Assembly (NCBI GenBank): GCA_964016885.1 | Contig: OZ024743.1 | Coordinates: 15,748,001-15,812,000 of the forward strand | Origin: Eledone cirrhosa | Lineage: Eukaryota | Length of the DNA stretch: 64,000 nt | Direction of reading: 5' to 3' | Part shown: positions 1-64,000 of the stretch, piece after piece | How positions within the stretch are numbered: the first letter of the stretch is position 1 | How the letters are laid out: the number at the start of each line of letters is the position of its first letter | Translations under genes and position numbers: made by a program | The notes under the pieces: model-generated | Databases searched by the model: none | What the model saw: the letters and a program-made list of their open reading frames with translations, nothing else | Told to the model about the DNA's origin: nothing

Positions 1-861
1 AAAGCCTCTTTATATTGATTTTGTTTCTAATTTTCTCTGTAGAGCTATCATGTTTTAGGAATTCCCACGATGGGCTTCTAGTTTACATATTGGTAAAAAG
101 AGGGGCAATATTAGATAGGATGGCAATACATTAAAAATAATTATTCTCATAAGTGAGATTGATCAAGCAACCTAATCAGGTTTTAATACGTTATTCAAAA
201 TATGAGTGAGGTAATGACTATAATCTTTGTGGGTCTTCTCAGATGTGTGAGATGAAGTTAATTGTTCAAAAAAGTAACAAATGGGCAGAGCAGGAAATCC
301 AATTTCTATATGGTTATAATATCAATGAGGAAATGTTTGAATGCAGACAATATTTTTAGTTGTGAAATGATTATGCCATTTGAGCCAACAGAACAGATTT
401 TATTTAATCACTGAAGCTGCTTCTAAAATATACCCTACTGTCATAAAAGGAAAATGAATAAGGATACATTTAATAAAGTAGTCCTGCATATAAAAAAGAG
501 TGATTTGTCAACAATGGGACACCTTTGACCATATGTTTGCTAGACCTCAGTGGAGCTATATGAAACAACAATAACTATTTTCCATTAAATAATTATAATA
601 GTGAAATAATCTGAGCAAGTGGAAGCTGTCTTCATAGTAAAACAGGAGTGACAGGCAACATGTGTCTAACATCTCATATTTGTCCAATATCCTACTAAAT
701 CAAATATTTTTCTTTCTCAGTTTAATTTCTAATGACAAAGGAAAATAAATATTAAATTGATTATTATTACTATTATTTTTTTTTCTCTGAAATACCAGTA
801 TACATTAAACCATTTAGCATTCTTTTACTAGTTTCTAACCAGCTCCAAAGCACAACAGCTT

Positions 862-912
862 TAACCCATGCTAGCATGGGAAAAAGGATGTTAAACGGTG
901 ATGATGATGATG
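862..912 (+). mobile_element. 3' tail remnant of RTE LINE or RTE-tailed SINE
   Basis: AACCCATGCTAGCATGG...AAACGG(TGA)n; the same tail occurs inverted at about 6235, 10640 and 53845. Confidence 0.55.
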
Positions 913-1454
913 AATGATGCTAGTATTTTATTAAGATAAGGGAGGTTAATGTGCCTATAAGGGTACCTGTTATGCCAATGAAGGAGCCTTTGATACAGTT
1001 TGTAAAATATATCCAAATCCAAGCAACATCTTAAATATAGATGTATTTAAAATGATATACAAAGATATGGGTTGGTTATGGCTGAACTGCCTTTGATCAT
1101 ACTAAATCTGCTTTATTAGTGTTGAATTATTGCCAACCAAATGCAAACAAATTTTTGTTTCTTTGTCAGACAAAAATATCAATTATATGGACTACACTCA
1201 ACATGTGTCAAATCATTCACTTCAATGAAAGTCATAAATCTTTTTTTAAATGATGGATTAAGAATAGATTAAGGAACCTCATAATGTACATTTTAACTCC
1301 ATGAAAGGACCTTTGTTCAAAACTGTAAACTAAGGAAATATATCATTAATTACACACGTCCCTAGATGAACATTTACAGTGAATATCTATACTTCCCTTT
1401 TTCACCTATTTGCTGTTTGAAGTTAGATGTCTGTTGAGAAAACAATGTGGATAT

Positions 1455-2050
1455 TTCTTCTTGCTTGCTCGAACTGTTAGAAATAGCAGTCTGTTCTTCT
1501 GAAGGTGTTGCTTGTTTTTGTTATCTATCTATATTGTATCCAGTACTCTGTTACCTGATGTGTCCTTCTTTTAAGATATTAGTGTATGATTTAATGGATA
1601 TTTTTCTGTTGCATTAAGTGACCACAGGGAGGCTCACTTGCTAAAATGCACTTTGTGTCTGACATGATAATATTAAGGCAACGTTTCTTGCTTTTATGAA
1701 GATGGAGCAAGTAGTGTATTATTCCATCCAATCCCTTCTGGTTAATGTGCCTCTCATCTTCACATCATACCAACACACTCTCTCTTAATAACCCTTTACA
1801 GTAAACACTTTTCTGAAACCATTTATACACAGAACTCACTATAATCGCTCTTGGTCCACATTGCTGTTTAGCCACAACTCTCAATGGGCAAAAGGATGAT
1901 GAAAGGCATTCTAAATTTAAAAATCAATACAAGTTTGTTTAAGCAGATGTAGGACTTGGTTAGATAATTAGTACTTTCTGTTTATAATATAGAAAGGTAT
2001 AAATTGAAGATTTGGCTGCTATTTCTAACAAGTCGAGTAAGCATGAAGAA
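1455..2050. repeat. Degenerate inverted pair of an old interspersed repeat (MITE-like)
   Basis: 1455-1490 is approximately the reverse complement of 2013-2050; the GGCTGCTATTTCTA motif recurs near 10285, 11882 and 12222. Confidence 0.45.
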
Positions 2051-3490
2051 AGATCCACATTATTTTCTCAACAGACATCAAAACGTCAGAAGTTCTAACA
2101 GAAAACTGTCAATTGCATTCACCTTATTTGAAAGGGTTTGATGAAGTTACATCACTGTCCCCTGTTTATTCTGAAACAAAGATTTATAGCATAGGTCTGA
2201 CAACCAAGAGTCAGCGATAATGAACATTTGAATAGTTCTCCATTAAACTAGTATGCAAAATATTGACTCAGGAAGAATGAAATGAAAATTTAATGGTGTG
2301 GTAATTTGAACTTACAACATAAATGTATGCCACTAACTAAAGCAAGACATTTTGCATATTGCTCTCCTAATTTTACAAATTAACTGCCCACTCTTGAAAG
2401 AAATAATTATAGGAAAAAGGTCCTTGAAAACCCCCCAAAATAATCACTGTAGCAAGTGTTGTATAAAGAGGCCCTAATAATATTCAGATAGCAACAACCC
2501 CAAAATTTGCTTGGTATAACCAATACGTTTTAACTATAATCAAAGCAATAAGTGCAGAATCTTGGTCTTCAAACAATTATGGAAGGAAGGGAAAAGTTAT
2601 CATTATACTCGAGACCTGACATAAATGTTTGGAACAGAATGGACCTCACTAAAAACATCTTGGAAATGGAATAAGTTCATTATTCAACTTTTCAACATAA
2701 GACTTTCATTGAACTGAGGTTATGTTTGAGGACAATTGCCCAAGCTGCTATTCAATGGGATTGAAAACAAATCCATGTAGTTTTAAAACAAAAGTCCAAC
2801 TAACACAACTATGTCTGGTCCAAGAGATAACAACTAACAATATCAGTATAGCTATAGGTTTTGAAGTTAGGGAAAATAGTAGAAATATAGTATGCAGAAT
2901 GTATCGGCTAATGTGAAAATAACAAATAAAAAGAAATTAAAGCAAATTCCTTGAGATTCACAACAGGAGATCATCCATAAACTTTCTCACTAACAAATTC
3001 TTCAATCATTGTTTGTTAAAAATGTGTGTTGCGATCATTAGAAATTATATAGATATAGTATTATTCTTTTCTAGTTATATCAGTGAAATGATTTGAATTT
3101 TTGACACTGTTTGAACTGTTCTCATTAATTTGAATATTGAAGTAATAAACACTTTATTCCTATTTGTGAATTAACTTTCTTCTGGAATTTTCAACAAATA
3201 ATTAAGGATGCCAAAATGTAGCTTTCGTTGTGCACATGAAAATATAGGACTGATCCCTGGCAAAAATAGTAGGACACTAGATTAAATGACTCAATATATT
3301 TTGCAATCCTCTGATTTCAGTTCAAATGCTTTAAAATTTAACTTCAACGTTAAACAATCTAGGTTTGTTGTTGTTTAGCTCAAAATTAATTATGATTAAG
3401 CAGACCTAAGATCAACAACACTCAGAACATGATCTTACGTTTATATTCTTTCATATAACATGCAACATGGACTACATTATTAAATATATT

Positions 3491-3652
3491 CGGACACCAT
3501 GCTTTGAAGCATAGAGTTACGTCCCTTTATGATCTGAGTTCAAATCCTGCCGAGGTTAACTTTGCCTTTATCCTTACGAGGTTGATAAAATAAAGTACCA
3601 GTAATGTACTCGGTAATTGCTAGCCTTGTGCCAAAAAATAGAAATAATTATT
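3491..3652 (+). mobile_element. tRNA-derived SINE (family A), 5' truncated
   Basis: B box GAGTTCAAATCC and core CTTTGCCTTT.ATCCTT..G.GGT.GATAAAATAAAGTACCAG shared with at least 7 other copies. Confidence 0.85.
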
Positions 3653-6231
3653 AAATATATTCCTTAAGATGGAGATTTTATTTCTAGAAGATTGATCAAC
3701 AATGTGGAAAGATTCCCTCAATGACTTGCTCCCAGCCCAAAGTTGATAACGTATGTCTTTATTGTCATTGTTGACGTTTAGTCCTCTATCAACACTGATA
3801 AAGCAAAACTTGGATCAAAGAATTTCCATCCATGACCATCCTATTTTTCTTTAGATATAATTTTGTTATCTTATGTTCATTGACCTGGTGGTGGGATGTG
3901 GTTTGAGGATGAAATCCTACTGATTTCCAGCCGACTATGTGATCACTTAGAATCCCTCCTCTGTTTTTAACCCACATATACATCAACTATTTACTAGAAA
4001 TGCATGGACTTGTGCTAAAGTAAGAATGTAATTTAATAGTTATTCTGTAAAATCCTAGACTCCTTTTACAATGATATAGAATAAAACATACTTTATTACT
4101 ATAAAACAGGTTCTCTCAAATAAAGTTATTTTTGTCATCAAATCCAATTATTGTTCAACAATCATACTCTCTGTCAATTGAAGTTCAAACAATTTATGGA
4201 TATTTCACATCATTTCTTGTCAGCTTGTGCAAAGATTAATATGACTCACATTGTTTAAAGCAACAATAAAAGCTGAAATCTAAAGATTTTTCAGATGATA
4301 AAAGTGATAAAAGAATTAATTTAATAGAGAAATTAATCCAGTGAAATATTTTATTTTTTAAATCTTGAAATGAATTTTTAAAAAAATTTTGAACAGCAGA
4401 TTAAAAATGTTATCAATCAAAAGAAAAACAAAACAAACAAAAGCAATTCATCTTAATGTATATACATAAAGGATTGGAAATAAAATGAATTATCTTGCGA
4501 GGCAAGTAATAGCTGGAAGTATAGAATGATAAATTTAGAAATTCTCTCAAAGAGATGGAATAGATAAATAATGATAATGATACAATGATAATAGTAATAA
4601 CAGCAATAATGATAATAACAGTAACATTGATTAAAATAAAGTAGATGTGCTGTGTTTGTGTCTGTGAGTGTGTATGAAAAAATATATTGTAACAATGTTT
4701 TTTGAAAAAAAAAAATTCTATTATTATTACAAATTGTTATTTATACAAGAAGCGATATTTTCTCAGAAACAGGATATGAATGCTAATGATGTGATATTTA
4801 ATGTTTACAACACTGATATCTGGTAAATTAGCATCCATGAATATTCATTGGTATTTACAATTGGGAATACAAGGAAAAGAGAGGAAAAAAGTGTGAGGAA
4901 AATTCACCCCACCTCCAATAATATATTCTTCATTGATTATAACCTCCTTTGTTTTTGTCGTTTTCATTTTCAGGATTTTATAGTATTTTATTATATTGGT
5001 TTTATTTTGTTTCATCAGATTTCAAAATGAACATTGTATGTGGGCATTGAAAAGATTATAACGTTATCATGTTTACTGCTTTTTGTTTCTTTTTATTACT
5101 TCTATTTATAATCCTCTTTTTTTTTTCTTCATTTGCTACACCATTAAACCATTAAGCATAATATTAAGCATTACAAAACTGTTTTCCTCTTACCCTTTAA
5201 AATAATTTTATAAAAGACTAATATGGTAATCAGAGTATAAGTGTAAGTCACATTTTAAGATATCAGTAACCTCTGACTAAAGATATCTCAAAGTAATGAA
5301 TATCAAACGATAAAAATAACTGAAAGCAGAGAGAGGGAGGAACATAATTTACTGAGCATACAATAAAGTATTGCTTATCTACTATTGGGTTAAAGGCTAG
5401 CAATATATTATATATTAGAACACAAAGGCACATGCGCGATGCTGAACCATGCCTAGATGCATGAATGATGTAAGTATCTCTTTCTAGATGGGTTTTATGA
5501 AAAACCCTCTAAGTTCAAACTTAAAAACAACAGTTGAATAAACAAAGATTATGAGTATAAACAGAATTCCAGTCTTATGGAAAGTGATAGTACACCATTA
5601 TCTGCATGCTGGAACAGCTATTGAATTGATATGTCTTCTCTTGGTTCCTTCTACCGCTGCTGAAATGATTCCAGTCCCTTGAAATTGTTAGGTGCAGTTC
5701 ATGAAAATGCATCTAATTATATTCCCCTCATCATCCAGGATCAAACCATTTACTGAATATCCTCTCTCAGGATCTGCAATACTCTGCAACTTTCATCCCA
5801 TATTTCACCAAGAGGCTTCAGTTCACAAAATCTCAAGCTGAATATTAATTTCATTGATTACATTAATCTGATCAGGTTTAAAAAGAGGATATAAGCACTG
5901 TCTCTTATACTTGATCTAATAAAGTATTTTTCACATTAACAACATTCTTAAAGGATATGTATAGTTGACCAATTCTCCTCAAGTATATTAGTAGTACTTA
6001 TTTCATTGATCCAGAATGATGAAAACTAATGTTACTTCTAGGATGTGAGCATTTAAAGTGAGAAAGTTAAAGGACATAACAAGACATTTAGTCCGGCTCT
6101 CTCTTAAATAGGTACAGGATGGTATATATTCTATGAAATAAAATGAGACATATAGAAACTCACAACTAAAGTCTTTCATTTTCATATCCTATCACAGGCT
6201 TAATTGTGATAACAAATATGTTTAACTTGAG

Positions 6232-6430
6232 AGTCATCATCATCATTATCATCGGATTTAGGTGCATTTTTCCATGCTTGCATGGGTTGGACAGGTCCTT
6301 CTCAGCACGGCATCGCTCCACTCATCGTATTCCTTTGTTATCTCCTCTGTGAGTCTTAGGGATTTGAGGCTAGCTCATTCTGCCTAGGTCTTTCCCAGTC
6401 TTCCTCTACTGTGGATGTTCTGGCCTTTCT
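6232..6430 (-). mobile_element. RTE LINE 3' end remnant
   Basis: Homologous to 10640-10880; (CAT)n tail; decayed RGRPGK-like coding on the minus strand. Confidence 0.7.
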
Positions 6431-8306
6431 TCATCCAGCATATGCAGCATCGGTGCCACGTAAGCAGAAAAAACATCCCAAAAGTGCAGCAGTCTGTCTT
6501 GCCAGAAAAGAACGTTGTAATGCTGAACGTGAGTACAAACTACATATATCAGATATCAATAGGAAGAGGCGAAATAAATCATCCAACCATCTCAAACAGG
6601 TGACAAAAAAGGCAGTGCTTCAATTTGAACAGCGCATAGCAACCAGCCCTGACAGTAAGGTGTTCTGGAAGTATGTTCACTCAAAGCAGAGGCCTCACTC
6701 TCCAGTTGGTCCTCTTCGCAATCCCCACACAAGCCAGGCTACTGACGACCCCAAGGAATGCGCAGAGCTCATTGCTGAATGCTATGCAGGCATTTTCACT
6801 ATTGAAGACCAGAGTGTACCGGCTCCACCACCTATGACACCGGATACTATTACAACCATGGAATTTACACCTGCAATGCTGCGATGTCACCTTAAAAATA
6901 AACGCAACCATGCCTCTTCTGGTCTTGATGTTGTTATGTACCTGCTTCTCAAACGTGGTGGGTACTTCCTTCTGCACCAGCTCTCACTCTTCTTCCAATT
7001 CTGCCGGAACAACGGTGCTACTCCAGAACAGTGGAAAACTGCCAGTGTCAATCCTCTGTTCAAAAAGGGTGACCGCACATCACCTGTGAACTATCGTCCA
7101 GCCAGTCTAACTAGCTGCATTGCTAAACTGATGGAATCCTGTGTTAGAGAAACACTTTGGAACTTCTGGATCTCTCACAGTCATATCCGGCCCTCGCAAT
7201 TCGGATTTATCCCTAACTCCAGTTGCTGTGAACAACTTATCGAGTTTCTTGAAGACATCACTGATGGTAGCTCATTGGTGGATGTTGTTTACCTTGACTT
7301 TGCTAAAGCTTTCAATTCTGTGCCACACAAAAAGCTTATGGCAAAACTCTCTGCACAGGGTGTGAAGGATGATCTTTTTAACTGGTTGAAGTCCTTCATT
7401 CTCAGTCGAAGAGAGGTAGTCACAGTTCTGCCACATCATTCCTTACCATATGAGATGTCATCTGGTGTCCCACAGGGATCTGTTCTTGGCCCCCTTTTGT
7501 TTGTGGCATATATTAATGACATATATGCCAACTTAAAGAATGCCACAGTACTGAAATATGCAGATGACATCAAGCTGTACCTTGAGATAAAAAGGACAGA
7601 TCCTGAACACTATAGATCTTGCCTGCAATCTGACCTGGACACAATGCAACAATGGATCACAGACTGGCAACTAGCTGTGGACAGGTGCATCACCATGCAT
7701 TTTGGGAGTAAAAACCCAGCGTCCACATACTCCCTCCACAACACTAATATCAAGAAGTCTTCTTGTGAACGTGACCTGGGCATTACAGTCAGCAGCGATT
7801 TGTGTTGGACGAAGCACATCTCTAAAATTGTCAAGAAGGCCGAGGGTGTCTTAGCATCACTCAGCAAGACCTTTGTCAGCCATTCTCCAGCTATCTATTT
7901 AAAGCTGTACATTGCTATGGTGCGGCCACACTTAGAATTTGCATCACCAGTCTGGAACCCCTATCTTGCTCAGAACATTCAATGCCTGGAAACTGTTCAG
8001 AGTCGTGGAACCAAGCGAATACCCTCCATCAGGCATCTACCATACTCTGAATGCCTTGCTTCCCTGGGCATGGATACATTGAAGCTCCGACGTCTGGCAA
8101 CTGACTTGGTAAACACCCACAAAATTATTAACCATCTTGCCAACAACAACCCTCAGTACCTTTTTGATTTCCATGTGTCTAACACATATGGGCATGCCAA
8201 CAAAGTCAGAAAACAGCACAGTTCCCATGACTTTCGGAAACATTTTTCACGCTCAGAGTTGCTGAAGCATGGAACAAACTACCTGCATCAGTTGTTAGCT
8301 GTCTAA
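6411..8306 (+). CDS. CR1-clade LINE ORF2 reverse transcriptase, 5' truncated (no endonuclease domain)
   Basis: Motifs PLFKKGDR, NYRP.SLTS, VDVVYLDFAKAF, SGVPQGSVLGPLLF, YADD, ERDLGI, VRPHLEFA..VWNP; the first codons run into the adjacent RTE remnant; probable frameshift near the C-terminus. Confidence 0.92.
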   Translation: MDVLAFLHPAYAASVPRKQKKHPKSAAVCLARKERCNAEREYKLHISDINRKRRNKSSNHLKQVTKKAVLQFEQRIATSPDSKVFWKYVHSKQRPHSPVGPLRNPHTSQATDDPKECAELIAECYAGIFTIEDQSVPAPPPMTPDTITTMEFTPAMLRCHLKNKRNHASSGLDVVMYLLLKRGGYFLLHQLSLFFQFCRNNGATPEQWKTASVNPLFKKGDRTSPVNYRPASLTSCIAKLMESCVRETLWNFWISHSHIRPSQFGFIPNSSCCEQLIEFLEDITDGSSLVDVVYLDFAKAFNSVPHKKLMAKLSAQGVKDDLFNWLKSFILSRREVVTVLPHHSLPYEMSSGVPQGSVLGPLLFVAYINDIYANLKNATVLKYADDIKLYLEIKRTDPEHYRSCLQSDLDTMQQWITDWQLAVDRCITMHFGSKNPASTYSLHNTNIKKSSCERDLGITVSSDLCWTKHISKIVKKAEGVLASLSKTFVSHSPAIYLKLYIAMVRPHLEFASPVWNPYLAQNIQCLETVQSRGTKRIPSIRHLPYSECLASLGMDTLKLRRLATDLVNTHKIINHLANNNPQYLFDFHVSNTYGHANKVRKQHSSHDFRKHFSRSELLKHGTNYLHQLLAV

Positions 8307-8517
8307 ACACTGCATCCTTTAAAACCTCCATGCTTCCTGAGATTCTCCAACACTACACCTAATATTCCCCCTCCATACACATACACACATGTATATCATG
8401 ACTCATACACTATTCACTTCCCTGACATTTGTATATTATTCTATGTACTATACATGCACCTTTGACGATTTGTAGTGCACCTGAGCACTGTACACAATAA
8501 TTTCATCATTATTATTA
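6445..8517 (+). mobile_element. CR1-type LINE insertion with 3' UTR and (ATT)n tail
   Basis: GC-richer block containing the RT ORF and ending in CATCATTATTATTAT. Confidence 0.85.
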
Positions 8518-9763
8518 TATGAGAAAATAATATATAACAAAAAGAAGCTGCCTCTAATATTGAATTGTTAGGTAGTAAAGATATGCTTTGTTGAGTGAAT
8601 TATGCAACATATAGAGAGGAGTACAAGACACTAACAAGAGCACAACATAGGTATTTAGATAAGTGTAGATAAGTAACTCTGATATAAGTCTAAGTAAAAA
8701 AAGAATATATGCATGGAATATTTGTAAAAGAAAGTGAGATGCATTAATGGAGACAGTTTGAAAATATGAAAATATTGCTGTGGTATGGATTTAAACGTAA
8801 TTATGCCATCCTATATAATTGGCTTAGAATCAATGAAGTAGCAAATGAAATAGGCTACTACAGTTTTAATTCCAATATTACTCATAGCAGATATCCAGTA
8901 CAATATTTGGTTTGTAGTTTTCAAATGTATTTGTCCTTGAAAAACTGAAGAGATTTAAAAATCAATGTGTAGGACTTCAACTTCAGAAAAATAGACCAGA
9001 GGAAAATAATATACTATAAAATGCATGACATAAGTCAGTTCCCTCTTCAGAAAGCGTGACTAAAATTTCACAAGAATAGAGTAAAACTAAAGTTTAAAAG
9101 TTTACTAAGATTCAAACCTTATTATTTAGAAGCAAATAAAAACAAACGTATTCCCCAAAGAATAGTTTTGAAGAAATAGATATAATGTAAATATATAGGA
9201 AATATGATTTGAAGATTTTAGAAATTATGACAATAATCTATAACTTCAAAGAGATAGAATGAACAAATAGAAAGGCACTTACTTACAACTAATATCATTT
9301 TTTCTTCACAATTTTGGAAAGGTTTTTATACATCAATTGATAGTCTTTTAAAGTCTCACAAAAACATTCTTATCAAACTAGATGAAAGTCTTTAATAAAA
9401 TGAGTCAGAAAATGTTCACAACCCATCTGAAAACAATATCTACAACAAAGAAGCCTCTGCTCGAATTATTAGTCACATTTTTTTCACATTACACCCTACC
9501 AGGTAAAAGAAAGAGTAGTACAAATTACATAATAAACTTCTATTCTCAATGAAACAATGGATTGATCATAGTTTGAATGCCTCTGAGGTCTGCTGAAGCA
9601 AGACTGACCAAAATAACAATACTCTAAATCAGAGGTTCTGAAAGTGGACGTTTCTGCACCCCAGGGGGTGTTGAAAAGGTTCAGTGGGGCTCTGGTGCCT
9701 AAGGGGGTGGTAGATATGATATAATTGTTTCTATGTTTGTCACAAGGCGAGCCATCACCCCAG

Positions 9764-9838
9764 TGCATTACTGGTACTTTATTTTATCGACCCCCGTAAG
9801 GATGAAAGGAAAAGTTAACCTCGGCAGGATTTGAACTT
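9764..9838 (-). mobile_element. SINE family A fragment
   Basis: Reverse complement of the core and B box. Confidence 0.75.
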
Positions 9839-9933
9839 ATAATAGTATATTAAATATCAAATGATACATATTATATGTAAATATAGTAAAATAAAAATAT
9901 ATAATATTTTTTTATACATAGTATATATTATAT

Positions 9934-10121
9934 TGGTGGATTGGCAGTATCGGTAGAGAGTCGGACGCCATGCTTACTAGCTTAGTTACGTCCCTTTACA
10001 GACTGAGTTCAAATCCCACCGAGGTTAACTTTGCATTTCATCCTTACGGGGGTCGTTAAAATAAAGTACCAGTAATGTACTGGGTAATTGCTGGCCTTGT
10101 GCCAAATGTAGAAACAATTAT
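9934..10121 (+). mobile_element. SINE family A, full length
   Basis: A box TGGCAGTATCGG, B box GAGTTCAAATCC, conserved core resembling the Nin/Deu-type domain, ATT tail. Confidence 0.9.
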
Positions 10122-10639
10122 TTATTATATATAAATTATGTATAAATTAACGATTTTAGTTATTATATTTTATTTATAATTTATGTGTAGGCAGACCTCT
10201 CTGGAAGTAGGGGTGTGAGTGCTGAGGGTGCTGGTGACCAAACGGTTTGAGAACCTCTGCTCTATGTCATAGGCCTACCTGCTGGAAATAGCAGCCAACT
10301 CTTCTTCTTAACACTCACTTATCACTCAGTTTTAAAAAAGGAAAGTTACCCTAAAAACAATGTGATGGCTATGCCTTTGATCCCAAACCTGCATAATAGG
10401 TGTTGATCAGGAGTTATTCAGTAACAACACTAATGTATATATATCAGATATACATGGTAGAGGATCATTCACAGAAAATCAAATACTCATCTGTTTATAT
10501 ATATTAAACATGACAATACGTACCTTTGAATACTAAGAGGTGTGAAAGGCATAATGTTCTGACTAGAACAACCAAGATGAGGACACTAGTTCAGGCATAT
10601 TAGTATATAGTAATTCCCTGTCTTGGAAATTCAAATAAA

Positions 10640-10885
10640 AATCATCATCATTATTTTGCGTCCATTGTTCCATGCTTTTATGGGTTGGATGATTGCTCCT
10701 CAGTACAGCCTCTCTCAACTTGTTGATTTCCTTTGTCATCTCCTCTGTGAGCTTCAGTGATTTGAGATCAGCTCTCACCACTTCCATCCAGGTCTTCCTA
10801 GGTCTTCCTCTACTGTGGCCTCCTTCCACTGAGATTATTTGGCACTTCTTCAGCCAGCAATCATTGTCCAGGTGATGTCCTCTAC
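10640..10885 (-). mobile_element. RTE LINE 3' end
   Basis: Peptide EGGHSRGRPRKTWMEVVRADLKSLKL and (TGA)n tail. Confidence 0.85.
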
Positions 10886-11429
10886 TTCTTTTCTACATAT
10901 CGATCAAAGCCACTTCCTTTTTGAGATTGGTGCTCCATCTTCGCTCCTACTTATTAACATTCCAGTTTGCGCCAAATGTGCTCAAGACCATTTTGATTCT
11001 AAATTTTGTTTCCACAGCCAGAATTTATTCTCTAATTCTTCTACAGATTCAACTGTGAAGACCATATCATAGAGAACATTTCATGGGTAACCGGTCTCAA
11101 AATCCTCTGTTATAGACTACAGAACTAGGATAAACAGAAGTGGGTGTTTCAGATGTTCAACATTCTCTGCTATGAATAATATACAATGTTTGGAATTTAC
11201 ATCACCATAAAACTTTCCTTTATGCATAGGAACCATTACTGGGGTTATTGTGAGTAGGTTATTATATTAAATGCAGAAAAACAAGTGCAGTTTGCCCCTA
11301 TTTATGAATCCAGGTTAAAAGCCGATGCTGCAAACAAAGCTACCAAAACAGCAGTTAAAAATCAATGCACACAAGAGATTATGCCCACTTTTGGAATGTC
11401 ACCAGATTAGTAATAGTTGCCTATGAATC

Positions 11430-11575
11430 CACACCTGTACTAAACTGGTTCCTTATTTTATTGACCACAGAAAGATGAAAGACAAAATTAATCTCAGAAG
11501 AATTTGAACTCAGACTGTAAAAGGTTATAATGAAATATTGCAGGAATTTTCCTTAATGCTCTTATGATTCTGCCA
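11430..11575 (-). mobile_element. Old diverged SINE family A relative
   Basis: CTGG..CTTATTTTATTGACC..AGAAAGATGAAAG...ATTTGAACTCAG. Confidence 0.6.
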
Positions 11576-12109
11576 AGATAGGAAGATTAAGATAGCAGTT
11601 AGTAAACTACTACTTGAAATTGAAAGTTGATTATTTTGGTAGACATTTTGACTGATTTTCAGATAAATTTTAAATATACTACTGGCAGTACATGTCTGCA
11701 AATCAACAGCAATTTAGTTGTCTTATTGATGTTGTTTAGAATCAGATCATCTAAGATCGAACAGACCTGTTATCTGAAACATTTCAGATGTGGCCACTCC
11801 ATAAATTTCTTAAACACAACCCACACATTAACCAATGTGTCCTTTTTTAATTCAAGAGTATATGTGTGAATTTAGGGATATTTGGCTACTATTTTTGTAT
11901 GAGATCAAGGAACAACAAGGAGACCTATTTCTTGTGAACATCAAATCTTTTATTTTCAGGTATAGCCTGTCTAGAAATATCTAACCTATTTCAGTGCCTC
12001 AAGGTCTGAGAGGATTTGTTGTTAATAAGATTAATAATAAATATTCAGACTTATTAATCATCCTGTATTTTTATTTTTAGATTATGTAGAAATATATTAT
12101 ACTATGTGT

Positions 12110-12186
12110 TCGGGGTCGATAAAATAAAGTACCAGTAATGTACTGGGAAATTACTGGCCTTGTGCCTAAAGTAGAAACAATTATTA
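12110..12186 (+). mobile_element. SINE family A 3' half
   Basis: GGGGTCGATAAAATAAAGTACCAG...GAAACAATTATT. Confidence 0.8.
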
Positions 12187-13265
12187 GATATGATAGGGTG
12201 TCATTTGAGAAAAAAAACCTGACTGCTGTTTCTAGCTTGTCATGCAGTCAGACATAGGTACCGACACATAGTTATTCATATATCATTTCATATTCAAACA
12301 TCACTTCAGAATATTCGTTGGTAGATATGTATGTTTTTAACATTCAACACTTATAAACGAGTAAGTTTGTAAATAAAAAGAAATTAAAAATTCCCAAATG
12401 AATATTTTTCTTTCTTCTTTTGGTACAAACAGTTTTGTTTGCAAATGTGATTTTGTGGATGTGTGCATATGTTTGAATTCTTACTTTAAAGTAACTTTCC
12501 TGACATCTCAAATGTTCAAAATAACAACAACTTGTCCTCTAGCTAATGATATCAACTCATTGATCTTGCTTGCTTTCTTGCAGATATTCTAGTCTTAGAA
12601 AAGAAAACAAAAGTGAGGAAGAAAATAAAAGTAAGAAGTAGAGTATATGATGATCAGTTCAGTAAAAAGTAAGCCTTTTAAAGAAAAAAAACGGCTTTGC
12701 ATGAATATATATATGTATGTGTTTATGTGTCTGTGTATGTTTCCATGTATGTACATTCCCACATGCCTGTACGAATGTGTTAGAGGAGAGAGAAAGGGAG
12801 ATTGAAAACGTAGAGACTTCAAAAAAGTTGTTCTACATATATAGTTTATGTGGAAAGATTTCGTATTATTTTAAATTTTTATATAGCATTCAACTGATCT
12901 CAAAGTATCAAGAATTTTCTTTCAAATATACTCAGCATAGAATATAGTTTTAATCCAATTTCTTGTTTGCGGTTTAATGAGGTAAACTTTATTTGAAGTG
13001 ATCTCAACTCAACTGAAACAAGATCTGAAAAATCTCATCAGACTTAAATTTATTTAAAAAAATTTTTTAAACTTCATTTGATAGCACATTTTAACTGGTA
13101 GTTTCTTTGTTTGTTAATTCATTATTTGTTTGTCTTTTGTTTAAAAACAACAGAAGATGGAAATATTGATAGATAATTAGATAAGGGAAGGGTGATTTAT
13201 ATTTAAAAAAGTAAAACACTAGAGAACAACAATAAAAAGCAATGAAACAAATATAATTAGGACAT

Positions 13266-13379
<114 letters not shown>

Positions 13380-13382
13380 AAA

Positions 13383-13427
<45 letters not shown>

Positions 13428-13863
13428 CATTTTTGTACATATATAACTATATAATGAAGATATTTTCACATGAAGAAAATTTAAGAAAAAACAAGACAGA
13501 AAACCAAAACGAAAAATCGAGCAAAGAAAACTGAACAGAGTAAATTATCCAAAGCACATTTCAGAAATGCTTGCTTGCAAAGATTTAAAACTAGTTAAAT
13601 TATATTACAAGGTGAAAGTAGAATACAAAGAATGAAGGTATATAAAGAAATAGTAAGACAAATATAACAAAAACAAGAAATATCAAGTCTATGTATCACT
13701 ATTTAATTTTAGTGTAATTTATTTTTCACATTTCTGAAAGTGCTTAAAAAAGGGAATGAAAAATTGTCATTTTAAAGATTTTATAGTTCTTCAGAGGATC
13801 TCAGTAAATATATATATACGTACACACACACAAACATATATATATATATATATATACAATACA

Positions 13864-14143
13864 TTAACAGAGAAAGCCTTAAGCTATACTCTGACTGGCT
13901 ACCATCTCACTCAACAAACATTAGGATATACCTTAGTATAATCCCAATTTTATGTTTGGGGTGCTAACTATATGTATTTTGTGGAAAGCCAGTTGTATTA
14001 TTTTATATGAGATATAATTAAAATTAAAATATATCTCTCTTTCCAAACAATTGTTTCATTATAAGTTTTCTACAAGTTGGGAGAATGTGTCCGGGTTATG
14101 TAGAAGCCTGCATATTTTTCTGTAAGAACATATGCAGGTGGGC
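13864..14143 (-). mobile_element. TA-flanked copy of the 15.1-15.7 kb HHR family (3' half of the HHR only)
   Basis: Diverged direct copy of 15081-15353; GAAA-CAATTG-UU-UGGA on the minus strand. Confidence 0.75.
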
Positions 14144-14277
14144 AATATATATATATTGTTATATTTGGGGATAGTCATTTGCTGAACAATTAGACACACA
14201 CACACATATATATATATATGATGGCTGCCCCCTCGTTATCGAGTATGGCCATTGCACGTTACCATTATTAATAATTA

Positions 14278-14466
14278 GTGTGGATTGGCAGTATCCGTAG
14301 AGGGTCGGACGCCATGCTTTCCAGCATAGTTACGTCCCTTTACGATCTGAGTTCAAATCCTGCCGAGGTTGACTTTGCCTTTCATCCTTAAGGGGTCGAT
14401 AATATAAAGTACCAGTAATGCACTGGGTAATTGCTGGCCTTGTGCCTAAAGTCGAAACAATTATTA
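14278..14466 (+). mobile_element. SINE family A, full length
   Basis: A and B boxes plus core. Confidence 0.9.
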
Positions 14467-15080
14467 ATTAATTCTATCATGCAATGCCTGTGCGTGAAGA
14501 TATTTTTTAAAGCGAGGAAAGACTGTGCACTGAGCCAATCCCACTCTCTGTGCGACAGTAGCTATAACCCGAAAAGAAGAAAAAAATCAACATCATCGGT
14601 AACGGCCGCAGGATTTATATCGGAGTTATCCCAGTTTCCTGAGTGGCCTTCTCCTATAAGTATGCCCTGACAAAGGCTAGGGGTTCTTCACTCCCAGTGG
14701 TTTAACCGCGCGATCGGGTGTCCAGCCCGACTATTTCTATGTCCCCGCGCATATACATACATATGCACCCATGTATATACACATATACATATACATATAC
14801 ATACATATGCCCCCATGTATATACACATATACATATACATATTTACACACTTTTGGATGGCCGTTGACTCATATGAGTTCTCCCGCCCTTTGTCAGGTTT
14901 TGTTTTTTGTCCTGCAGGGTGTCCAAAATCACCCTCCTCACCAAGTAAACTTGGTGGGGTTGCCGGTTTAGTCGCCGACGACCCGACCATGCGACAGGTT
15001 GTACTGGGTTACATGTTACCAGTAGCACTGAAGAGCGACCCGATATACATACATATATATATATATATATATGTAATACT

Positions 15081-15665
15081 TTAACAGAGAAAGCTTTAAG
15101 CAATACTCCGACTTACTTTACCCTCACTCAACAAACATTAGGGTATACGTTAGTATAATCCCAATTATACGTTTGGGGTGCTAACTATACGTATTTTGCG
15201 GATAGCCAGTTGGATTATTTTATATGAGACATAAATAAATACATCCCTCTTTCCAAACGATCGTTTCATTATAAGTTTTCTACAAGTTGGGAAAATAATG
15301 TCCAGGTTATGTAGAAGCCTACACATAGTCTACAGGAATATATGCAGGTGGGCACTTATAAATCATCAGTGGATGCCCAACAATATCGATATAAGGCATC
15401 CACTGATGATTTATAAGTGCCCACCTGCATATATTCCTATAGACTATGTGTAGGCTTCTACATAACCTGGACATTATTTTCCCAACGTGTAGAAAACTTA
15501 TAATGAAACGATCGTTTGGAAAGAGGAATCTATTTATTTATGTCTCATTTAAAATAATACAGGTGGCTATCCGCAAAATACGTATAGTTAGCACCCCAAA
15601 CGTATAATTGGGATTATACTAAGGCATATCCTAATGTTTTTTGAGTGAGACGGAAGTCGGTCGGA
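15081..15665. mobile_element. Fold-back (inverted-repeat) HHR element between (TA)n tracts
   Basis: Arms about 15105-15377 and 15395-15665 with a 17-nt spacer; arms are slightly diverged. Confidence 0.85.
15399..15520 (+). ncRNA. Type I hammerhead ribozyme with long stem II insert (mirror copy at 15252-15373, minus strand)
   Basis: UCCA-CUGAUGA-UUUAU...AUAAU-GAAA-CGAUCG-UU-UGGA; stem I UCCA/UGGA; palindromic stem III. Confidence 0.75.
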
Positions 15666-15766
15666 TATATATATATACATGGCGGGTGTAAACGGAAGAA
15701 CAAAGCAGTCGAGGAAGTACAATGAACATATATATTCTTTTCATGCTTAATATTCTTGGAAAGGTA

Positions 15767-15798
15767 TTAACGTTTCAGACGCTAGCCCTTCATCAGAA
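15767..15798 (-). ncRNA. Minimal hammerhead ribozyme
   Basis: UU-CUGAUGA-A-GGGC-UAGC-GUCU-GAAA-CG-UU-AA; related to the 42518 copy. Confidence 0.55.
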
Positions 15799-16163
15799 AA
15801 TAAAATGAGAAATTAAAGAAGAAATAGAAAGAGAGAGGAGAGTGAGCAGGGGAAGAAACGAAATATATTTCTTCAAGAAAAATTAGTTCTGTTCATTTTG
15901 CCATCTTTAGGAAAACTATTGCTCGGATTGTTTATGGTGCAGAAAATTTAGTTGGCCATCTGTTGAAAAGGCTGTGATCATAAGCGTCTATATCGTGCTG
16001 AAAAGGAAAACATCCTTTTGTATATATATATAGTTGTTGTAGGGTTGCAGGTAAATGCGTCCGTAGGCGGTATGCCGGTTGAGCACTCGATGCTCGCTCA
16101 GTGCAGAGTATAATATTATAAAGAACGAGCAATCAGTATTGCATCAACACACAATTTATTAAC

Positions 16164-16251
16164 ATATTACATATGTTTCACCGCCGATCTGCTCGAAGCA
16201 GGATCTGTTACAGATCGAACCCGACTCTGTATTTGAAGGGTCTTCAGATAT
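16164..16251 (-). ncRNA. Hammerhead ribozyme with extended stem II
   Basis: AUAU-CUGAAGA-CCC...GGU-GAAA-CAUAUG-UA-AUAU. Confidence 0.7.
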
Positions 16252-16678
16252 CTCTAGTGTGTTCAAACATCTCAGCTGTTCTTTATCTGTAGTACATATT
16301 AGCATCCTGTTATTTCGGCCTTTTAATTGGTTCAGTAATCCCATCATCACCATCTCTCTGTCCACTTTCTTTCATTGGCTGTATTCATTCATGCCTCACC
16401 TGTCAGCACCCAAAGTTTTTCACCAATTTTTATATATATATATATATTCCCCCTACTTTCTGCCTTACCCTTTCCACACCCACCTCTTTTTTATTTACAG
16501 ATATTTATTTCTGTGTGTATGTATATGTATGTATGTGTGTGTGTGTGTATATATATGTATATATATATATGTGTGTGTGTGTATGTGTATGTATATTTGT
16601 TTATATATATATATATGTTTTTGTGTATGTGTATATATATATACACACATGTATATAATTTTATATATATGTGTATAT

Positions 16679-16753
<75 letters not shown>

Positions 16754-16843
16754 TAAATATATATATATGTGTGTGTGTGTTTGTATATGTATGTATGTCT
16801 GTTTATGTATATGTGTGTATATATATATGTGTATGTATATAAT

Positions 16844-16883
<40 letters not shown>

Positions 16884-16919
16884 TTACAATAATCAAAGTT
16901 CAGTTTAAATCATTTATTT

Positions 16920-16964
16920 GCTTACAATTGTTTCCTCCAAACCGAGGTTTGGATTCTTCGGAGC
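16920..16964 (-). ncRNA. Hammerhead ribozyme, CCGAAGA (U4C) core
   Basis: GCU-CCGAAGA-A-UCCAAAC-CUCG-GUUUGGA-G-GAAA-CAAUUG-UA-AGC. Confidence 0.7.
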
Positions 16965-17104
16965 AATTATTTAGTGATCTATAACATACTTGACCTTCTT
17001 TTCAACACAAGAGACATATAAAAACATATGCACATATTGACCCACAGTGGGATGACATCCATCAAAATGCTATAGCATGGCAATTTACATATAAAGGTTA
17101 AAGG

Positions 17105-17286
17105 ATAAAAATAAAAATAAAAATAAAAATAAAAATAAAAATAAAAATAAAAATAAAAATAAAAATAAAAATAAAAATAAAAATAAAAATAAAAATAAAA
17201 ATAAAAATAAAAATAAAAATAAAAATAAAAATAAAAATAAAAATAAAAATAAAAATAAAAATAGAGATAAAAATAAAAATAAAAAT
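17105..17286 (+). repeat. (AAAAAT)n hexamer microsatellite
   Basis: About 30 near-perfect units read directly. Confidence 0.95.
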
Positions 17287-18173
17287 GAAGCATTGGCAGT
17301 ATATGAAGATAAAGCAAGAGGAAAGTTTAGAGTAGTCAGTGTATGAAACAATCTCACGTGTAGCATGCACGCGTGTCTTATTTATACAGGATTAGAGTGC
17401 GTCAGATTGTTACTTGCAGGGTCAGGCAGTTGAAGCAGGCAATCGATATTATTATGTGGGCTGAATTATTAAATCATTTTTTCGCATACACCTGTATGAT
17501 ATACACTCCCGAATGTAGAGAAACACCAAAATATCAAAAATATCAAACATATTATAAAACATTATATCGTAGGCAAAACAGTACCACTGTCTTTGCACAC
17601 ACCACCACTCACATAATCAATGAGACGCAATATATAGACCACGGGTCTATCATATAATCCACGATGGTTCAGCATATAACCAAGTTATAAACCATATCTT
17701 GTCGATTCTTAATTAATAGATCATGTTGTTTGGTTTTGTGTGGTGATATTATATTCCGGAAGTGTGTGTGTGACCAAGGGGAGTTAATGCGTAAGGGGAG
17801 GTAACTAGCTGGTATTCTTAGTTAAATTTATTATCCTAAGTTACATTAATGGTGCATGCTACACGTGAGATTGTTTCATACACTGACTACTCTAAACTTC
17901 CCTCTTGCTTTATCTTCATATACTGCCATTCGTTAGTTTTTACCTAACTACCTAACCACATGTGAGACCTAAATGTGTATATATTTGTTCTTGTTTTGTA
18001 ATTTCCGGTTGATTATATTTATTTATTTTATTTTATTCTATATTTTATATTCTATTTACTATTCACTGTCTGGCTTTACTTATACATCCACATATGTCTG
18101 TCTACTAACCTTGTAATTATAAGTATTTATATATTATTTTATGTCAATTTATAATATATTATATTATATTGTA

Positions 18174-18357
18174 TTGTAATATTGATCCTTATTACTTACT
18201 GTTCATTATATGTAACATTATGATATTTAAACTTTATATATCATGTAAGATGTCTGTATTTTTGTAATATTGTAATATTGATCCTTATTACTTACTTTTC
18301 ATTATATGTAACATTATGATATTTAGACTTTACATATCATGTAAGATGTCTGTATAT
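18174..18357 (+). repeat. Tandem duplication with a period of about 96 bp
   Basis: TTGTAATATTGATCCTTATTACTTAC at 18174 and 18270. Confidence 0.85.
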
Positions 18358-19113
18358 TTTTTCTGTACCATCATAGTGTTTTTTGAGTATTGTATAATTT
18401 ATTTTTCCTCATTTACTCTGTAACCCAGTATGAATCGATTTGTATATATTGTTTATTGTAAATGTTAGTACATTGTTAACATATTATCATTATATTATTA
18501 TTGTGACATCTATATTGTTTGTGTAAATTAACCGGGGATTATCTATTATATTATATTGAATTATATAATTTTATTGTTTATTATTTATTATATGTGTCTC
18601 TTGTAATTATATCATATTATTGCCTCATGTATATTGGGTAGATGTATTGGTATTATTTTCACTCTTATCATGCTTATTTTTATATTCAAACTTCTAATAA
18701 GGCTTAATTTGTGTAGTTGAACATAGATGTGCGTATTGTTGTATATGTGTGTGTGTGTGTGTGTGCGCGCGCACCTATATACATGTATATATTGTACTTT
18801 TTGATTTTTAATTGTAATTTTAATGTTGGTAAAGGTATATTAGTATAATGTATTATGTTATATTACATTGTGTTATATATAATTCCTGCTCTATATAACC
18901 ACATTTGTTTAGCTTTAGGTTAGTTGCTTTGGACTATATTTGTAATATGGTTCTTAATGTTATATACATCCTTAGTTATTCTTATTATATATTTTTATTA
19001 TTTTTATTTTTATTTTTATTATATTTTTTTGCAAGACTTTAGTGTATGTACACTCCATATTCTTCGGAGCTTCCGGCTTGTATCTGCCGATATTACTTCT
19101 TGTTGTTTTGATT

Positions 19114-19151
19114 GCCCTGATGAGTCCTTAATAGGACGAAACATTGTCGGC
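19114..19151 (+). ncRNA. Canonical minimal type I hammerhead ribozyme
   Basis: GCC-CUGAUGA-GUCCU-UAAU-AGGAC-GAAA-C-AUU-GUC-GGC, followed by AAUAAA. Confidence 0.9.
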
Positions 19152-19343
19152 TAATAAAAACTTTTGATGTATTAAAGGATTGTTTGTTTTACTCTCTTAA
19201 TTTTTTGGCTCTGTTTAACTGTTTACTGTCATTTCTATAATACGAAGAGGGTGTTTAACTCCAACACGCTCCGGTATTTTAATCCTTATATATATATATA
19301 TACATAATTATATACAAAGATATTATATGTTTATTATCATTGA

Positions 19344-19377
<34 letters not shown>

Positions 19378-19702
19378 ATACATATGTATATGTGTGTGTG
19401 TGCGTGTGTGTGTGTGTGCGGGTGTGTTTTTATACTTGTACATTTATTTTTCTTTTCTCCTTTTCTTCTTTTTCTTCCTCCAGCCTCACTTTTATATTCC
19501 TTATATTTTTGTTTTTCAAATCCACATTCAATAAAACACCAGGATTTTTTCATTCTGGTGACTGAAAGCAAATTTGTTTGCTTTCAAAAAACTACTGGTA
19601 AATGAAATAATTATCTTATGTTGTTTATTACATAACTAATAAACTCTGTAACCTACATAGAGCACTCTTTTTTCTGAACATTTCCGACGGAAATACTTCA
19701 AT

Positions 19703-19741
<39 letters not shown>

Positions 19742-19742
<1 letters not shown>

Positions 19743-21345
19743 GTTAGAGAAGCAGAAAATTGCTTATTGTGATCCAGTTCGTGGTTAAGAAAGCCAGTTT
19801 CATGGTTGGTTTCAACTTACGGTTAAGGGTAACTCCACAAGTTTGTTAGAATTCCATTCAATCTTGGAGTATAAAGTATAAAATATAAAAGAGAAAACAC
19901 AGGTAAGCATTAAGAGAAGGATTTTATCCAGGTATTTACGACCGTTTCATTGGTAAGTGCAACCTTATATTGTTATACTGCAAATAGCAGCCACTCAATT
20001 ATAATTGTTGTTCACAGTCCAAATTTTCAAAATAGTGAGTAAGTTACTCTTGAAATAGTTCTTAATATATAGAGAAAAATTTTTTTTTTAAATTGTATTT
20101 ACTAGTATATATAGAGAGGAATTAGAAGGTGAGGGGACAAACGGAATAGTATAGAGAGTGAGGAAGGGGGAAGAGTTAGGAAGTAGAGTGACAAACTGAG
20201 ATGGAGGGACGGTAGAGGTGGAAGGATTCCTTGATCAGTTTTGATATGTAGACTTCATGTCTTGGAATGTAGTGAGTTAAAGGGAATTACATTGATCATA
20301 GTGGGAGGGGTGCATAAAGAGATAAATATATATATAAAAAATAAAGATAAAGATAATAATGACAAAAATAAAATCAAAGAAGGGGGGAGAAAGAAGAAAA
20401 GAAAAGACCTGGCAACTGAGGGAAAGTAACCATCAATACACCCTGAAGTGGAAAAAATTATCGAACGCGCCCCCATATTGGAATGGTATAAGAAGCTGTC
20501 GATTATGTGACCTTGAGCTGTTCCACATTTTGAGTTCGAAGAATAAGTTACTCAACAATAAAATCGAAAGATCAATTTATTGTAACCATAGACTCAAAGA
20601 GAAGTTTTCGCACTACAAGTGCAAATCGAACCCTTCACCTCTTACTACCAACTGACAAACTGCATATACTTAGACTTTATACCCTCTTGTTGTATCTAAA
20701 CCCTTTTAATTACCCCCAAAAACCAATACCTATATCCCTCCCTTCTCCTTCATGACTCTTCTATTTCTTCCTTTCTTCCCTCCCCTTTTTGGCTATCTTT
20801 TCTTTTCTTCTTTCTCCCTCCTTCTTTGCTTTTATTTTTGTCATTATTATCTTTATCTTTATTTTTTATATATATATTTATCTCTGTATACCTCCCCCTC
20901 TCTCTATCCACCCCTCCCACTATGATCAATTTAATTCTCTTTAACTCACTACATTCCAAGACATGAAGTCTACATATCAAAACTGATCAAGGAATACTTC
21001 CACCTCTACCCCTCCCTCCATCTCAGTTTGTCACTCTACTTCCTAACTCTTCCCCTTCCTCACTCTCTATACTATTCCGTTTGTCCCCTCACCTTCTAAT
21101 TCCTCTCTCGCTATACTAGTAAATACAATTCCGAAAGAATGTTTTTCTCTATATATTAAGAACTATTTCAAGACTAACTTACTCACTATCTTGAAAATTT
21201 GGACTGTGAACAACAATTATAATTGAGTGGCTGCTATTTGCAGTATAGCAATATAAGGTTGCACTTACCAATGAAACGGTCGTAAATACCTGGATAAAAT
21301 CCTTCTCTTAATGCTTACCTGTGTTATCTCTTTTATATGTTATAC
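19742..21345 (+). mobile_element. 5'-truncated Penelope-like element with an inverted copy of its 3' end
   Basis: Arms about 19878-20410 and 20790-21342 are reverse complements; the spacer encodes the GIY-YIG C-terminus LKWKKL...PYWNGIRSCRLCDLELFHI...C.H. Confidence 0.85.
21187..21288 (+). ncRNA. Hammerhead ribozyme, U3-A8 core (mirror copy at 19933-20034, minus strand)
   Basis: UAU(U/C)-UUGAAAA-UUUGG...CCAAU-GAAA-CGGUCG-UA-AAUA. Confidence 0.55.
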
Positions 21346-21385
<40 letters not shown>

Positions 21386-21670
21386 CTACCCACGGGCACT
21401 GAAGCGTATATACAGTATGCACCACCCCATCTCACCCTCACATACATCTCTCATGAGGACACGCTGAAACACTGTAAAGTGATCGTGATGGTGACACGAT
21501 AAAAAGCACACATTCCACACTGGAAAGTGGTCGTGAAGGTATTGTGACAAAAAGCACCCAGTCCACACTGTTAACTGGTCTTGTAGGTATCATGACATAA
21601 AGCACCCAGTACTCACTGTCAATGAGGTTGGCGTTAGGAATGACATCCAGCTGTAGAAATCCAGCCAAAA
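21386..21670 (+). mobile_element. SINE-like element with internal ~55-bp subrepeats (family B)
   Basis: GTTGGCGTTAGGAA..CATCCAGCTGTAGAAATC shared in reverse orientation with 53844-54240. Confidence 0.65.
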
Positions 21671-21758
21671 TTAGTTCAAGTGTTGAATATTACAAATAAA
21701 AAGAATAAAGAAGAATAAGAAATAATAATTTTCTTCTGTGAAAACACACAACTACCGA

Positions 21759-21811
<53 letters not shown>

Positions 21812-22138
21812 TGACTACCTCTCTTCTATATCTATAAAGTTCCATTTTAGACCCAGTCTTCACATCAAGAAAGATGAACAGGCCGTTTCAACACTTAATT
21901 TTAAATTTTAAAAATTTTATTCTTTTTAATTCTTTTGAACTGTAATATTCAACATTTGATAAGATGGTTCACACTGATACACCAAAACCGTTTATATTTT
22001 ATATACATTATAAAACTCCTTTTTTTTAAAAGAACTGTTCCTATCATTTTTTTCAATAATGTCACTTTGACGAATCAAAGAAAAAAAAACAAAAAACAGA
22101 TCCTTAGATATATTTTCCGTGCTATTTCCAATTTCCCC

Positions 22139-22210
<72 letters not shown>

Positions 22211-22589
22211 ATATATATATATAAATTACTTGCTCAGATCTAAATCTGTTTCATTCGTATGACATCATCAGCAATCATACCTGATCATTCATACGAATGA
22301 AACAACTGTAGAAGTCAATTATATATATATATAATAAAGAGGTCTATACTTTAGCAATATATTGGGTACCTTTTTTTAAGTGTGTTTGCCTCTGACACCA
22401 CTCAGGAACCAGGGGTTTGACAAAATGATATAAGCACCTTGTGAATATTTCTTGTTTATTCATCATAGCATTCTTGGCTAGGTATAACTGATATTACGCA
22501 TATATGTTGACCATTTAACATCCTCACCATTTTACTCTTTAATTCACTACATCAGCATTTTGATTAATTAGAGATACTATAATTAGATG

Positions 22590-22684
22590 ACAAAATGCAT
22601 AACCTATCAGAAACCCAAAGAGGACAAATCGTTCGTGCTGGATTAGCGTGAGCATTTGTGACAAAAACAGCCAAATTATTTAAC
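22590..22684 (+). pseudogene. Tc1-like transposase N-terminal relic (continues at 24641-24740)
   Basis: LSETQRGQIV...VTKTAKLF, then after the Helitron block TAYAKHSKTMSAKRNSG. Confidence 0.55.
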
Positions 22685-22796
22685 AATAGTTGAGGTACCC
22701 GGCTTCAATCGGGAGAACAGTTTGGAGAAAACAGATAAAAGTGAAAACGACTGTATTGGATGTGTTGTCTGGTTTACAGTATGAGGTGAGACCGTA

Positions 22797-22871
<75 letters not shown>

Positions 22872-24640
22872 TGTGTGTGTGTCTGTGTGTGTGAGTGAGT
22901 GACATAAAAAAACAATCATATAACTTCCTTATTAGGCTGGGAAAGTAAACTGATGATTAAATGGTAGCATTGGCCTTGGATTTTAAATGTGAAATAATCA
23001 TAGACAGTATGATCTTTTTCAGTTCGAAAGAACGTCATCTGAAACGCACCAATATACCGCATAACATTGCTTCTGAAGTGTTTACCTTCGTTTCTATGGT
23101 CTGTAAACAGTATATGGATAAAAGCTGGAAGGTCCTCTATCAGTGGATGTCTGACCTATCCTCCTAAGCAACATATGCCAAGTGTAATACCCATGCTACC
23201 AATCGCGCTTTTAGGATAATTTCTTTGATTCTTCGATGGATCATATGAAAACGCAGCTCTTAGTCAGTTCTGCCTTAAAGATTCATTTATGCTCGTCGAG
23301 TTTGCATCGCAACTCTCATTGCCTCTTGGTGATTTTCATATTAAACCTCTGTGTGTTGCGATAGTCTTTCTTCTTGCCTTAATATTTATGTTTCCTGTCT
23401 CAGGTTCTGTACACTTTCAGAAAGTTGCGACTGAATGTCATAATGTTTACCTGTCCCTTATTCCCAAGTTTTTTTTCATATTGTTCGCGAGTTTCTATTT
23501 CGCTTGAGGAATTCAAACGTTTGGCGGACATTGCCCCCCCCCCCCCTCATAGATGAGCGTTTTTTTGGTGACATGATGAGATTCATTTTCTTGGAAAATA
23601 TCGTGAAACAAAACCCACAATACAAAGCAATATATATATTAAAAAAAAAAACAGAAATAAAAGTAAATAGTAGCCTCAGAGAATAGGTTGACACTGTCAT
23701 CTGAATTAGGTCAATAATAACATGACACTATCCTCAAAAAACTAACTTACCTTAGGTTAATTTCATATAGCCTGAATTTTTTGTTAGCTCTGTAAAATCA
23801 AAGACTTTCGTGGGCGTCACCCAGACCATACACACACTCTCTCTCTCTCTCTGAATATCTAACACGTTAATTGTATATATCTCTGTCTCTCTCTCTCTCT
23901 CTTCAGTTGTGTGTGTGTGTGTAGTTTTCCTGCAACCAGCCAGCCAGCCAGCCAACCAATAAACATCTTTATTTCATATTATATATAGACTAGCTGAGAT
24001 ACCTGGCTTCGCCTGGGAGAATAGAGAAAACGACTGTATTGGATGTGTTGTCTGGTATGAGGCGAGACCATAATGTGTGTGTGTGTAAGAGAGAGAGAGA
24101 GAGAGAGTGAGAGAGAGACATAAAAAAAAACAATCATAAAACTTCCTTATTAGGCTGGCGGAGAAAACTGCCGATTAAATGGTAACATTGGCCTTGGATT
24201 TTAAATGTGAAATACCCATAGTCAGTATGATCATTTTCAGCTCCAAAGGAGGTCATCCACAACACAGCAATATACCGCATAACATTGCTTCTGGAGTGTT
24301 GCTTCGTCAGTACGGTATGTATGTAGTATATAGATAAAAGCTGGAGGGTCGATTCATTTCCAATAGTAACACTTTTTCTTTGTTTTGTAAAGTCAAAGAC
24401 TAAAACCACTTTATAAAAGCTAACGAAATATTGTTAAACCGTCCTATAGCTCAAATGATCTATAGTTTAAGGCGTTTCTAGACTTTCGTGAGACGTTACT
24501 CTCTCTGAATATATAACACTTTAATTGTATCGCTCTCTGTATAACGGCCTATCTCTCTCTCTCTTTTTATGTGTGTCTATGTGTGTAGTTTTCGTGTGAT
24601 TCAACCAATAAACATTTTTCTGTTATACTATATATAGATA
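22685..24640. mobile_element. Cluster of non-autonomous Helitron-derived repeats
   Basis: Duplicated blocks at about 22727-23135 and 24024-24350; minus-strand peptide MTSFGA...FTFKIQGQCYHLIGS resembles Helitron Rep; ends ACTAGCTGAGATACCTGGCTTCGCC and TATATATAGA. Confidence 0.7.
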
Positions 24641-25581
24641 TCATGCCTGGGAGTGTCTACGGTGAAGACAGCTTATGCAAAACATAGTAAAACAATGTCA
24701 GCGAAGAGGAATAGTGGGCACAAATTAAAGTTAACTGACAAGCTTAGCTTGATGACTATTTTAGTTCCATGTATAACCACTGGCGTTTCACACATCTAAA
24801 AATAACATATCCTTCTGAAGGGCTCTATACATACATGTTGTACTTGCTTTTACTTGGAGTGAAATTTTTCTGTTTGGGAACATTATTTTTCTGCATTTTT
24901 TATGCACACTGACTGTCTGTCAAATCTGATCATGCTGAATGTCATTCACAAGTTTCACAACAAAATGACGTGACACCACAGAATGTGGTTGAAAAAGGGA
25001 ATACTTGATGTGAACAAGGTAAGATTTTCTCCCATCCTTAGGTCTGCATCTGATAGTATGAGTAGCAGAGCTTATGACACAGCAGCCTCAAGGATTTCCT
25101 GTGATTATTGATGGTTCTTTTACCTTCTGCCACCCACTCTCATCTACCCTACTCTTTTCTACCCCTTTCTTTCTCTTTTGAGTTCGTCATTAAAAATAAC
25201 TCCAGTTTTCTGTTACTTCCACAGGTGCAATGACTAAAGTTTCTGTCTTGAACCACAGGTCACATTGTTTACATTTCTGCACACAGGATGTGTTAGAGAA
25301 GGAAAAGTACGTTACTATTCTCCTCGTTTGTTCTTGCATAAAACCTCATTCAAGCAAGCACTTATTTTGGTCTCATATCCATGTAAATCTGTTGTTTTCG
25401 CCACTAGTTGATATATATTAAACATTAAATCGTTGCTTATAAAACAAGCAGCAGATGAATTGTTGTTGATATTGTTTTCTTTTTGTCTTTTAAAAATGTT
25501 AACATTGATTATATACAACAGAGTACAATATGTATTTGAACATTATATTCTTTCCTGCGCATTTTCTAAGGTAAAAATATA

Positions 25582-25681
25582 CAGGGTGTCCCACCAAAAT
25601 ATATACAGACATTAACAGCATTCTATTAAACATTGTCTGTACAGGCAATCAAAGTGTGTATGCATTTTTGGGGTCACCCTG
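25582..25681. mobile_element. Tc1/mariner-type MITE of about 100 bp
   Basis: TA-CAGGGTG...CACCCTG-TA with an extended imperfect TIR. Confidence 0.7.
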
Positions 25682-26289
25682 TATTTAATATATTGTTTGC
25701 ACGTCTTTTGTTTCTCTTTCCATTTGATGAAATTTTAGGGACTTGTGCAATCTTCGTTATTGTATTGGAAATGCTCTGCAGAGAATGACGGATATTTGTT
25801 TGTTTAAGTAATGCATTTATATTTTTTTCTAATGAGGAAAATACCAGTAATAAAAACGTACCCTTGCATGATCATATTTCACATAAAAAAGTTCGTTCAG
25901 AATAGCATGTAGTCCGATGAATTATTTTTAAAGATCACAATGACATGTGTTCCACTGGGAAATCAAATAATAGTAATAATAACAACGACGATTTCTTTAT
26001 TAGCCACACGAGCTGACACATAGAATACATTAAATATTATAAGGAAAGAGGTTTACAACGAATGTTAGGCTGGTCGGACAAATGTCTACATATATGTATG
26101 GGTAGAGTGAAGGGCGATATCCAATAGACAAATACATTTGATAAAACATGCAATAAGTAGAAAAGTATTACAAAACACAACACAGGATATGATATAAACC
26201 ACAATTTAAAAAAGGATCGATTGACTTTCGTCAAATCGGACCGAGGAAACAATGTTTACGCCGGTCTTTCCAGTTGCTAATACTATCTA

Positions 26290-26366
26290 TCGGTCGCAAC
26301 TCCAGGGAGAAGGAGCAAAGTGAAATAAAGTGTCTTGCTCAAGGACATAACGCATCGCCCGGTCCA
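26290..26366 (-). mobile_element. SINE head fragment
   Basis: AAGTGTCTTGCTCAAGGACA.AACGC, the reverse complement of a common post-B-box SINE segment. Confidence 0.5.
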
Positions 26367-26759
26367 AACTAAGTCGAACCAAAATACATAAGATTTCTGC
26401 TCACCCACCATGCATTATACATTCCCCAGGGGTCACCGAAATATTCTATAATCATTTCCTCAGTGGGTTTATCGACAAAAGCACTGACATCCTCTGACAA
26501 TAATAATAATTTATTTTCTTTTGCCACTAGAATTGATTCGTGTGTACAATAAGCAAGACGTAAAAAGTATTGCAAAGTGTGTGGCGATACACAAAATTTA
26601 TATAAAAACAAAAGGAATTTAAAAGATATTTTATATACTAAAAAGGTTTTAAAATACACACAATAATTACTCAATATAATTAAATGAATAGATAAAACAG
26701 AGATATAATGTAAAGAATATGAGAAACAAAGAAGCCAACCTACCCACACACAATGGGAA

Positions 26760-27000
26760 ACTTCCATTGCATCACATCAGGGATCTCAACAATTCCGATG
26801 ACACAGCCCTCATTCGGAAATGGGTATCTGCCACCGATGATGATTCCATCTGCCAATTGCAAACTGTGGAACACCTTCTAGTTTGCCCCAATCTTGAAGA
26901 TTGATGCACACTTAACGGACTTGAAATCTTACCCACCCCCTCACCAGGCAAGGCACTATATGCGTAATACTGGATGGCTGTGGTGTAGCGACTCAATAAG
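26760..27000 (+). pseudogene. LINE ORF2 C-terminal CCHC-type relic
   Basis: Peptide ICQLQTVEHLLVCPNL. Confidence 0.4.
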
Positions 27001-28934
27001 AAGACCCCTCCCTCTAACATATGACATGTAACTGTAATACTTCAATTTGCTCAGCTGTCGACTGCTTTTGATGTTACTGGTTGAACTGTTGTCTTCCTTC
27101 CAGCTTTTTGTGCTCTATAGGACAGAAAGTGCTGAAATGATACTTACTGCCATCTGTGTAACTGTCAGACTTTTTGTTCTGAACCACCAGCTGTTATTTT
27201 CACGCCTGCTGGAAGGCACACATTCAGAATAGCTTCATAGTTTTTGGAGCTCATTATCCTTAGTTATTCAGCCCAACCACATCGTTATAAGGCAACATTT
27301 CTCCACTTGTTTCTTTCTTTTGACATAGATTCGTGAGCTTGCGTTTCTTGAGATCAGCTGATATCTTTTAAATTCCTTATATACACAAATGGTTTTGTTG
27401 TCTTTTTCTCGGCTTCCTTCCACTTATAATATCAGGCCAGTTTTCACACAATGTCAACATCCATGCTCATTATATGGCTGAACGAATGTATTTTTTTGCA
27501 TCTGTACAATACACTCTATGGAATATTTCTATTGGAATATCTCTATTGGAATATATGCAAGCGCTGTCATTAACATATAACGTACAATGTTAGTTTACTA
27601 AGAAAGAACGGCAGAAAACCTCATAAAATATGCAGAACAAATAAGCAAACAAAACCTTTGTTGATGAAATTGTGGATGTCTAGAAATTTCAACTAAATTC
27701 TGAAGGATACCTGCAAGAAAATAAGAGAAGGTTCTAACAAAGACGTTGAAACTCGAAAATAGATGTTTCTTTAACAACACATATCGAAAAGAATGGATCT
27801 CTCTCATATTTACGAACATATGAGTAGTAGTGCTGTTTGAATATTCATTAGATCTGCGCTAGTGCAGATTTTGAAGTATTTCCAATGTGATTACGTATTA
27901 CAGCTGACAAGACACCTTTGTATAGTTGTTTCCCATCCAATAGATTGAGTGCAAATGGTTTGAAATCACACGCTGCATAACATTTACACGCACGGCATAT
28001 ATGTTGAATTAAGAGACAAACTTCCGCTTCGGCTTCCAACTCTCGTGCTGATTTTGACCTAGAGAGGTTCTAATCGAAAGCCCACGAGAAATAAAAATAC
28101 TTTACAGACATAGCTATAGAAAATGATGATTCATGCTGTCTGTATTATTTAGGCCGCGACAAATTCTCTTCAAAAGTAGATGAAAGTTAGAAGTAACGAT
28201 AGAAACAGTTTATATATATAATGATAATTAAAAAAATGCTCTGATTATATTGAGAATGATATAAATGCTTTAGAAGGGGGCTTGAAGAGAAGAAGATCAG
28301 CAGAAGAAAATGGATTTTGTTTCAACATTTGGCCCTCATAGAATCTGTATTCGTTGGACTTAGGTAGGATAAAATCGAAGGTGAGCTAGATGTAGAGACT
28401 GTTTATAGACATACCGATGGAAGCAGCATAAAAACAGCCAGGATAGTTCGTTCTATCGGTAATACGTAAGCCAAGAAAGATAATCGAAATCTGGTGAGAG
28501 GTAAAAATGGTTTATAAACAGAGCGATAATTTACGGATGGTCTGGCTCTACTGAGAAAGATGTTATAGCTGCAGATGAAGGGAGAGTAGCAGGAATCGCT
28601 AAGCAACGTTACTTTTCAATAGATATGTATGTATGCTTGAGGGGCAAAAATAAAAGTTGCGGCATTATTTATATATATGTCAGACCTATCAACTCTCTCC
28701 GTCCAAGTAGATGATCACCCACTCGACTCCAGTATTGATCTGCTTATCAGACTTGTAATGCGACAAAAGGGTCACCTTTAGCCAATCCTATGCGAAACGC
28801 GCGTAATAGATCGATACGCAATAAATATATTTCAAATGTAAATGAAGCTTCCTCGATTTTTCTATTATATAATCTCTGCCCGTACATAGAGTGCTTGATT
28901 TGGTACCAACACCAGTATTTCACTGTACTACCTA

Positions 28935-28987
<53 letters not shown>

Positions 28988-28991
<4 letters not shown>

Positions 28992-29414
28992 GTTGAGGAA
29001 AAAGTTCGTGCGCCGTGTTAAGATAATGGTCACGCCATCAATGCTGAATTTTACTGCAAGCAACTTGATCGAGTCTACGATGCGCTGCTTGAAAAGTACC
29101 CAAGTCTTGTTCGTCGATAACGCGCTTTGTTCCAACAAGACAATGCAAAGCCGAATACTTCCCATCAATGAAGCACTTTATGAAAGGTCGCCGATTTGAG
29201 TCATTCGAAGAAGTTTAAGAAGCCTGTCAAGAATTTTTCGATTCAAAGCCGAAAGATTGGTACCTTGACCAAATCCGAAAGCTTGCAGATCTTTGGCAGA
29301 AAGTCGTGGACAATGATGGTCTTTAGTTTGAAGAATAGTTGTTGTTTTTGAATAAATTCTTGCATAAAAATCATTATTTTTAACACAGCCTCACGAACGT
29401 TTTCCTCAACCTAG

Positions 29415-29415
<1 letters not shown>
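28988..29415 (+). mobile_element. Internally deleted mariner element
   Basis: About 40-bp TIRs TAGGTTGAGGAAAA.GTTCGTG with TA flanks; relic peptides TINAEFYCKQL, FQQDNAKP and WQKVVDNDG. Confidence 0.9.
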
Positions 29416-29493
<78 letters not shown>

Positions 29494-29599
29494 GTGCGTG
29501 TGCGTGTGTGTGCGTGTGTGCGTGTATGTATGTGTGTGTGGGTGTGTGATTGTGAGCCCGTGTGTGTGATTGTATACATTTATATATATATATACGAGT

Positions 29600-30250
29600 A
29601 TATCCTTTCTTCCTCGCCTACTAATTCTTCGAAGAGACTTGGGAGTAGAGCCCACCAGTATGTATTCCAGTGGGTCCTGTCAGAAGCAACCGTTTCCAAT
29701 CTCCAAGTAATCCAAATAGATCCTAAAGCGAGACGTATCGAGCTCATGGATGTTATTCAAAGATCTTGCTTGGGATCGAACGCTGAATCACATGTCCGTA
29801 GTATCCGTGATCACATCTCTCATTTCGGAGAAGTAGCAGTTCTACGTGCAGCGGCTCTCTGATCTCCCAGCTACGCACTCTATCGTGTAACTTTACTCCA
29901 AATCCCTTCGGAGGAACCGCATTTCGACCGGTTGTATTCGTGATCGTATTCTTTAGGTCATTACCCGTGATTCACGATAATGGGTAAGTGTTGGCACGAA
30001 CACCGAATAGAAGATAGTGAGTATGGCTTGTACACCTACATATTTTCTACCGATAAACGAATGCTCTAATTGGCACATTACTGTACCAGCTACTGCAAAT
30101 CTTGCACTTAATACTGTGCCTTGCCTGCCATTACCCGTAAACACGGCCCCAATATGCTTCAATCGAACGCCACTCACACGTAAAGGGAATGCGCAGGAAC
30201 ATTGAGTGAACGAGTAACTCAGTGTTACCAGTAGCTATTTTCAAATGTTC
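29600..30250 (-). pseudogene. Decayed RTE LINE ORF2 C-terminal fragment
   Basis: Peptide LKHIGAVFTGNG...IFYSVFVPTLTHYRESRVMT. Confidence 0.7.
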
Positions 30251-30302
30251 TGTCATAACCTTATTACACGTAGTTACATCCACATACGCACACAAACATA
30301 AA

Positions 30303-30401
<99 letters not shown>

Positions 30402-31324
30402 AGTGGCGGAGTGGGTCTAAAAATATTGGTTGCTAGGAGATGAAGCGGGCCCACCTACATATAGAATGCTATCATTTAATTTTTATAATGAATAAATAAC
30501 ATTTTCGAAAAGACATAAGTGGAAACAAAACAGTGCAATCAAATTTTTTCGGAAAAATATCTACCTTCTCCAATAAAAAATAAATGTATTTTGCGAAATC
30601 CAGGGACATTCAATAACGACCGGAAGTCGACCCTAAATATTACTGATAGCTCTGGGAAAGCCATGAACAGCACAACATCTTTTAAACTTTGATTTTGAAA
30701 GAAGGTTTAAAATTATCAATTTTCATTATAATTGCGTAGCTGTCTCTGTGGACTAGTTGGAGGAATCATAGACTGTGGTGATCCTGGTCTGAAGTTCGAT
30801 CCTTGTCGGGAGTAGTGTTCCAGGTAGACCTTTTCAGTTTTGTTTTATTGGTTGTAAAATAAAAAATTAAAAAGTTAACATGTACCTCATGGCCAGGACT
30901 GAACTCAAGGACAGGATATCCACCGTCTCTAGTACCTACCGCTACGCCACAGAGACAACTACAAAAGTCTCATGAAAATTCATACTTATAAACATACTTG
31001 CAAAATTTTCAAAACAAAGTGTTGCGGTGTCGTTCATGTCTTTCTTAATGTTATTGCTCCTACTTAAGGTCGACTTCTAAATCATTTGGGGGTTCCATAA
31101 ACAATATCCTCGTTTTGTTTCACATCTATCTAGACTATATTTTAACCTGTAATCCATGTGTCATTTCTGTTGCATCTCATTTCTCCCCTCTCTCTCACTC
31201 TTTCTCACTGTGGTATTTGAATCTACTATGATTTGGGCTTACCTTATTCCTATATATATGTTTTTGCATGTCAGTTAGATTCAAACTTACAATGATTTGC
31301 ATTATATATATATATATATATATA

Positions 31325-32159
31325 AGTATTGAAGTTTCTGTTGAAAATTGAAAAAAGTCATAGGAGTGTTGAGTGCTCTATGTAAGTTACAGAACTAAAT
31401 TTAATGTATAATAAACAATACAATATAATTACCTCATTACCAGAGGTTTCCCGAATAAGACGAATAGAAGAAATGTCCTCATCCGTTCGTCAGACAAGGC
31501 AATTTAAAACATAGTGAAATATTTGAAAAATCTCAAGAAAGGCAAAAGTTTAACGGGCGACAAAAAAAAATATAAATAAAAGTAATGCAAGAGATATATA
31601 AAAATAAAATAAGGAAATATAGTAAGGGTATGTGTATAAGTGTGTGTATATGCACCTACAGATGTACATATGTGTGTATGTACAAATGCATGTGTATAGT
31701 GAAAAAATGTGTCCGCAAGTACATACATGAGGGCAAGCATATCAGTGTATCTGTGACCACAAATACGTATATAATATGTTGAAAAAAAATTGTAAGATAA
31801 TAGAGTTAACGTACATACAGACTATGGGACTAAGGATTGAAATATATACACATACAAGTATGAAAGCACGCATATAAACACAAACACACTCGCAACCACA
31901 TACATGTATGCGATATATACAGGGAAGGGGGTGTAAGAGTCAAAGCAGTGTCAGGCTGAAGGTCGATACAGATATAATAATATAAAATATGAAAATGAAA
32001 AAATGAAAAAATATATAGGTTCGTACGCACATATATATATATATATATACGTACAGACAAAAGCACATACACGCGTCCATACATACAAAAGCGCGCATAC
32101 ATACACACGAAGCACATATATATATATATACATACATGTACATCTAATCACGCACGCGA

Positions 32160-32228
<69 letters not shown>

Positions 32229-33410
32229 GATAAATCTACCAAAATATACGGTAGTATATACACACATATATATGTATGTAAAAAACATAGATATAAAACA
32301 CACACACACACACATATACACATACACGCGCACATACAAATGCATTCGTATACATATACAAACACGTATACACACATATGCACACTTACACACATACATA
32401 CAATATAAAAACCACCCGTATGAATAAATGAGTACAAATTATACGCAAGTAAACATACATAGAAGCGGCTGAGGGACAACAGAATATATCTGGAGTTGAA
32501 AACGCAAGTGACATGTGATATCAGGTAGTGAGAGAAAAGGGGGAAGTAAAATATGTAAAATTGTGAAGATATAAGTAAATGAATCAAAAAGCGCGGGGGT
32601 GGGGGGGGGGGCACTGGTGGATGTGAAGTAAAAATAAAGTTAAAAATAAAATTAAAAGTAAATCAGAAAGAGAAGTCTGTAAAGAAGGTAAGTTAAGGAA
32701 AGTGAAGAACAAGAGTTTATGGAGGATAAGTATCTGAAAGTGAGTTAAGTTTATATGACCTGGAAAGCAAGTGTGATTTCATATGTCGGCAACTGGTGAA
32801 AATTTCTGTTTTTACATTTAGGAAGGTTTTTGGTGATATAAGGTTCTGTAAAATCCAATATTTTTCACGTATGCAGAGTGCACATCTTCTTGTTCCTCTT
32901 GCATATTCTTTAGATTGGTTCAAAATTGACCAATCTAATTTATATCGGAAACTTTGGTCTTTCGAATCCCATATTGTGCTAGCCAGAGCTGTTGTAAATC
33001 TTTTTTCAGGATGTGGGAAAGATGCAACATGTGAGTAATAACGCGTTTTGAATTTGTCTTGTGTCATACTCACATATCGTTCGCTGGTGGCTGGTAGGTT
33101 GTTGCTGGTGGTTGTCATTTTAGCCGCATATACAATGGCTTTGGTGTTGATTTACCTTGTAATGGGCATTCACTTTTGATTCTACAGGAGCAATTTTGAT
33201 GTTCTTTGGGTATTTTCTTATTGAGGATATATGATTTAATAGGGGACCGCAGGAGAAGGTGATTTTCACACAGTTTCTATTGAAGATCTTCAATTTTGGT
33301 TTCTATTAATTTCCTGGGGAATTGGTTGACCAAATGCTTTGCTTAATTGTTTCATTTATTTTTTAAAAAAATGTTGTTGTTTCTCTTAGATTTCAAGTAT
33401 TTTTTTAAAG
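31325..33410 (-). mobile_element. Penelope-like element: GIY-YIG fragment, microsatellite-rich 3' UTR and HHR
   Basis: ORF 32717-33118 FKTRYYSH..SF...TTALASTIW...LDWSIL...RRCALCIREKYWI; HHR near the 3' end. Confidence 0.85.
31433..31498 (-). ncRNA. Hammerhead ribozyme
   Basis: CUUGU-CUGACGA-A-CGGAUGAGGAC...GUCUUAUUCG-G-GAAA-CCUCUGG-UA-AUGAG. Confidence 0.7.
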
Positions 33411-33638
33411 CAAATCATTGGCCCAAAAAATACTACAGTGGGCCTTACAATGCTATTGTGGGCTCTTGCAATGGTACCGGGCTCATTAGGACCCACTTGC
33501 CATTGGGCCACCTCGCAACCTGACCAGTCCGCCACTGTATATATATATATACATATAAATGTAATCTTATCTTTTCGAATATTTATGATATTCGATTCTT
33601 TTGCAATTATGCAAATAGCCCATTTAAAACTATATATA

Positions 33639-33740
<102 letters not shown>

Positions 33741-34138
33741 TATATACATATATATACAGTATTTACGTATCGAGAGAGAGAAAAAAAGTGGAAGATAGGT
33801 GATACATATAGTTATTTGCCAAGTAGAGTATGCCAAAGGTCCTCGATACTAGTACCGGCAGTATTAAATATTCGAAGTGTTAATATTTAGTGGGCTAGAG
33901 AATTAGCAGAGCGTAAGCACGTGGGAAAGTAAGAAATCGGAGAATAGACCGTTAAAACCCGTCTATTTAAAACAGCACCTAGGTACGTAGGTGCTGTTTT
34001 AAATAAACATGTTTTAACGGTTCAGCCGTCGGGGTCCTACTCGTTCCTATTCCCACTCTACCACCCTCAGCATTGAGTATTTTGTGCGTATATGGTCCAT
34101 CTGGTCCCTTACCACATTTCCTTCGCTATATATACATA

Positions 34139-34207
<69 letters not shown>

Positions 34208-34269
34208 ATACTTGGGGAGGGTCATATTTGTGTAATATTGCCAGAATTAATAAACTAATTCATCGCCGC

Positions 34270-34324
<55 letters not shown>

Positions 34325-34350
34325 AAATATATATATACATATATATATAG

Positions 34351-35277
34351 TATTAATTATACTATTTATGGTTATGCAAATACAAAAACCTTTTGTAGTT
34401 ATATATATTTTTATAAACCCTAAATAGTGGTAGGCAGTAATATATTACTACCTTATTACCAGTAAGTTAAATAGCTCAATGTAATAACATCAGATGATTT
34501 ACAGAGCAGTTATATGAATTAGAAGAATCAAAGGACTGTTCAAAACATGTTTATGCTTACAACTGTTTCCTCCAAACCGAGGTTTGGTTTCTTCGGAGCA
34601 ACTTATTATTGAATGAACACTTATATGACCTCCTTTTCACCCAAGAGACATACAGATACATATGCAAATATTGTGGGTCAACATTCATTACAGCATTTAG
34701 TGTGGCAGTACACATTTAGAGATTACATTCATATTAAAAGATACAATCAAAAATACAGGTTAAAATACAACATAAAATTAAGCGGTTATAGAGTGCAATT
34801 GTTATATGTGTGGCAAGCACGTGCATCTTGTTTATATAGTGTGGCAGAGAGTTACGTGTAATAGAAGCACTTAAGCAGGTAATCAAGTGTGTTAAGAGGG
34901 TTGATTACCTGCTTAAGGTCTTCTATTACACGAAACTCTCTGCCACACTATATAAACAAGACGCACGTGCTTGCCACACATATAACATTTGCACTATATA
35001 ACCGCTTATTTTCATGTTGTATTTTAACCTGTATTTTTTATTGTATCTTTTAATATGAATGTAATCCCTAAATGTGTACTGCCACAATAAATGGTGTAAT
35101 GAATGTTGACCCATAATATTTGCATATGTATCTGTATGTCTCTTGGGTGAAAAGGAGGTCATATAAGTGTTCATTCAATAATAAATTGCTCCGAAGAAAC
35201 CAAACCTCGGTTTGGAGGAAACAGTTGTAAGCATAAAAATGTTTTGAACAGTTCTTTGATTCTTATAATTCATATAA
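34351..35277. mobile_element. Fold-back of a PLE 3' UTR with two CCGAAGA HHRs (34555-34599 minus, 35188-35232 plus)
   Basis: Arms about 34510-34885 and 34902-35277; same sequence as the 3' UTR at 48802-49342. Confidence 0.88.
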
Positions 35278-35288
35278 TTCATATATAT

Positions 35289-35334
<46 letters not shown>

Positions 35335-35365
35335 CATATTTATATATATATATATATATATACAC

Positions 35366-35429
<64 letters not shown>

Positions 35430-35482
35430 GTATATACATATATATTTATATATATACATACATATATATATATATACACACA

Positions 35483-35604
<122 letters not shown>

Positions 35605-35623
35605 CATATATATATATATATAT

Positions 35624-35656
<33 letters not shown>

Positions 35657-35676
35657 CTAATATATATATATATATG

Positions 35677-35742
<66 letters not shown>

Positions 35743-35749
<7 letters not shown>

Positions 35750-36206
35750 AAGTTAAATAAAAGTCAAATGATTAAAATTTAGCTTCGTTTATTACTGCTA
35801 TATATATTTCAGTGACAGCCATTTTTGGCTGTGACCTCTTCAGGCAGTTTGAATTAGTATGGTATAGACAAGTACATATGTTGTTGAGGTGAATGATTCC
35901 AGTTCCACAGTGAAATAATAACCCAACAAGGAACTAGGCATATCAGAGTATTGACAATATTATACACCTCAACAACATATGTACGTGTCTATACCATACT
36001 AATTCAAACTGCCTGAAGAGGTCACAGCCAAAGATGGCTGTCACTGAAATATATATAGCAGTAATAAACGAAGCTAAATTTTAATCATTTGACTTTTATT
36101 TAACTTTATTTTACACTACTCCGGAGTAACCAAACCAACCTGCGCACTTCGTCGAGTGCTCCAGCCTGCATACTAAGGTGTTTGTATACAACCAACATAA
36201 ACTCAA

Positions 36207-36210
<4 letters not shown>
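35743..36210. mobile_element. Fold-back HHR element
   Basis: Arms 35743-35891 and 35965-36112, flanked by (TA)n. Confidence 0.85.
36009..36061 (+). ncRNA. Hammerhead ribozyme with AUA site (mirror copy at 35795-35847, minus strand)
   Basis: CUGC-CUGAAGA-GGUCACAGCCA-AAGA-UGGCUGUCACU-GAAA-UAUAUA-UA-GCAG. Confidence 0.75.
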
Positions 36211-36299
<89 letters not shown>

Positions 36300-36959
36300 A
36301 TATACAAACATAAATTATCGATAATCGCATTTGGGCCCACGAAATAACGAAAAACATCCTCCGAGATGTGTGGCAAGTGCTCAATGATTCAGAAGAACCA
36401 GAGCTATAACAAACGTTAAAGGCCAAACACACTGAGACGATGGTTAAACAATCATTCGCATAGCCAAAAAAACGATCAAGTTATTCGGGTCAAACAAATA
36501 TAAAATATCTGTCATTGAAAATTTACCCGGACCCCTGGAAGGTTGGAAAAATCCAGCATTGGGGTTTCTGCGGGTCCTAAATCAAGTAGTGTCCGCTTAC
36601 ATAAATAATATTAGGCTTCTGGTTAGATGATTGAACAAGGAAGCCACTTTCTCAACAGGTTTTAGTTCAATGTTAATACAAGGACTGACTATTGCTGACC
36701 CCACGTGGGGATCGGCAAGGGAGGCAACCCCTATATCAGACGAATGAATTCAGTTGTGTATATTTTTGCAAGAATGCAAAAACATCACAAATCGAATAGA
36801 GTTCTCAACAGAAGGGTTAAAATTAACATACATATATATATATATTAGCATATACATAAAATTAACATATATATATATATAACGAAGTAAATGTGGTAAG
36901 GAACCAGGTGGACCATAACGCACCAAAGTACTCAATACTTAGGGTAGTAGAGTGGGTAA

Positions 36960-37074
36960 TAGGAACGAGTAGGATCCCGACGGCTGAGCTCAAGCCGTTT
37001 CGACGGCTAATTCTGGACCAGAATTAGCCGTCGAAACGGCTTGAGCTCAGCCGTCGAGGTCCTACTCGTTCCTA
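36960..37074. repeat. Near-perfect palindrome made from the 3' half of the 61.6-kb family HHR
   Basis: Arms of about 57 bp centred on 37017. Confidence 0.9.
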
Positions 37075-37134
37075 TATATATATATATATGAGAGTATATA
37101 TATATATATGAGAGTATATATATATATATGAGAG

Positions 37135-37300
37135 TATCCTTACACCTGAGCCAGGAATTGTTTGCATCCGTAAGACTGTCGGAGAAATAGGCCAATGCTG
37201 GCTGTCAAATTATTTTCCTGAAACGCTGCCTAAAAAACGATGTCATCCCCAACACCATCAGGAACATCCGCTTACCAGTAAGCCTACGTACACCTAAAAA
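37135..37300 (+). pseudogene. Penelope-like ORF N-terminal relic
   Basis: Peptide IIFLKRCLKNDVIPNTIR, an FLxRC...IP motif seen at the start of PLE ORFs. Confidence 0.5.
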
Positions 37301-37533
37301 AAAAAAGACCGAAATATATAGGGACAATTAAATCTCTGCCAAAGTAACTCACTCTCGTGTTGTTATTTTAATTTTATCCTTTATTATCTTTCCTTCATTC
37401 CTCTACACGTCTTATACACACTACGCATCTCAACGTACACCCACTTACATCTCTCTCTCCACCACCGGATCTTGTTACCCGGAGATTTACCCATTTGCAT
37501 TGTCGTGGCTTCCAAACGACTTAAATATATTTA

Positions 37534-37684
<151 letters not shown>

Positions 37685-37766
37685 GTTATTCCGGGTTGAA
37701 TCGGAGGAAACCACAGTAAGTAAGGTACTCAATACATAGCAGAGTATAAAAGTGTTAATATAGATG

Positions 37767-37817
37767 AGATTCTACAGGACTAGAACTGTTTCATTCTTTA
37801 GAAATCATCAGGAATCT
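37767..37817 (-). ncRNA. Hammerhead ribozyme
   Basis: AGAUUC-CUGAUGA-UUUC-UAAA-GAAU-GAAA-CAG-UUCUAGUC-CUG-UA-GAAUCU; 6-bp stem I. Confidence 0.8.
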
Positions 37818-38100
37818 GGGTATCAAAAAATAAATATGGTATTTATAGGTCTCTTCAGGTGGTAGGAGTGTGTGGGGAGTGGGATGGGTAGAGGTCATTG
37901 GTTGATAGAAAAGGGAATTCATTAAAAGGTAATTCTTTAAAGTTCTAATAAGAGTGACGAAGGCCTAGAAAATTCTATAGACCAGTTCAAAATATTGAGT
38001 GCCTATCATACCATTATCTTCAAGTTTCTCTTAAGCTATATTCCAGGTGTCGACAGACACATTCACAAACACACACACACACACACACACGCGTGCACCC

Positions 38101-38153
<53 letters not shown>

Positions 38154-38280
38154 CATACATACATTCATACACACACATACACATATATACATATATACAC
38201 ATATACACACATACGTACATATACACATATACACACATAAACATATATACACATATATACATATATATATATATATATAT

Positions 38281-39305
38281 CTTCAACACTGCCACAGCAA
38301 ACCTACCGATCATTGCTCAAAGTAATGAATTAAAAGGCTTAATCACAGATCGATCTTTGACTCTTAGTAAAAGACAGCCGAAAAATTTGAAGCAATTACT
38401 AACAAAAGCAAAGTTTGACCTTAACAACAAAGACCAATCATTCACTGTATCTAAATGCAATGATAGTCGATGCGGCACATGTCAATCCATACACTCCGGT
38501 CAATATATGAAAACAAAAAAACTGGAAATATATTCCCAAACGCAAATATGAAATGCAAAAGCAGAAATCTAATTTACAGCATTAAATGCCCGTATTGTGA
38601 AGAACTATATGTCGGTCAAACTGGAAATGCACTATCGGACGTGCACAGGTACAACGACAGTAAATCAGAGACCCAAATGTCCGTCAGATACCCCTATGTA
38701 AACATCTAGCAACATGTGGTCAGGGAATATTTATAATATTCCCATTCTACAAATTACACAGCCCAGGTGAAATCAAGAGAAAAATCAAAGAAAAGAATGT
38801 TATTGATAAATTCAAACCCAAGCTAAATGAACATTAATAATGGGGTTTCCTACTATCACTATGACTACGACCACGAACAACAACGACAACAACAATAATA
38901 ATAATAATAAAAGTGATGTTGATAGTGATGATTACTAGAAAATGCTATTTTCATCATTTCTAAAAATAGCAAAACAATTGATGCTTTGGATAGGGTAAAT
39001 TAAGTAGTCGTTGGACATGCTCAACCAACCGTGACGCCTAAACCAATCAGCTTTTGTAATCCAGTGAAACTACACACCGATTGGTCGAAATACAGTTTGC
39101 AAGATTTAGCATTCTGGAGCACAAAATTTACCCATTTCATTACAGTTAAAAATTGCAAACTTGACTGTCACCACACATTATAAACCTGAAGATTGCGAAA
39201 GCATGAAAGTATTTGTTCAATTAACACTTAACATTTAATATTCCACCATACTATTTCATTCTAATACCATTATACATTTTAAAGGATTGTAAATAAAACG
39301 AGTAA
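38281..39305 (+). mobile_element. Penelope-like element 3' part (Zn finger plus GIY-YIG, Neptune-like), frameshifted; decayed HHR at 39183-39217
   Basis: [42 protein letters not shown]; AAC-CUGAAGA-UUGC-GAAA-GCAU-GAAA...GUU. Confidence 0.85.
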
Positions 39306-39380
39306 ATCAGACAAAGTTGGAATTACTTTTATTAATATATCTATATATATATCTATATATATATATATATATATATATAT

Positions 39381-40639
39381 GAATTAGAACCCTGTAACCA
39401 TTAAGCTCTAAGTATAAAGTACAAATAAATACTGAGCCGATTAGCAATATATAGTAAGAAACACAGTAAACCGTGTGTCTAAAATTACAAGGGTTGAAAA
39501 ACCACATATGCTTGAAATATTTAACCAAGAAACAGACAGGATGACCAAATGAAAATAAAGATATATTATCATAATACAAACCGCCTCAATAACCATTATA
39601 TCTCTCGGACAGATTATCCCTAATCTGTTTCGCCCTGAGTGTGTTTGTAACAGATAATCCTGGGCTTCATCAGCGAGAGATTTCAATTAAATGTCACAAA
39701 CACTATTTGCCAACGTTCACACAGAAAGATGAATTTATCACCTCATGCGCCGCCAGTCAAACGTGGTAAGCGCGTATTGAACAGAAATAACAGTCCAACA
39801 CGCACAACTTAATAGCTCATCCTGTAAGAGAGCCGAAATATATATATATGAATTAGAACCATGTAACCATTAAGCTCTAAGTATAAAGTACAAATAAGTA
39901 TAAAGTACAAATTTATCACGAGGTGATAAATTCATCTTTCTGTGTGAACGTTGGCAAATAGTGTTTGTGACATTTAATTGAAATCTCTCGCTGATGAAGC
40001 CAGGATTATCTGTTACAAACACACTCAGGGCGAAACAGATTAGGGATAATCTGTCCGAGAGATATAATGGTTATTGAGGCGGTTTGTATTATGATAATAT
40101 ATCTTTATGTTCATTTTGTCATCCTGTCTGTTTCTTGGTTAAATATTTCAAGCATATGTGGTTTTTCAACCCTTGTAATTTTAGACACACGGTTTACTGT
40201 GTTTCTTACTATATATTGCTAATCGGCTCAGTATTTATTTGTACTTTATACTTAGAGCTTAATGGTTACAGGGTTCTAATTCATATATATATATTTCGGC
40301 TCTCTTACATGATGAGCTATTAAGTTGTGCGTGTTGGACTGTTATTTCTGTTCAATACGCGCTTACCACGTTTGACTGGCGGCGCACGAGGTGATAAATT
40401 CATCTTTCTGTGTGAACGTTGGCAAATAGTGTTTGTGACATTTAATTGAAATCTCTCACTGATGAAGCCCAGGATTATCTGTTACAAACACACTCAGGGC
40501 GAAACAGAGTAGGGATAATCTGTCCGAGAGATATAATGGTTATTGAGGCGGTTTGTATTATGATAATATATCTTTATTTTCATTTTGTCATCCTGTCTGT
40601 TTCTTGGTTAAATATTTCAAGCATATGTGGTTTTTCAAC

Positions 40640-40642
<3 letters not shown>
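39381..40642. mobile_element. Non-coding 468-nt HHR monomer, arranged in tandem and inverted
   Basis: Minus run 39381-39910 and plus run about 39918-40642; period 468. Confidence 0.9.
39983..40063 (+). ncRNA. Hammerhead ribozyme with stable stems (copies at 40451-40532 plus and 39600-39681 minus)
   Basis: AUCUCUCG-CUGAUGA-A-GCC(C)...GGGC-GAAA-CAGAUUA-GGGA-UAAUCUG-UC-CGAGAGAU. Confidence 0.9.
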
Positions 40643-40701
<59 letters not shown>

Positions 40702-41218
40702 CCATCCGTATGTATGTAGTTGACGGCTGAACGAAACGACTCAGTACCGAAGTAGAGTTAAACAATATTGACTTTATTAAGACTAAATAGAAAGTCGAGT
40801 TACTCTTGTCTGATAACCTTGTGGTAAGCAGGAGAAACTCCTGAATAACACGACTCACTACTTACCGATAATAAAATGAATATATAAATATATATACGTG
40901 TCTGTGTGTGTATATAAATATAAATATATGTGTATGTCTATATTTAACTATCATTCTATTACGTGTTCCAGGCGACAGGCTATGGCCATGTTTGTGCACC
41001 GATAGAAAATTTGTATTCGTGCTCCAACATAACGTTATACACATATGTATACGTATTGTATAATATATTGAATAATATACGAGATGTTTAGGAAGAACAT
41101 TTGAGAGAATTTCGCTATGAATTATTAATATAATAATCGTCATATACCTAATTGCAGCAATCTAAATGCTCCTTGGCATTTACCAAGACTACATATCTCC
41201 CTACTTCTGTTGAGGTTG

Positions 41219-41331
<113 letters not shown>

Positions 41332-41554
41332 ACAGAAAAAAACGATAAGGAAAATCCGCTTCGTAGAATCAAGACGCATCTGAGGACCTTGCGATTTTCA
41401 GAGTCAGGTTCGATCATCACATCGATCGTGCCTCGAGCTGGTCGCCAGAGAAACGATTGTAATATGTCCAATAAATTCCATTCGTCGCAAAACTGATTCG
41501 CTTTTTTTCTATTAGAGCATCGAGTGCTCAAAAACGCTTCAAGCATCCAACACC

Positions 41555-41602
<48 letters not shown>

Positions 41603-41623
41603 CCCACTAAAACCCCTACTAAT

Positions 41624-41654
<31 letters not shown>

Positions 41655-42517
41655 CCTCACTCCTACTCTCACACCTACCCATCCTCGCCTCCCTACCATT
41701 CCGCCGACTGCTGCTATGCCCTTCCGACCACCTCTCAGCACCAACTGACCACAGCACGCCCACTGCTGACCACTTCCTGTTGCGCGCACACCCCACATCT
41801 CTCCTCTTCCGACCACCGCTTCTTGGATTACCCACACGCGAAATTGACTTCTAACCAAATCTCCAAACATCCGTGGAACTTACCAACTTTTCAACCATCC
41901 TCTTACACCATCACCTATATAACTCACCCACACACACCCCAAAATAATTTTTTTTTATCCACACGCCACCCACACCCACAACACGCTTAAACCACACACA
42001 CGTGCTTCCCACCACATATTTACACCCTCAGCCTCCTGATTCCTCTCCCCCCACCCCCCTATCCACACACGCACAGACACTCTGACCCACAAAAACACCC
42101 CCCACACACACCTTCCTGAACATGCAACCCCGTTCTTCCCCCAACCCTCACTTTCACATACACACACACACATACACACACACACATACACACACACACG
42201 CACACCTAACCACACACACTACCTTCAGCCCTCCCCGCTCGGACACCCCGTCTCCCTCTCCCCACTCCACCCGCCACCACCCCTACTCACCCCACACCCT
42301 TCCACCACCTGTTTACCCCCCTTTTAATTTCAGTTTATTTTGATCATGCCTTTATTTTTAAATTTTCTCATTCCTTGTATTTTGATCATGCTTTATTTTT
42401 ATTTATTATATTTTTTGTCTTTATTTGTTAATTTTTCATTCGCACCGTTTCCTTTCGCTATATGTCTCTCCACCACTCCCCTACACACCTTTTGAACTCT
42501 GTTCCCACACACTTCTC

Positions 42518-42550
42518 ACCTGAAGAAGGGCTTATGCCCGAAACGTCGTC
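42518..42550 (+). ncRNA. Minimal hammerhead at the 3' end of a CA-rich insert (about 41600-42636)
   Basis: CUGAAGA-A-GGGC-UUAU-GCCC-GAAA-CGUC; AATAAA downstream; weak stem I. Confidence 0.65.
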
Positions 42551-42656
42551 CCCCACCTACCCCCCACTCTCCTGAGCGTGAATTTAATAAACATTTATTG
42601 TACTGCCTCTCTGTTCTGTCCCTGTTCAATTTTTCATTATATATATATATATATAT

Positions 42657-44018
42657 ACGTGCCCCAACGACTTTTTTTAGCCGTTGCTCGCGCCAACCTG
42701 AGGTATATGGCCTTTAATGCGACGAAATGCCTACGACGGTTGGAAGGCCACTGATGAGGACAAACTTTTTCATATGTAACACATTTGCAGCGCCGCAGCT
42801 CCATTATTATTATATTTACACATATATTTTTTCCTCCGCTGCCACCAGTCTGTTTCGTTCTTTGTGTCTTTACCCTTTCTAGCAGTCTCTCTCTCTCTCT
42901 GTTAGCCTCTTCCTCACCTTTCACTCACTCACTCTCTGTCACTACCTCTCCTCCTCCCCTTTCTTCCCGTTTGACCTGTCCGTAATCCTTTTCTCGCGGG
43001 CACTTGGCCAAGCCGGTATGAATTTTTTTTCTCTCTCTCTCGTCTGCGACTTCACAGAACTTATGTTTACCGAATTCGCAGACCAGACCCCTTCTTCCTC
43101 CCGTTAGACCTGTGCGAAATTCCTTCCTTGCTCACATTTCAACCAGGTTTGATGGTCTTTATTCTCTCATTCACGATTCCACCGAATTTATATTCATAGA
43201 CATCTGGGACTTGTTTCCTTCTTCATCACTTTCTGTTGCTTAAACCATTTTGTTTATTTACCCTAGCGTCCCCTTTATTTACGTGTCCCAACGACTTTTT
43301 TTAGCCGTTGCTCGCACCAACCTGAGGTATATGGCCTTTAATGCGACGAAATGCCTACGACGGTTGGAAGGCCACTGATGAGGACAAACTTTTTCATATG
43401 TAACCCATTTGCAGCGCCGCAGCTCCATTATTATCATATTTACACATATATTTTTTCCTCCGCTGCCACCAGTCTGTTTCGTTCTTGGTGTCTTTACCCT
43501 TTCTAGCAGTCTCTCTCTCTCTCTGTTAGCCTCTTCCTCACCTTTCACTCACTCAATCTCGGTCACTAACTCTCCTCCTCCCCTTTCTTCCCGTTTGACC
43601 TGTCCGTAATCCTTTTCTCGCGGGCACTTGGCCAAGCCGGTATGAATTTTTTCTCTCTCTCTCTCTCGTCTGCGACTTCACAGAACTTATGTTTACCGAA
43701 TTCGCAGACCAGACCCCTTCTTCCTCCCGTTAGACCTGTGCGAAATTCCTTCCTTGCTCACATTTCAACCAGGTTTGATGGTCTTTATTCTCTCGTTCAC
43801 GATTCCACCGAATTTATATTCATAGAAATCTAGGACTTGTTTCCTTCTTCATCACTTTCTGTTGCTTAAACCATTTTGTTTATTTACCCTAGCGTGCCCT
43901 TTATTTACGTGTCCCAACGAACTTTTTTAGCCGATGCTCGCACCAACCTGAGGTATATGGCCTTTAATGCGACGAAATGCCTACGACGGTTGGAAGGCCA
44001 CTGATGAGGGACAAACTT

Positions 44019-44023
<5 letters not shown>
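42657..44023. repeat. Head-to-tail array of about 2.2 copies of a ~625-bp unit between (TA)n tracts
   Basis: ACGTG.CCCAACGA at about 42657, 43281 and 43907. Confidence 0.92.
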
Positions 44024-44074
<51 letters not shown>

Positions 44075-44133
44075 ATAATAATATATATATATTTATATAT
44101 ATATAATAATATATATATATATTTATATATATA

Positions 44134-44187
<54 letters not shown>

Positions 44188-44230
44188 AATAATATATATA
44201 TATTTATATATATATAATAATATATATATA

Positions 44231-44280
<50 letters not shown>

Positions 44281-44282
<2 letters not shown>

Positions 44283-44749
44283 CCCTCCGCCTCTGTGGTA
44301 TTTTCTTCGGGGTTATAAGAGGCTTAGCTCTGTTTCTCGACCGTTATATCGCGTGACTATCTCTCTCTCCGCCTTTTGGGATTCTTTCTCACATCGTGTA
44401 GACGCGCTCTTGAGACTAGTAAAGTGAGGTATCCTCTTGATAAGTCGGCAGACCTCGCAGGGACTCTATATCTTTATGATGTATTGTTTTTGTTTATGCC
44501 ACGAAACTACGTAGTCGAGGAATCTAGGAGCAGTTTGGGTATGATACATTTTATTACTTATTATATCTAAATGTTTCTTCTCTCTTCATAATGTATTTTT
44601 ATCTCTGATACTGGTTCAGTCTAATTCAACCGGATTGGTCTGTCCCAGTCATTCATTGAGCAACATCGGTGAGGTTGGCACCCTTAACTCACGGTTGGGT
44701 GTGGATGCATTCATGTATATGAGTGTGTCCGCATGTATCTGTGTGTTTC

Positions 44750-44752
<3 letters not shown>
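44281..44752 (+). mobile_element. Diverged, permuted copy of the 591-nt HHR monomer
   Basis: Reverse-complement similarity to 47431-48435. Confidence 0.8.
44433..44520 (+). ncRNA. Hammerhead ribozyme, U3-A8 core (relatives at 47502-47592 and 48093-48183, minus strand)
   Basis: CCUC-UUGAUAA-GUCGGC...GCCAC-GAAA-CUACGUAG-UC-GAGG. Confidence 0.75.
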
Positions 44753-44799
<47 letters not shown>

Positions 44800-45747
44800 T
44801 TAGTATTAATGAACTTCAGAATGGACAGCAGGCATATAGTCCTCTGGATTAAGCAGAAAATGTGTATTCTGTGTAACATATGAATGCAGATGAAATGACA
44901 TTGTATAACAGGCAACCCGACAGCGAAGGTATATTGTGTATTGTAAATATATTGTTGTTTGCACTAAGAATATCCTTGAAATAAATTTTAATCAAAGGGC
45001 CAATAATTTAATGTGTATGCAGCATTGCATTACATTAAAACAGTACTCAATGTTGGTGGTGGTCCAAGTAGAAGATCAAAGCCATGTGATTCATAGGAAA
45101 GTAAATGAAGCTTTATCTTAAGATGATGAGCCCCAAAATGACGTTCTCAAGTAATTGCAAAAAGGTGACTAGAAGCTGTATAGCGGGAAATTAGTCGAGC
45201 CTATGCAAGTATAGAAACAGATATGTTTAATTAATATTATGATTACGATCATAAATATGCAAAATTTAATGATTTATGACGAGTAATAATGTTTATTGTT
45301 ATGCGGTTATTTATTATCTCATTGGTTCCCAAATGGCAGCTGTATTTCACTTTGAAGTGAAAGACACATTGTGCTAGCTTTCCATTTAAAATATTTATGA
45401 ATTATCTATGCCAACCAGTTTTTATTAGGATGATTAATTCACTCCCCTGTGCTGTTTTCTATGATATTCACATATATGTGTATAGTAGGATAAATTTCAA
45501 CTTCGATGTGGAAGACGCAATTTATTCTTTTGAGATTTCAATCCTTTTGTTTAAGAGTTGTCTCAAATTTAATATATATGTGTGTTAGACGAAGGAGATG
45601 AAATAATCCAAACATTTCACTTTTTTGTTGAAGGAAATGATTTATATGCTTATATTTTACAAACAATACACAGGCAGCCATAAATATATACACAAATACA
45701 TATACCATATGTACTAACACGCAATAAATATATACACACCTTTATAA

Positions 45748-45999
<252 letters not shown>

Positions 46000-46913
46000 A
46001 ACATGTGAATAAGCGCATAGATATACAGAAAAAAGAGCATCTCAGACATTTAGCACTAAAGGAATGATTTAAGGTTTGATGCTTCTTTTTAAACTATAAT
46101 TTTTTTAAAGCGATTCAGCTATTGTTACCGAACTAAAAACATTAAAATAAACGAAAGCCCCAAATGTACCGTCAGAATCATTACTATTCATTTATGTGCT
46201 GTCAACACTATAACAACTAGATCTAAACTGCCAAACTTGAATAAATATGTCTCTAATATTGTATATTATCTCTTCACTGAGCTGTCAAATAGGTGTGATT
46301 TGGGATTATGTAAGGAATTTTGATACATACATACAAACGTACTCTCTCTTTCTCTCCTTCACACACACACATACATTTATAATTTATTTAGTAAACAATG
46401 GTAGAGTTGATCACTGATCTCTAAAACATTAATTACTGTTTTACTGTATTTATGGTGGTGAGGATGGCAACATTTCTATATTCTATTACTGATTATGTCG
46501 ATGGACTTTAGCTAACGCTATGTAAAATCCCCATCATTTTATGATATATCTTGTGTACATTAAAAGAAGCATCAGCCAGCTTTTATTCAATCCTGTGTTG
46601 AGATTTCACCAGTGATTGAGTAACCTCTACAATTTCTTTCATGCAATGTTTATAAATCCACTATGATAAAGAACTAAAATATACTCGATAAACCATACAC
46701 ATTGTTAAGATAAAATTAATTGTTTTATCGAAGCAGCTGACAAAATAGTTTGTCCAATTTACTTATATATCATATATGCAAACATGTTTACGATATAATA
46801 TATATATATAGGATATAGGTAGAACACTGGAAGGTAATATCCGTAGTGGTAGAGCACTCACTCAATGGGTCGAGTTTAGTAGAAGTAGTAACACAACAGT
46901 TAGTTCACCATAC

Positions 46914-46951
46914 CGAGAACAATTGTTTCACCTTAGCGGATCTTCAGCTCG
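46914..46951 (-). ncRNA. Minimal hammerhead ribozyme
   Basis: CGAG-CUGAAGA-UCC-GCUAA-GGU-GAAA-CAAUUG-UU-CUCG. Confidence 0.75.
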
Positions 46952-47430
46952 TACTGGTCATGGTTATACGGAACAGGAAGAACAACCGTATGAACGCGCA
47001 TGCGCAGAAACGGTCACTTCACCCAAGCGATATAAAACCACGGGCGAAAGGTATACGGGAGATAATAGCGAAAGTCCGGAAAAGGTGTTCGAGTTGATTA
47101 GAAAATTAGAATGTTGTTGTTATTCAATCCGGAGCTTTATAGCAAGAGGTGTTTCCAGATATGTGGACAACGTTAGAAGATTTCACATCTTGATTTAGGC
47201 AATCGCTATTGCGTAAACTCCTTAGAATATTTAACCTTTCTTCAATAAACAGTCCACTAGACGGATTGCCCCCTCCCGTATGGCTTAGACTTAGTGATGG
47301 CTATCCATTGAATGGAGTGGTCTATACCTGAGTCCTTGAAGGACCATACGTGGCTCACGAGTTTCGTGGATAATCGTTTGACCGGGTATCCAAAGTTCGA
47401 CTGCTGGTACATATGTATATATATATATAT

Positions 47431-48435
47431 ATTATGAAGAGAGAAGAAACATTAGATATAATTAATATTAAGATATAGCATACCCAAATTCATTCTTTAC
47501 TCCTCGACTACTTAGTTTCGTGTAATATTATGCAAAAACACTACATCACAGAGATATAGAATTTTTGTGAGGTCTGCCGACTTATCAAGATGATACCTCT
47601 TTAAGAGTTTCAAAACACGTCCGTAGGACGCGAGATAGAATCCCGAAAGGCGGAGGGGGAGTCAATCCCGTGATACAGCGGTCAAGAAACAGAGCTAAGC
47701 CTCTTATAACCATGAAAAGAATACCACAGAGGCGGAGGGGGTACTTATATCAAAGCCGTAGAAGAGGTGGCTAAGGTGGCGAGAAGTATAAGTAATTATA
47801 GCTTTCTAGCAGTCACTACACTTCAATGGTTACTCTACCAAAGGGAGTTATAAACAATATATAGAAACACACAGACTATGCGGACACATACATATACATG
47901 AATATATCCACATATATCCTTGAATTAGTGGTGCCCACCTCAACCGATGTTGCTCTATGAATAACTGGGACAAAATAATCCGAATGGATTAGATTGATTC
48001 AGTATCAGAGCTATATAATACATTATAAAGAGAGAAGAAACATTAGATATAATTAATAATAAGATATACCATACCCAAATTCATTCTTTACTCCTCGACT
48101 ACTTAGTTTCGTGTCATATTATGCAAAAACACTACATCACAGAGATATAGAATTGTTGTGAGGTCTGCCGACTTATCAAGAGAGTACCTCATTAAGAGTT
48201 TCAAAACACGTCCGTAGGACGCGAGATAGAATCCCGAAAGGCGGAGGAGGAGTCAAGCACGTGATACAGCGGTCAAGAAACAGAGCTAAGCCTCTTATAA
48301 CAATGAAAAAAATACCACGGAGGCGGAGGGAGTACTTATAACAAAGCCGTTGAAGAGGTGGCTAAGCTGGCGAGAAGTATGAGTAATGATAGCTTTCCAG
48401 CAGTCACTACACTTCAATGGTATCTCTACCAAAGG
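47431..48435 (-). mobile_element. About 1.7 tandem copies of a 591-nt non-coding HHR monomer
   Basis: AGAGAGAAGAAACATTAGATATA at 47438 and 48029. Confidence 0.88.
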
Positions 48436-48463
48436 GACGTGTTTTGAAACTCTTAATGAGGTA

Positions 48464-49493
<1,030 letters not shown>

Positions 49494-49494
49494 T

Positions 49495-50130
49495 CTAAGG
49501 CGGGTAAAATTCCCGAGATCCATGGACGAGATCTCTCCAGCGGTCTCTGTCCCTCATTATCGCTGCCATATCCTGCATCTCCAACAGACCAGTGTCTGTC
49601 CTTAGGGCATCAACATATCTGGTAGAGAATGTTGAGAAGCCAGAGGGGATCACTAATGTAGGCGGGAAGCCGCTGGAATTGGTTGAGGACTTCCTGTATT
49701 TGGGAGCAAAGATTGGGAATACGGAAGATGATGTGGTTGAGAGGAAGAGCAAGGCCTGGGCGGCGTGTCACAGCTTGAGATCGGTGTGGAAGTCGGACCT
49801 TTGTAGAGACCTGAAAATCCGCCTCTTCATTGTTGTAGTGGAGTCCGTGCTGCTGTATGGGTCTGCGACTTGGACACTGACCAAGAGACTCACTCAGATG
49901 GTGGATGGGTGCTACACGAGAATGCTGAGGATGGCTCTGAACATTAATCAGTATACACTGAGGATGAAAAATTCAGAGCTGTATGGGAGCATCCCAAAAG
50001 TCAGCTCAAAAGTGACACAGAGGAGACTGAGGTTGGCTGGACATGCTCACCGACATCCAGAGTTGACATTGCACTCAGTGCTCCTTTGGGAGCCCCTAAA
50101 TGGACACACTAGAAGAGGAAGACCAAGGTT

Positions 50131-50136
<6 letters not shown>
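49495..50136. mobile_element. RTE LINE 3' fragment with internal inversion
   Basis: Plus strand: VEDFLYLGA...VESVLLYGS..W...GRPRLTY; minus strand 49495-49618 continues [11 protein letters not shown]...DRDRWR. Confidence 0.9.
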
Positions 50137-50206
<70 letters not shown>

Positions 50207-50307
50207 TAAATTATAAACGTAAACATGTATGTTTTTGAAACGGTGCGCGAGTTTGAAATTAGAATATATATATATATAGTTATGTAATAAACAACATAAG
50301 GCAATTA

Positions 50308-50368
50308 TTTCATTTACCAGTAGTTTCTTAAAAGCAAAAAAATGTTGCTTTCAATCATCAGAATGAAA
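50308..50368 (-). ncRNA. Hammerhead ribozyme (decayed homolog at 19548-19607, plus strand)
   Basis: UUUCAUU-CUGAUGA-UUGAAAGCAA...UUGCUUUUAA-GAAA-CUACUGG-UA-AAUGAAA. Confidence 0.8.
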
Positions 50369-50428
50369 AAATCCTGGTGTATTTATTGACGTTGGATTTT
50401 AAAAACAAAAATCTCAAAAACATATATT

Positions 50429-50497
<69 letters not shown>

Positions 50498-53400
50498 TTA
50501 TATATATATGTATATATTTATATATATCTATGTATATACATGTCATACACAATCTTACTCCATGCCAACTGAAATTAATTCAGGAACAGTGTACTCACTA
50601 ACATATTCAGTGGTGTGGTAGCAATTTTGAAAAGAATTAATTAGTTTTATCAATAAAATTAATATGACAAACAACTAATCGACCATCAAATCAATTATTG
50701 AAAATATAAAAATATTGATAAATACCCACAAATTAATTAAGGTTAACAATAGAATTAATAAAATTAATATAAAATAAATTGATAATCGAATCAATTCATA
50801 AAAATATTTTTTTTAGATTATATATACCGAAATCAGTGCAAGTTTCACCAAATACCGAACTGTTAGTATTAGTTACGTAAATATGTCCATATTCCAACAG
50901 TAAGTTGTGTCACTATCCGGAATCAACATAACGATCATTATTGGCCATTTTTCAGTTAACAACTTAACAAGAAAAATAAGACCATGCTGGCATTCACTAG
51001 CTCTGCTTTCATGCGCCTGCCACTCACTAAGAAACAAGTAGGTGTAACCTTGCAGCATTGTCTAAAAGTGTCTGTAATTAGATATGTATAAGAGTAGTGT
51101 GAGAAGGTTACGAAGGAAACTTAAGGAAAAAAAGAGTGTTGCGAGGAGAAAGATAGGTAGGGGGCAGTGGGGGGGGGGGTCAGAGTGGGGGATGCGGGGA
51201 TGTCATGAGTATGGTTGTGTGTGTGTTTCGAAGGGAAGAAATTGGTATATGTGTGTGTGTGGCCACGTGAGTGTCTCAATGTCTTATAAAGTTGATGTGT
51301 GCATACTGGTATGTGTGTATGTCATAAGTGTTTACTTTTTTGTGCATGTATTATTACGTGCGTGTGAGTGTGTCTACGCATGCGTGTGTATAGGTGATTT
51401 TAAAAATTGTTTCTATATACATTTATGAGTGTGTGTGTGTGTGTTCATTTCTTTACTTCTACTGGTTTACTTCTACTGGTTACGACATCTAGACAGTCTT
51501 TGTCTATCAAATTCCTCTCACAATGTATTCATCACCATGGTGGTAAAGATTAAATCATGCACCAATCCATTGCAATGCAAAGGTTGAAGCCGCAGAGGCA
51601 TGCCACAATTTCTGCCTAAGTAATACAATATTTCGATGAGCTAGTGTTAATTCTAGCAAGAATTATGTGTCAAAATCTATTTGTTGCAATCAAAAGTGAG
51701 TTAATTACTGAGTTTATATGCTTATATATAGCCTGGAAAAAATAAAACATAAACATATAATTTCAACAAGAATTATCTCATCCGTATAATTTGTAAAAAT
51801 GATGGACATATATCCATTTGCTTATTCATCTTTTATTTGCTGAATTTGTAGACAGTAACAGCATTGGTCTGTTGGGCCAATAACTACTATGCTGCAGTTC
51901 TGACAGTGAAAATTGATGGCTAACTCAAAGCAAATCTATTGTCTCAGAGGGCCTTTGTTCATAAAACTTTAGATTTACATTTCTTTTTTCATTTTCACCC
52001 TGATTGGTGATATGCCGTGTCAAAAGCTACATGTATTCATATGTACGCAGACGTACACCGACATATATTGTGAATGTAGATACATGTATGAACTATGCAG
52101 TACACGAAACCGATGGTTATTTTAAAGTAGTTTTTATGAATTACTAATGAAATTCAGGTATTTTATTTAAGTTAAATTTTAAATAAGCAAATGAATCTCG
52201 TGAATATCAAATCAAACACATTGACATTCCATTAAAAGACATTATTCAGTATGGTGGATTTCATGGGATCTCACAGTCTTAGGTGATACAAGGGGCATAA
52301 CTGACTGTCTGCTATCAGTATTATGTTTCCTAGATTTTATGTGGGAGAGGTGTGTGTTCATAAATATCTCTTGAATTATTACCATATCAACTGGTTGAGA
52401 GGTAACTATATGGATTTAGAAACATTATTTGGGGAAAAACTTGGTGGTAAACTCGTCTACTTTTATAATAACTACATCTACTCTACATCTCTAAATGTAT
52501 TGAGCACTTTGCTGATTAGTGGTTTTCCTTGTTCTCTAATCATAAATGCCGATTCTATTAAATATATATTTATTGTATGTGCGTGCATCTAAATCACTGA
52601 GTTTTTAACTGAAATGTGAAAAGCATTAGGGCATATCTCATTAATGCAATGTGTATATGCTTTTTTAAAAATTGGAGTATGTAATCAATACATGTATGTG
52701 AGTACTAGTGTGAAAAATGTGAAACAAATCCAAAGGCAACCATGACAGATGTCCATAGTGAATGCAGAAGATATTGATTGTTTGCAAGACTATGGACTGT
52801 CTCTGTTTGGGTGGCATATTTCACTGATTGGGAAGGTACTTGTCAAACCTTATGAAAGACTATTGCTATTTCAATGTTCCACATAATTTTCAGTTTATGA
52901 CTTAGATTGGTAAATTCTTTGCTACATTCTAAAATACTCCTCTAACTGTTGTAATCACTATTGTGCTTTTTCCAGATTTCATATTTGGTCATATCCATAT
53001 TTCTAAAGGACGAAGTGTCTTAAAAATAACTTTGCTTGAAATTATCCTCAGCCAAAGCAATGTAACAGTTGTCTAACATCATGTTAGCTTCATACAGAAT
53101 TAACTAATTGTAGGGCATTTGCATTCATACAAGAGAAAACAACCACATGTGGTTAGATTAACAAGCATATGAGTGAAGAAGAATTTCATACTGGAGATGC
53201 AGTTGTACATAGCTTTAACAAGCAATATTAAATGGGAAATTTAGATTGAAGAAGGCTATTACCAACAAGGCCAAGAAGCATCTGCTATGTTAAGTAGAAA
53301 AAAGTACATCCATTGATGTCAGATATTGTCAAATATTTAAAGAGAAGTGCAGATGTTTTTCATAGGATACATGCGTTTTTATAATTATCTTCTCAGTCAG

Positions 53401-53527
53401 TGGAAATGAGCTAATTTATAGCCACGTGAACATTTAACACTTCCTGTACTAAAAGGATTACCCATACCTCGGACATTTAGAATGTTTTTTTATTTTCCAT
53501 ATATCAATATGGACTGCCATTATATGT

Positions 53528-53717
53528 ATGGTGGATTGGCAGTATCGGTAGACAGTCGGACGCCATGCTTTCCAGCATAATTACGTCTCTTTACGGTCTG
53601 AGTTCAAATCCCACCGAGGTTCACTTTGCCTTTCATCCTTATGGGGTCGATAAAATAAAGTACCAGTAATGTACTGAGTATTTGCAGGCCTTGTGCCCCA
53701 AAAGTAGAAACAATTAT
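53528..53717 (+). mobile_element. SINE family A, full length
   Basis: A and B boxes plus core. Confidence 0.9.
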
Positions 53718-53808
53718 ATGTATTATATATATATATATATATATATGTATAATATATATATATATGTAGTCTAAGTTTTTATTTTCTTGTTTTTATTTAT
53801 ATATATAT

Positions 53809-53843
<35 letters not shown>

Positions 53844-53844
<1 letters not shown>

Positions 53845-54240
53845 CATCATCATAATCACCGTTTTACGTCTGTTCTCCCACGCTAGCATGGGTTAGACGG
53901 GTTGTCCTGTTGTGGGCAGTGTCCGGTCAGCTGACCTTGTCTTGCTCAAGCGGGAACTGATTCTGGCTTGATTTCTACAGTTGGATGCACTTCCTAACAC
54001 CAACCTCGTTTACAGTGAGAGCTGAGTGCTTTTTTTCTGTGGCGCCTACACGTCCACTTTACAGTGTGGGCTGGGTGCATTTTTGCCGTGGCACCTCCAC
54101 GACCAGTTTGCAGTGGGAGGGTGTGGGGCATAGTGTATATATGCTTCAGCTTCGGCTTGCACCCGTGTAGGGTCGGGTCTTCTGTATTACTGCGTGACGC
54201 CAGAGGTCACAGTCGTGTGTGATCGCCTACAGAGAGAGGG
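53844..54240 (-). mobile_element. SINE family B with RTE-type 3' tail
   Basis: Tail matches the RTE ends at 6235 and 10640; body matches 21386-21670. Confidence 0.7.
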
Positions 54241-54566
54241 TAGCCACCATGGCCTATAGCATCTCAGGGCAAAATAAACCGATACGAGTACCTATATTAG
54301 ACAAGGCGAAATTTTATGATTTCGAAGGGAGTAGATGACTTCGTAGAGACAGCGAAATGGTAAATAAAACAATAATAATAATAATGTAAGAGAGAAGGAA
54401 GGGAATAGATGACTTCGAAGCGAGACAGCCATAGTGGCCAGCATGGGAAAAGACCATGAGGGTAAAGAAAATGTGTTGTGGAGGCTAGTGAAATGATAAA
54501 TACAACAATAATACTAATAATAGTGTGAGCGGAACATTTGCAATTGGGTAATAGAGGGATACCTGG

Positions 54567-54679
<113 letters not shown>

Positions 54680-54681
54680 TA

Positions 54682-54787
54682 AAATAAAAGATTAAAGTTT
54701 AAGCAAAGAATCGCTGCTTTCACCCTTAACGGGATCTCGTTAAGGGTGAAAGCAGCGATTCTTTGCTTAAACTTTAATCTTTTATTT
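54682..54787. repeat. Perfect hairpin with 50-bp arms, derived from the 56.7-kb HHR family
   Basis: Arms 54682-54731 and 54738-54787. Confidence 0.9.
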
Positions 54788-54898
54788 ACACAAATATTGG
54801 CTCTACGGTTCTCATATATCTGTTATATATTTATCCTTATCGAGCCTTCTTTGGATTTTAGTCTTCAAATTTATTATTATTACTATATATATATATAT

Positions 54899-56570
54899 TG
54901 TTATGTTTTGGGAGGGTCATGTTGCCAATAAGAAACACACGCAAGAAGTTACTTTCACTTCAATTTATTATAAATTAAATTTATAAATTTCCGGTTGGTT
55001 GGTTGGTTCCACAACCAGACGATTGTTCATATATTGACAAAGTTCTTTCGTCACACATTATGTGACCTCTTCAGTGACTGGGGATTATTTTCTTTGTATT
55101 TGTGCCTCTCCTTTGTTCTGTCCTACACCATCTTGTTTTTGTGTGTGATGTGTGCTTAGTTTGCGCATGTGTTACATCCGGGTGTCTGTGTGTGTTTATA
55201 TTTGTTTATTTACATGTTACTGGTTGGTTGGTTGTTTTATGCGTGTGTGTGTTTTCATTTTGTCCTTAATTGTAAGTTGTTATGTTGCTGTTCCCTTCAT
55301 GTTTTCTATTTAATTTTGGTTGGAGTTCATTTATGTTTATTGTCTCTGTGATTTGTCTAAACATTACGTCTTTTCTGTGTGTAGATTCTATTTTTATTTC
55401 TATGTTCTCTAATTTACCCTTATGTTCTATTTTAGCATGTTGGTGGAGTACAGACGATTCTTTACTATCTTGAAGCTTTCGCCAGTGTTCAGTTATCCGT
55501 TCCCCTATACTACGAGCTGTCTCACATATGTACACTATATTCTTATCTCTACATTGTCCTTCAGTACATCTTATGCTATATACTACATTTCCAGTTTTAC
55601 AGTTAATATGGGGGCTTAGTTTACAGATTATATATTTCTTATCTATACAGGGAGGGCTTTGAAAAGGTTATGTATTGCTAATAAGTGTTTTTATGGAGGT
55701 AAATGGTCTTTCTACTATCTTAATATTGAGTTTATGTTTATCTAGGGCCCTTCTAAATTTGTAAGCTAATTCACCTCTAGGGGTTGTATCGATGAACATT
55801 ACACTCTGGTATTTATTTCTATCATACCACGAGTTTATTCTATTAAGCTTATTCCTAGTTCGTTCTATTCTATTCCAAAATTTGCTCCTATACAAGAGGC
55901 AGGTCCCATTTGTATCATTATTTACCATTTTTCCCCATTTGGTTCTGGCTCCTCTATATACTCTGATTTTATCTCTCTGATTGTAACCAAAGAACTGCAT
56001 ACGGTGATGAAGTGTTGTATGTGTCTCTCTAGTTCTTTGTGGTTGCACATGCGGGACACGTTTCTCATCACCCGTACCAAATCCGCAATCAGTATGTTGA
56101 TTTTGGTATGGACCGAAACAGCTGAGTTTCGGTGGATCAGATATTTGGAAGTCATAGGTTTGGCATAATGGGAATGGAGGATTTGTTTTTTGTTATTAAT
56201 GGTATCTAACCAGAGCTCTGTGTCTAGTACAGGTAATCGATGGTTGGGGTGTTTGCTTGGGTAGTCTATAGTAATTCTAATACTCTGGTGGATGGAGTTA
56301 GCTATTTGTTGGATGCTTTTCATGGTGTTTTTCTCTAATTCCTGACTGTTCTCTAGTGGGGGTGTTTTTACTACGATGTTTATATCATCAACGTAGCGGG
56401 AGTACATTATCAGGGTTAAGAGGTTGCTGTCTTCTAATTGTTCTTTAAGTTTATTCTCGCACCATACCATGAATAGGTTAGCTATGTCACCTGCAATGCT
56501 AACACCAATGTCTGCTCCCTCCTCTTGGGCATATGTTTTTCCATTAAATTTGAACATAAAACAACATAAA
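54899..56570 (-). mobile_element. Penelope-like element (RT plus GIY-YIG, frameshifted), with HHR at 55036-55078
   Basis: YAQEEGADIGVSIAGDIANLFM, YSRYVDD, LPVLDTELW, NVVYSIRC...YICETARSIGERITEH, PKLNRK; CUGAAGA-G-GUCACA-UAAUG-UGUGAC-GAAA. Confidence 0.9.
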
Positions 56571-56636
56571 GCATAACAATATCGGTTTAAACACACGTTT
56601 TCAGATGAAGAATCTTGCTAAACAAATTCAGAAACG

Positions 56637-56672
<36 letters not shown>

Positions 56673-56694
56673 ATGTATTAAAATAACAGATTAA

Positions 56695-56745
56695 AGTTCA
56701 AGCAAAAAATCGCTGCTTTCACCCCTAACGGGATCTTCTGAAACT
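56695..56745 (-). ncRNA. Hammerhead-like motif with CAGAAGA core
   Basis: AGUUU-CAGAAGA-UCCC-GUUA-GGGGU-GAAA-GCAG...UUGC-UU-GAACU. Confidence 0.5.
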
Positions 56746-56985
56746 AAAAATATCAAACGCAGAAGTAAATATTTCGAAATACGTTGCAACCAAAGGAAAA
56801 CAGGAAGACGATACTTTGATTCGTGAAGATGTTCCCTGGCAAGGAACGGAAAAAAGCGAAGATAATACGTCGTTATGTGGAGTGATGAGAACAATTACAC
56901 GCAAAGACAAAACCACGTTATGTTATAAATGAAGTCGTAGACTAATATTCTATTTAGGAAACAGAATGGTTCTCGGCAGAGTTAA

Positions 56986-57178
56986 GAATAATTGTTTCTA
57001 CTTTTGGCACAAGGCCAGAAATTATCCCAGTGTATTACTAGTACTTTATTTTATCGACCCCGTAAGGATGAAAGGCAAAGTTAAACTCGGCGGGATTTGA
57101 ACTCAGAACATAAAGGGCCGTAACTCTATGGTGCAAGGCATAGTGTCTGACCCTCTACCGATACTGCCATTCCACCAC
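56986..57178 (-). mobile_element. SINE family A, full length
   Basis: Reverse complement of the 9934-10121 type. Confidence 0.9.
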
Positions 57179-57473
57179 ACTAGAGTTAAGAATAATGTAA
57201 ATAAATTAGTAGAACGAAAATGACAGAGGTTATTGAAATCAATTATAATTAAATATATACACGCATCCATATACGTACATACACATGCATACGCGAAAAC
57301 ACCTGCCATGCATGCATATAGGAGCACGTACACATAAAACACGCACACATAGATAAACCCGCGTGACACCAGTATCCGCAGACATACGAACGTATACACC
57401 AAGTACACATAAAAAAATATATATATATGTGTGTGTGTATACATATAATTATATAGACGTATGACGATGCGTG

Positions 57474-57542
<69 letters not shown>

Positions 57543-57565
57543 ATTTATATTTATATATGTATATA

Positions 57566-57602
<37 letters not shown>

Positions 57603-57721
57603 TTATATATATATACATATATATATACATATATATATATTTATATATATATATATTTATATATATATATATATATATATATTTATTTATATATATATAC
57701 ATATATATATACATATATATA

Positions 57722-57828
<107 letters not shown>

Positions 57829-57829
57829 G

Positions 57830-59333
57830 TTTAAACAATTAAGTTAAAGTGTACATCTACATATGTATACGGAAGTATTAGTATGCATATAAATACACAT
57901 ATGTATACATATGTACATGTTCCGAGCTTTTCACTAGACACTTTGCAGTGAGTGTCTAGCTAGTCTGTATGTAAACACACAGACGAACCGGGTTTTAAAG
58001 TCATACGGGTTTTCAAGGAAACACACTTCCTCTATTCCCCAGAGAGCCAGACAGGAATATTGGACTAGTTTCGATGTTATTACATCTCATCAGCAATATA
58101 TACCTATCTTCTGGCTTCTCCGGAGAATTGTCAAAGCACATATCGTTATATGCTTTTTCTATGAAAATCAGTAGTGGGCAGACTAATTTGCATAGAACGT
58201 GAGTCATTGTACGCGCCGGTTCAGCGGAAACGATAAAAACAAATAACGAAACGAAATTAAATTTCGTTTCGCTTCTAACTCACTTTTGTATGACTGACGC
58301 TTAAACAATTAAGTTAAAGTGTACATCTACATATGTATACGGAAGTATTAGTATGCATATAAATACACATATGTATACATATGTACATGTACCGAGCTTT
58401 TCACTAGACACTTTGCAGTGAGTGTCTAGCTAGTCTGTATGTAAACACACAGACGAACCGGGTTTTATAGAAAAAGAATATAACGATATGTGCTTTTACA
58501 ATTCTCCGGAGAAGCCAGAAGATAGGTATATATTGCTGATGAGATGTAATAACATCGAAACTAGTCCAATATTCCTGTCTGGCTCTCTGGAGAATAGAGG
58601 AAGTGTGTTTCCTTGAAAACCCGTATGACTTTAAAACCCGGTTCGTCTGTGTGTTTACATACAGACTAGCTAGACACTCACTGCAAAGTGTCTAGTGAAA
58701 AGCTCGGTACATGTACATATGTATAAATATGTGTATTTATATGCATACTAATACTTCCGTATACATATGTAGATGTACACTTTAACTTAATTGTTTAAGC
58801 GTCAGTCATACAAAAGTGAGTTAGAAGCGAAACGAAATTTAATTTCGTTTCGTTATTTGTTTTTATCGTTTCCGCTGAACCGGCGCGTACAATGACTCAC
58901 GTTCTATGCAAATTAGTCTGCCCACTACTGATTTTCATAGAAAAAGCATATAACGATATGTGCTTTGACAATTCTCCGGAGAAGCCAGAAGATAGGTATA
59001 TATTGCTGATGAGATGTAATAACATCGAAACTAGTCCAATATTCCTGTCTGGCTCTCTGGAGAATAGAGGAAGTGTGTTTCCTTGAAAACCCGTATGACT
59101 TTAAAACCCGGTTCGTCTGTGTGTTTACATACAGACTAGCTAGACACTCACTGCAAAGTGTCTAGTGAAAAGCTCGGTACATGTACATATGTATAAATAT
59201 GTGTATTTATATGCATACTAATACTTCCGTATACATATGTAGATGTACACTTTAACTTAATTGTTTAAGCGTCAGTCATACAAAAGTGAGTTAGAAGCGA
59301 AACGAAATTTAATTTCGTTTCGTTATTTGTTTT
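57830..59333. mobile_element. Non-coding 470-nt HHR monomer, arranged in tandem and inverted
   Basis: Period 470 (57831/58301 and 58481/58951); orientation flips at about 58468. Confidence 0.92.
58530..58572 (+). ncRNA. Canonical minimal hammerhead (copies at 59000-59042 plus and 58057-58099 minus)
   Basis: AUAUUG-CUGAUGA-GAUGU-AAUA-ACAUC-GAAA-CUAG-UC-CAAUAU. Confidence 0.92.
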
Positions 59334-59635
59334 ATATATGTTTATATATATATATACATATATATATATTTACATATATATATATACATATATATATATT
59401 TACATATATATATATACATATATATATATGCATATATATATATATTTATATATATATATTTATATATATATATACATATATATACATATATATACATATA
59501 TATATATGTACATATATATATACACATATATATATATACATATATATATACATATATATATATACATATATATATACATATATATATATATACATATATA
59601 TATATACATATATATATATATACATATATATATAC

Positions 59636-59713
<78 letters not shown>

Positions 59714-59781
59714 ATATTTATATTTATATATATATATTAATTCTGGCAATATTACACAAATATGACCCTCCCCAAGTATAG

Positions 59782-59877
<96 letters not shown>

Positions 59878-59880
59878 GTA

Positions 59881-60607
59881 TGTATATATAATGTATTTTG
59901 CAATACACTTTATGCTAAATTAAAAGCATTTTGAAGACCGTAAGCTATTGTTTTTTAGAGTAGTGACAAATTCACTTACTTTGATCTCAGCAAACAGGAG
60001 AGATAAGCCGACAAGGCCTTGTTTCGCTTTTGTTGAAGCTTATCAAGGCTAACTACTCCCACCTGTCTACCGAGATCACTGATGTTATATTCTTATAGAA
60101 TTCTAGTAAATAATCAGGAGCTGATTATGCAGAGCGGTTGTTGGTCAGGCAGAAATTAAAAATTAGAATTGGAGCTCTGAGATAGCAATATATATATGGA
60201 TGTATATATAATGTATTTTGCAATACACTTTATGCTTAATTAAAAGCATTTTGAAGACCGTAAGCTATTGTTTTTTAGAGTAGTGACAAATTCACTTACT
60301 TTTTCTGCCTGACCAACAACCGCTCTGCATAATCAGCTCCTGATTATTTACTAGAATTCTATAAGAATATAACATCAGTGATCTCGGTAGACAGGTGGGA
60401 GTAGTTAGCCTTGATAAGCTTCAACAAAGCGAAACAAGGCCTTGTCGGCTTATCTCTCATGTTTGCTGAGATCAAAGTAAGTGAATTTGTCACTACTCTA
60501 AAAAACAATAGCTTACGGTCTTCAAAATGCTTTTAATTAAGCATAAAGTGTATTGCAAAATACATTATATATACATCCATATATATATTGCTATCTCAGA
60601 GCTTCAA

Positions 60608-60612
<5 letters not shown>
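59881..60612. mobile_element. Non-coding 320-nt HHR monomer, arranged in tandem and inverted
   Basis: Period 320 (59881/60201); orientation flips at about 60302. Confidence 0.9.
60407..60450 (+). ncRNA. Hammerhead ribozyme, U3-A8 core (mirror copy at 60006-60050, minus strand)
   Basis: AGCC-UUGAUAA-GCUU-CAACA-AAGC-GAAA-CAAGGCCUUG-UC-GGCU. Confidence 0.85.
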
Positions 60613-60659
<47 letters not shown>

Positions 60660-60696
60660 GTTAAAACGATCAAATTTTATTTTAGAACATTTATTA

Positions 60697-60741
60697 GCTG
60701 TCAATTGTTTCTTCCAGAGGGAAGTCTGGAATCATCGGAGC
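60697..60741 (-). ncRNA. Hammerhead-like motif with CCGAUGA core and GAC site (probably inactive)
   Basis: GCU-CCGAUGA-UUCCAGA-CUUCCC-UCUGGAA-GAAA-CAAUUG-AC-AGC. Confidence 0.6.
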
Positions 60742-61524
60742 ATAAGGAATGTCGAAACATGTTATTAAATCCTAGTCCTTTAGAATATTTAGGGTAAACA
60801 ATTGTTATTAGTGTCAAAGGAATCATGTGGAGAGTCAGGAGTTAAAAAGATGTTGAAAGAACACAATTACAGGCAGCACAGGTATAAGTAAAAAGCACAA
60901 GCAAAAACAAAAGCAAAAAAACACAGGCAAAAAAAGTTATAAGCAAGGACAATTTGTCTACAATGCAGGAGTCAATACAGTTAATAATGCATGTATGAGG
61001 AAAGAGTTAAAATGCGGTTAAAATAAACGAATTTTGTGTTGGTGTTAAAGCATGTTATAATTGTTTTAAATGTTTAAGATAGTGTGCAATTTGATAGAGA
61101 GCCATGTGGTGATGATGTAGTTATTTGTTATGTAAGGTGTGTATATATATATATATATATATATAAATTACCAAAGATTAATATGGTTCGTTGATTACTC
61201 AACGAATACAGTTTTACAATAGATTAGAAGCACTCAACAAGTAACTTTCCCTGGAGTTTTTAATACTGTTCAACATGTTAACAAATGAAAAATATTCGCA
61301 TAATCATAATATATACTTTATTATATATATTTCAAAGGTAATACGGGAATTGAATTATCAAGACCGTAGCAGTATGTCATATATCAAATCATATATTTTG
61401 TCTGATGAGGACGTACTGAAAAATAGCAGCACAGTACATGTGAAATATATATAATTAAGTATATATTTTGATTATGCGAATATTTTTCATTTGTTAATAT
61501 TTTGAATAATATATATATATTTAT

Positions 61525-61563
<39 letters not shown>

Positions 61564-61575
61564 GGAACGAATAGG

Positions 61576-61671
61576 ACCCCGACGGCTGAGCTCAAGCCGT
61601 TTCGACGGCTAATTCTGGACTAAATGAACATTTTTATCCTGGTATTTGAATAGCCGAGCTTCTCAAGGGGT
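61576..61671 (-). ncRNA. Hammerhead ribozyme, U3-A8 core
   Basis: ACCCC-UUGAGAA-GCUCGGCUA...UAGCCGUC-GAAA-CGGCUUGAGCUCAGCCG-UC-GGGGU. Confidence 0.8.
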
Positions 61672-62238
61672 AATTCATTATATGGTAAAAGTGATTGTCA
61701 CAAGGATTGGTAAAAAGTTTGTTGTTGAGACATAATAATTCTATGATGGCAATTTGTGGAAGGAAGGGGTAGATGAACCTTCCAGTAGGAGAAAGAGGGA
61801 GAGGGGGTGGAGGAGACCCATTCATGCGTTGATAGTGCCAACTACAGCTGGGTATGAGGTCAAAGAAGATACTAGGCAGGGGGAGGGGGAGGAAGTCGAA
61901 ACAATAAGTAGAACAATATGGGGTAAATATATAGAAAAATACCGAGAGTGTTAAAAAGCAATTAAATGTAAAAAAATAAATAAATAAACAATTTCTGGTT
62001 ACTACGACCTAAGTCTCTCACTGGTACTGCTAGGCTAAAGAAAGGTATACTAGGTGGGACGGAATTATAATGAGGCCCTTTTAAGAGGTATAAATAATAA
62101 ACCGAGTATATCTTACGGTGACGGGTCAACAAGTGAGGGGCCAAAATACTAAAGAAACTATCACGAAATAATAAATAAAGGTTTCTACCCCAGACACAAT
62201 GCCAACAATCACCCAATATATATATATATATATATGTC

Positions 62239-62441
<203 letters not shown>

Positions 62442-63108
62442 GTATCAAGGTAACAATCTCACAAAAGAAACATAATTCTGCTTTTCAGCCATCCATCCTG
62501 GGTTAAGTTTCAGTAGTAACGTTCGTATTCAATGTAAAAAAAAAACAGAATTTTAAGTAGAAACTAAGAGCAATGAGACTACAAAAATAATGGAAAAATA
62601 TAAAAATAAATATGCAAACCTTGGCATATAAACACGAACAATTAAATATAATACAGGCTGCCTGATATAAATCGAAGCAGACATAGCCGTTAAACTAGAT
62701 AACACAAAAGCATAACATAGAGAGAAAGGTGCTCGAGGCTATTAAGCTGGATTCTATTAGCAACAGGGAGTACCAGTTATCTCTAGAACAGTGTGAAATA
62801 GACGAGTTGGAAAGAAAGGAAGAGAATAGTCTTGGGTCAAAGTGTAGATGTAGATATCTCGGAGTGGGAAAAAGCAAAACAAGGCTTAGAAGTAATTTTG
62901 CAGTATTAAATATTACAATAAATCAAATGAAGAAGCCAGGAGGTATCCAACAAAACAAATGCAAAATTCCCCTTTTAAGCAAGTCATTTTGGATTGCGTT
63001 TCGGCAGTAAATACTGAACATAGACTCAAGAATTCTGTCATAGTGACCAGCTAAAATAGATTAGTTCCTGCTTAGAAGCTAAAAGACAATGTGAATGATA
63101 TATTCATG

Positions 63109-63139
<31 letters not shown>

Positions 63140-64000
63140 GTGTGTGTTTGCGAATCAAATTAATTTGGTAGACTAACATTTTCACATATCTGTAAAACAT
63201 AAATGCACACATATAATACCTGCCTACCTACATACATACATGCATGCTAAATTCGTTTTCTCGTGAGTCATATTCCAAGCCACATCAATCCTCTGTGGAA
63301 AACTATTTTCTGTTGGCATTTGGTCTGTTTCATATACAATGTATCAGATTCTTTTATTTGTCTAGGGGTTTTGCTTTCATTGGTCAATATGATAGTTGTT
63401 TATTTGCATATCGTCTTTCAGGTCATGCCTTGATTTTGTGAAATTGTTTATCTGTATATCAAATTTGTTGGCCAATTCAGCAGACATTCCGTTTTTGCAT
63501 TGCTATTGCATATTCTCACGTTTTGCTTAACTGAATCTTATTTTGCAAGAGTTTCTTTGTTTACTTATCACTTATTTGTTTGTTTGTTTGGTGATCGTCC
63601 TCTTTATGATTGGTGATTGCATCATTTATTATATTGTTCTGTCAGTTGTTCTGTCAGTTGTTATTGTGCAAGTGATGCTTCCAAATGTATTTGTTTTATG
63701 TTTTAGTTACCCTCTGCCTATGTCGTAAATTATTATTTCATGTGTAAATTCAAATGTGTACTTGAAATGATCTATGGCAAGGGATGCATTACTATATCAG
63801 ATTTTGTAAACTATTTTCCTTTCTGTGGGTAGCTTTAGAGCTTGAACCTAATTACATCCTTGCTTACTGATTGTTGTGTTGCATACGCAACTACAGTTAG
63901 TCATCATTTTATTACAAAAAAAAAATAATTTTAGAAACCAAAAAAATATATCACAAATATAGAGATGGATATTTCTCAGTATTTATTTTTATCCCTGAGA

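Follow-up and report, generated by a model that had tools for sequence, protein, structure and literature searches.

The window analysed here, a stretch of 64,000 nt, carries at 39369–40642 what is probably a recently inserted copy of a non-coding repeat of ~470 nt that is dispersed in the genome and has a predicted hammerhead ribozyme (HHR). The repeat (family U) is most readily understood as a non-autonomous Penelope-like element (PLE), i.e., a non-LTR retrozyme, copied in trans by the reverse transcriptase (RT)/GIY-YIG enzyme of a PLE. Its insertions share two fixed ends and a mirror-image layout with Penelope, and it has therefore likely spread by means of a Penelope enzyme. Typical of PLE insertions are the partial tandem with an inverted, 5′-truncated copy, the tail on one side and the microsatellite target, while the head-to-tail HHR repeats, the lack of an ORF and the dispersed copies are features of non-LTR retrozymes. 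A more detailed scenario can be put forward only tentatively: that U is a long-lived, viroid-like animal retrozyme whose circular RNA combines a monomer-competent HHR with a covarying blocker, that an asymmetric PLE dimer copies a single circle from both cut ends, one start being always long and the other short, and that templates are swapped with the RNA of a helper PLE (PLE-P) and with other retrozymes.

Architecture of the locus

The locus is a head-to-head pair of arms of a 468/469-nt unit, embedded in (TA)n, which bears out the original prediction of a 468-nt HHR unit in tandem and inverted arrangement. The arms comprise 1.14 units (minus strand) and 1.56 units (plus strand) and are 98–99% identical to each other. 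Their period is 469 nt in the minus arm and 468 nt in the plus arm, where one C is missing, and nt 39917–40384 were taken as the reference unit of U. The left (TA)n target tract (39335–39380) fuses over its last 12 nt with the (TA)6 long end of the element itself. The inverted arm (39900→39369, minus strand, 532 nt) is 5′-truncated, has its 3′ end at the long site (unit position 366–378), one of the two 3′ end sites of the family, and contains an internal (TA)6 tract at 39838–39849. The head-to-head junction (39878–39932) includes a 17-nt direct duplication (39878–39894 and 39895–39911) and a 10-bp hairpin (39910–39919 with 39923–39932).

The direct arm (39917→40642, plus strand, ~730 nt) consists of 39917–40384 followed by 40385–40642. 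It carries the short-end site, a short TA run at 40209–40216 (unit 293–300), and a 'tail' at 40217–40294 that spans the two end sites and is terminated by the (TA)6 tract at 40283–40294, the long-end site of this arm; the internal TA tract noted at the outset is present in both arms. The 3′ end of the direct arm lies at an atypical TA-like site (unit position ~258–261), next to the right (TA)n target tract (40643–40701). Both arms enter (TA)n at their 3′ ends, and the pair is of the long + other type, which is atypical for the family.

No long ORF was found in the unit, only frames of ≤94 aa, several of which enter TA tracts. The unit is non-coding, and the RT + GIY-YIG ORF that characterises an autonomous PLE is absent from it. 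A bacterial promoter scan gave results at chance level and is irrelevant here. Elsewhere in the window, nt 42652–44029 are occupied by a possible further non-autonomous element, a 624-bp tandem unit (~2.2 copies, 94–97% identical) that is bounded by TA tracts and has a CTGATGAG motif close to where it begins.

Dispersal and the two fixed ends

The genome searched is AT-rich and 3.0 Gb in size. Family U gave at least 132 matches in the 40 scored of 1477 candidates; its HHR core had 233 exact genome matches (control, 0) and a 21-mer from the tail had 193. The repeat was present in three contig sets, one of which has a second organism code and partial coverage. Ends were mapped at 69 loci, a non-random sample made up of the 40 top-scoring loci, 9 found by a tail pattern and 20 from pattern lists, with one duplicate (L008) and one 44-nt fragment left out.

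The 3′ ends of the 113 arms at these loci fall at two sites ~70 nt apart (66–78): 59 are long (unit 364–380) and 47 short (298–305), with seven elsewhere. A TA-rich flank adjoins 105 of the arms. The 5′ ends are scattered across the whole unit, and 15 of the 30 that are unpaired adjoin the TA flank. Dispersed copies with variable permutation had been anticipated; the dispersal is evident from the HHR-core matches, but the 3′ ends are fixed and only the 5′ ends vary. The 5′ ends of long arms seem to cluster close to the short site, but this is not claimed as a feature, as locus selection and short arms can yield it.

Among the 43 head-to-head pairs, 37 combine a long and a short end and six a long and another end, and none has the same end twice, so that exactly one long end is present in every pair. 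If the ends were chosen independently and evenly, 43 unequal pairs would arise with a chance of 0.5^43 = 1e-13. TA-like microhomology occurs at both start sites, and head-to-tail arrays reach seven units.

Sister families and the 470-nt family

A looser HHR pattern retrieved 367 more cores (control, 5), which belong to families X, Y and W, ~61–76% identical to U. The W pairs follow a similar distribution (eight long + short, two short + other, no same-end; one array counted once). The window itself contains a 470-nt family, V, at 57831–59333, with a minimal HHR whose stem III is palindromic and with 909 candidates in the genome. Copies of V end at ~404 and at 330–336, again ~70 nt apart, and the pairs at 20 loci comprise eight long + short, one long + long and one other. 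At the long-end site V, W, X and Y have 3–5 nt of TA-like sequence and no TA tract. The (TA)6 of U is therefore a derived feature, and the tract is dispensable at the long end, because the sister families stop there without one.

The absence of similarity between U and V, noted at the outset, was upheld: their local score of 23 is at shuffle level (22.4±2.7), with 73 of 200 shuffles as high. Kinship at the sequence level was likewise rejected with a profile built from relatives, which missed V as a separate target (E ≤ 10); the best match of the profile there in the window had E = 6.8. An AT-rich U–V alignment of 48 nt is out of register with the ends. At one locus (L037:2054–2973), a junction that lies 290 nt away from a U insertion links ~25 nt of U with a V-like copy at the 5′ end of the latter; this U-to-V junction is single in the genome, and a recombinant family was therefore rejected.

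An abundant repeat of varying length occupies the short-end site, directly 5′ of the tail, at 12 of the 30 tail loci of X and Y (L245, L247, L248, L251, L253, L257, L259, L264, L266, L267, L271 and L273). We take this repeat to be SINE-like. The short-end site may be a hot spot for it, or the repeat may be a stable passenger.

Template of the two arms

Subfamily-diagnostic mismatches are rare between opposite arms (20/1077) and between tandem units (30/2015), compared with 64367/203271 between loci. In 28 typed pairs the arms agree wherever they overlap; two pairs that had appeared discordant were typing artefacts, their alleles being identical in the arm overlap. Gene conversion, or the activity of a single subfamily in any given period, would also produce matching haplotypes. 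Of the locus-private alleles, 105 are single-copy, 12 occur in all copies of their locus (six of these across both arms) and 12 in some copies only. The last group, of which eight are in L050, is not explained by a single monomer template. The private alleles of this 5.7-unit array alternate among units (1+3, 3+5, 2+4), which suggests a dimer-wise duplication or a dimeric template.

Half of the arms (57/114) exceed 475 nt. The HHR cut site was crossed 117 times, with one stop where 1.9 were expected, and the template was therefore continuous there, as a circle or an uncleaved multimer. The genomic 5′ ends show no enrichment at the cut site. While 37 of the 43 head-to-head pairs are nested, the other six are nested in neither direction. 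Each arm of these six therefore needed an RNA template, and pure fold-back is excluded for those loci.

The hammerhead and its predicted blocker

Judged from its sequence, each unit carries a type I HHR (stem I open), with the core (CUGANGA, GAAA, NUH) intact and three helices. The lengths originally given for stem I (8 bp) and stem III (7 bp) were confirmed, the latter with an additional conserved A15.1–U16.1 pair; stem II has 4 bp. Stem III is closed by a GGGA loop, the cleavage triplet is GUC and loop II is 26 nt long. One extra A lies between A9 and G10.1, and a strict HHR scan that disallows it missed the U-type HHR for this reason; an Rfam scan gave no match on this HHR at E ≤ 1. Relatives have 1–3 extra nucleotides at this position, with 2–3 instead of one in the sister HHRs of L175, L178, L182 and related loci. 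Two further features of the window are an inverted repeat at 35743–36113 with HHR-like cores at 35794–35848 and 36008–36062, and a weak Rfam Hammerhead_1 match at 19111–19155.

Only one of the three HHR copies at the locus is intact, that at 39681–39600 (minus strand), where the cut is predicted after nt 39608. The copy at 39983–40063 (plus strand), which had been suggested for a cleavage assay, is damaged in that it is one C short in stem II (3 bp, not 4). In the third (40451–40532, plus strand), stems I and III are altered by substitutions and the HHR fold is lost. When 20 sequences of the four families U, X, Y and W are compared, pairing is kept in 94.6% of the HHR stem cells. Double changes occur at 4 of 20 stem pairs, mostly from the W lineage, whose stem II was misaligned in this comparison. 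Among four relatives, conservation is 83–100% in the HHR vs 61–83% in the remainder of the unit.

In isolation the HHR is predicted to fold well, with stem probabilities of 0.94–0.98. Once the 30 nt that precede it in the unit are included, the pairing probability predicted for stems I and II is only ~0.1, and in the full monomer, linear or circular, it is 0. The segment responsible is predicted to be that at 39692–39706 (minus strand), which is complementary to loop II (39652–39638); the damaged copy has its counterpart at 39958–39972, with a loop II target at 40011–40025 (plus strand). The duplex has a predicted energy of −20.0 kcal/mol vs −13.5±2.0 for shuffles, none of 300 being as good. 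It outperforms shuffles in five of six family representatives (U, a 72% relative, X, Y and W; 0–14/500), whereas in X2 it does not exceed them (57/500). Partners also appear to be matched within lineages: the W segment reaches −17.9 with the W loop and −7 to −12 with U-type loops, and the reverse swap behaves likewise, although in one W copy a downstream segment pairs almost equally well.

These results predict that the conserved upstream segment holds the HHR off by pairing with loop II. The energy gap between the on and off states of the monomer is small (3.7–4.3 kcal/mol, tertiary contacts being ignored), and a bistable switch is therefore predicted. The idea that the HHR could act as a monomer thus fares well for the isolated ribozyme and poorly in context, and since the blocker is predicted to shut the HHR off, monomer cleavage is uncertain. 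The minimal stem III of V would require a dimer, whereas a monomer-competent HHR would require a lock for its circle to survive.

Autonomous PLEs as possible helpers

Immediately outside the element, at 38281–39330 (plus strand), lies a 3′ fragment of an autonomous family, PLE-A, with a frameshifted GIY-YIG region and a terminal repeat; this fragment and the U insertion have the left (TA)n tract in common. PLE-A (L122–L123) has a 4202-bp unit with many open 775-aa frames, is of high copy number and has ends 61 nt apart. Its terminal repeat contains a minimal HHR-like motif, and its CxxxxCxxC linker is Neptune/Nematis-like, a placement made from a published description (PMC8557442) alone. Copies of a second family, PLE-P, are 98–99% identical, with (TA)n flanks. 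Both families encode an RT with a C-terminal GIY-YIG domain and both have two ends like U; on sequence grounds they are candidates for active families in this genome.

Within 69 U loci, 70 loci of the sister families and 30 tail-pattern loci, no ORF-linked parent with a U-type terminal repeat was found. Comparison of U with PLE-A and PLE-P, the two families covered, revealed no similarity (the genome has 22010 RT candidates, 150 of which were scored). Twenty-seven of 88 unpaired 5′ ends adjoin a TA flank. The 61 other junctions include two same-orientation fusions to PLE-P and none to PLE-A. At the complex locus L171 (252–1597), an inverted arm has the long end of PLE-P as its terminus; the direct arm passes from PLE-P into U and stops at the U short end. 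At L206 (1497–3516), a PLE-P copy that includes its 5′ end is fused to W within the endonuclease region, and no PLE-P remainder follows. Template switching in a common particle is a candidate explanation for both chimeras; alternatively, the element could have inserted beside a PLE-P copy whose end was then deleted.

PLE-A adjoins U in the window but was rejected as its parent, lacking sequence similarity and having no chimeras, although it is still a possible helper. PLE-P is the more likely mobiliser. Two other PLE-related sequences were seen in the window: an internal deletion derivative of PLE-P at 37135–37534 (~160 nt of the 5′ start and ~230 nt of the 3′ end, flanked by TA tracts), and a broken RT + endonuclease-like ORF at 55400–56650 (minus strand) from another PLE-like family, 5′-truncated at a TA tract.

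Mechanism and alternative explanations

In the preferred reading, a PLE RT/GIY-YIG enzyme would cut both strands within a (TA)n tract, and each of the two DNA ends would prime reverse transcription on a single RNA (or a single RNP). Synthesis would begin at two internal start sites 66–78 nt apart, aided by a few bases of TA-like microhomology. Arms that exceed one unit would arise from a template continuous over the HHR cut site, either a circle closed by ligation or a multimer left uncleaved. Head-to-head joining of the cDNAs would then take place through microhomology or a short templated patch. With its long stem III the HHR would be able to cut as a monomer, while the upstream segment, by pairing with loop II, would keep it off, a form of blocking that may be likened to that of viroids and plant retrozymes.

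The inverted arm might instead stem from a single priming event, after which the first cDNA, or an antisense template, folded back and primed its own copying, an origin that has been proposed for Penelope (PMC3846280). The 10-bp hairpin at the window junction, the near-equal 5′ ends of both arms at several loci (161/162, 156/156, 257/256) and the predominance of nested pairs are in keeping with this, and identical arm haplotypes would be directly explained by it. However, in the six pairs nested in neither direction, neither arm could have been copied from the other, and as a general account fold-back is unlikely. Slightly less likely still is the scheme of the original prediction, in which the internal TA tract primes on a nicked (TA)n target and a freely self-cleaving monomer gives rise to circles and variable permutations. 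It has in its favour the 59 of 113 arms that stop at the tract, a coincidence found when insert ends at the 69 mapped loci were compared with it, the 47 that stop at a second short TA run, the unpaired 5′ ends that adjoin TA flank (half of those in U), and the high predicted stem probabilities of the isolated HHR. Against it, arms of V, W, X and Y end at the equivalent long site although they have no tract there, the tract is read through internally wherever an arm exceeds one unit, the 3′ ends are fixed, and the HHR is predicted to be off in context. The tract marks the long end in U, but priming does not require it, given that the sister families and V end at the equivalent site with 3–5 nt of TA-like microhomology.

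The upstream segment could also be read in the opposite sense, as an activating pseudoknot with loop II that docks stems I and II and makes the HHR a fast monomeric ribozyme. About 40% of natural HHRs are described as using a stem I/II pseudoknot (PMC3088659), the folding program is unable to model pseudoknots, and the covariation of segment and loop II would be expected here too. The predicted duplex, however, takes up ~17 bp of a 26-nt loop vs 4–6 bp in the examples published there, and a helix of this length would be hard to thread through a closed loop. Such a pseudoknot is possible but distinctly less probable than not. An origin without an RNA intermediate, by satellite or other DNA-level duplication or through an assembly artefact, is very improbable: some loci do form short arrays of up to seven units, but the fixed 3′ ends with variable 5′ truncation, the spread over many chromosomes and the conservation of the HHR above the remainder of the unit speak against it. 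Copying of a retrozyme RNA by a PLE enzyme from two cut ends is thus retained as the preferred reading.

Comparison with known systems

Several elements of this picture are already known from the literature covered, namely non-LTR retrozymes, their proposed PLE origin, the tandem, inverted and tailed layout, the two RT starts and the extra nucleotide after A9. Family U itself was not found described in the publications covered (including PMC6962438; most subscription literature lies outside this scope). The same literature yielded no PLE tail or inverted arms on retrozyme insertions, no rule of one long end per pair, and no animal retrozyme that combines a covarying blocker and a long stem III.

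Metazoan non-LTR retrozymes are described as small, non-coding, tandem type I HHR units of low GC content, dispersed and coexisting with PLEs (Cervera and de la Pena 2020, PMC7229834; Li, Clavereau and Pollet, bioRxiv 10.64898/2026.07.22.740005), and U resembles them in all of these respects. They are proposed to be non-autonomous PLE derivatives, and the second report gives homology to the terminal repeats of autonomous PLEs for 24 of 57 retrozyme families, whereas no parent terminal repeat was found for U in the comparison with PLE-A and PLE-P. The U unit, at ~470 nt, is longer than the 170–400 nt reported for invertebrate retrozymes, and its inverted arms, fixed ends and tails are absent from the published retrozyme descriptions covered. 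Its long stem III also sets it apart from metazoan retrozymes. The predicted self-pairing blocker of U is missing from most of these, according to the sections of PMC7229834 covered, where predicted HHR blocking is noted for some mussel circles only and self-pairing blocking is said to be typical of plant LTR retrozymes and viroids. If real, the covarying off-switch would explain how a retrozyme circle of the U lineage avoids cutting itself.

The HHRs of fungal and protist PLEs are described as type I with a large helix III and as capable of acting as monomers, like that of U, although these elements are EN-minus, telomeric and non-animal; helix III in metazoan HHRs usually has 1–2 bp (PMC4209133). 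An extra nucleotide between A9 and G10.1, a hallmark of PLE HHRs in the same account, is also present in U.

The insertions of EN+ PLEs, as far as they are described (PMC8557442, PMC3846280), are like those of U in combining a tandem with an inverted 5′-truncated copy, in having a tail on one arm only and in targeting microsatellites. They differ in that U has no ORF and in the length of the tail, which is 66–78 nt in U (~86 nt in W) vs a published 30–40 nt. The mobilisation of animal retrozymes by PLEs has so far rested on co-occurrence and sequence trees, whereas in U the PLE footprint is seen directly at the insertions. Because the unit is short, the rule is easily recognised, with one long and one short end, the same haplotype in both arms and some arms that are non-nested, and the data bear on how the tandem, inverted and tailed structures of PLEs form. 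For such work U offers a 470-nt template and two candidate active enzymes, those of PLE-P and PLE-A. A biochemical counterpart is anole Poseidon, for which in vitro work reports that both strands are cut and that the RT starts at two internal sites (PMC11167929); there both strands used both starts equally, whereas each U pair has exactly one long end.

What the first reader, a model, noticed from the sequence alone, without database searches (positions are those of the whole stretch)
57830..59333. 470-nt retrozyme-like monomer: partial tandem copies on both strands, one perfect HHR per unit
About 1.4 units on the minus strand abut about 1.8 units on the plus strand. Copies are nearly identical, non-coding and TA-flanked, and the runs start and stop at arbitrary points in the unit. 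Cleavage at successive GUC sites (58566 and 59036) would release an exact 470-nt monomer able to circularise. Permuted, more-than-unit-length copies fit rolling reverse transcription of a circular RNA, as proposed for metazoan non-LTR retrozymes. The added fold-back points to PLE machinery.
Basis: partly seen in the sequence, partly recalled or inferred. Interest (0 to 1): 0.9.

Follow-up and report, generated by a model that had tools for sequence, protein, structure and literature searches.

The report
Ribozyme RNA hitchhiking on Penelope retrotransposons
This is one of more than two thousand scattered genomic copies of a small non-coding repeat carrying a predicted self-cutting ribozyme, and its copies end at the same two fixed points, one per arm, in the way the host's Penelope-type jumping genes do, which suggests that those elements' enzyme likely copies it, possibly from an RNA circle.

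Summary
The structure is real: a 640-nt minus arm and an 871-nt plus arm of a 470-nt non-coding unit, joined head-to-head in (TA)n, with a type I hammerhead in each unit. One claim is wrong: only the 5' ends are arbitrary. The 3' ends fall at two fixed phases (226-232 and about 300), and 64 of 67 resolved fold-backs carry one of each. None carries two phase-300 ends. This is the Penelope-like element (PLE) 'tail' signature. An active Neptune-type PLE in the same genome shows it in 14 of 14 fold-backs, and a neighbouring 320-nt hammerhead repeat in 5 of 5. Two insertions join a retrozyme arm to a PLE arm and obey the same rule. The family has at least 2,252 ends genome-wide, several subfamilies with compensatory stem changes, and no detectable homology to the two PLE spacers tested. 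Each insertion is clonal for one monomer haplotype, which fits a circular template without proving it. No RNA data were available. Verdict: a new non-LTR retrozyme family with unusually direct genomic evidence for PLE mobilisation.

The parts
57474..57830 (.). Left (TA)n tract, likely insertion target
57831..58470 (-). Minus arm, 640 nt, phases 63-470 then 1-232; its 3' end at 57831 is fixed site 1 (phase 226-232)
58041..58111 (-). Type I hammerhead of the minus arm; predicted cut between 58063 and 58062
58463..58470 (.). Head-to-head junction of the two 5'-truncated arms, imperfect 8-nt overlap
58463..59333 (+). Plus arm, 871 nt, phases 367-470, 1-470, 1-297; its 3' end at 59333 is fixed site 2 (phase about 300)
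58518..58588 (+). Type I hammerhead, predicted cut after 58566; helix III one pair plus palindromic CUAG
58567..59036 (+). One full 470-nt monomer between two predicted cut sites; circular MFE -156.7 kcal/mol, z -13 against 40 shuffles
58988..59058 (+). Type I hammerhead, predicted cut after 59036
59269..59333 (+). 'Tail': the 65 nt by which the plus arm's end extends beyond the minus arm's end (phases 233-297)
   Evidence: (inverted arms stop at 59268)
59334..59738 (.). Right (TA)n tract

Best explanation
This is one insertion of a high-copy, non-coding hammerhead repeat family (a non-LTR retrozyme) whose copies end at two fixed sites in (TA)n and which is likely copied into the genome by the enzyme of Neptune-type Penelope-like elements. 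Shown: dispersed family, fixed 3' ends, one site-1 and one site-2 end per fold-back, random 5' ends, one haplotype per insertion, the same architecture in an intact young PLE, and chimeras with PLE arms. Inferred: the PLE endonuclease cuts both strands of a (TA)n tract; each strand primes reverse transcription on the retrozyme RNA, one at phase 226-232 and the other at phase 300; the two cDNAs stop at random and join head-to-head, giving a fold-back with a 65-74 nt tail on one side. Inferred with less support (about 55%): paired hammerheads cut tandem transcripts into 470-nt monomers that circularise, and the RT runs round the circle to give arms longer than one unit.
For: Family size: 1,463 exact 31-nt hammerhead cores (control 0) and 2,252 exact site-2 ends followed by (AT)n. 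Site 1 gave 193 forward matches; a control AT-ending phase gave 1 place on both strands together. Pairing rule: 21 of 22 resolved fold-backs among 34 loci taken in chromosome order; 28 of 29 among 40 loci anchored on a site-2 end; 15 of 16 among the 23 best-matching places; none site-2/site-2. Autonomous PLE: 1,210-aa ORF with YVDD RT, C-terminal GIY-YIG-like region and CxxxxCxxC linker (clade name from PMC8557442), 95 of 95 scored matches listed at 100% identity; 59 mapped ends at ORF +21/+26 (30) or +69 to +85 (29), 14 of 14 fold-backs one of each. Chimeras: L116 and L114 join a retrozyme arm ending at 300 to a PLE arm ending at its +26 site, with no TA at the joint; the L116 PLE arm is 97-100% identical to the 40 near-full-length matches listed, itself included; L114 also has 175 nt of PLE N-terminal ORF fused in sense to the retrozyme 5' end. 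Clonality: at 63 diagnostic sites mismatch is 0.4% within arms, 0.5% between arms and 39% between loci; 50 haplotypes among 81 loci. Structure under selection: 7 of 140 pairs with double changes, including hammerhead stem II (AU 31, UA 17), and 99.4% of cells paired. PMC11167929 shows in vitro that a PLE protein cuts and extends both strands and starts RT at two internal sites that delimit the tail.
Against: No RNA evidence: expression, cleavage and circles are untested. The unit has no significant similarity to either PLE spacer tested (best E 0.2), so the partner is named from architecture and 2 clean chimeras among about 97 loci. Three other retrozyme-PLE joins are unclear: L113 far end overwritten, L115 end class unknown, L038 PLE looks decayed. 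Nested insertion with deletion could mimic a chimera. Tail length (69-74 nt) differs from the PLEs' (43-59 nt). Three fold-backs break the rule (L017 and L049 site-1/site-1, L163 phase 213). In this very locus A160 is in both plus-arm copies only, and G401 is in one plus and one minus copy but not the other plus copy, which a single circle does not explain without later conversion. 18 of 49 aligned units have GUU at the cut site. The covariation counts come from related sequences and a structure derived from the same alignment, so they are not probabilities.
Confidence: 0.85

Rival explanations
1. Same PLE-driven insertion, but the template is an uncleaved linear read-through transcript of a tandem copy. 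Arms longer than the template arise by RT jumping between repeated parts, and the hammerhead plays no part in transposition. This rivals only the circle step.
For: PMC11167929: hammerhead mutants of the anole PLE insert normally in vitro and uncleaved RNA is the main substrate. The autonomous PLE here also forms tandems of at least 2.4 units at 99.98% identity. Long arrays exist (14.7 and more than 30 units) and could serve as sources. Jumping would also give clonal insertions.
Against: The hammerhead core is nearly invariant and stem II keeps pairing by a double change while subfamilies diverge by up to 15%, so something selects for the ribozyme fold. The long arrays are internally mixed (about 2% in L065/L066), whereas dispersed insertions are clonal at diagnostic sites.
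Confidence: 0.4
2. The unit is the pseudo-LTR of an autonomous PLE not yet found, and these are truncated or ORF-deleted copies of it, as proposed for Xenopus retrozymes.
For: Preprint 10.64898/2026.07.22.740005 finds 24 of 57 Xenopus retrozyme families homologous to known TEs, nearly all PLEs, at their termini. The spacer of the active PLE here is about the same length (4,117-bp period around a 3,651-nt frame). Only two of several PLE families in this genome were compared.
Against: Units join head-to-tail seamlessly, with no ORF between them in any of about 97 loci read. All 40 loci anchored on the site-2 end are retrozyme copies and none runs into an ORF. No ORF start is kept around the priming sites, unlike both PLEs, whose ends lie inside the ORF start. 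No homology was found.
Confidence: 0.12
3. The fold-back is an assembly or library artefact, or a satellite rearranged by DNA recombination.
Against: The two arms start at different phases (63 and 367) and carry arm-specific substitutions. At least 64 other or equal loci show the same rule with different junction phases, and so do two unrelated element families.
Confidence: 0.02

Closest known systems
Metazoan non-LTR retrozymes (Cervera and de la Pena 2020, PMC7229834)
   Same: Non-coding tandem units below 50% GC with one type I hammerhead each, highly self-paired predicted circle, thousands of copies, PLEs in the same genome. Helix III matches the amphibian HHR_Amex1 type (one pair, palindromic tetraloop, works as a dimer).
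   Different: The unit is 470 nt against about 170-400 there. That paper's main text has no occurrence of 'inverted', 'tail' or 'microsatellite' and leaves the mobilising RT open (LINE or PLE). Circles were shown there and are untested here.
Retrozymes as non-autonomous PLE derivatives (bioRxiv 10.64898/2026.07.22.740005)
   Same: Same conclusion that PLE machinery mobilises animal retrozymes.
   Different: Their evidence is co-occurrence and pLTR homology, mostly in vertebrates; 'tail' and 'template' do not occur in the text. Here the evidence is the insertion signature and chimeras, and no pLTR homology was found.
EN+ Penelope-like elements (Neptune/Naiad architecture, PMC8557442; anole Poseidon mechanism, PMC11167929)
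   Same: 5' truncation, partial tandems, inverted 5'-truncated arm, tail at one end only, (TA)n targets, two internal RT start sites.
   Different: No ORF; the tail is 69-74 nt rather than 30-40; the hammerhead has a long bulged helix I rather than the minimal PLE form. Non-autonomous Chlamys elements such as MRC1 share 3' sequence with their partners; this one does not detectably.

Membership tests
non-LTR retrozyme | Tandem units of a few hundred nt, non-coding, no LTR/PBS/PPT organisation | tested here: met
   470-nt head-to-tail units, longest frame 88 aa, arrays from under 1 to over 30 units
non-LTR retrozyme | One type I hammerhead per unit | tested here: met
   Rfam HH9 E 3.6e-6 at three places, below the gathering score; core nearly invariant in 49 units; stem II double change
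non-LTR retrozyme | Dispersed, high copy number | tested here: met
   1,463 exact cores; 2,252 site-2 ends
non-LTR retrozyme | Highly self-paired predicted circle | tested here: met
   -156.7 kcal/mol, 65% paired, z -13 against 40 shuffles
non-LTR retrozyme | Transcribed, self-cleaves, accumulates as monomeric linear and circular RNA | not testable with these tools
   No RNA run could be examined; needs bench work
EN+ PLE (autonomous) | ORF with RT and GIY-YIG endonuclease | tested here: not met
   No ORF in the unit or between units
PLE-mobilised element | 5' truncation, partial tandem, inverted 5' arm, tail at one end, microsatellite target | tested here: met
   64 of 67 resolved fold-backs have one site-1 and one site-2 end; the intact PLE shows the same in 14 of 14
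pLTR-derived non-autonomous PLE | Sequence homology to the pLTR or 3' end of an autonomous PLE | tested here: inconclusive
   None to two related Neptune-type families (best E 0.2); other PLE families in the genome were not compared

The most novel reading that the evidence does not exclude
A viroid-like circular RNA with no sequence kinship to its helper parasitises Neptune PLE machinery by fold alone. One RNA molecule is primed twice by the PLE protein, once from each cut target strand at two fixed sites, and rolling reverse transcription from both primers builds the whole tandem-plus-fold-back-plus-tail insertion. The same two-primer rule would explain the tandem, inverted and tail structures of PLEs in general.
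Probability: 0.4. Interest if true: 0.85.

Novelty: new member of a known kind. Interest (0 to 1): 0.66.

Why it matters
Which enzyme moves animal retrozymes, and how PLEs make their tandem, inverted and tailed insertions, are both stated as open in the papers read. This genome holds a young intact PLE and at least two unrelated hammerhead repeats that share its exact insertion grammar, plus chimeras between them. That gives a named protein, a 470-nt template, a (TA)n target and two predicted start sites, so the circle-versus-linear and two-primer models can be tested directly in the in vitro system already published for the anole PLE.

Tried and rejected
RNA evidence: no RNA holder listed; this is no evidence either way. 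Junction check: contigs of four public runs laid on the junction region gave many short family-derived pieces in three runs of one sample and none in the fourth; none spanned the junction, so no verdict. Rfam at gathering score: 0 matches in the window; the miRNA hits at E-value threshold are AT-repeat noise. Homology of the unit to the neighbouring PLE, to the active PLE's spacer and to four other hammerhead-bearing window stretches: only AT-repeat or E above 0.2 matches. A GAAACGAAAT word shared by the unit's hairpin and one PLE's site-2 end was noted but not pursued; it may be chance. Pile-up of 5' ends at the cleavage site: 2 of 52 against 2.3 expected. Idea that the excess of site-2 ends hides an autonomous partner: rejected, all 40 fetched were retrozyme copies, mostly a second subfamily 84-91% identical. 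Idea that the two arms usually come from different retrozyme RNAs: 54 of 55 fold-backs have arms within 5% at diagnostic sites. L043 first looked like a chimera but is better read as a local fold-back copy of a flanking PLE stub. One search stopped with an error at L175; L175 and L176 were read. Earlier findings of the scan: none. PLE enrichment next to these loci was not tested against random loci. No promoter was sought.

Full report
Observation. The window holds a fold-back of a 470-nt unit between two (TA)n tracts. With the unit defined as 58567-59036, the plus arm 58463-59333 runs through phases 367-470, 1-470 and 1-297, and the minus arm 58470 to 57831 through 63-470 and 1-232. The arms meet at their 5' ends. 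The unit is 37% GC, has no frame over 88 aa, and folds as a circle at -156.7 kcal/mol, z -13 against 40 shuffles. Three hammerheads match Rfam HH9 at E 3.6e-6, under the gathering score. Helix III is one pair closed by the palindrome CUAG. PMC7229834 describes this form in amphibian retrozymes as weak alone and efficient as a dimer, so 'perfect' overstates it.

Family. The window lies in a 3.0-Gb genome. The host looks like a cephalopod from recall; no call tested that. The unit gave 209 matches from 39 of 924 candidates scored. The exact 31-nt hammerhead core occurs 1,463 times, control 0. A second group of subfamilies is 84-91% identical. In 49 aligned units the CUGAUGA core is invariant and GAAA differs in one. 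The cut triplet is GUU in 18. Seven of 140 predicted pairs show double changes, among them hammerhead stem II (AU 31, UA 17 of 48 distinct rows), and 99.4% of cells pair. The rows are related and the structure came from the alignment, so this suggests selection on fold but is no formal test.

The ends are not arbitrary. 5' phases are uniform (KS p=0.54, 52 values typed, four adjusted by eye) with no excess at the cut site. 3' ends sit at phase 226-232 (site 1) or about 300 (site 2), nearly always running into (TA)n. Genome-wide, site 2 plus (AT)n has 2,252 exact matches. A subfamily-specific site-1 pattern has 193 forward matches; the 439 reverse ones count places several times. A control AT-ending phase has one place. 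I read three sets of loci. Set 1, the first 100 core matches on C1, gave 34 independent loci: 21 fold-backs with one site-1 and one site-2 end (three read by eye: L044, L058, L060), 1 four-part exception (L049), 1 ambiguous stub, 2 with a foreign or broken second arm, 8 single arms, 1 long array with one end reached. Set 2, 40 loci anchored on a site-2 end and lacking the exact core: 28 with an inverted arm or stub ending at site 1, 1 at phase 213, 7 single, 4 running off the fetched DNA. Set 3, the 23 best-matching places: 15 follow the rule, L017 has two site-1 ends, 1 unresolved, 6 single or chimeric. In all, 64 of 67 resolved fold-backs follow the rule and none has two site-2 ends. The window's insertion is typical, with a 65-nt tail at 59269-59333.

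This is the PLE signature. PMC8557442 (passages) describes 5' truncation, partial tandems, an inverted 5' copy, a 30-40 bp tail at one end and (TA)n targets. PMC11167929 (parts 1-2 of 4) shows a PLE protein cutting and extending both strands and starting RT at two internal sites that bound the tail. [quoted passage not shown] Pfam gave only a weak RVT_1 match, so the endonuclease label rests on motifs. All 95 scored matches are listed at 100% identity. Its 59 mapped ends (some loci fetched twice) lie at ORF +21/+26 or +69 to +85, and 14 of 14 fold-backs have one of each. The 320-nt hammerhead repeat next door follows the same rule in 5 of 5 fold-backs and shares no sequence with the 470-nt unit.

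Chimeras. In L116 a 318-nt arm of a related young PLE subfamily ending at its +26 site joins, without TA, a retrozyme arm ending at 300. I predicted the same for L022, and the extended locus L114 confirmed it. There, 175 nt of PLE N-terminal ORF is also fused in sense to the retrozyme 5' end. L113, L115 and L038 are further joins to PLE sequence that could not be classed, and L038's PLE looks decayed. Nested insertion with deletion remains possible for any single case. The unit has no significant similarity to the two PLE spacers tested.

Template. Most arms pass through the cut site, so a cleaved linear monomer is not the usual template. Units differ by 1.7% within an arm, 1.9% between arms and 4.4% between loci (58 loci). 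At 63 diagnostic sites, mismatch is 105 of 26,723 within arms, 40 of 7,884 between arms and 39% between loci, with 50 haplotypes among 81 well-covered loci (93 loci after dropping duplicates, the second half of the long array, L028, L049 and L060). Eighteen locus-private variants are fixed in all covering copies. So the monomer is the unit of inheritance and both arms usually share one haplotype. A circle predicts this. So does RT jumping on a short linear multimer, and the anole PLE does not need its hammerhead in vitro. The window's own A160 and G401 patterns fit neither cleanly. No RNA run was available.

Mechanism. Most likely the PLE protein cuts both strands of (TA)n, each strand primes cDNA at one of the two sites, and the two randomly truncated products join head-to-head (85%). 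The circle as template is about 55%.

Comparison. It meets every testable feature of a non-LTR retrozyme. PLE mobilisation was suggested in PMC7229834 (parts 2-4 of 6 read) and argued from co-occurrence and homology in preprint 10.64898/2026.07.22.740005 (parts 1-3 of 5). Word searches of both main texts found no tail, fold-back or chimera evidence. Supplements were not read (closed for the preprint) and may hold such cases. Five library searches (other papers seen as listings only) found no report of paired fixed ends in retrozymes, but the library lacks most subscription papers.

Verdict. A real, young retrozyme family: a new member of a known kind, with new and fairly direct genomic evidence for how it and PLEs insert. 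Interest 0.66.

Noticed in passing
window 59868-60614: A second, unrelated retrozyme-like family: 320-nt unit, hammerhead with a U3:A8 variant core (weak HH9 match, E 0.019), fold-back with 3' ends at phases 142 and 168-175 in 5 of 5 fold-backs, tandem arrays elsewhere, best genomic copies 95-99% identical.
   Followed up: partly
window 54890-56640 (main body on minus strand): Broken, 5'-truncated Neptune-type PLE (RT with YVDD, C-terminal endonuclease region, own hammerhead near 55040-55075) with an inverted stub at about 56560-56640 and a 58-nt tail; same family as the PLE arms in the chimeras.
   Followed up: partly
window 59736-59792: 57-nt 3'-end stub of the active PLE family inside the TA tract between the two retrozymes; a near-identical stretch lies at 34195-34251 on the minus strand.
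   Followed up: partly
L097 (G000:C1:307339500-307349499) and one search hits: Very young PLE family: 1,217-codon open frames with an Asn-rich low-complexity insert, tandem period 4,117 bp at 99.98% identity, 44,092 first-look candidates genome-wide.
   Followed up: partly
window 19117-19152 (+), 15760-15796 (-), 22236-22271 (-), 37776-37811 (-): Four more minimal hammerhead-like cores, probably from other PLE families.
   Followed up: no
window 32720-33151 (-); hits in L036, L045, L056, L057, L059, L064: Fragment of another abundant element, with YRDD RT motifs in related loci, possibly a Hydra-like PLE (label from recall, untested).
   Followed up: no
L008/L009; L031; L065-L066: Long retrozyme arrays show higher-order patterns (alternating 470 and 432-nt units; repeated variant blocks), pointing to later DNA-level expansion.
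   Followed up: partly
window 6360-8303 (+) and 49508-50206 (+): LINE-type RT fragments; the first has RVT_1 at E 4.6e-30.
   Followed up: no
window 15360-15475 and 54686-54760: Short near-perfect palindromes that look like tiny fold-back insertions of other repeats.
   Followed up: no

What the first reader, a model, noticed from the sequence alone, without database searches (positions are those of the whole stretch)
59881..60612. 320-nt monomer family with a U3-A8 hammerhead, tandem and inverted
A third independent family, with about 1.3 units in one direction and about 1 unit in the other. It also has a TA-rich segment inside the unit, next to the left insert boundary. Its size is in the range of small circular ribozyme RNAs.
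Basis: partly seen in the sequence, partly recalled or inferred. Interest (0 to 1): 0.8.

Follow-up and report, generated by a model that had tools for sequence, protein, structure and literature searches.

The report
Hammerhead retrozyme with Penelope insertion footprint
This is one copy of a protein-free 320-base repeat that carries a predicted self-cutting RNA motif and sits as two back-to-back arms in a TA microsatellite; it is a new member of a known class (retrozymes), likely pasted in by the enzyme of Penelope-like jumping genes.

Summary
Observation confirmed. Window 59868-60302 holds 1.36 units on the minus strand and 60303-60614 holds 0.98 unit on the plus strand. The unit is 320 nt, has no ORF, and carries a type I hammerhead with a U3-A8 core. 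The genome has 616 exact core-motif matches. Of 62 position-picked loci, 44 have an inverted arm, always divergent. Arm 3' ends fall at two fixed sites 26-33 nt apart, mostly at (TA)n; 32 of 32 classifiable two-arm loci use one of each. Inversion, tail and TA bias are the published Penelope-like (PLE) signature, so this is most likely a non-autonomous PLE-mobilised retrozyme. Sister subfamilies covary at C3-G8/U3-A8 and in helices I-III, which supports a selected ribozyme. U3-A8 cores, palindromic helix III and the retrozyme-PLE link are all in print. This scan noted the same architecture before on other DNA. Extras here: two composite insertions with Neptune-type PLE 3' ends that keep the one-of-each rule, and a post-hoc pile-up of 5' truncations just after the cleavage site that did not replicate. 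Cleavage and circles are untested. No homologous parent PLE was found.

The parts
59868..60302 (-). Left arm, 435 nt = 1.36 units (m28 to m142); its 3' end is the short (S) end and merges with (TA)n
60303..60614 (+). Right arm, 0.98 unit (m175/176 round to m168); its 3' end is the tail (T) end at (TA)n; 1-nt overlap at the arm junction
60407..60450 (+). Type I hammerhead: helix I AGCC/GGCU, core UUGAUAA at 60411-60417 (U3-A8), helix II GCUU/AAGC, helix III; predicted cut between 60446 and 60447
   Evidence: sequence; covariation
60006..60050 (-). Second copy of the hammerhead (core 60046-60040); predicted cut between 60010 and 60009
60434..60445 (+). 12-nt palindrome forming helix III and loop 3 (second copy at 60011-60022)
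60589..60614 (+). 26-nt tail (m143-168) between the S and T ends, present as a terminus only on this arm
60188..60212 (-). Internal TA-rich segment of the unit (m118-142); the same segment forms the left boundary at 59868-59892
59787..59867 (.). (TA)n, left part of the target site
60615..60655 (.). (TA)n, right part of the target site

Best explanation
The locus is one copy of an ORF-less 320-nt hammerhead repeat with two divergent arms in (TA)n, likely a non-LTR retrozyme inserted in trans by the RT/GIY-YIG protein of a Neptune-type Penelope-like element. Shown: the architecture, copy number, fixed ends, TA flanks, covariation, and the presence of coding PLEs in the genome. Inferred mechanism: tandem copies are transcribed, and the hammerhead cuts some multimers into monomers that may be ligated to circles. 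The PLE protein, probably a dimer, nicks both strands of a (TA)n tract. Each nick primes reverse transcription internally on multimeric or circular RNA, one at the S site (about m142) and the other at the T site (m168, 173 or 175, each ending in AT or TA). The two cDNAs stop at variable points and are joined through 0-5 nt microhomology or short fold-backs. The result is two divergent 5'-truncated arms with the tail on one side only.
For: Of 62 loci (all those behind the first 100 of 616 motif hits), 44 have inverted arms, all divergent and none convergent. 92 of 105 outer 3' ends are S or T. Of 42 complete two-arm loci, 32 are S+T, 0 are S+S or T+T, and 10 have one end elsewhere. TA follows 40 of 45 T ends and 35 of 47 S ends, but only 3 of 13 other ends. 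The same rule holds in the 470-nt family (21 S+T of 24 loci, 3 with another end), subfamily B (8 of 8) and subfamily C (11 S+T, 1 S+S, 8 other, of 20 junctions). These features match the PLE description in PMC8557442 (passages) and the two internal RT start sites in PMC11167929 (parts 1-2 of 4). The genome holds RT+GIY-YIG ORFs (938 aa) with the CxxxxCxxC linker and TA-flanked S/T-type ends. Two composites join a 320-family arm head-to-head with a PLE 3' end at 90-95% identity: L079 (T arm plus PLE S-type end) and L088 (S arm plus PLE T end). Hammerhead pairs: 94.4% of cells paired, 7 pairs with double changes, against 21-50% for slid controls. 112 of 132 arms run through the cleavage site, so templates were longer than a cut linear monomer allows.
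Against: No PLE with a pLTR homologous to the unit among about 50 endonuclease loci examined, of 150 listed and 10,596 candidates. The tail (26-33 nt as delimited) is slightly shorter than the 30-40 nt in print, while the coding PLEs examined here have tails of about 60 nt. Target-site duplications cannot be read in (TA)n. The composites are only 2 of 93 loci, could be nested or rearranged insertions, and a third chimera (L118) involves a different PLE family. Most arms cross the cleavage site, which is equally compatible with little or no cleavage in vivo. Nearest-neighbour folding puts the active monomer fold 8 kcal/mol above an alternative fold.
Confidence: 0.85

Rival explanations
1. The repeat is a PLE-mobilised passenger whose templates are linear read-through multimers. 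The U3-A8 hammerhead cleaves poorly or only with protein help, and no circular RNA takes part.
For: 112 of 132 arms cross the cut site (the count is inflated by how loci were picked). PMC11167929 found hammerhead cleavage dispensable for insertion in vitro and protein-assisted. Eight of nine Xenopus retrozyme dimers did not cleave (10.64898/2026.07.22.740005). The alternative fold is predicted at P 0.81-0.99.
Against: Covariation across subfamilies keeps the core and all three helices. Invertebrate retrozymes give abundant circles (PMC7229834, passages). This rival shares the insertion mechanism and differs only in the RNA form.
Confidence: 0.35
2. The arms are truncated pLTR pieces of an autonomous PLE that was not found, and the tandem units arise locally by DNA-level duplication.
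For: Truncated PLE ends litter these TA tracts. A satellite array over 26 kb shows DNA-level amplification of this unit.
Against: In 93 loci the arms continue upstream into the circular permutation of the unit, not into a shared 3' UTR or ORF. Both arms carry partial tandems in exact 320-nt register.
Confidence: 0.07
3. Insertion by LINE-1-like twin priming, or integration of an infectious viroid-like RNA.
For: Divergent arms with short microhomology resemble twin priming (recalled). The size and a stable circular fold (z -5.3 against 60 shuffles) resemble viroid-like RNAs.
Against: There is no polyA end, both ends are fixed and TA-targeted, and a hammerhead occurs in one polarity only.
Confidence: 0.04

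Closest known systems
Animal non-LTR retrozymes (Cervera and de la Pena 2020, PMC7229834, passages read; Li, Clavereau and Pollet 2026, 10.64898/2026.07.22.740005, parts 1-3 of 5 read)
   Same: Tandem 150-450-bp units with a type I hammerhead, low GC, no ORF, dispersed copies plus some large arrays; proposed to depend on PLEs.
   Different: U3-A8 core and a 4-bp helix III inside a 12-nt palindrome. In the text I read, those papers link retrozymes to PLEs by co-occurrence and pLTR homology; they do not describe inverted arms, tails or TA targeting for retrozymes ('inverted' and 'microsatellite' occur 0 times in PMC7229834). Circles and cleavage are shown there and untested here.
EN+ Penelope-like elements, Neptune/Naiad-type microsatellite targeting (PMC8557442, passages; PMC11167929, parts 1-2 of 4)
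   Same: Partial tandems, an inverted 5'-truncated copy, a tail at one end only, (TA)n bias, two internal RT start sites downstream of a hammerhead; non-autonomous multicopy derivatives (MRC1) are described.
   Different: No RT/EN ORF, no homologous parent found, tail of 26-33 nt. [quoted passage not shown]
U3-A8 hammerhead variants (Perreault 2011, PMC3088659; Cervera 2014, PMC4209133; passages read)
   Same: Natural C3-G8 to U3-A8 covariation, reported active in vitro and seen in about 1,300 Schistosoma PLE motifs; palindromic helix III up to 10 bp in repeat-type hammerheads.
   Different: Here the switch is seen between homologous retrozyme subfamilies of one genome (A and B are U3-A8; C and D are C3-G8).

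Membership tests
non-LTR retrozyme | Tandem unit of 150-450 bp | tested here: met
   320-nt period
non-LTR retrozyme | Type I hammerhead in each unit | tested here: met
   163 of 178 motifs have TTGATAA, 11 were unparsed; covariation
non-LTR retrozyme | Low GC, non-coding | tested here: met
   GC 34.7%; longest ATG ORF 28 aa
non-LTR retrozyme | Many dispersed copies | tested here: met
   616 exact motif hits; 1678 candidates, 40 scored
non-LTR retrozyme | No PBS or PPT | not tested
   No LTR structure is seen in the maps, but PBS and PPT were not searched for
non-LTR retrozyme | Self-cleavage | not testable with these tools
   Needs an in vitro assay
non-LTR retrozyme | Expressed as linear and circular monomer RNA | not testable with these tools
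   No run on record as RNA was available to lay
non-LTR retrozyme | Target-site duplication | tested here: inconclusive
   Flanks are (TA)n
Penelope-like element | RT + GIY-YIG ORF | tested here: not met
   No ORF: not an autonomous PLE
Penelope-like element | Inverted 5'-truncated copy | tested here: met
   44 of 62 loci, all divergent
Penelope-like element | Tail at one end only | tested here: met
   32 S+T, 0 same-end, 10 other of 42; length 26-33 nt
Penelope-like element | Microsatellite target bias | tested here: met
   TA after 75 of 92 S/T ends
Penelope-like element | Homology to the pLTR of an autonomous family | tested here: inconclusive
   None in about 50 of 150 listed endonuclease loci or in 10 further subfamily-B loci
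viroid-like RNA | Ribozymes in both polarities | tested here: not met
   The descriptor finds one polarity per unit

The most novel reading that the evidence does not exclude
The PLE enzyme works as an asymmetric dimer that must prime one target strand at the short site and the other at the tail site, even when the two RNAs are different (retrozyme plus PLE). ORF-less hammerhead circles exploit this. In this family the U3 change co-evolved with a long palindromic helix III to form a built-in switch: the monomer is silenced by pairing of the core with helix III, and only dimers cut.
Probability: 0.25. Interest if true: 0.6.

Novelty: new member of a known kind. Interest (0 to 1): 0.36.

Why it matters
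How animal retrozymes spread, and how PLEs make tandem/inverted, tailed insertions, are open mechanistic questions. This family gives a short, young, high-copy natural substrate with two mapped priming sites and candidate partner proteins in the same genome, so an in vitro test is straightforward. The four subfamilies also give a natural series for comparing C3-G8 with U3-A8 cores and monomer with dimer cleavage. The class, the core variant and the PLE link are already published, and this scan saw the footprint in other families, so surprise is modest.

Tried and rejected
(1) Expression: no RNA holder listed. Four runs of unknown kind were laid as contigs; they show only that related sequence exists in four coded organisms. 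(2) The idea that arms stop after whole turns of a circle (5' ends at m137-176): not significant in the position-picked set (17 against 30, p 0.16; 9 of 70, p 0.16) and only nominal when pooled with score-picked loci (p about 0.015). Rejected as evidence for a circular template. (3) Pile-up of 5' ends at m12-15: 7 of 70 arms, p 9e-5 for a window chosen after seeing the data (about 0.007 after correcting for 80 windows); m1-20 gives 10 of 70, p 0.03. It did not replicate in the 470-nt family (3 of 50), subfamily B (2 of 16) or subfamily C (2 of 40), so it is kept only as a hint. (4) The conformational switch from folding energies: the alternative helix is 6, 7 and 4 bp in A, B and C. But canonical-core controls also lie 6.7 and 8.1 kcal/mol above their best folds, the best dimer (-74.6) is also an inactive one against -73.9 for the double hammerhead, and the satellite variant breaks the helix. 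Not established. (5) Parent PLE search: negative. The coding PLE with a U3-A8 hammerhead (L222) shares no other similarity with the unit. (6) Rfam gave no match at the gathering score. (7) Paper searches listed no paper describing per-insertion S+T exclusivity in retrozymes; the library is incomplete and preprint supplements were not read. PMC9977147 (passages) added only that autonomous and non-autonomous Chlamys pairs are active.

Full report
Observation. The window is G000:C4:15748001-15812000 in a 3.0-Gb genome rich in (TA)n. The finding is an element at 59868-60614 between two TA runs. The left arm (59868-60302) is 1.36 copies of a 320-nt unit, with the hammerhead sense on the minus strand. 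The right arm (60303-60614) is one unit less about 6 nt, on the plus strand. The arms are about 99% identical, their 5' ends meet at 60302/60303, and their 3' ends face outward. Each holds a type I hammerhead with core UUGAUAA (U3, A8), 4-bp proximal helices I and II, and a 4-bp helix III whose stem plus loop is a 12-nt palindrome. A long distal helix I is predicted. The unit is 34.7% GC and its longest ATG ORF is 28 aa; the circular fold has z -5.3 against 60 shuffles.

Family. A DNA search gave 1678 candidates, of which 40 were scored. A core pattern with N at positions 3, 7 and 8 gave 616 exact hits and 0 for the control; 99 of the first 100 listed are U3-A8. I took all 62 loci behind those 100 hits as a position-picked set, plus 31 score-picked loci. 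In the 62, 43 are minus-then-plus, 1 is a double of that, 18 are single-arm, and none is convergent. Of 105 outer 3' ends, 47 are at m138-143 (S), 45 at m166-177 (T) and 13 elsewhere. Of 42 complete two-arm loci, 32 are S+T, none is S+S or T+T, and 10 have one end elsewhere. In the score-picked set 17 are S+T, 1 is T+T and 4 are other. T ends come as m168, m173 or m175, all ending in AT or TA. Arm junctions mostly show 0-5 nt overlaps, some with short templated insertions or fold-backs. One locus opens into a satellite array of at least 82 units of 316 and 304 nt.

Replication. The unrelated 470-nt family next door (57831-59332; 1500 motif hits) has S ends at m226-232 and T ends at m295-300, with 21 S+T of 24 complete loci. 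Three homologous sister subfamilies were found. B is about 82% identical to A, U3-A8, with 1383 motif hits. C is about 75% identical, C3-G8. D has a 310-nt unit, is about 67% identical, C3-G8. B gives 8 of 8 S+T. C gives 11 S+T, 1 S+S and 8 other of 20 junctions.

Ribozyme. In a 15-sequence alignment of A, B and C, 94.4% of cells pair and 7 of 15 pairs change on both sides, including N3-N8, helix I.1, three helix II pairs, the fourth helix III pair and one loop-3 pair; slid controls pair 21-50%. These are a handful of evolutionary events in three subfamilies, not 15 independent ones. Helix III palindromes of 12, 12, 10, 8 and 6 nt occur in the subfamilies, which fits double-hammerhead pairing, although fold-back correction of quasi-palindromes could also produce them. 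Within A, 88 of 140 motifs keep the perfect palindrome. Folding predicts an inactive alternative in which the core pairs with the 5' half of helix III, but controls show such gaps are usual and the array variant lacks it. U3-A8 covariation is known in nature and reported active in vitro (PMC3088659; PMC4209133; passages only).

Mobiliser. The genome has many GIY-YIG matches (150 scored of 10,596 candidates). Those examined fall into six clusters. One ORF of 938 aa has RT and GIY-YIG matches (the RT match is just under the Pfam cut-off). The four coding families whose C-termini were read carry a CxxxxCxxC linker, which PMC8557442 links to Neptune microsatellite bias. Two of these families show two fixed TA-flanked ends about 60 nt apart. 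No pLTR homologous to the 320-nt unit was found. After a lead from an earlier scan note, I examined the 5' flanks of 27 single-arm loci and the outward flanks of 31 selected loci. L079 joins a T arm to 330 nt at 95% identity to the L218 PLE 3' end, which stops at its S-type end. L088 joins an S arm through a fold-back to 333 nt at 90% identity to the L232 PLE 3' end, which stops at its T end. L218 and L232 lie in one endonuclease cluster. L118 is a same-strand chimera with a different PLE family. This is suggestive only.

Mechanism. Shown: architecture, end rule, TA flanks, covariation, and coexistence with coding PLEs. Inferred: both strands of a TA tract are nicked and each primes internal reverse transcription, one at S and one at T, as the two start sites and two-strand extension of the Anolis Poseidon protein suggest (PMC11167929); the truncated cDNAs are then joined head to head. 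Because 112 of 132 arms cross the cleavage site, templates were circles or uncut multimers, and the data cannot tell which. A peak of 5' ends at m12-15 hints that helix I or cleavage sometimes stops the RT, but it was found post hoc and did not replicate.

Comparison and verdict. The element meets every sequence-level retrozyme criterion tested and the PLE insertion criteria, and fails the PLE ORF criterion, as a non-autonomous element should. The retrozyme-PLE link is proposed in 10.64898/2026.07.22.740005 (parts 1-3 of 5; supplements not seen) and non-autonomous PLEs are described in PMC8557442. Earlier notes of this scan report the same footprint in other families; none matched this sequence. 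It is a new member of a known kind, with useful mechanistic detail. Interest 0.36.

Noticed in passing
window 57831-59332: 470-nt retrozyme family with a canonical C3-G8 hammerhead, divergent arms and a tail of about 70 nt (S m226-232, T m295-300); 1500 motif hits.
   Followed up: yes
window 59739-59786: Short 3'-end remnant of a PLE (95% to L228, 93% to L218); the 320-nt element sits in the TA run that follows it.
   Followed up: partly
L222:2958 and 7937 (-), L223:6097 (+): Coding Neptune-type PLE family (938-aa ORF) whose pLTR hammerhead also has a U3-A8 core; no other similarity to the 320-nt unit. A TA-bounded piece matching L222 lies at about window 48780-49400.
   Followed up: partly
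L102-L104 (G000:C2:207686300-207713000 and beyond): Satellite array of at least 82 units of 316 and 304 nt that starts with an inverted T arm; its helix III variant keeps 4 bp with a non-palindromic 3-nt loop.
   Followed up: partly
tally: Motif hits are strand-skewed (396 forward, 220 reverse), which suggests another large array not among the 100 listed.
   Followed up: no
window 34811-34976, 36966-37068, 54691-54778: Near-perfect long hairpins; one arm of the second recurs at about 61565-61620. Possibly short head-to-head ends of other TA-targeting repeats.
   Followed up: no
window 35843 (-) and 36013 (+); 19111-19155 (+): Further hammerhead motifs, the first two in divergent arrangement; a motif with the same core and helix II lies near a PLE in L225.
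   Followed up: no
L062, L115, L127, L268: Short fold-backs or repeats of the first 13 nt after the cleavage site or of the helix III palindrome at junctions, suggesting template switching around the hammerhead.
   Followed up: partly
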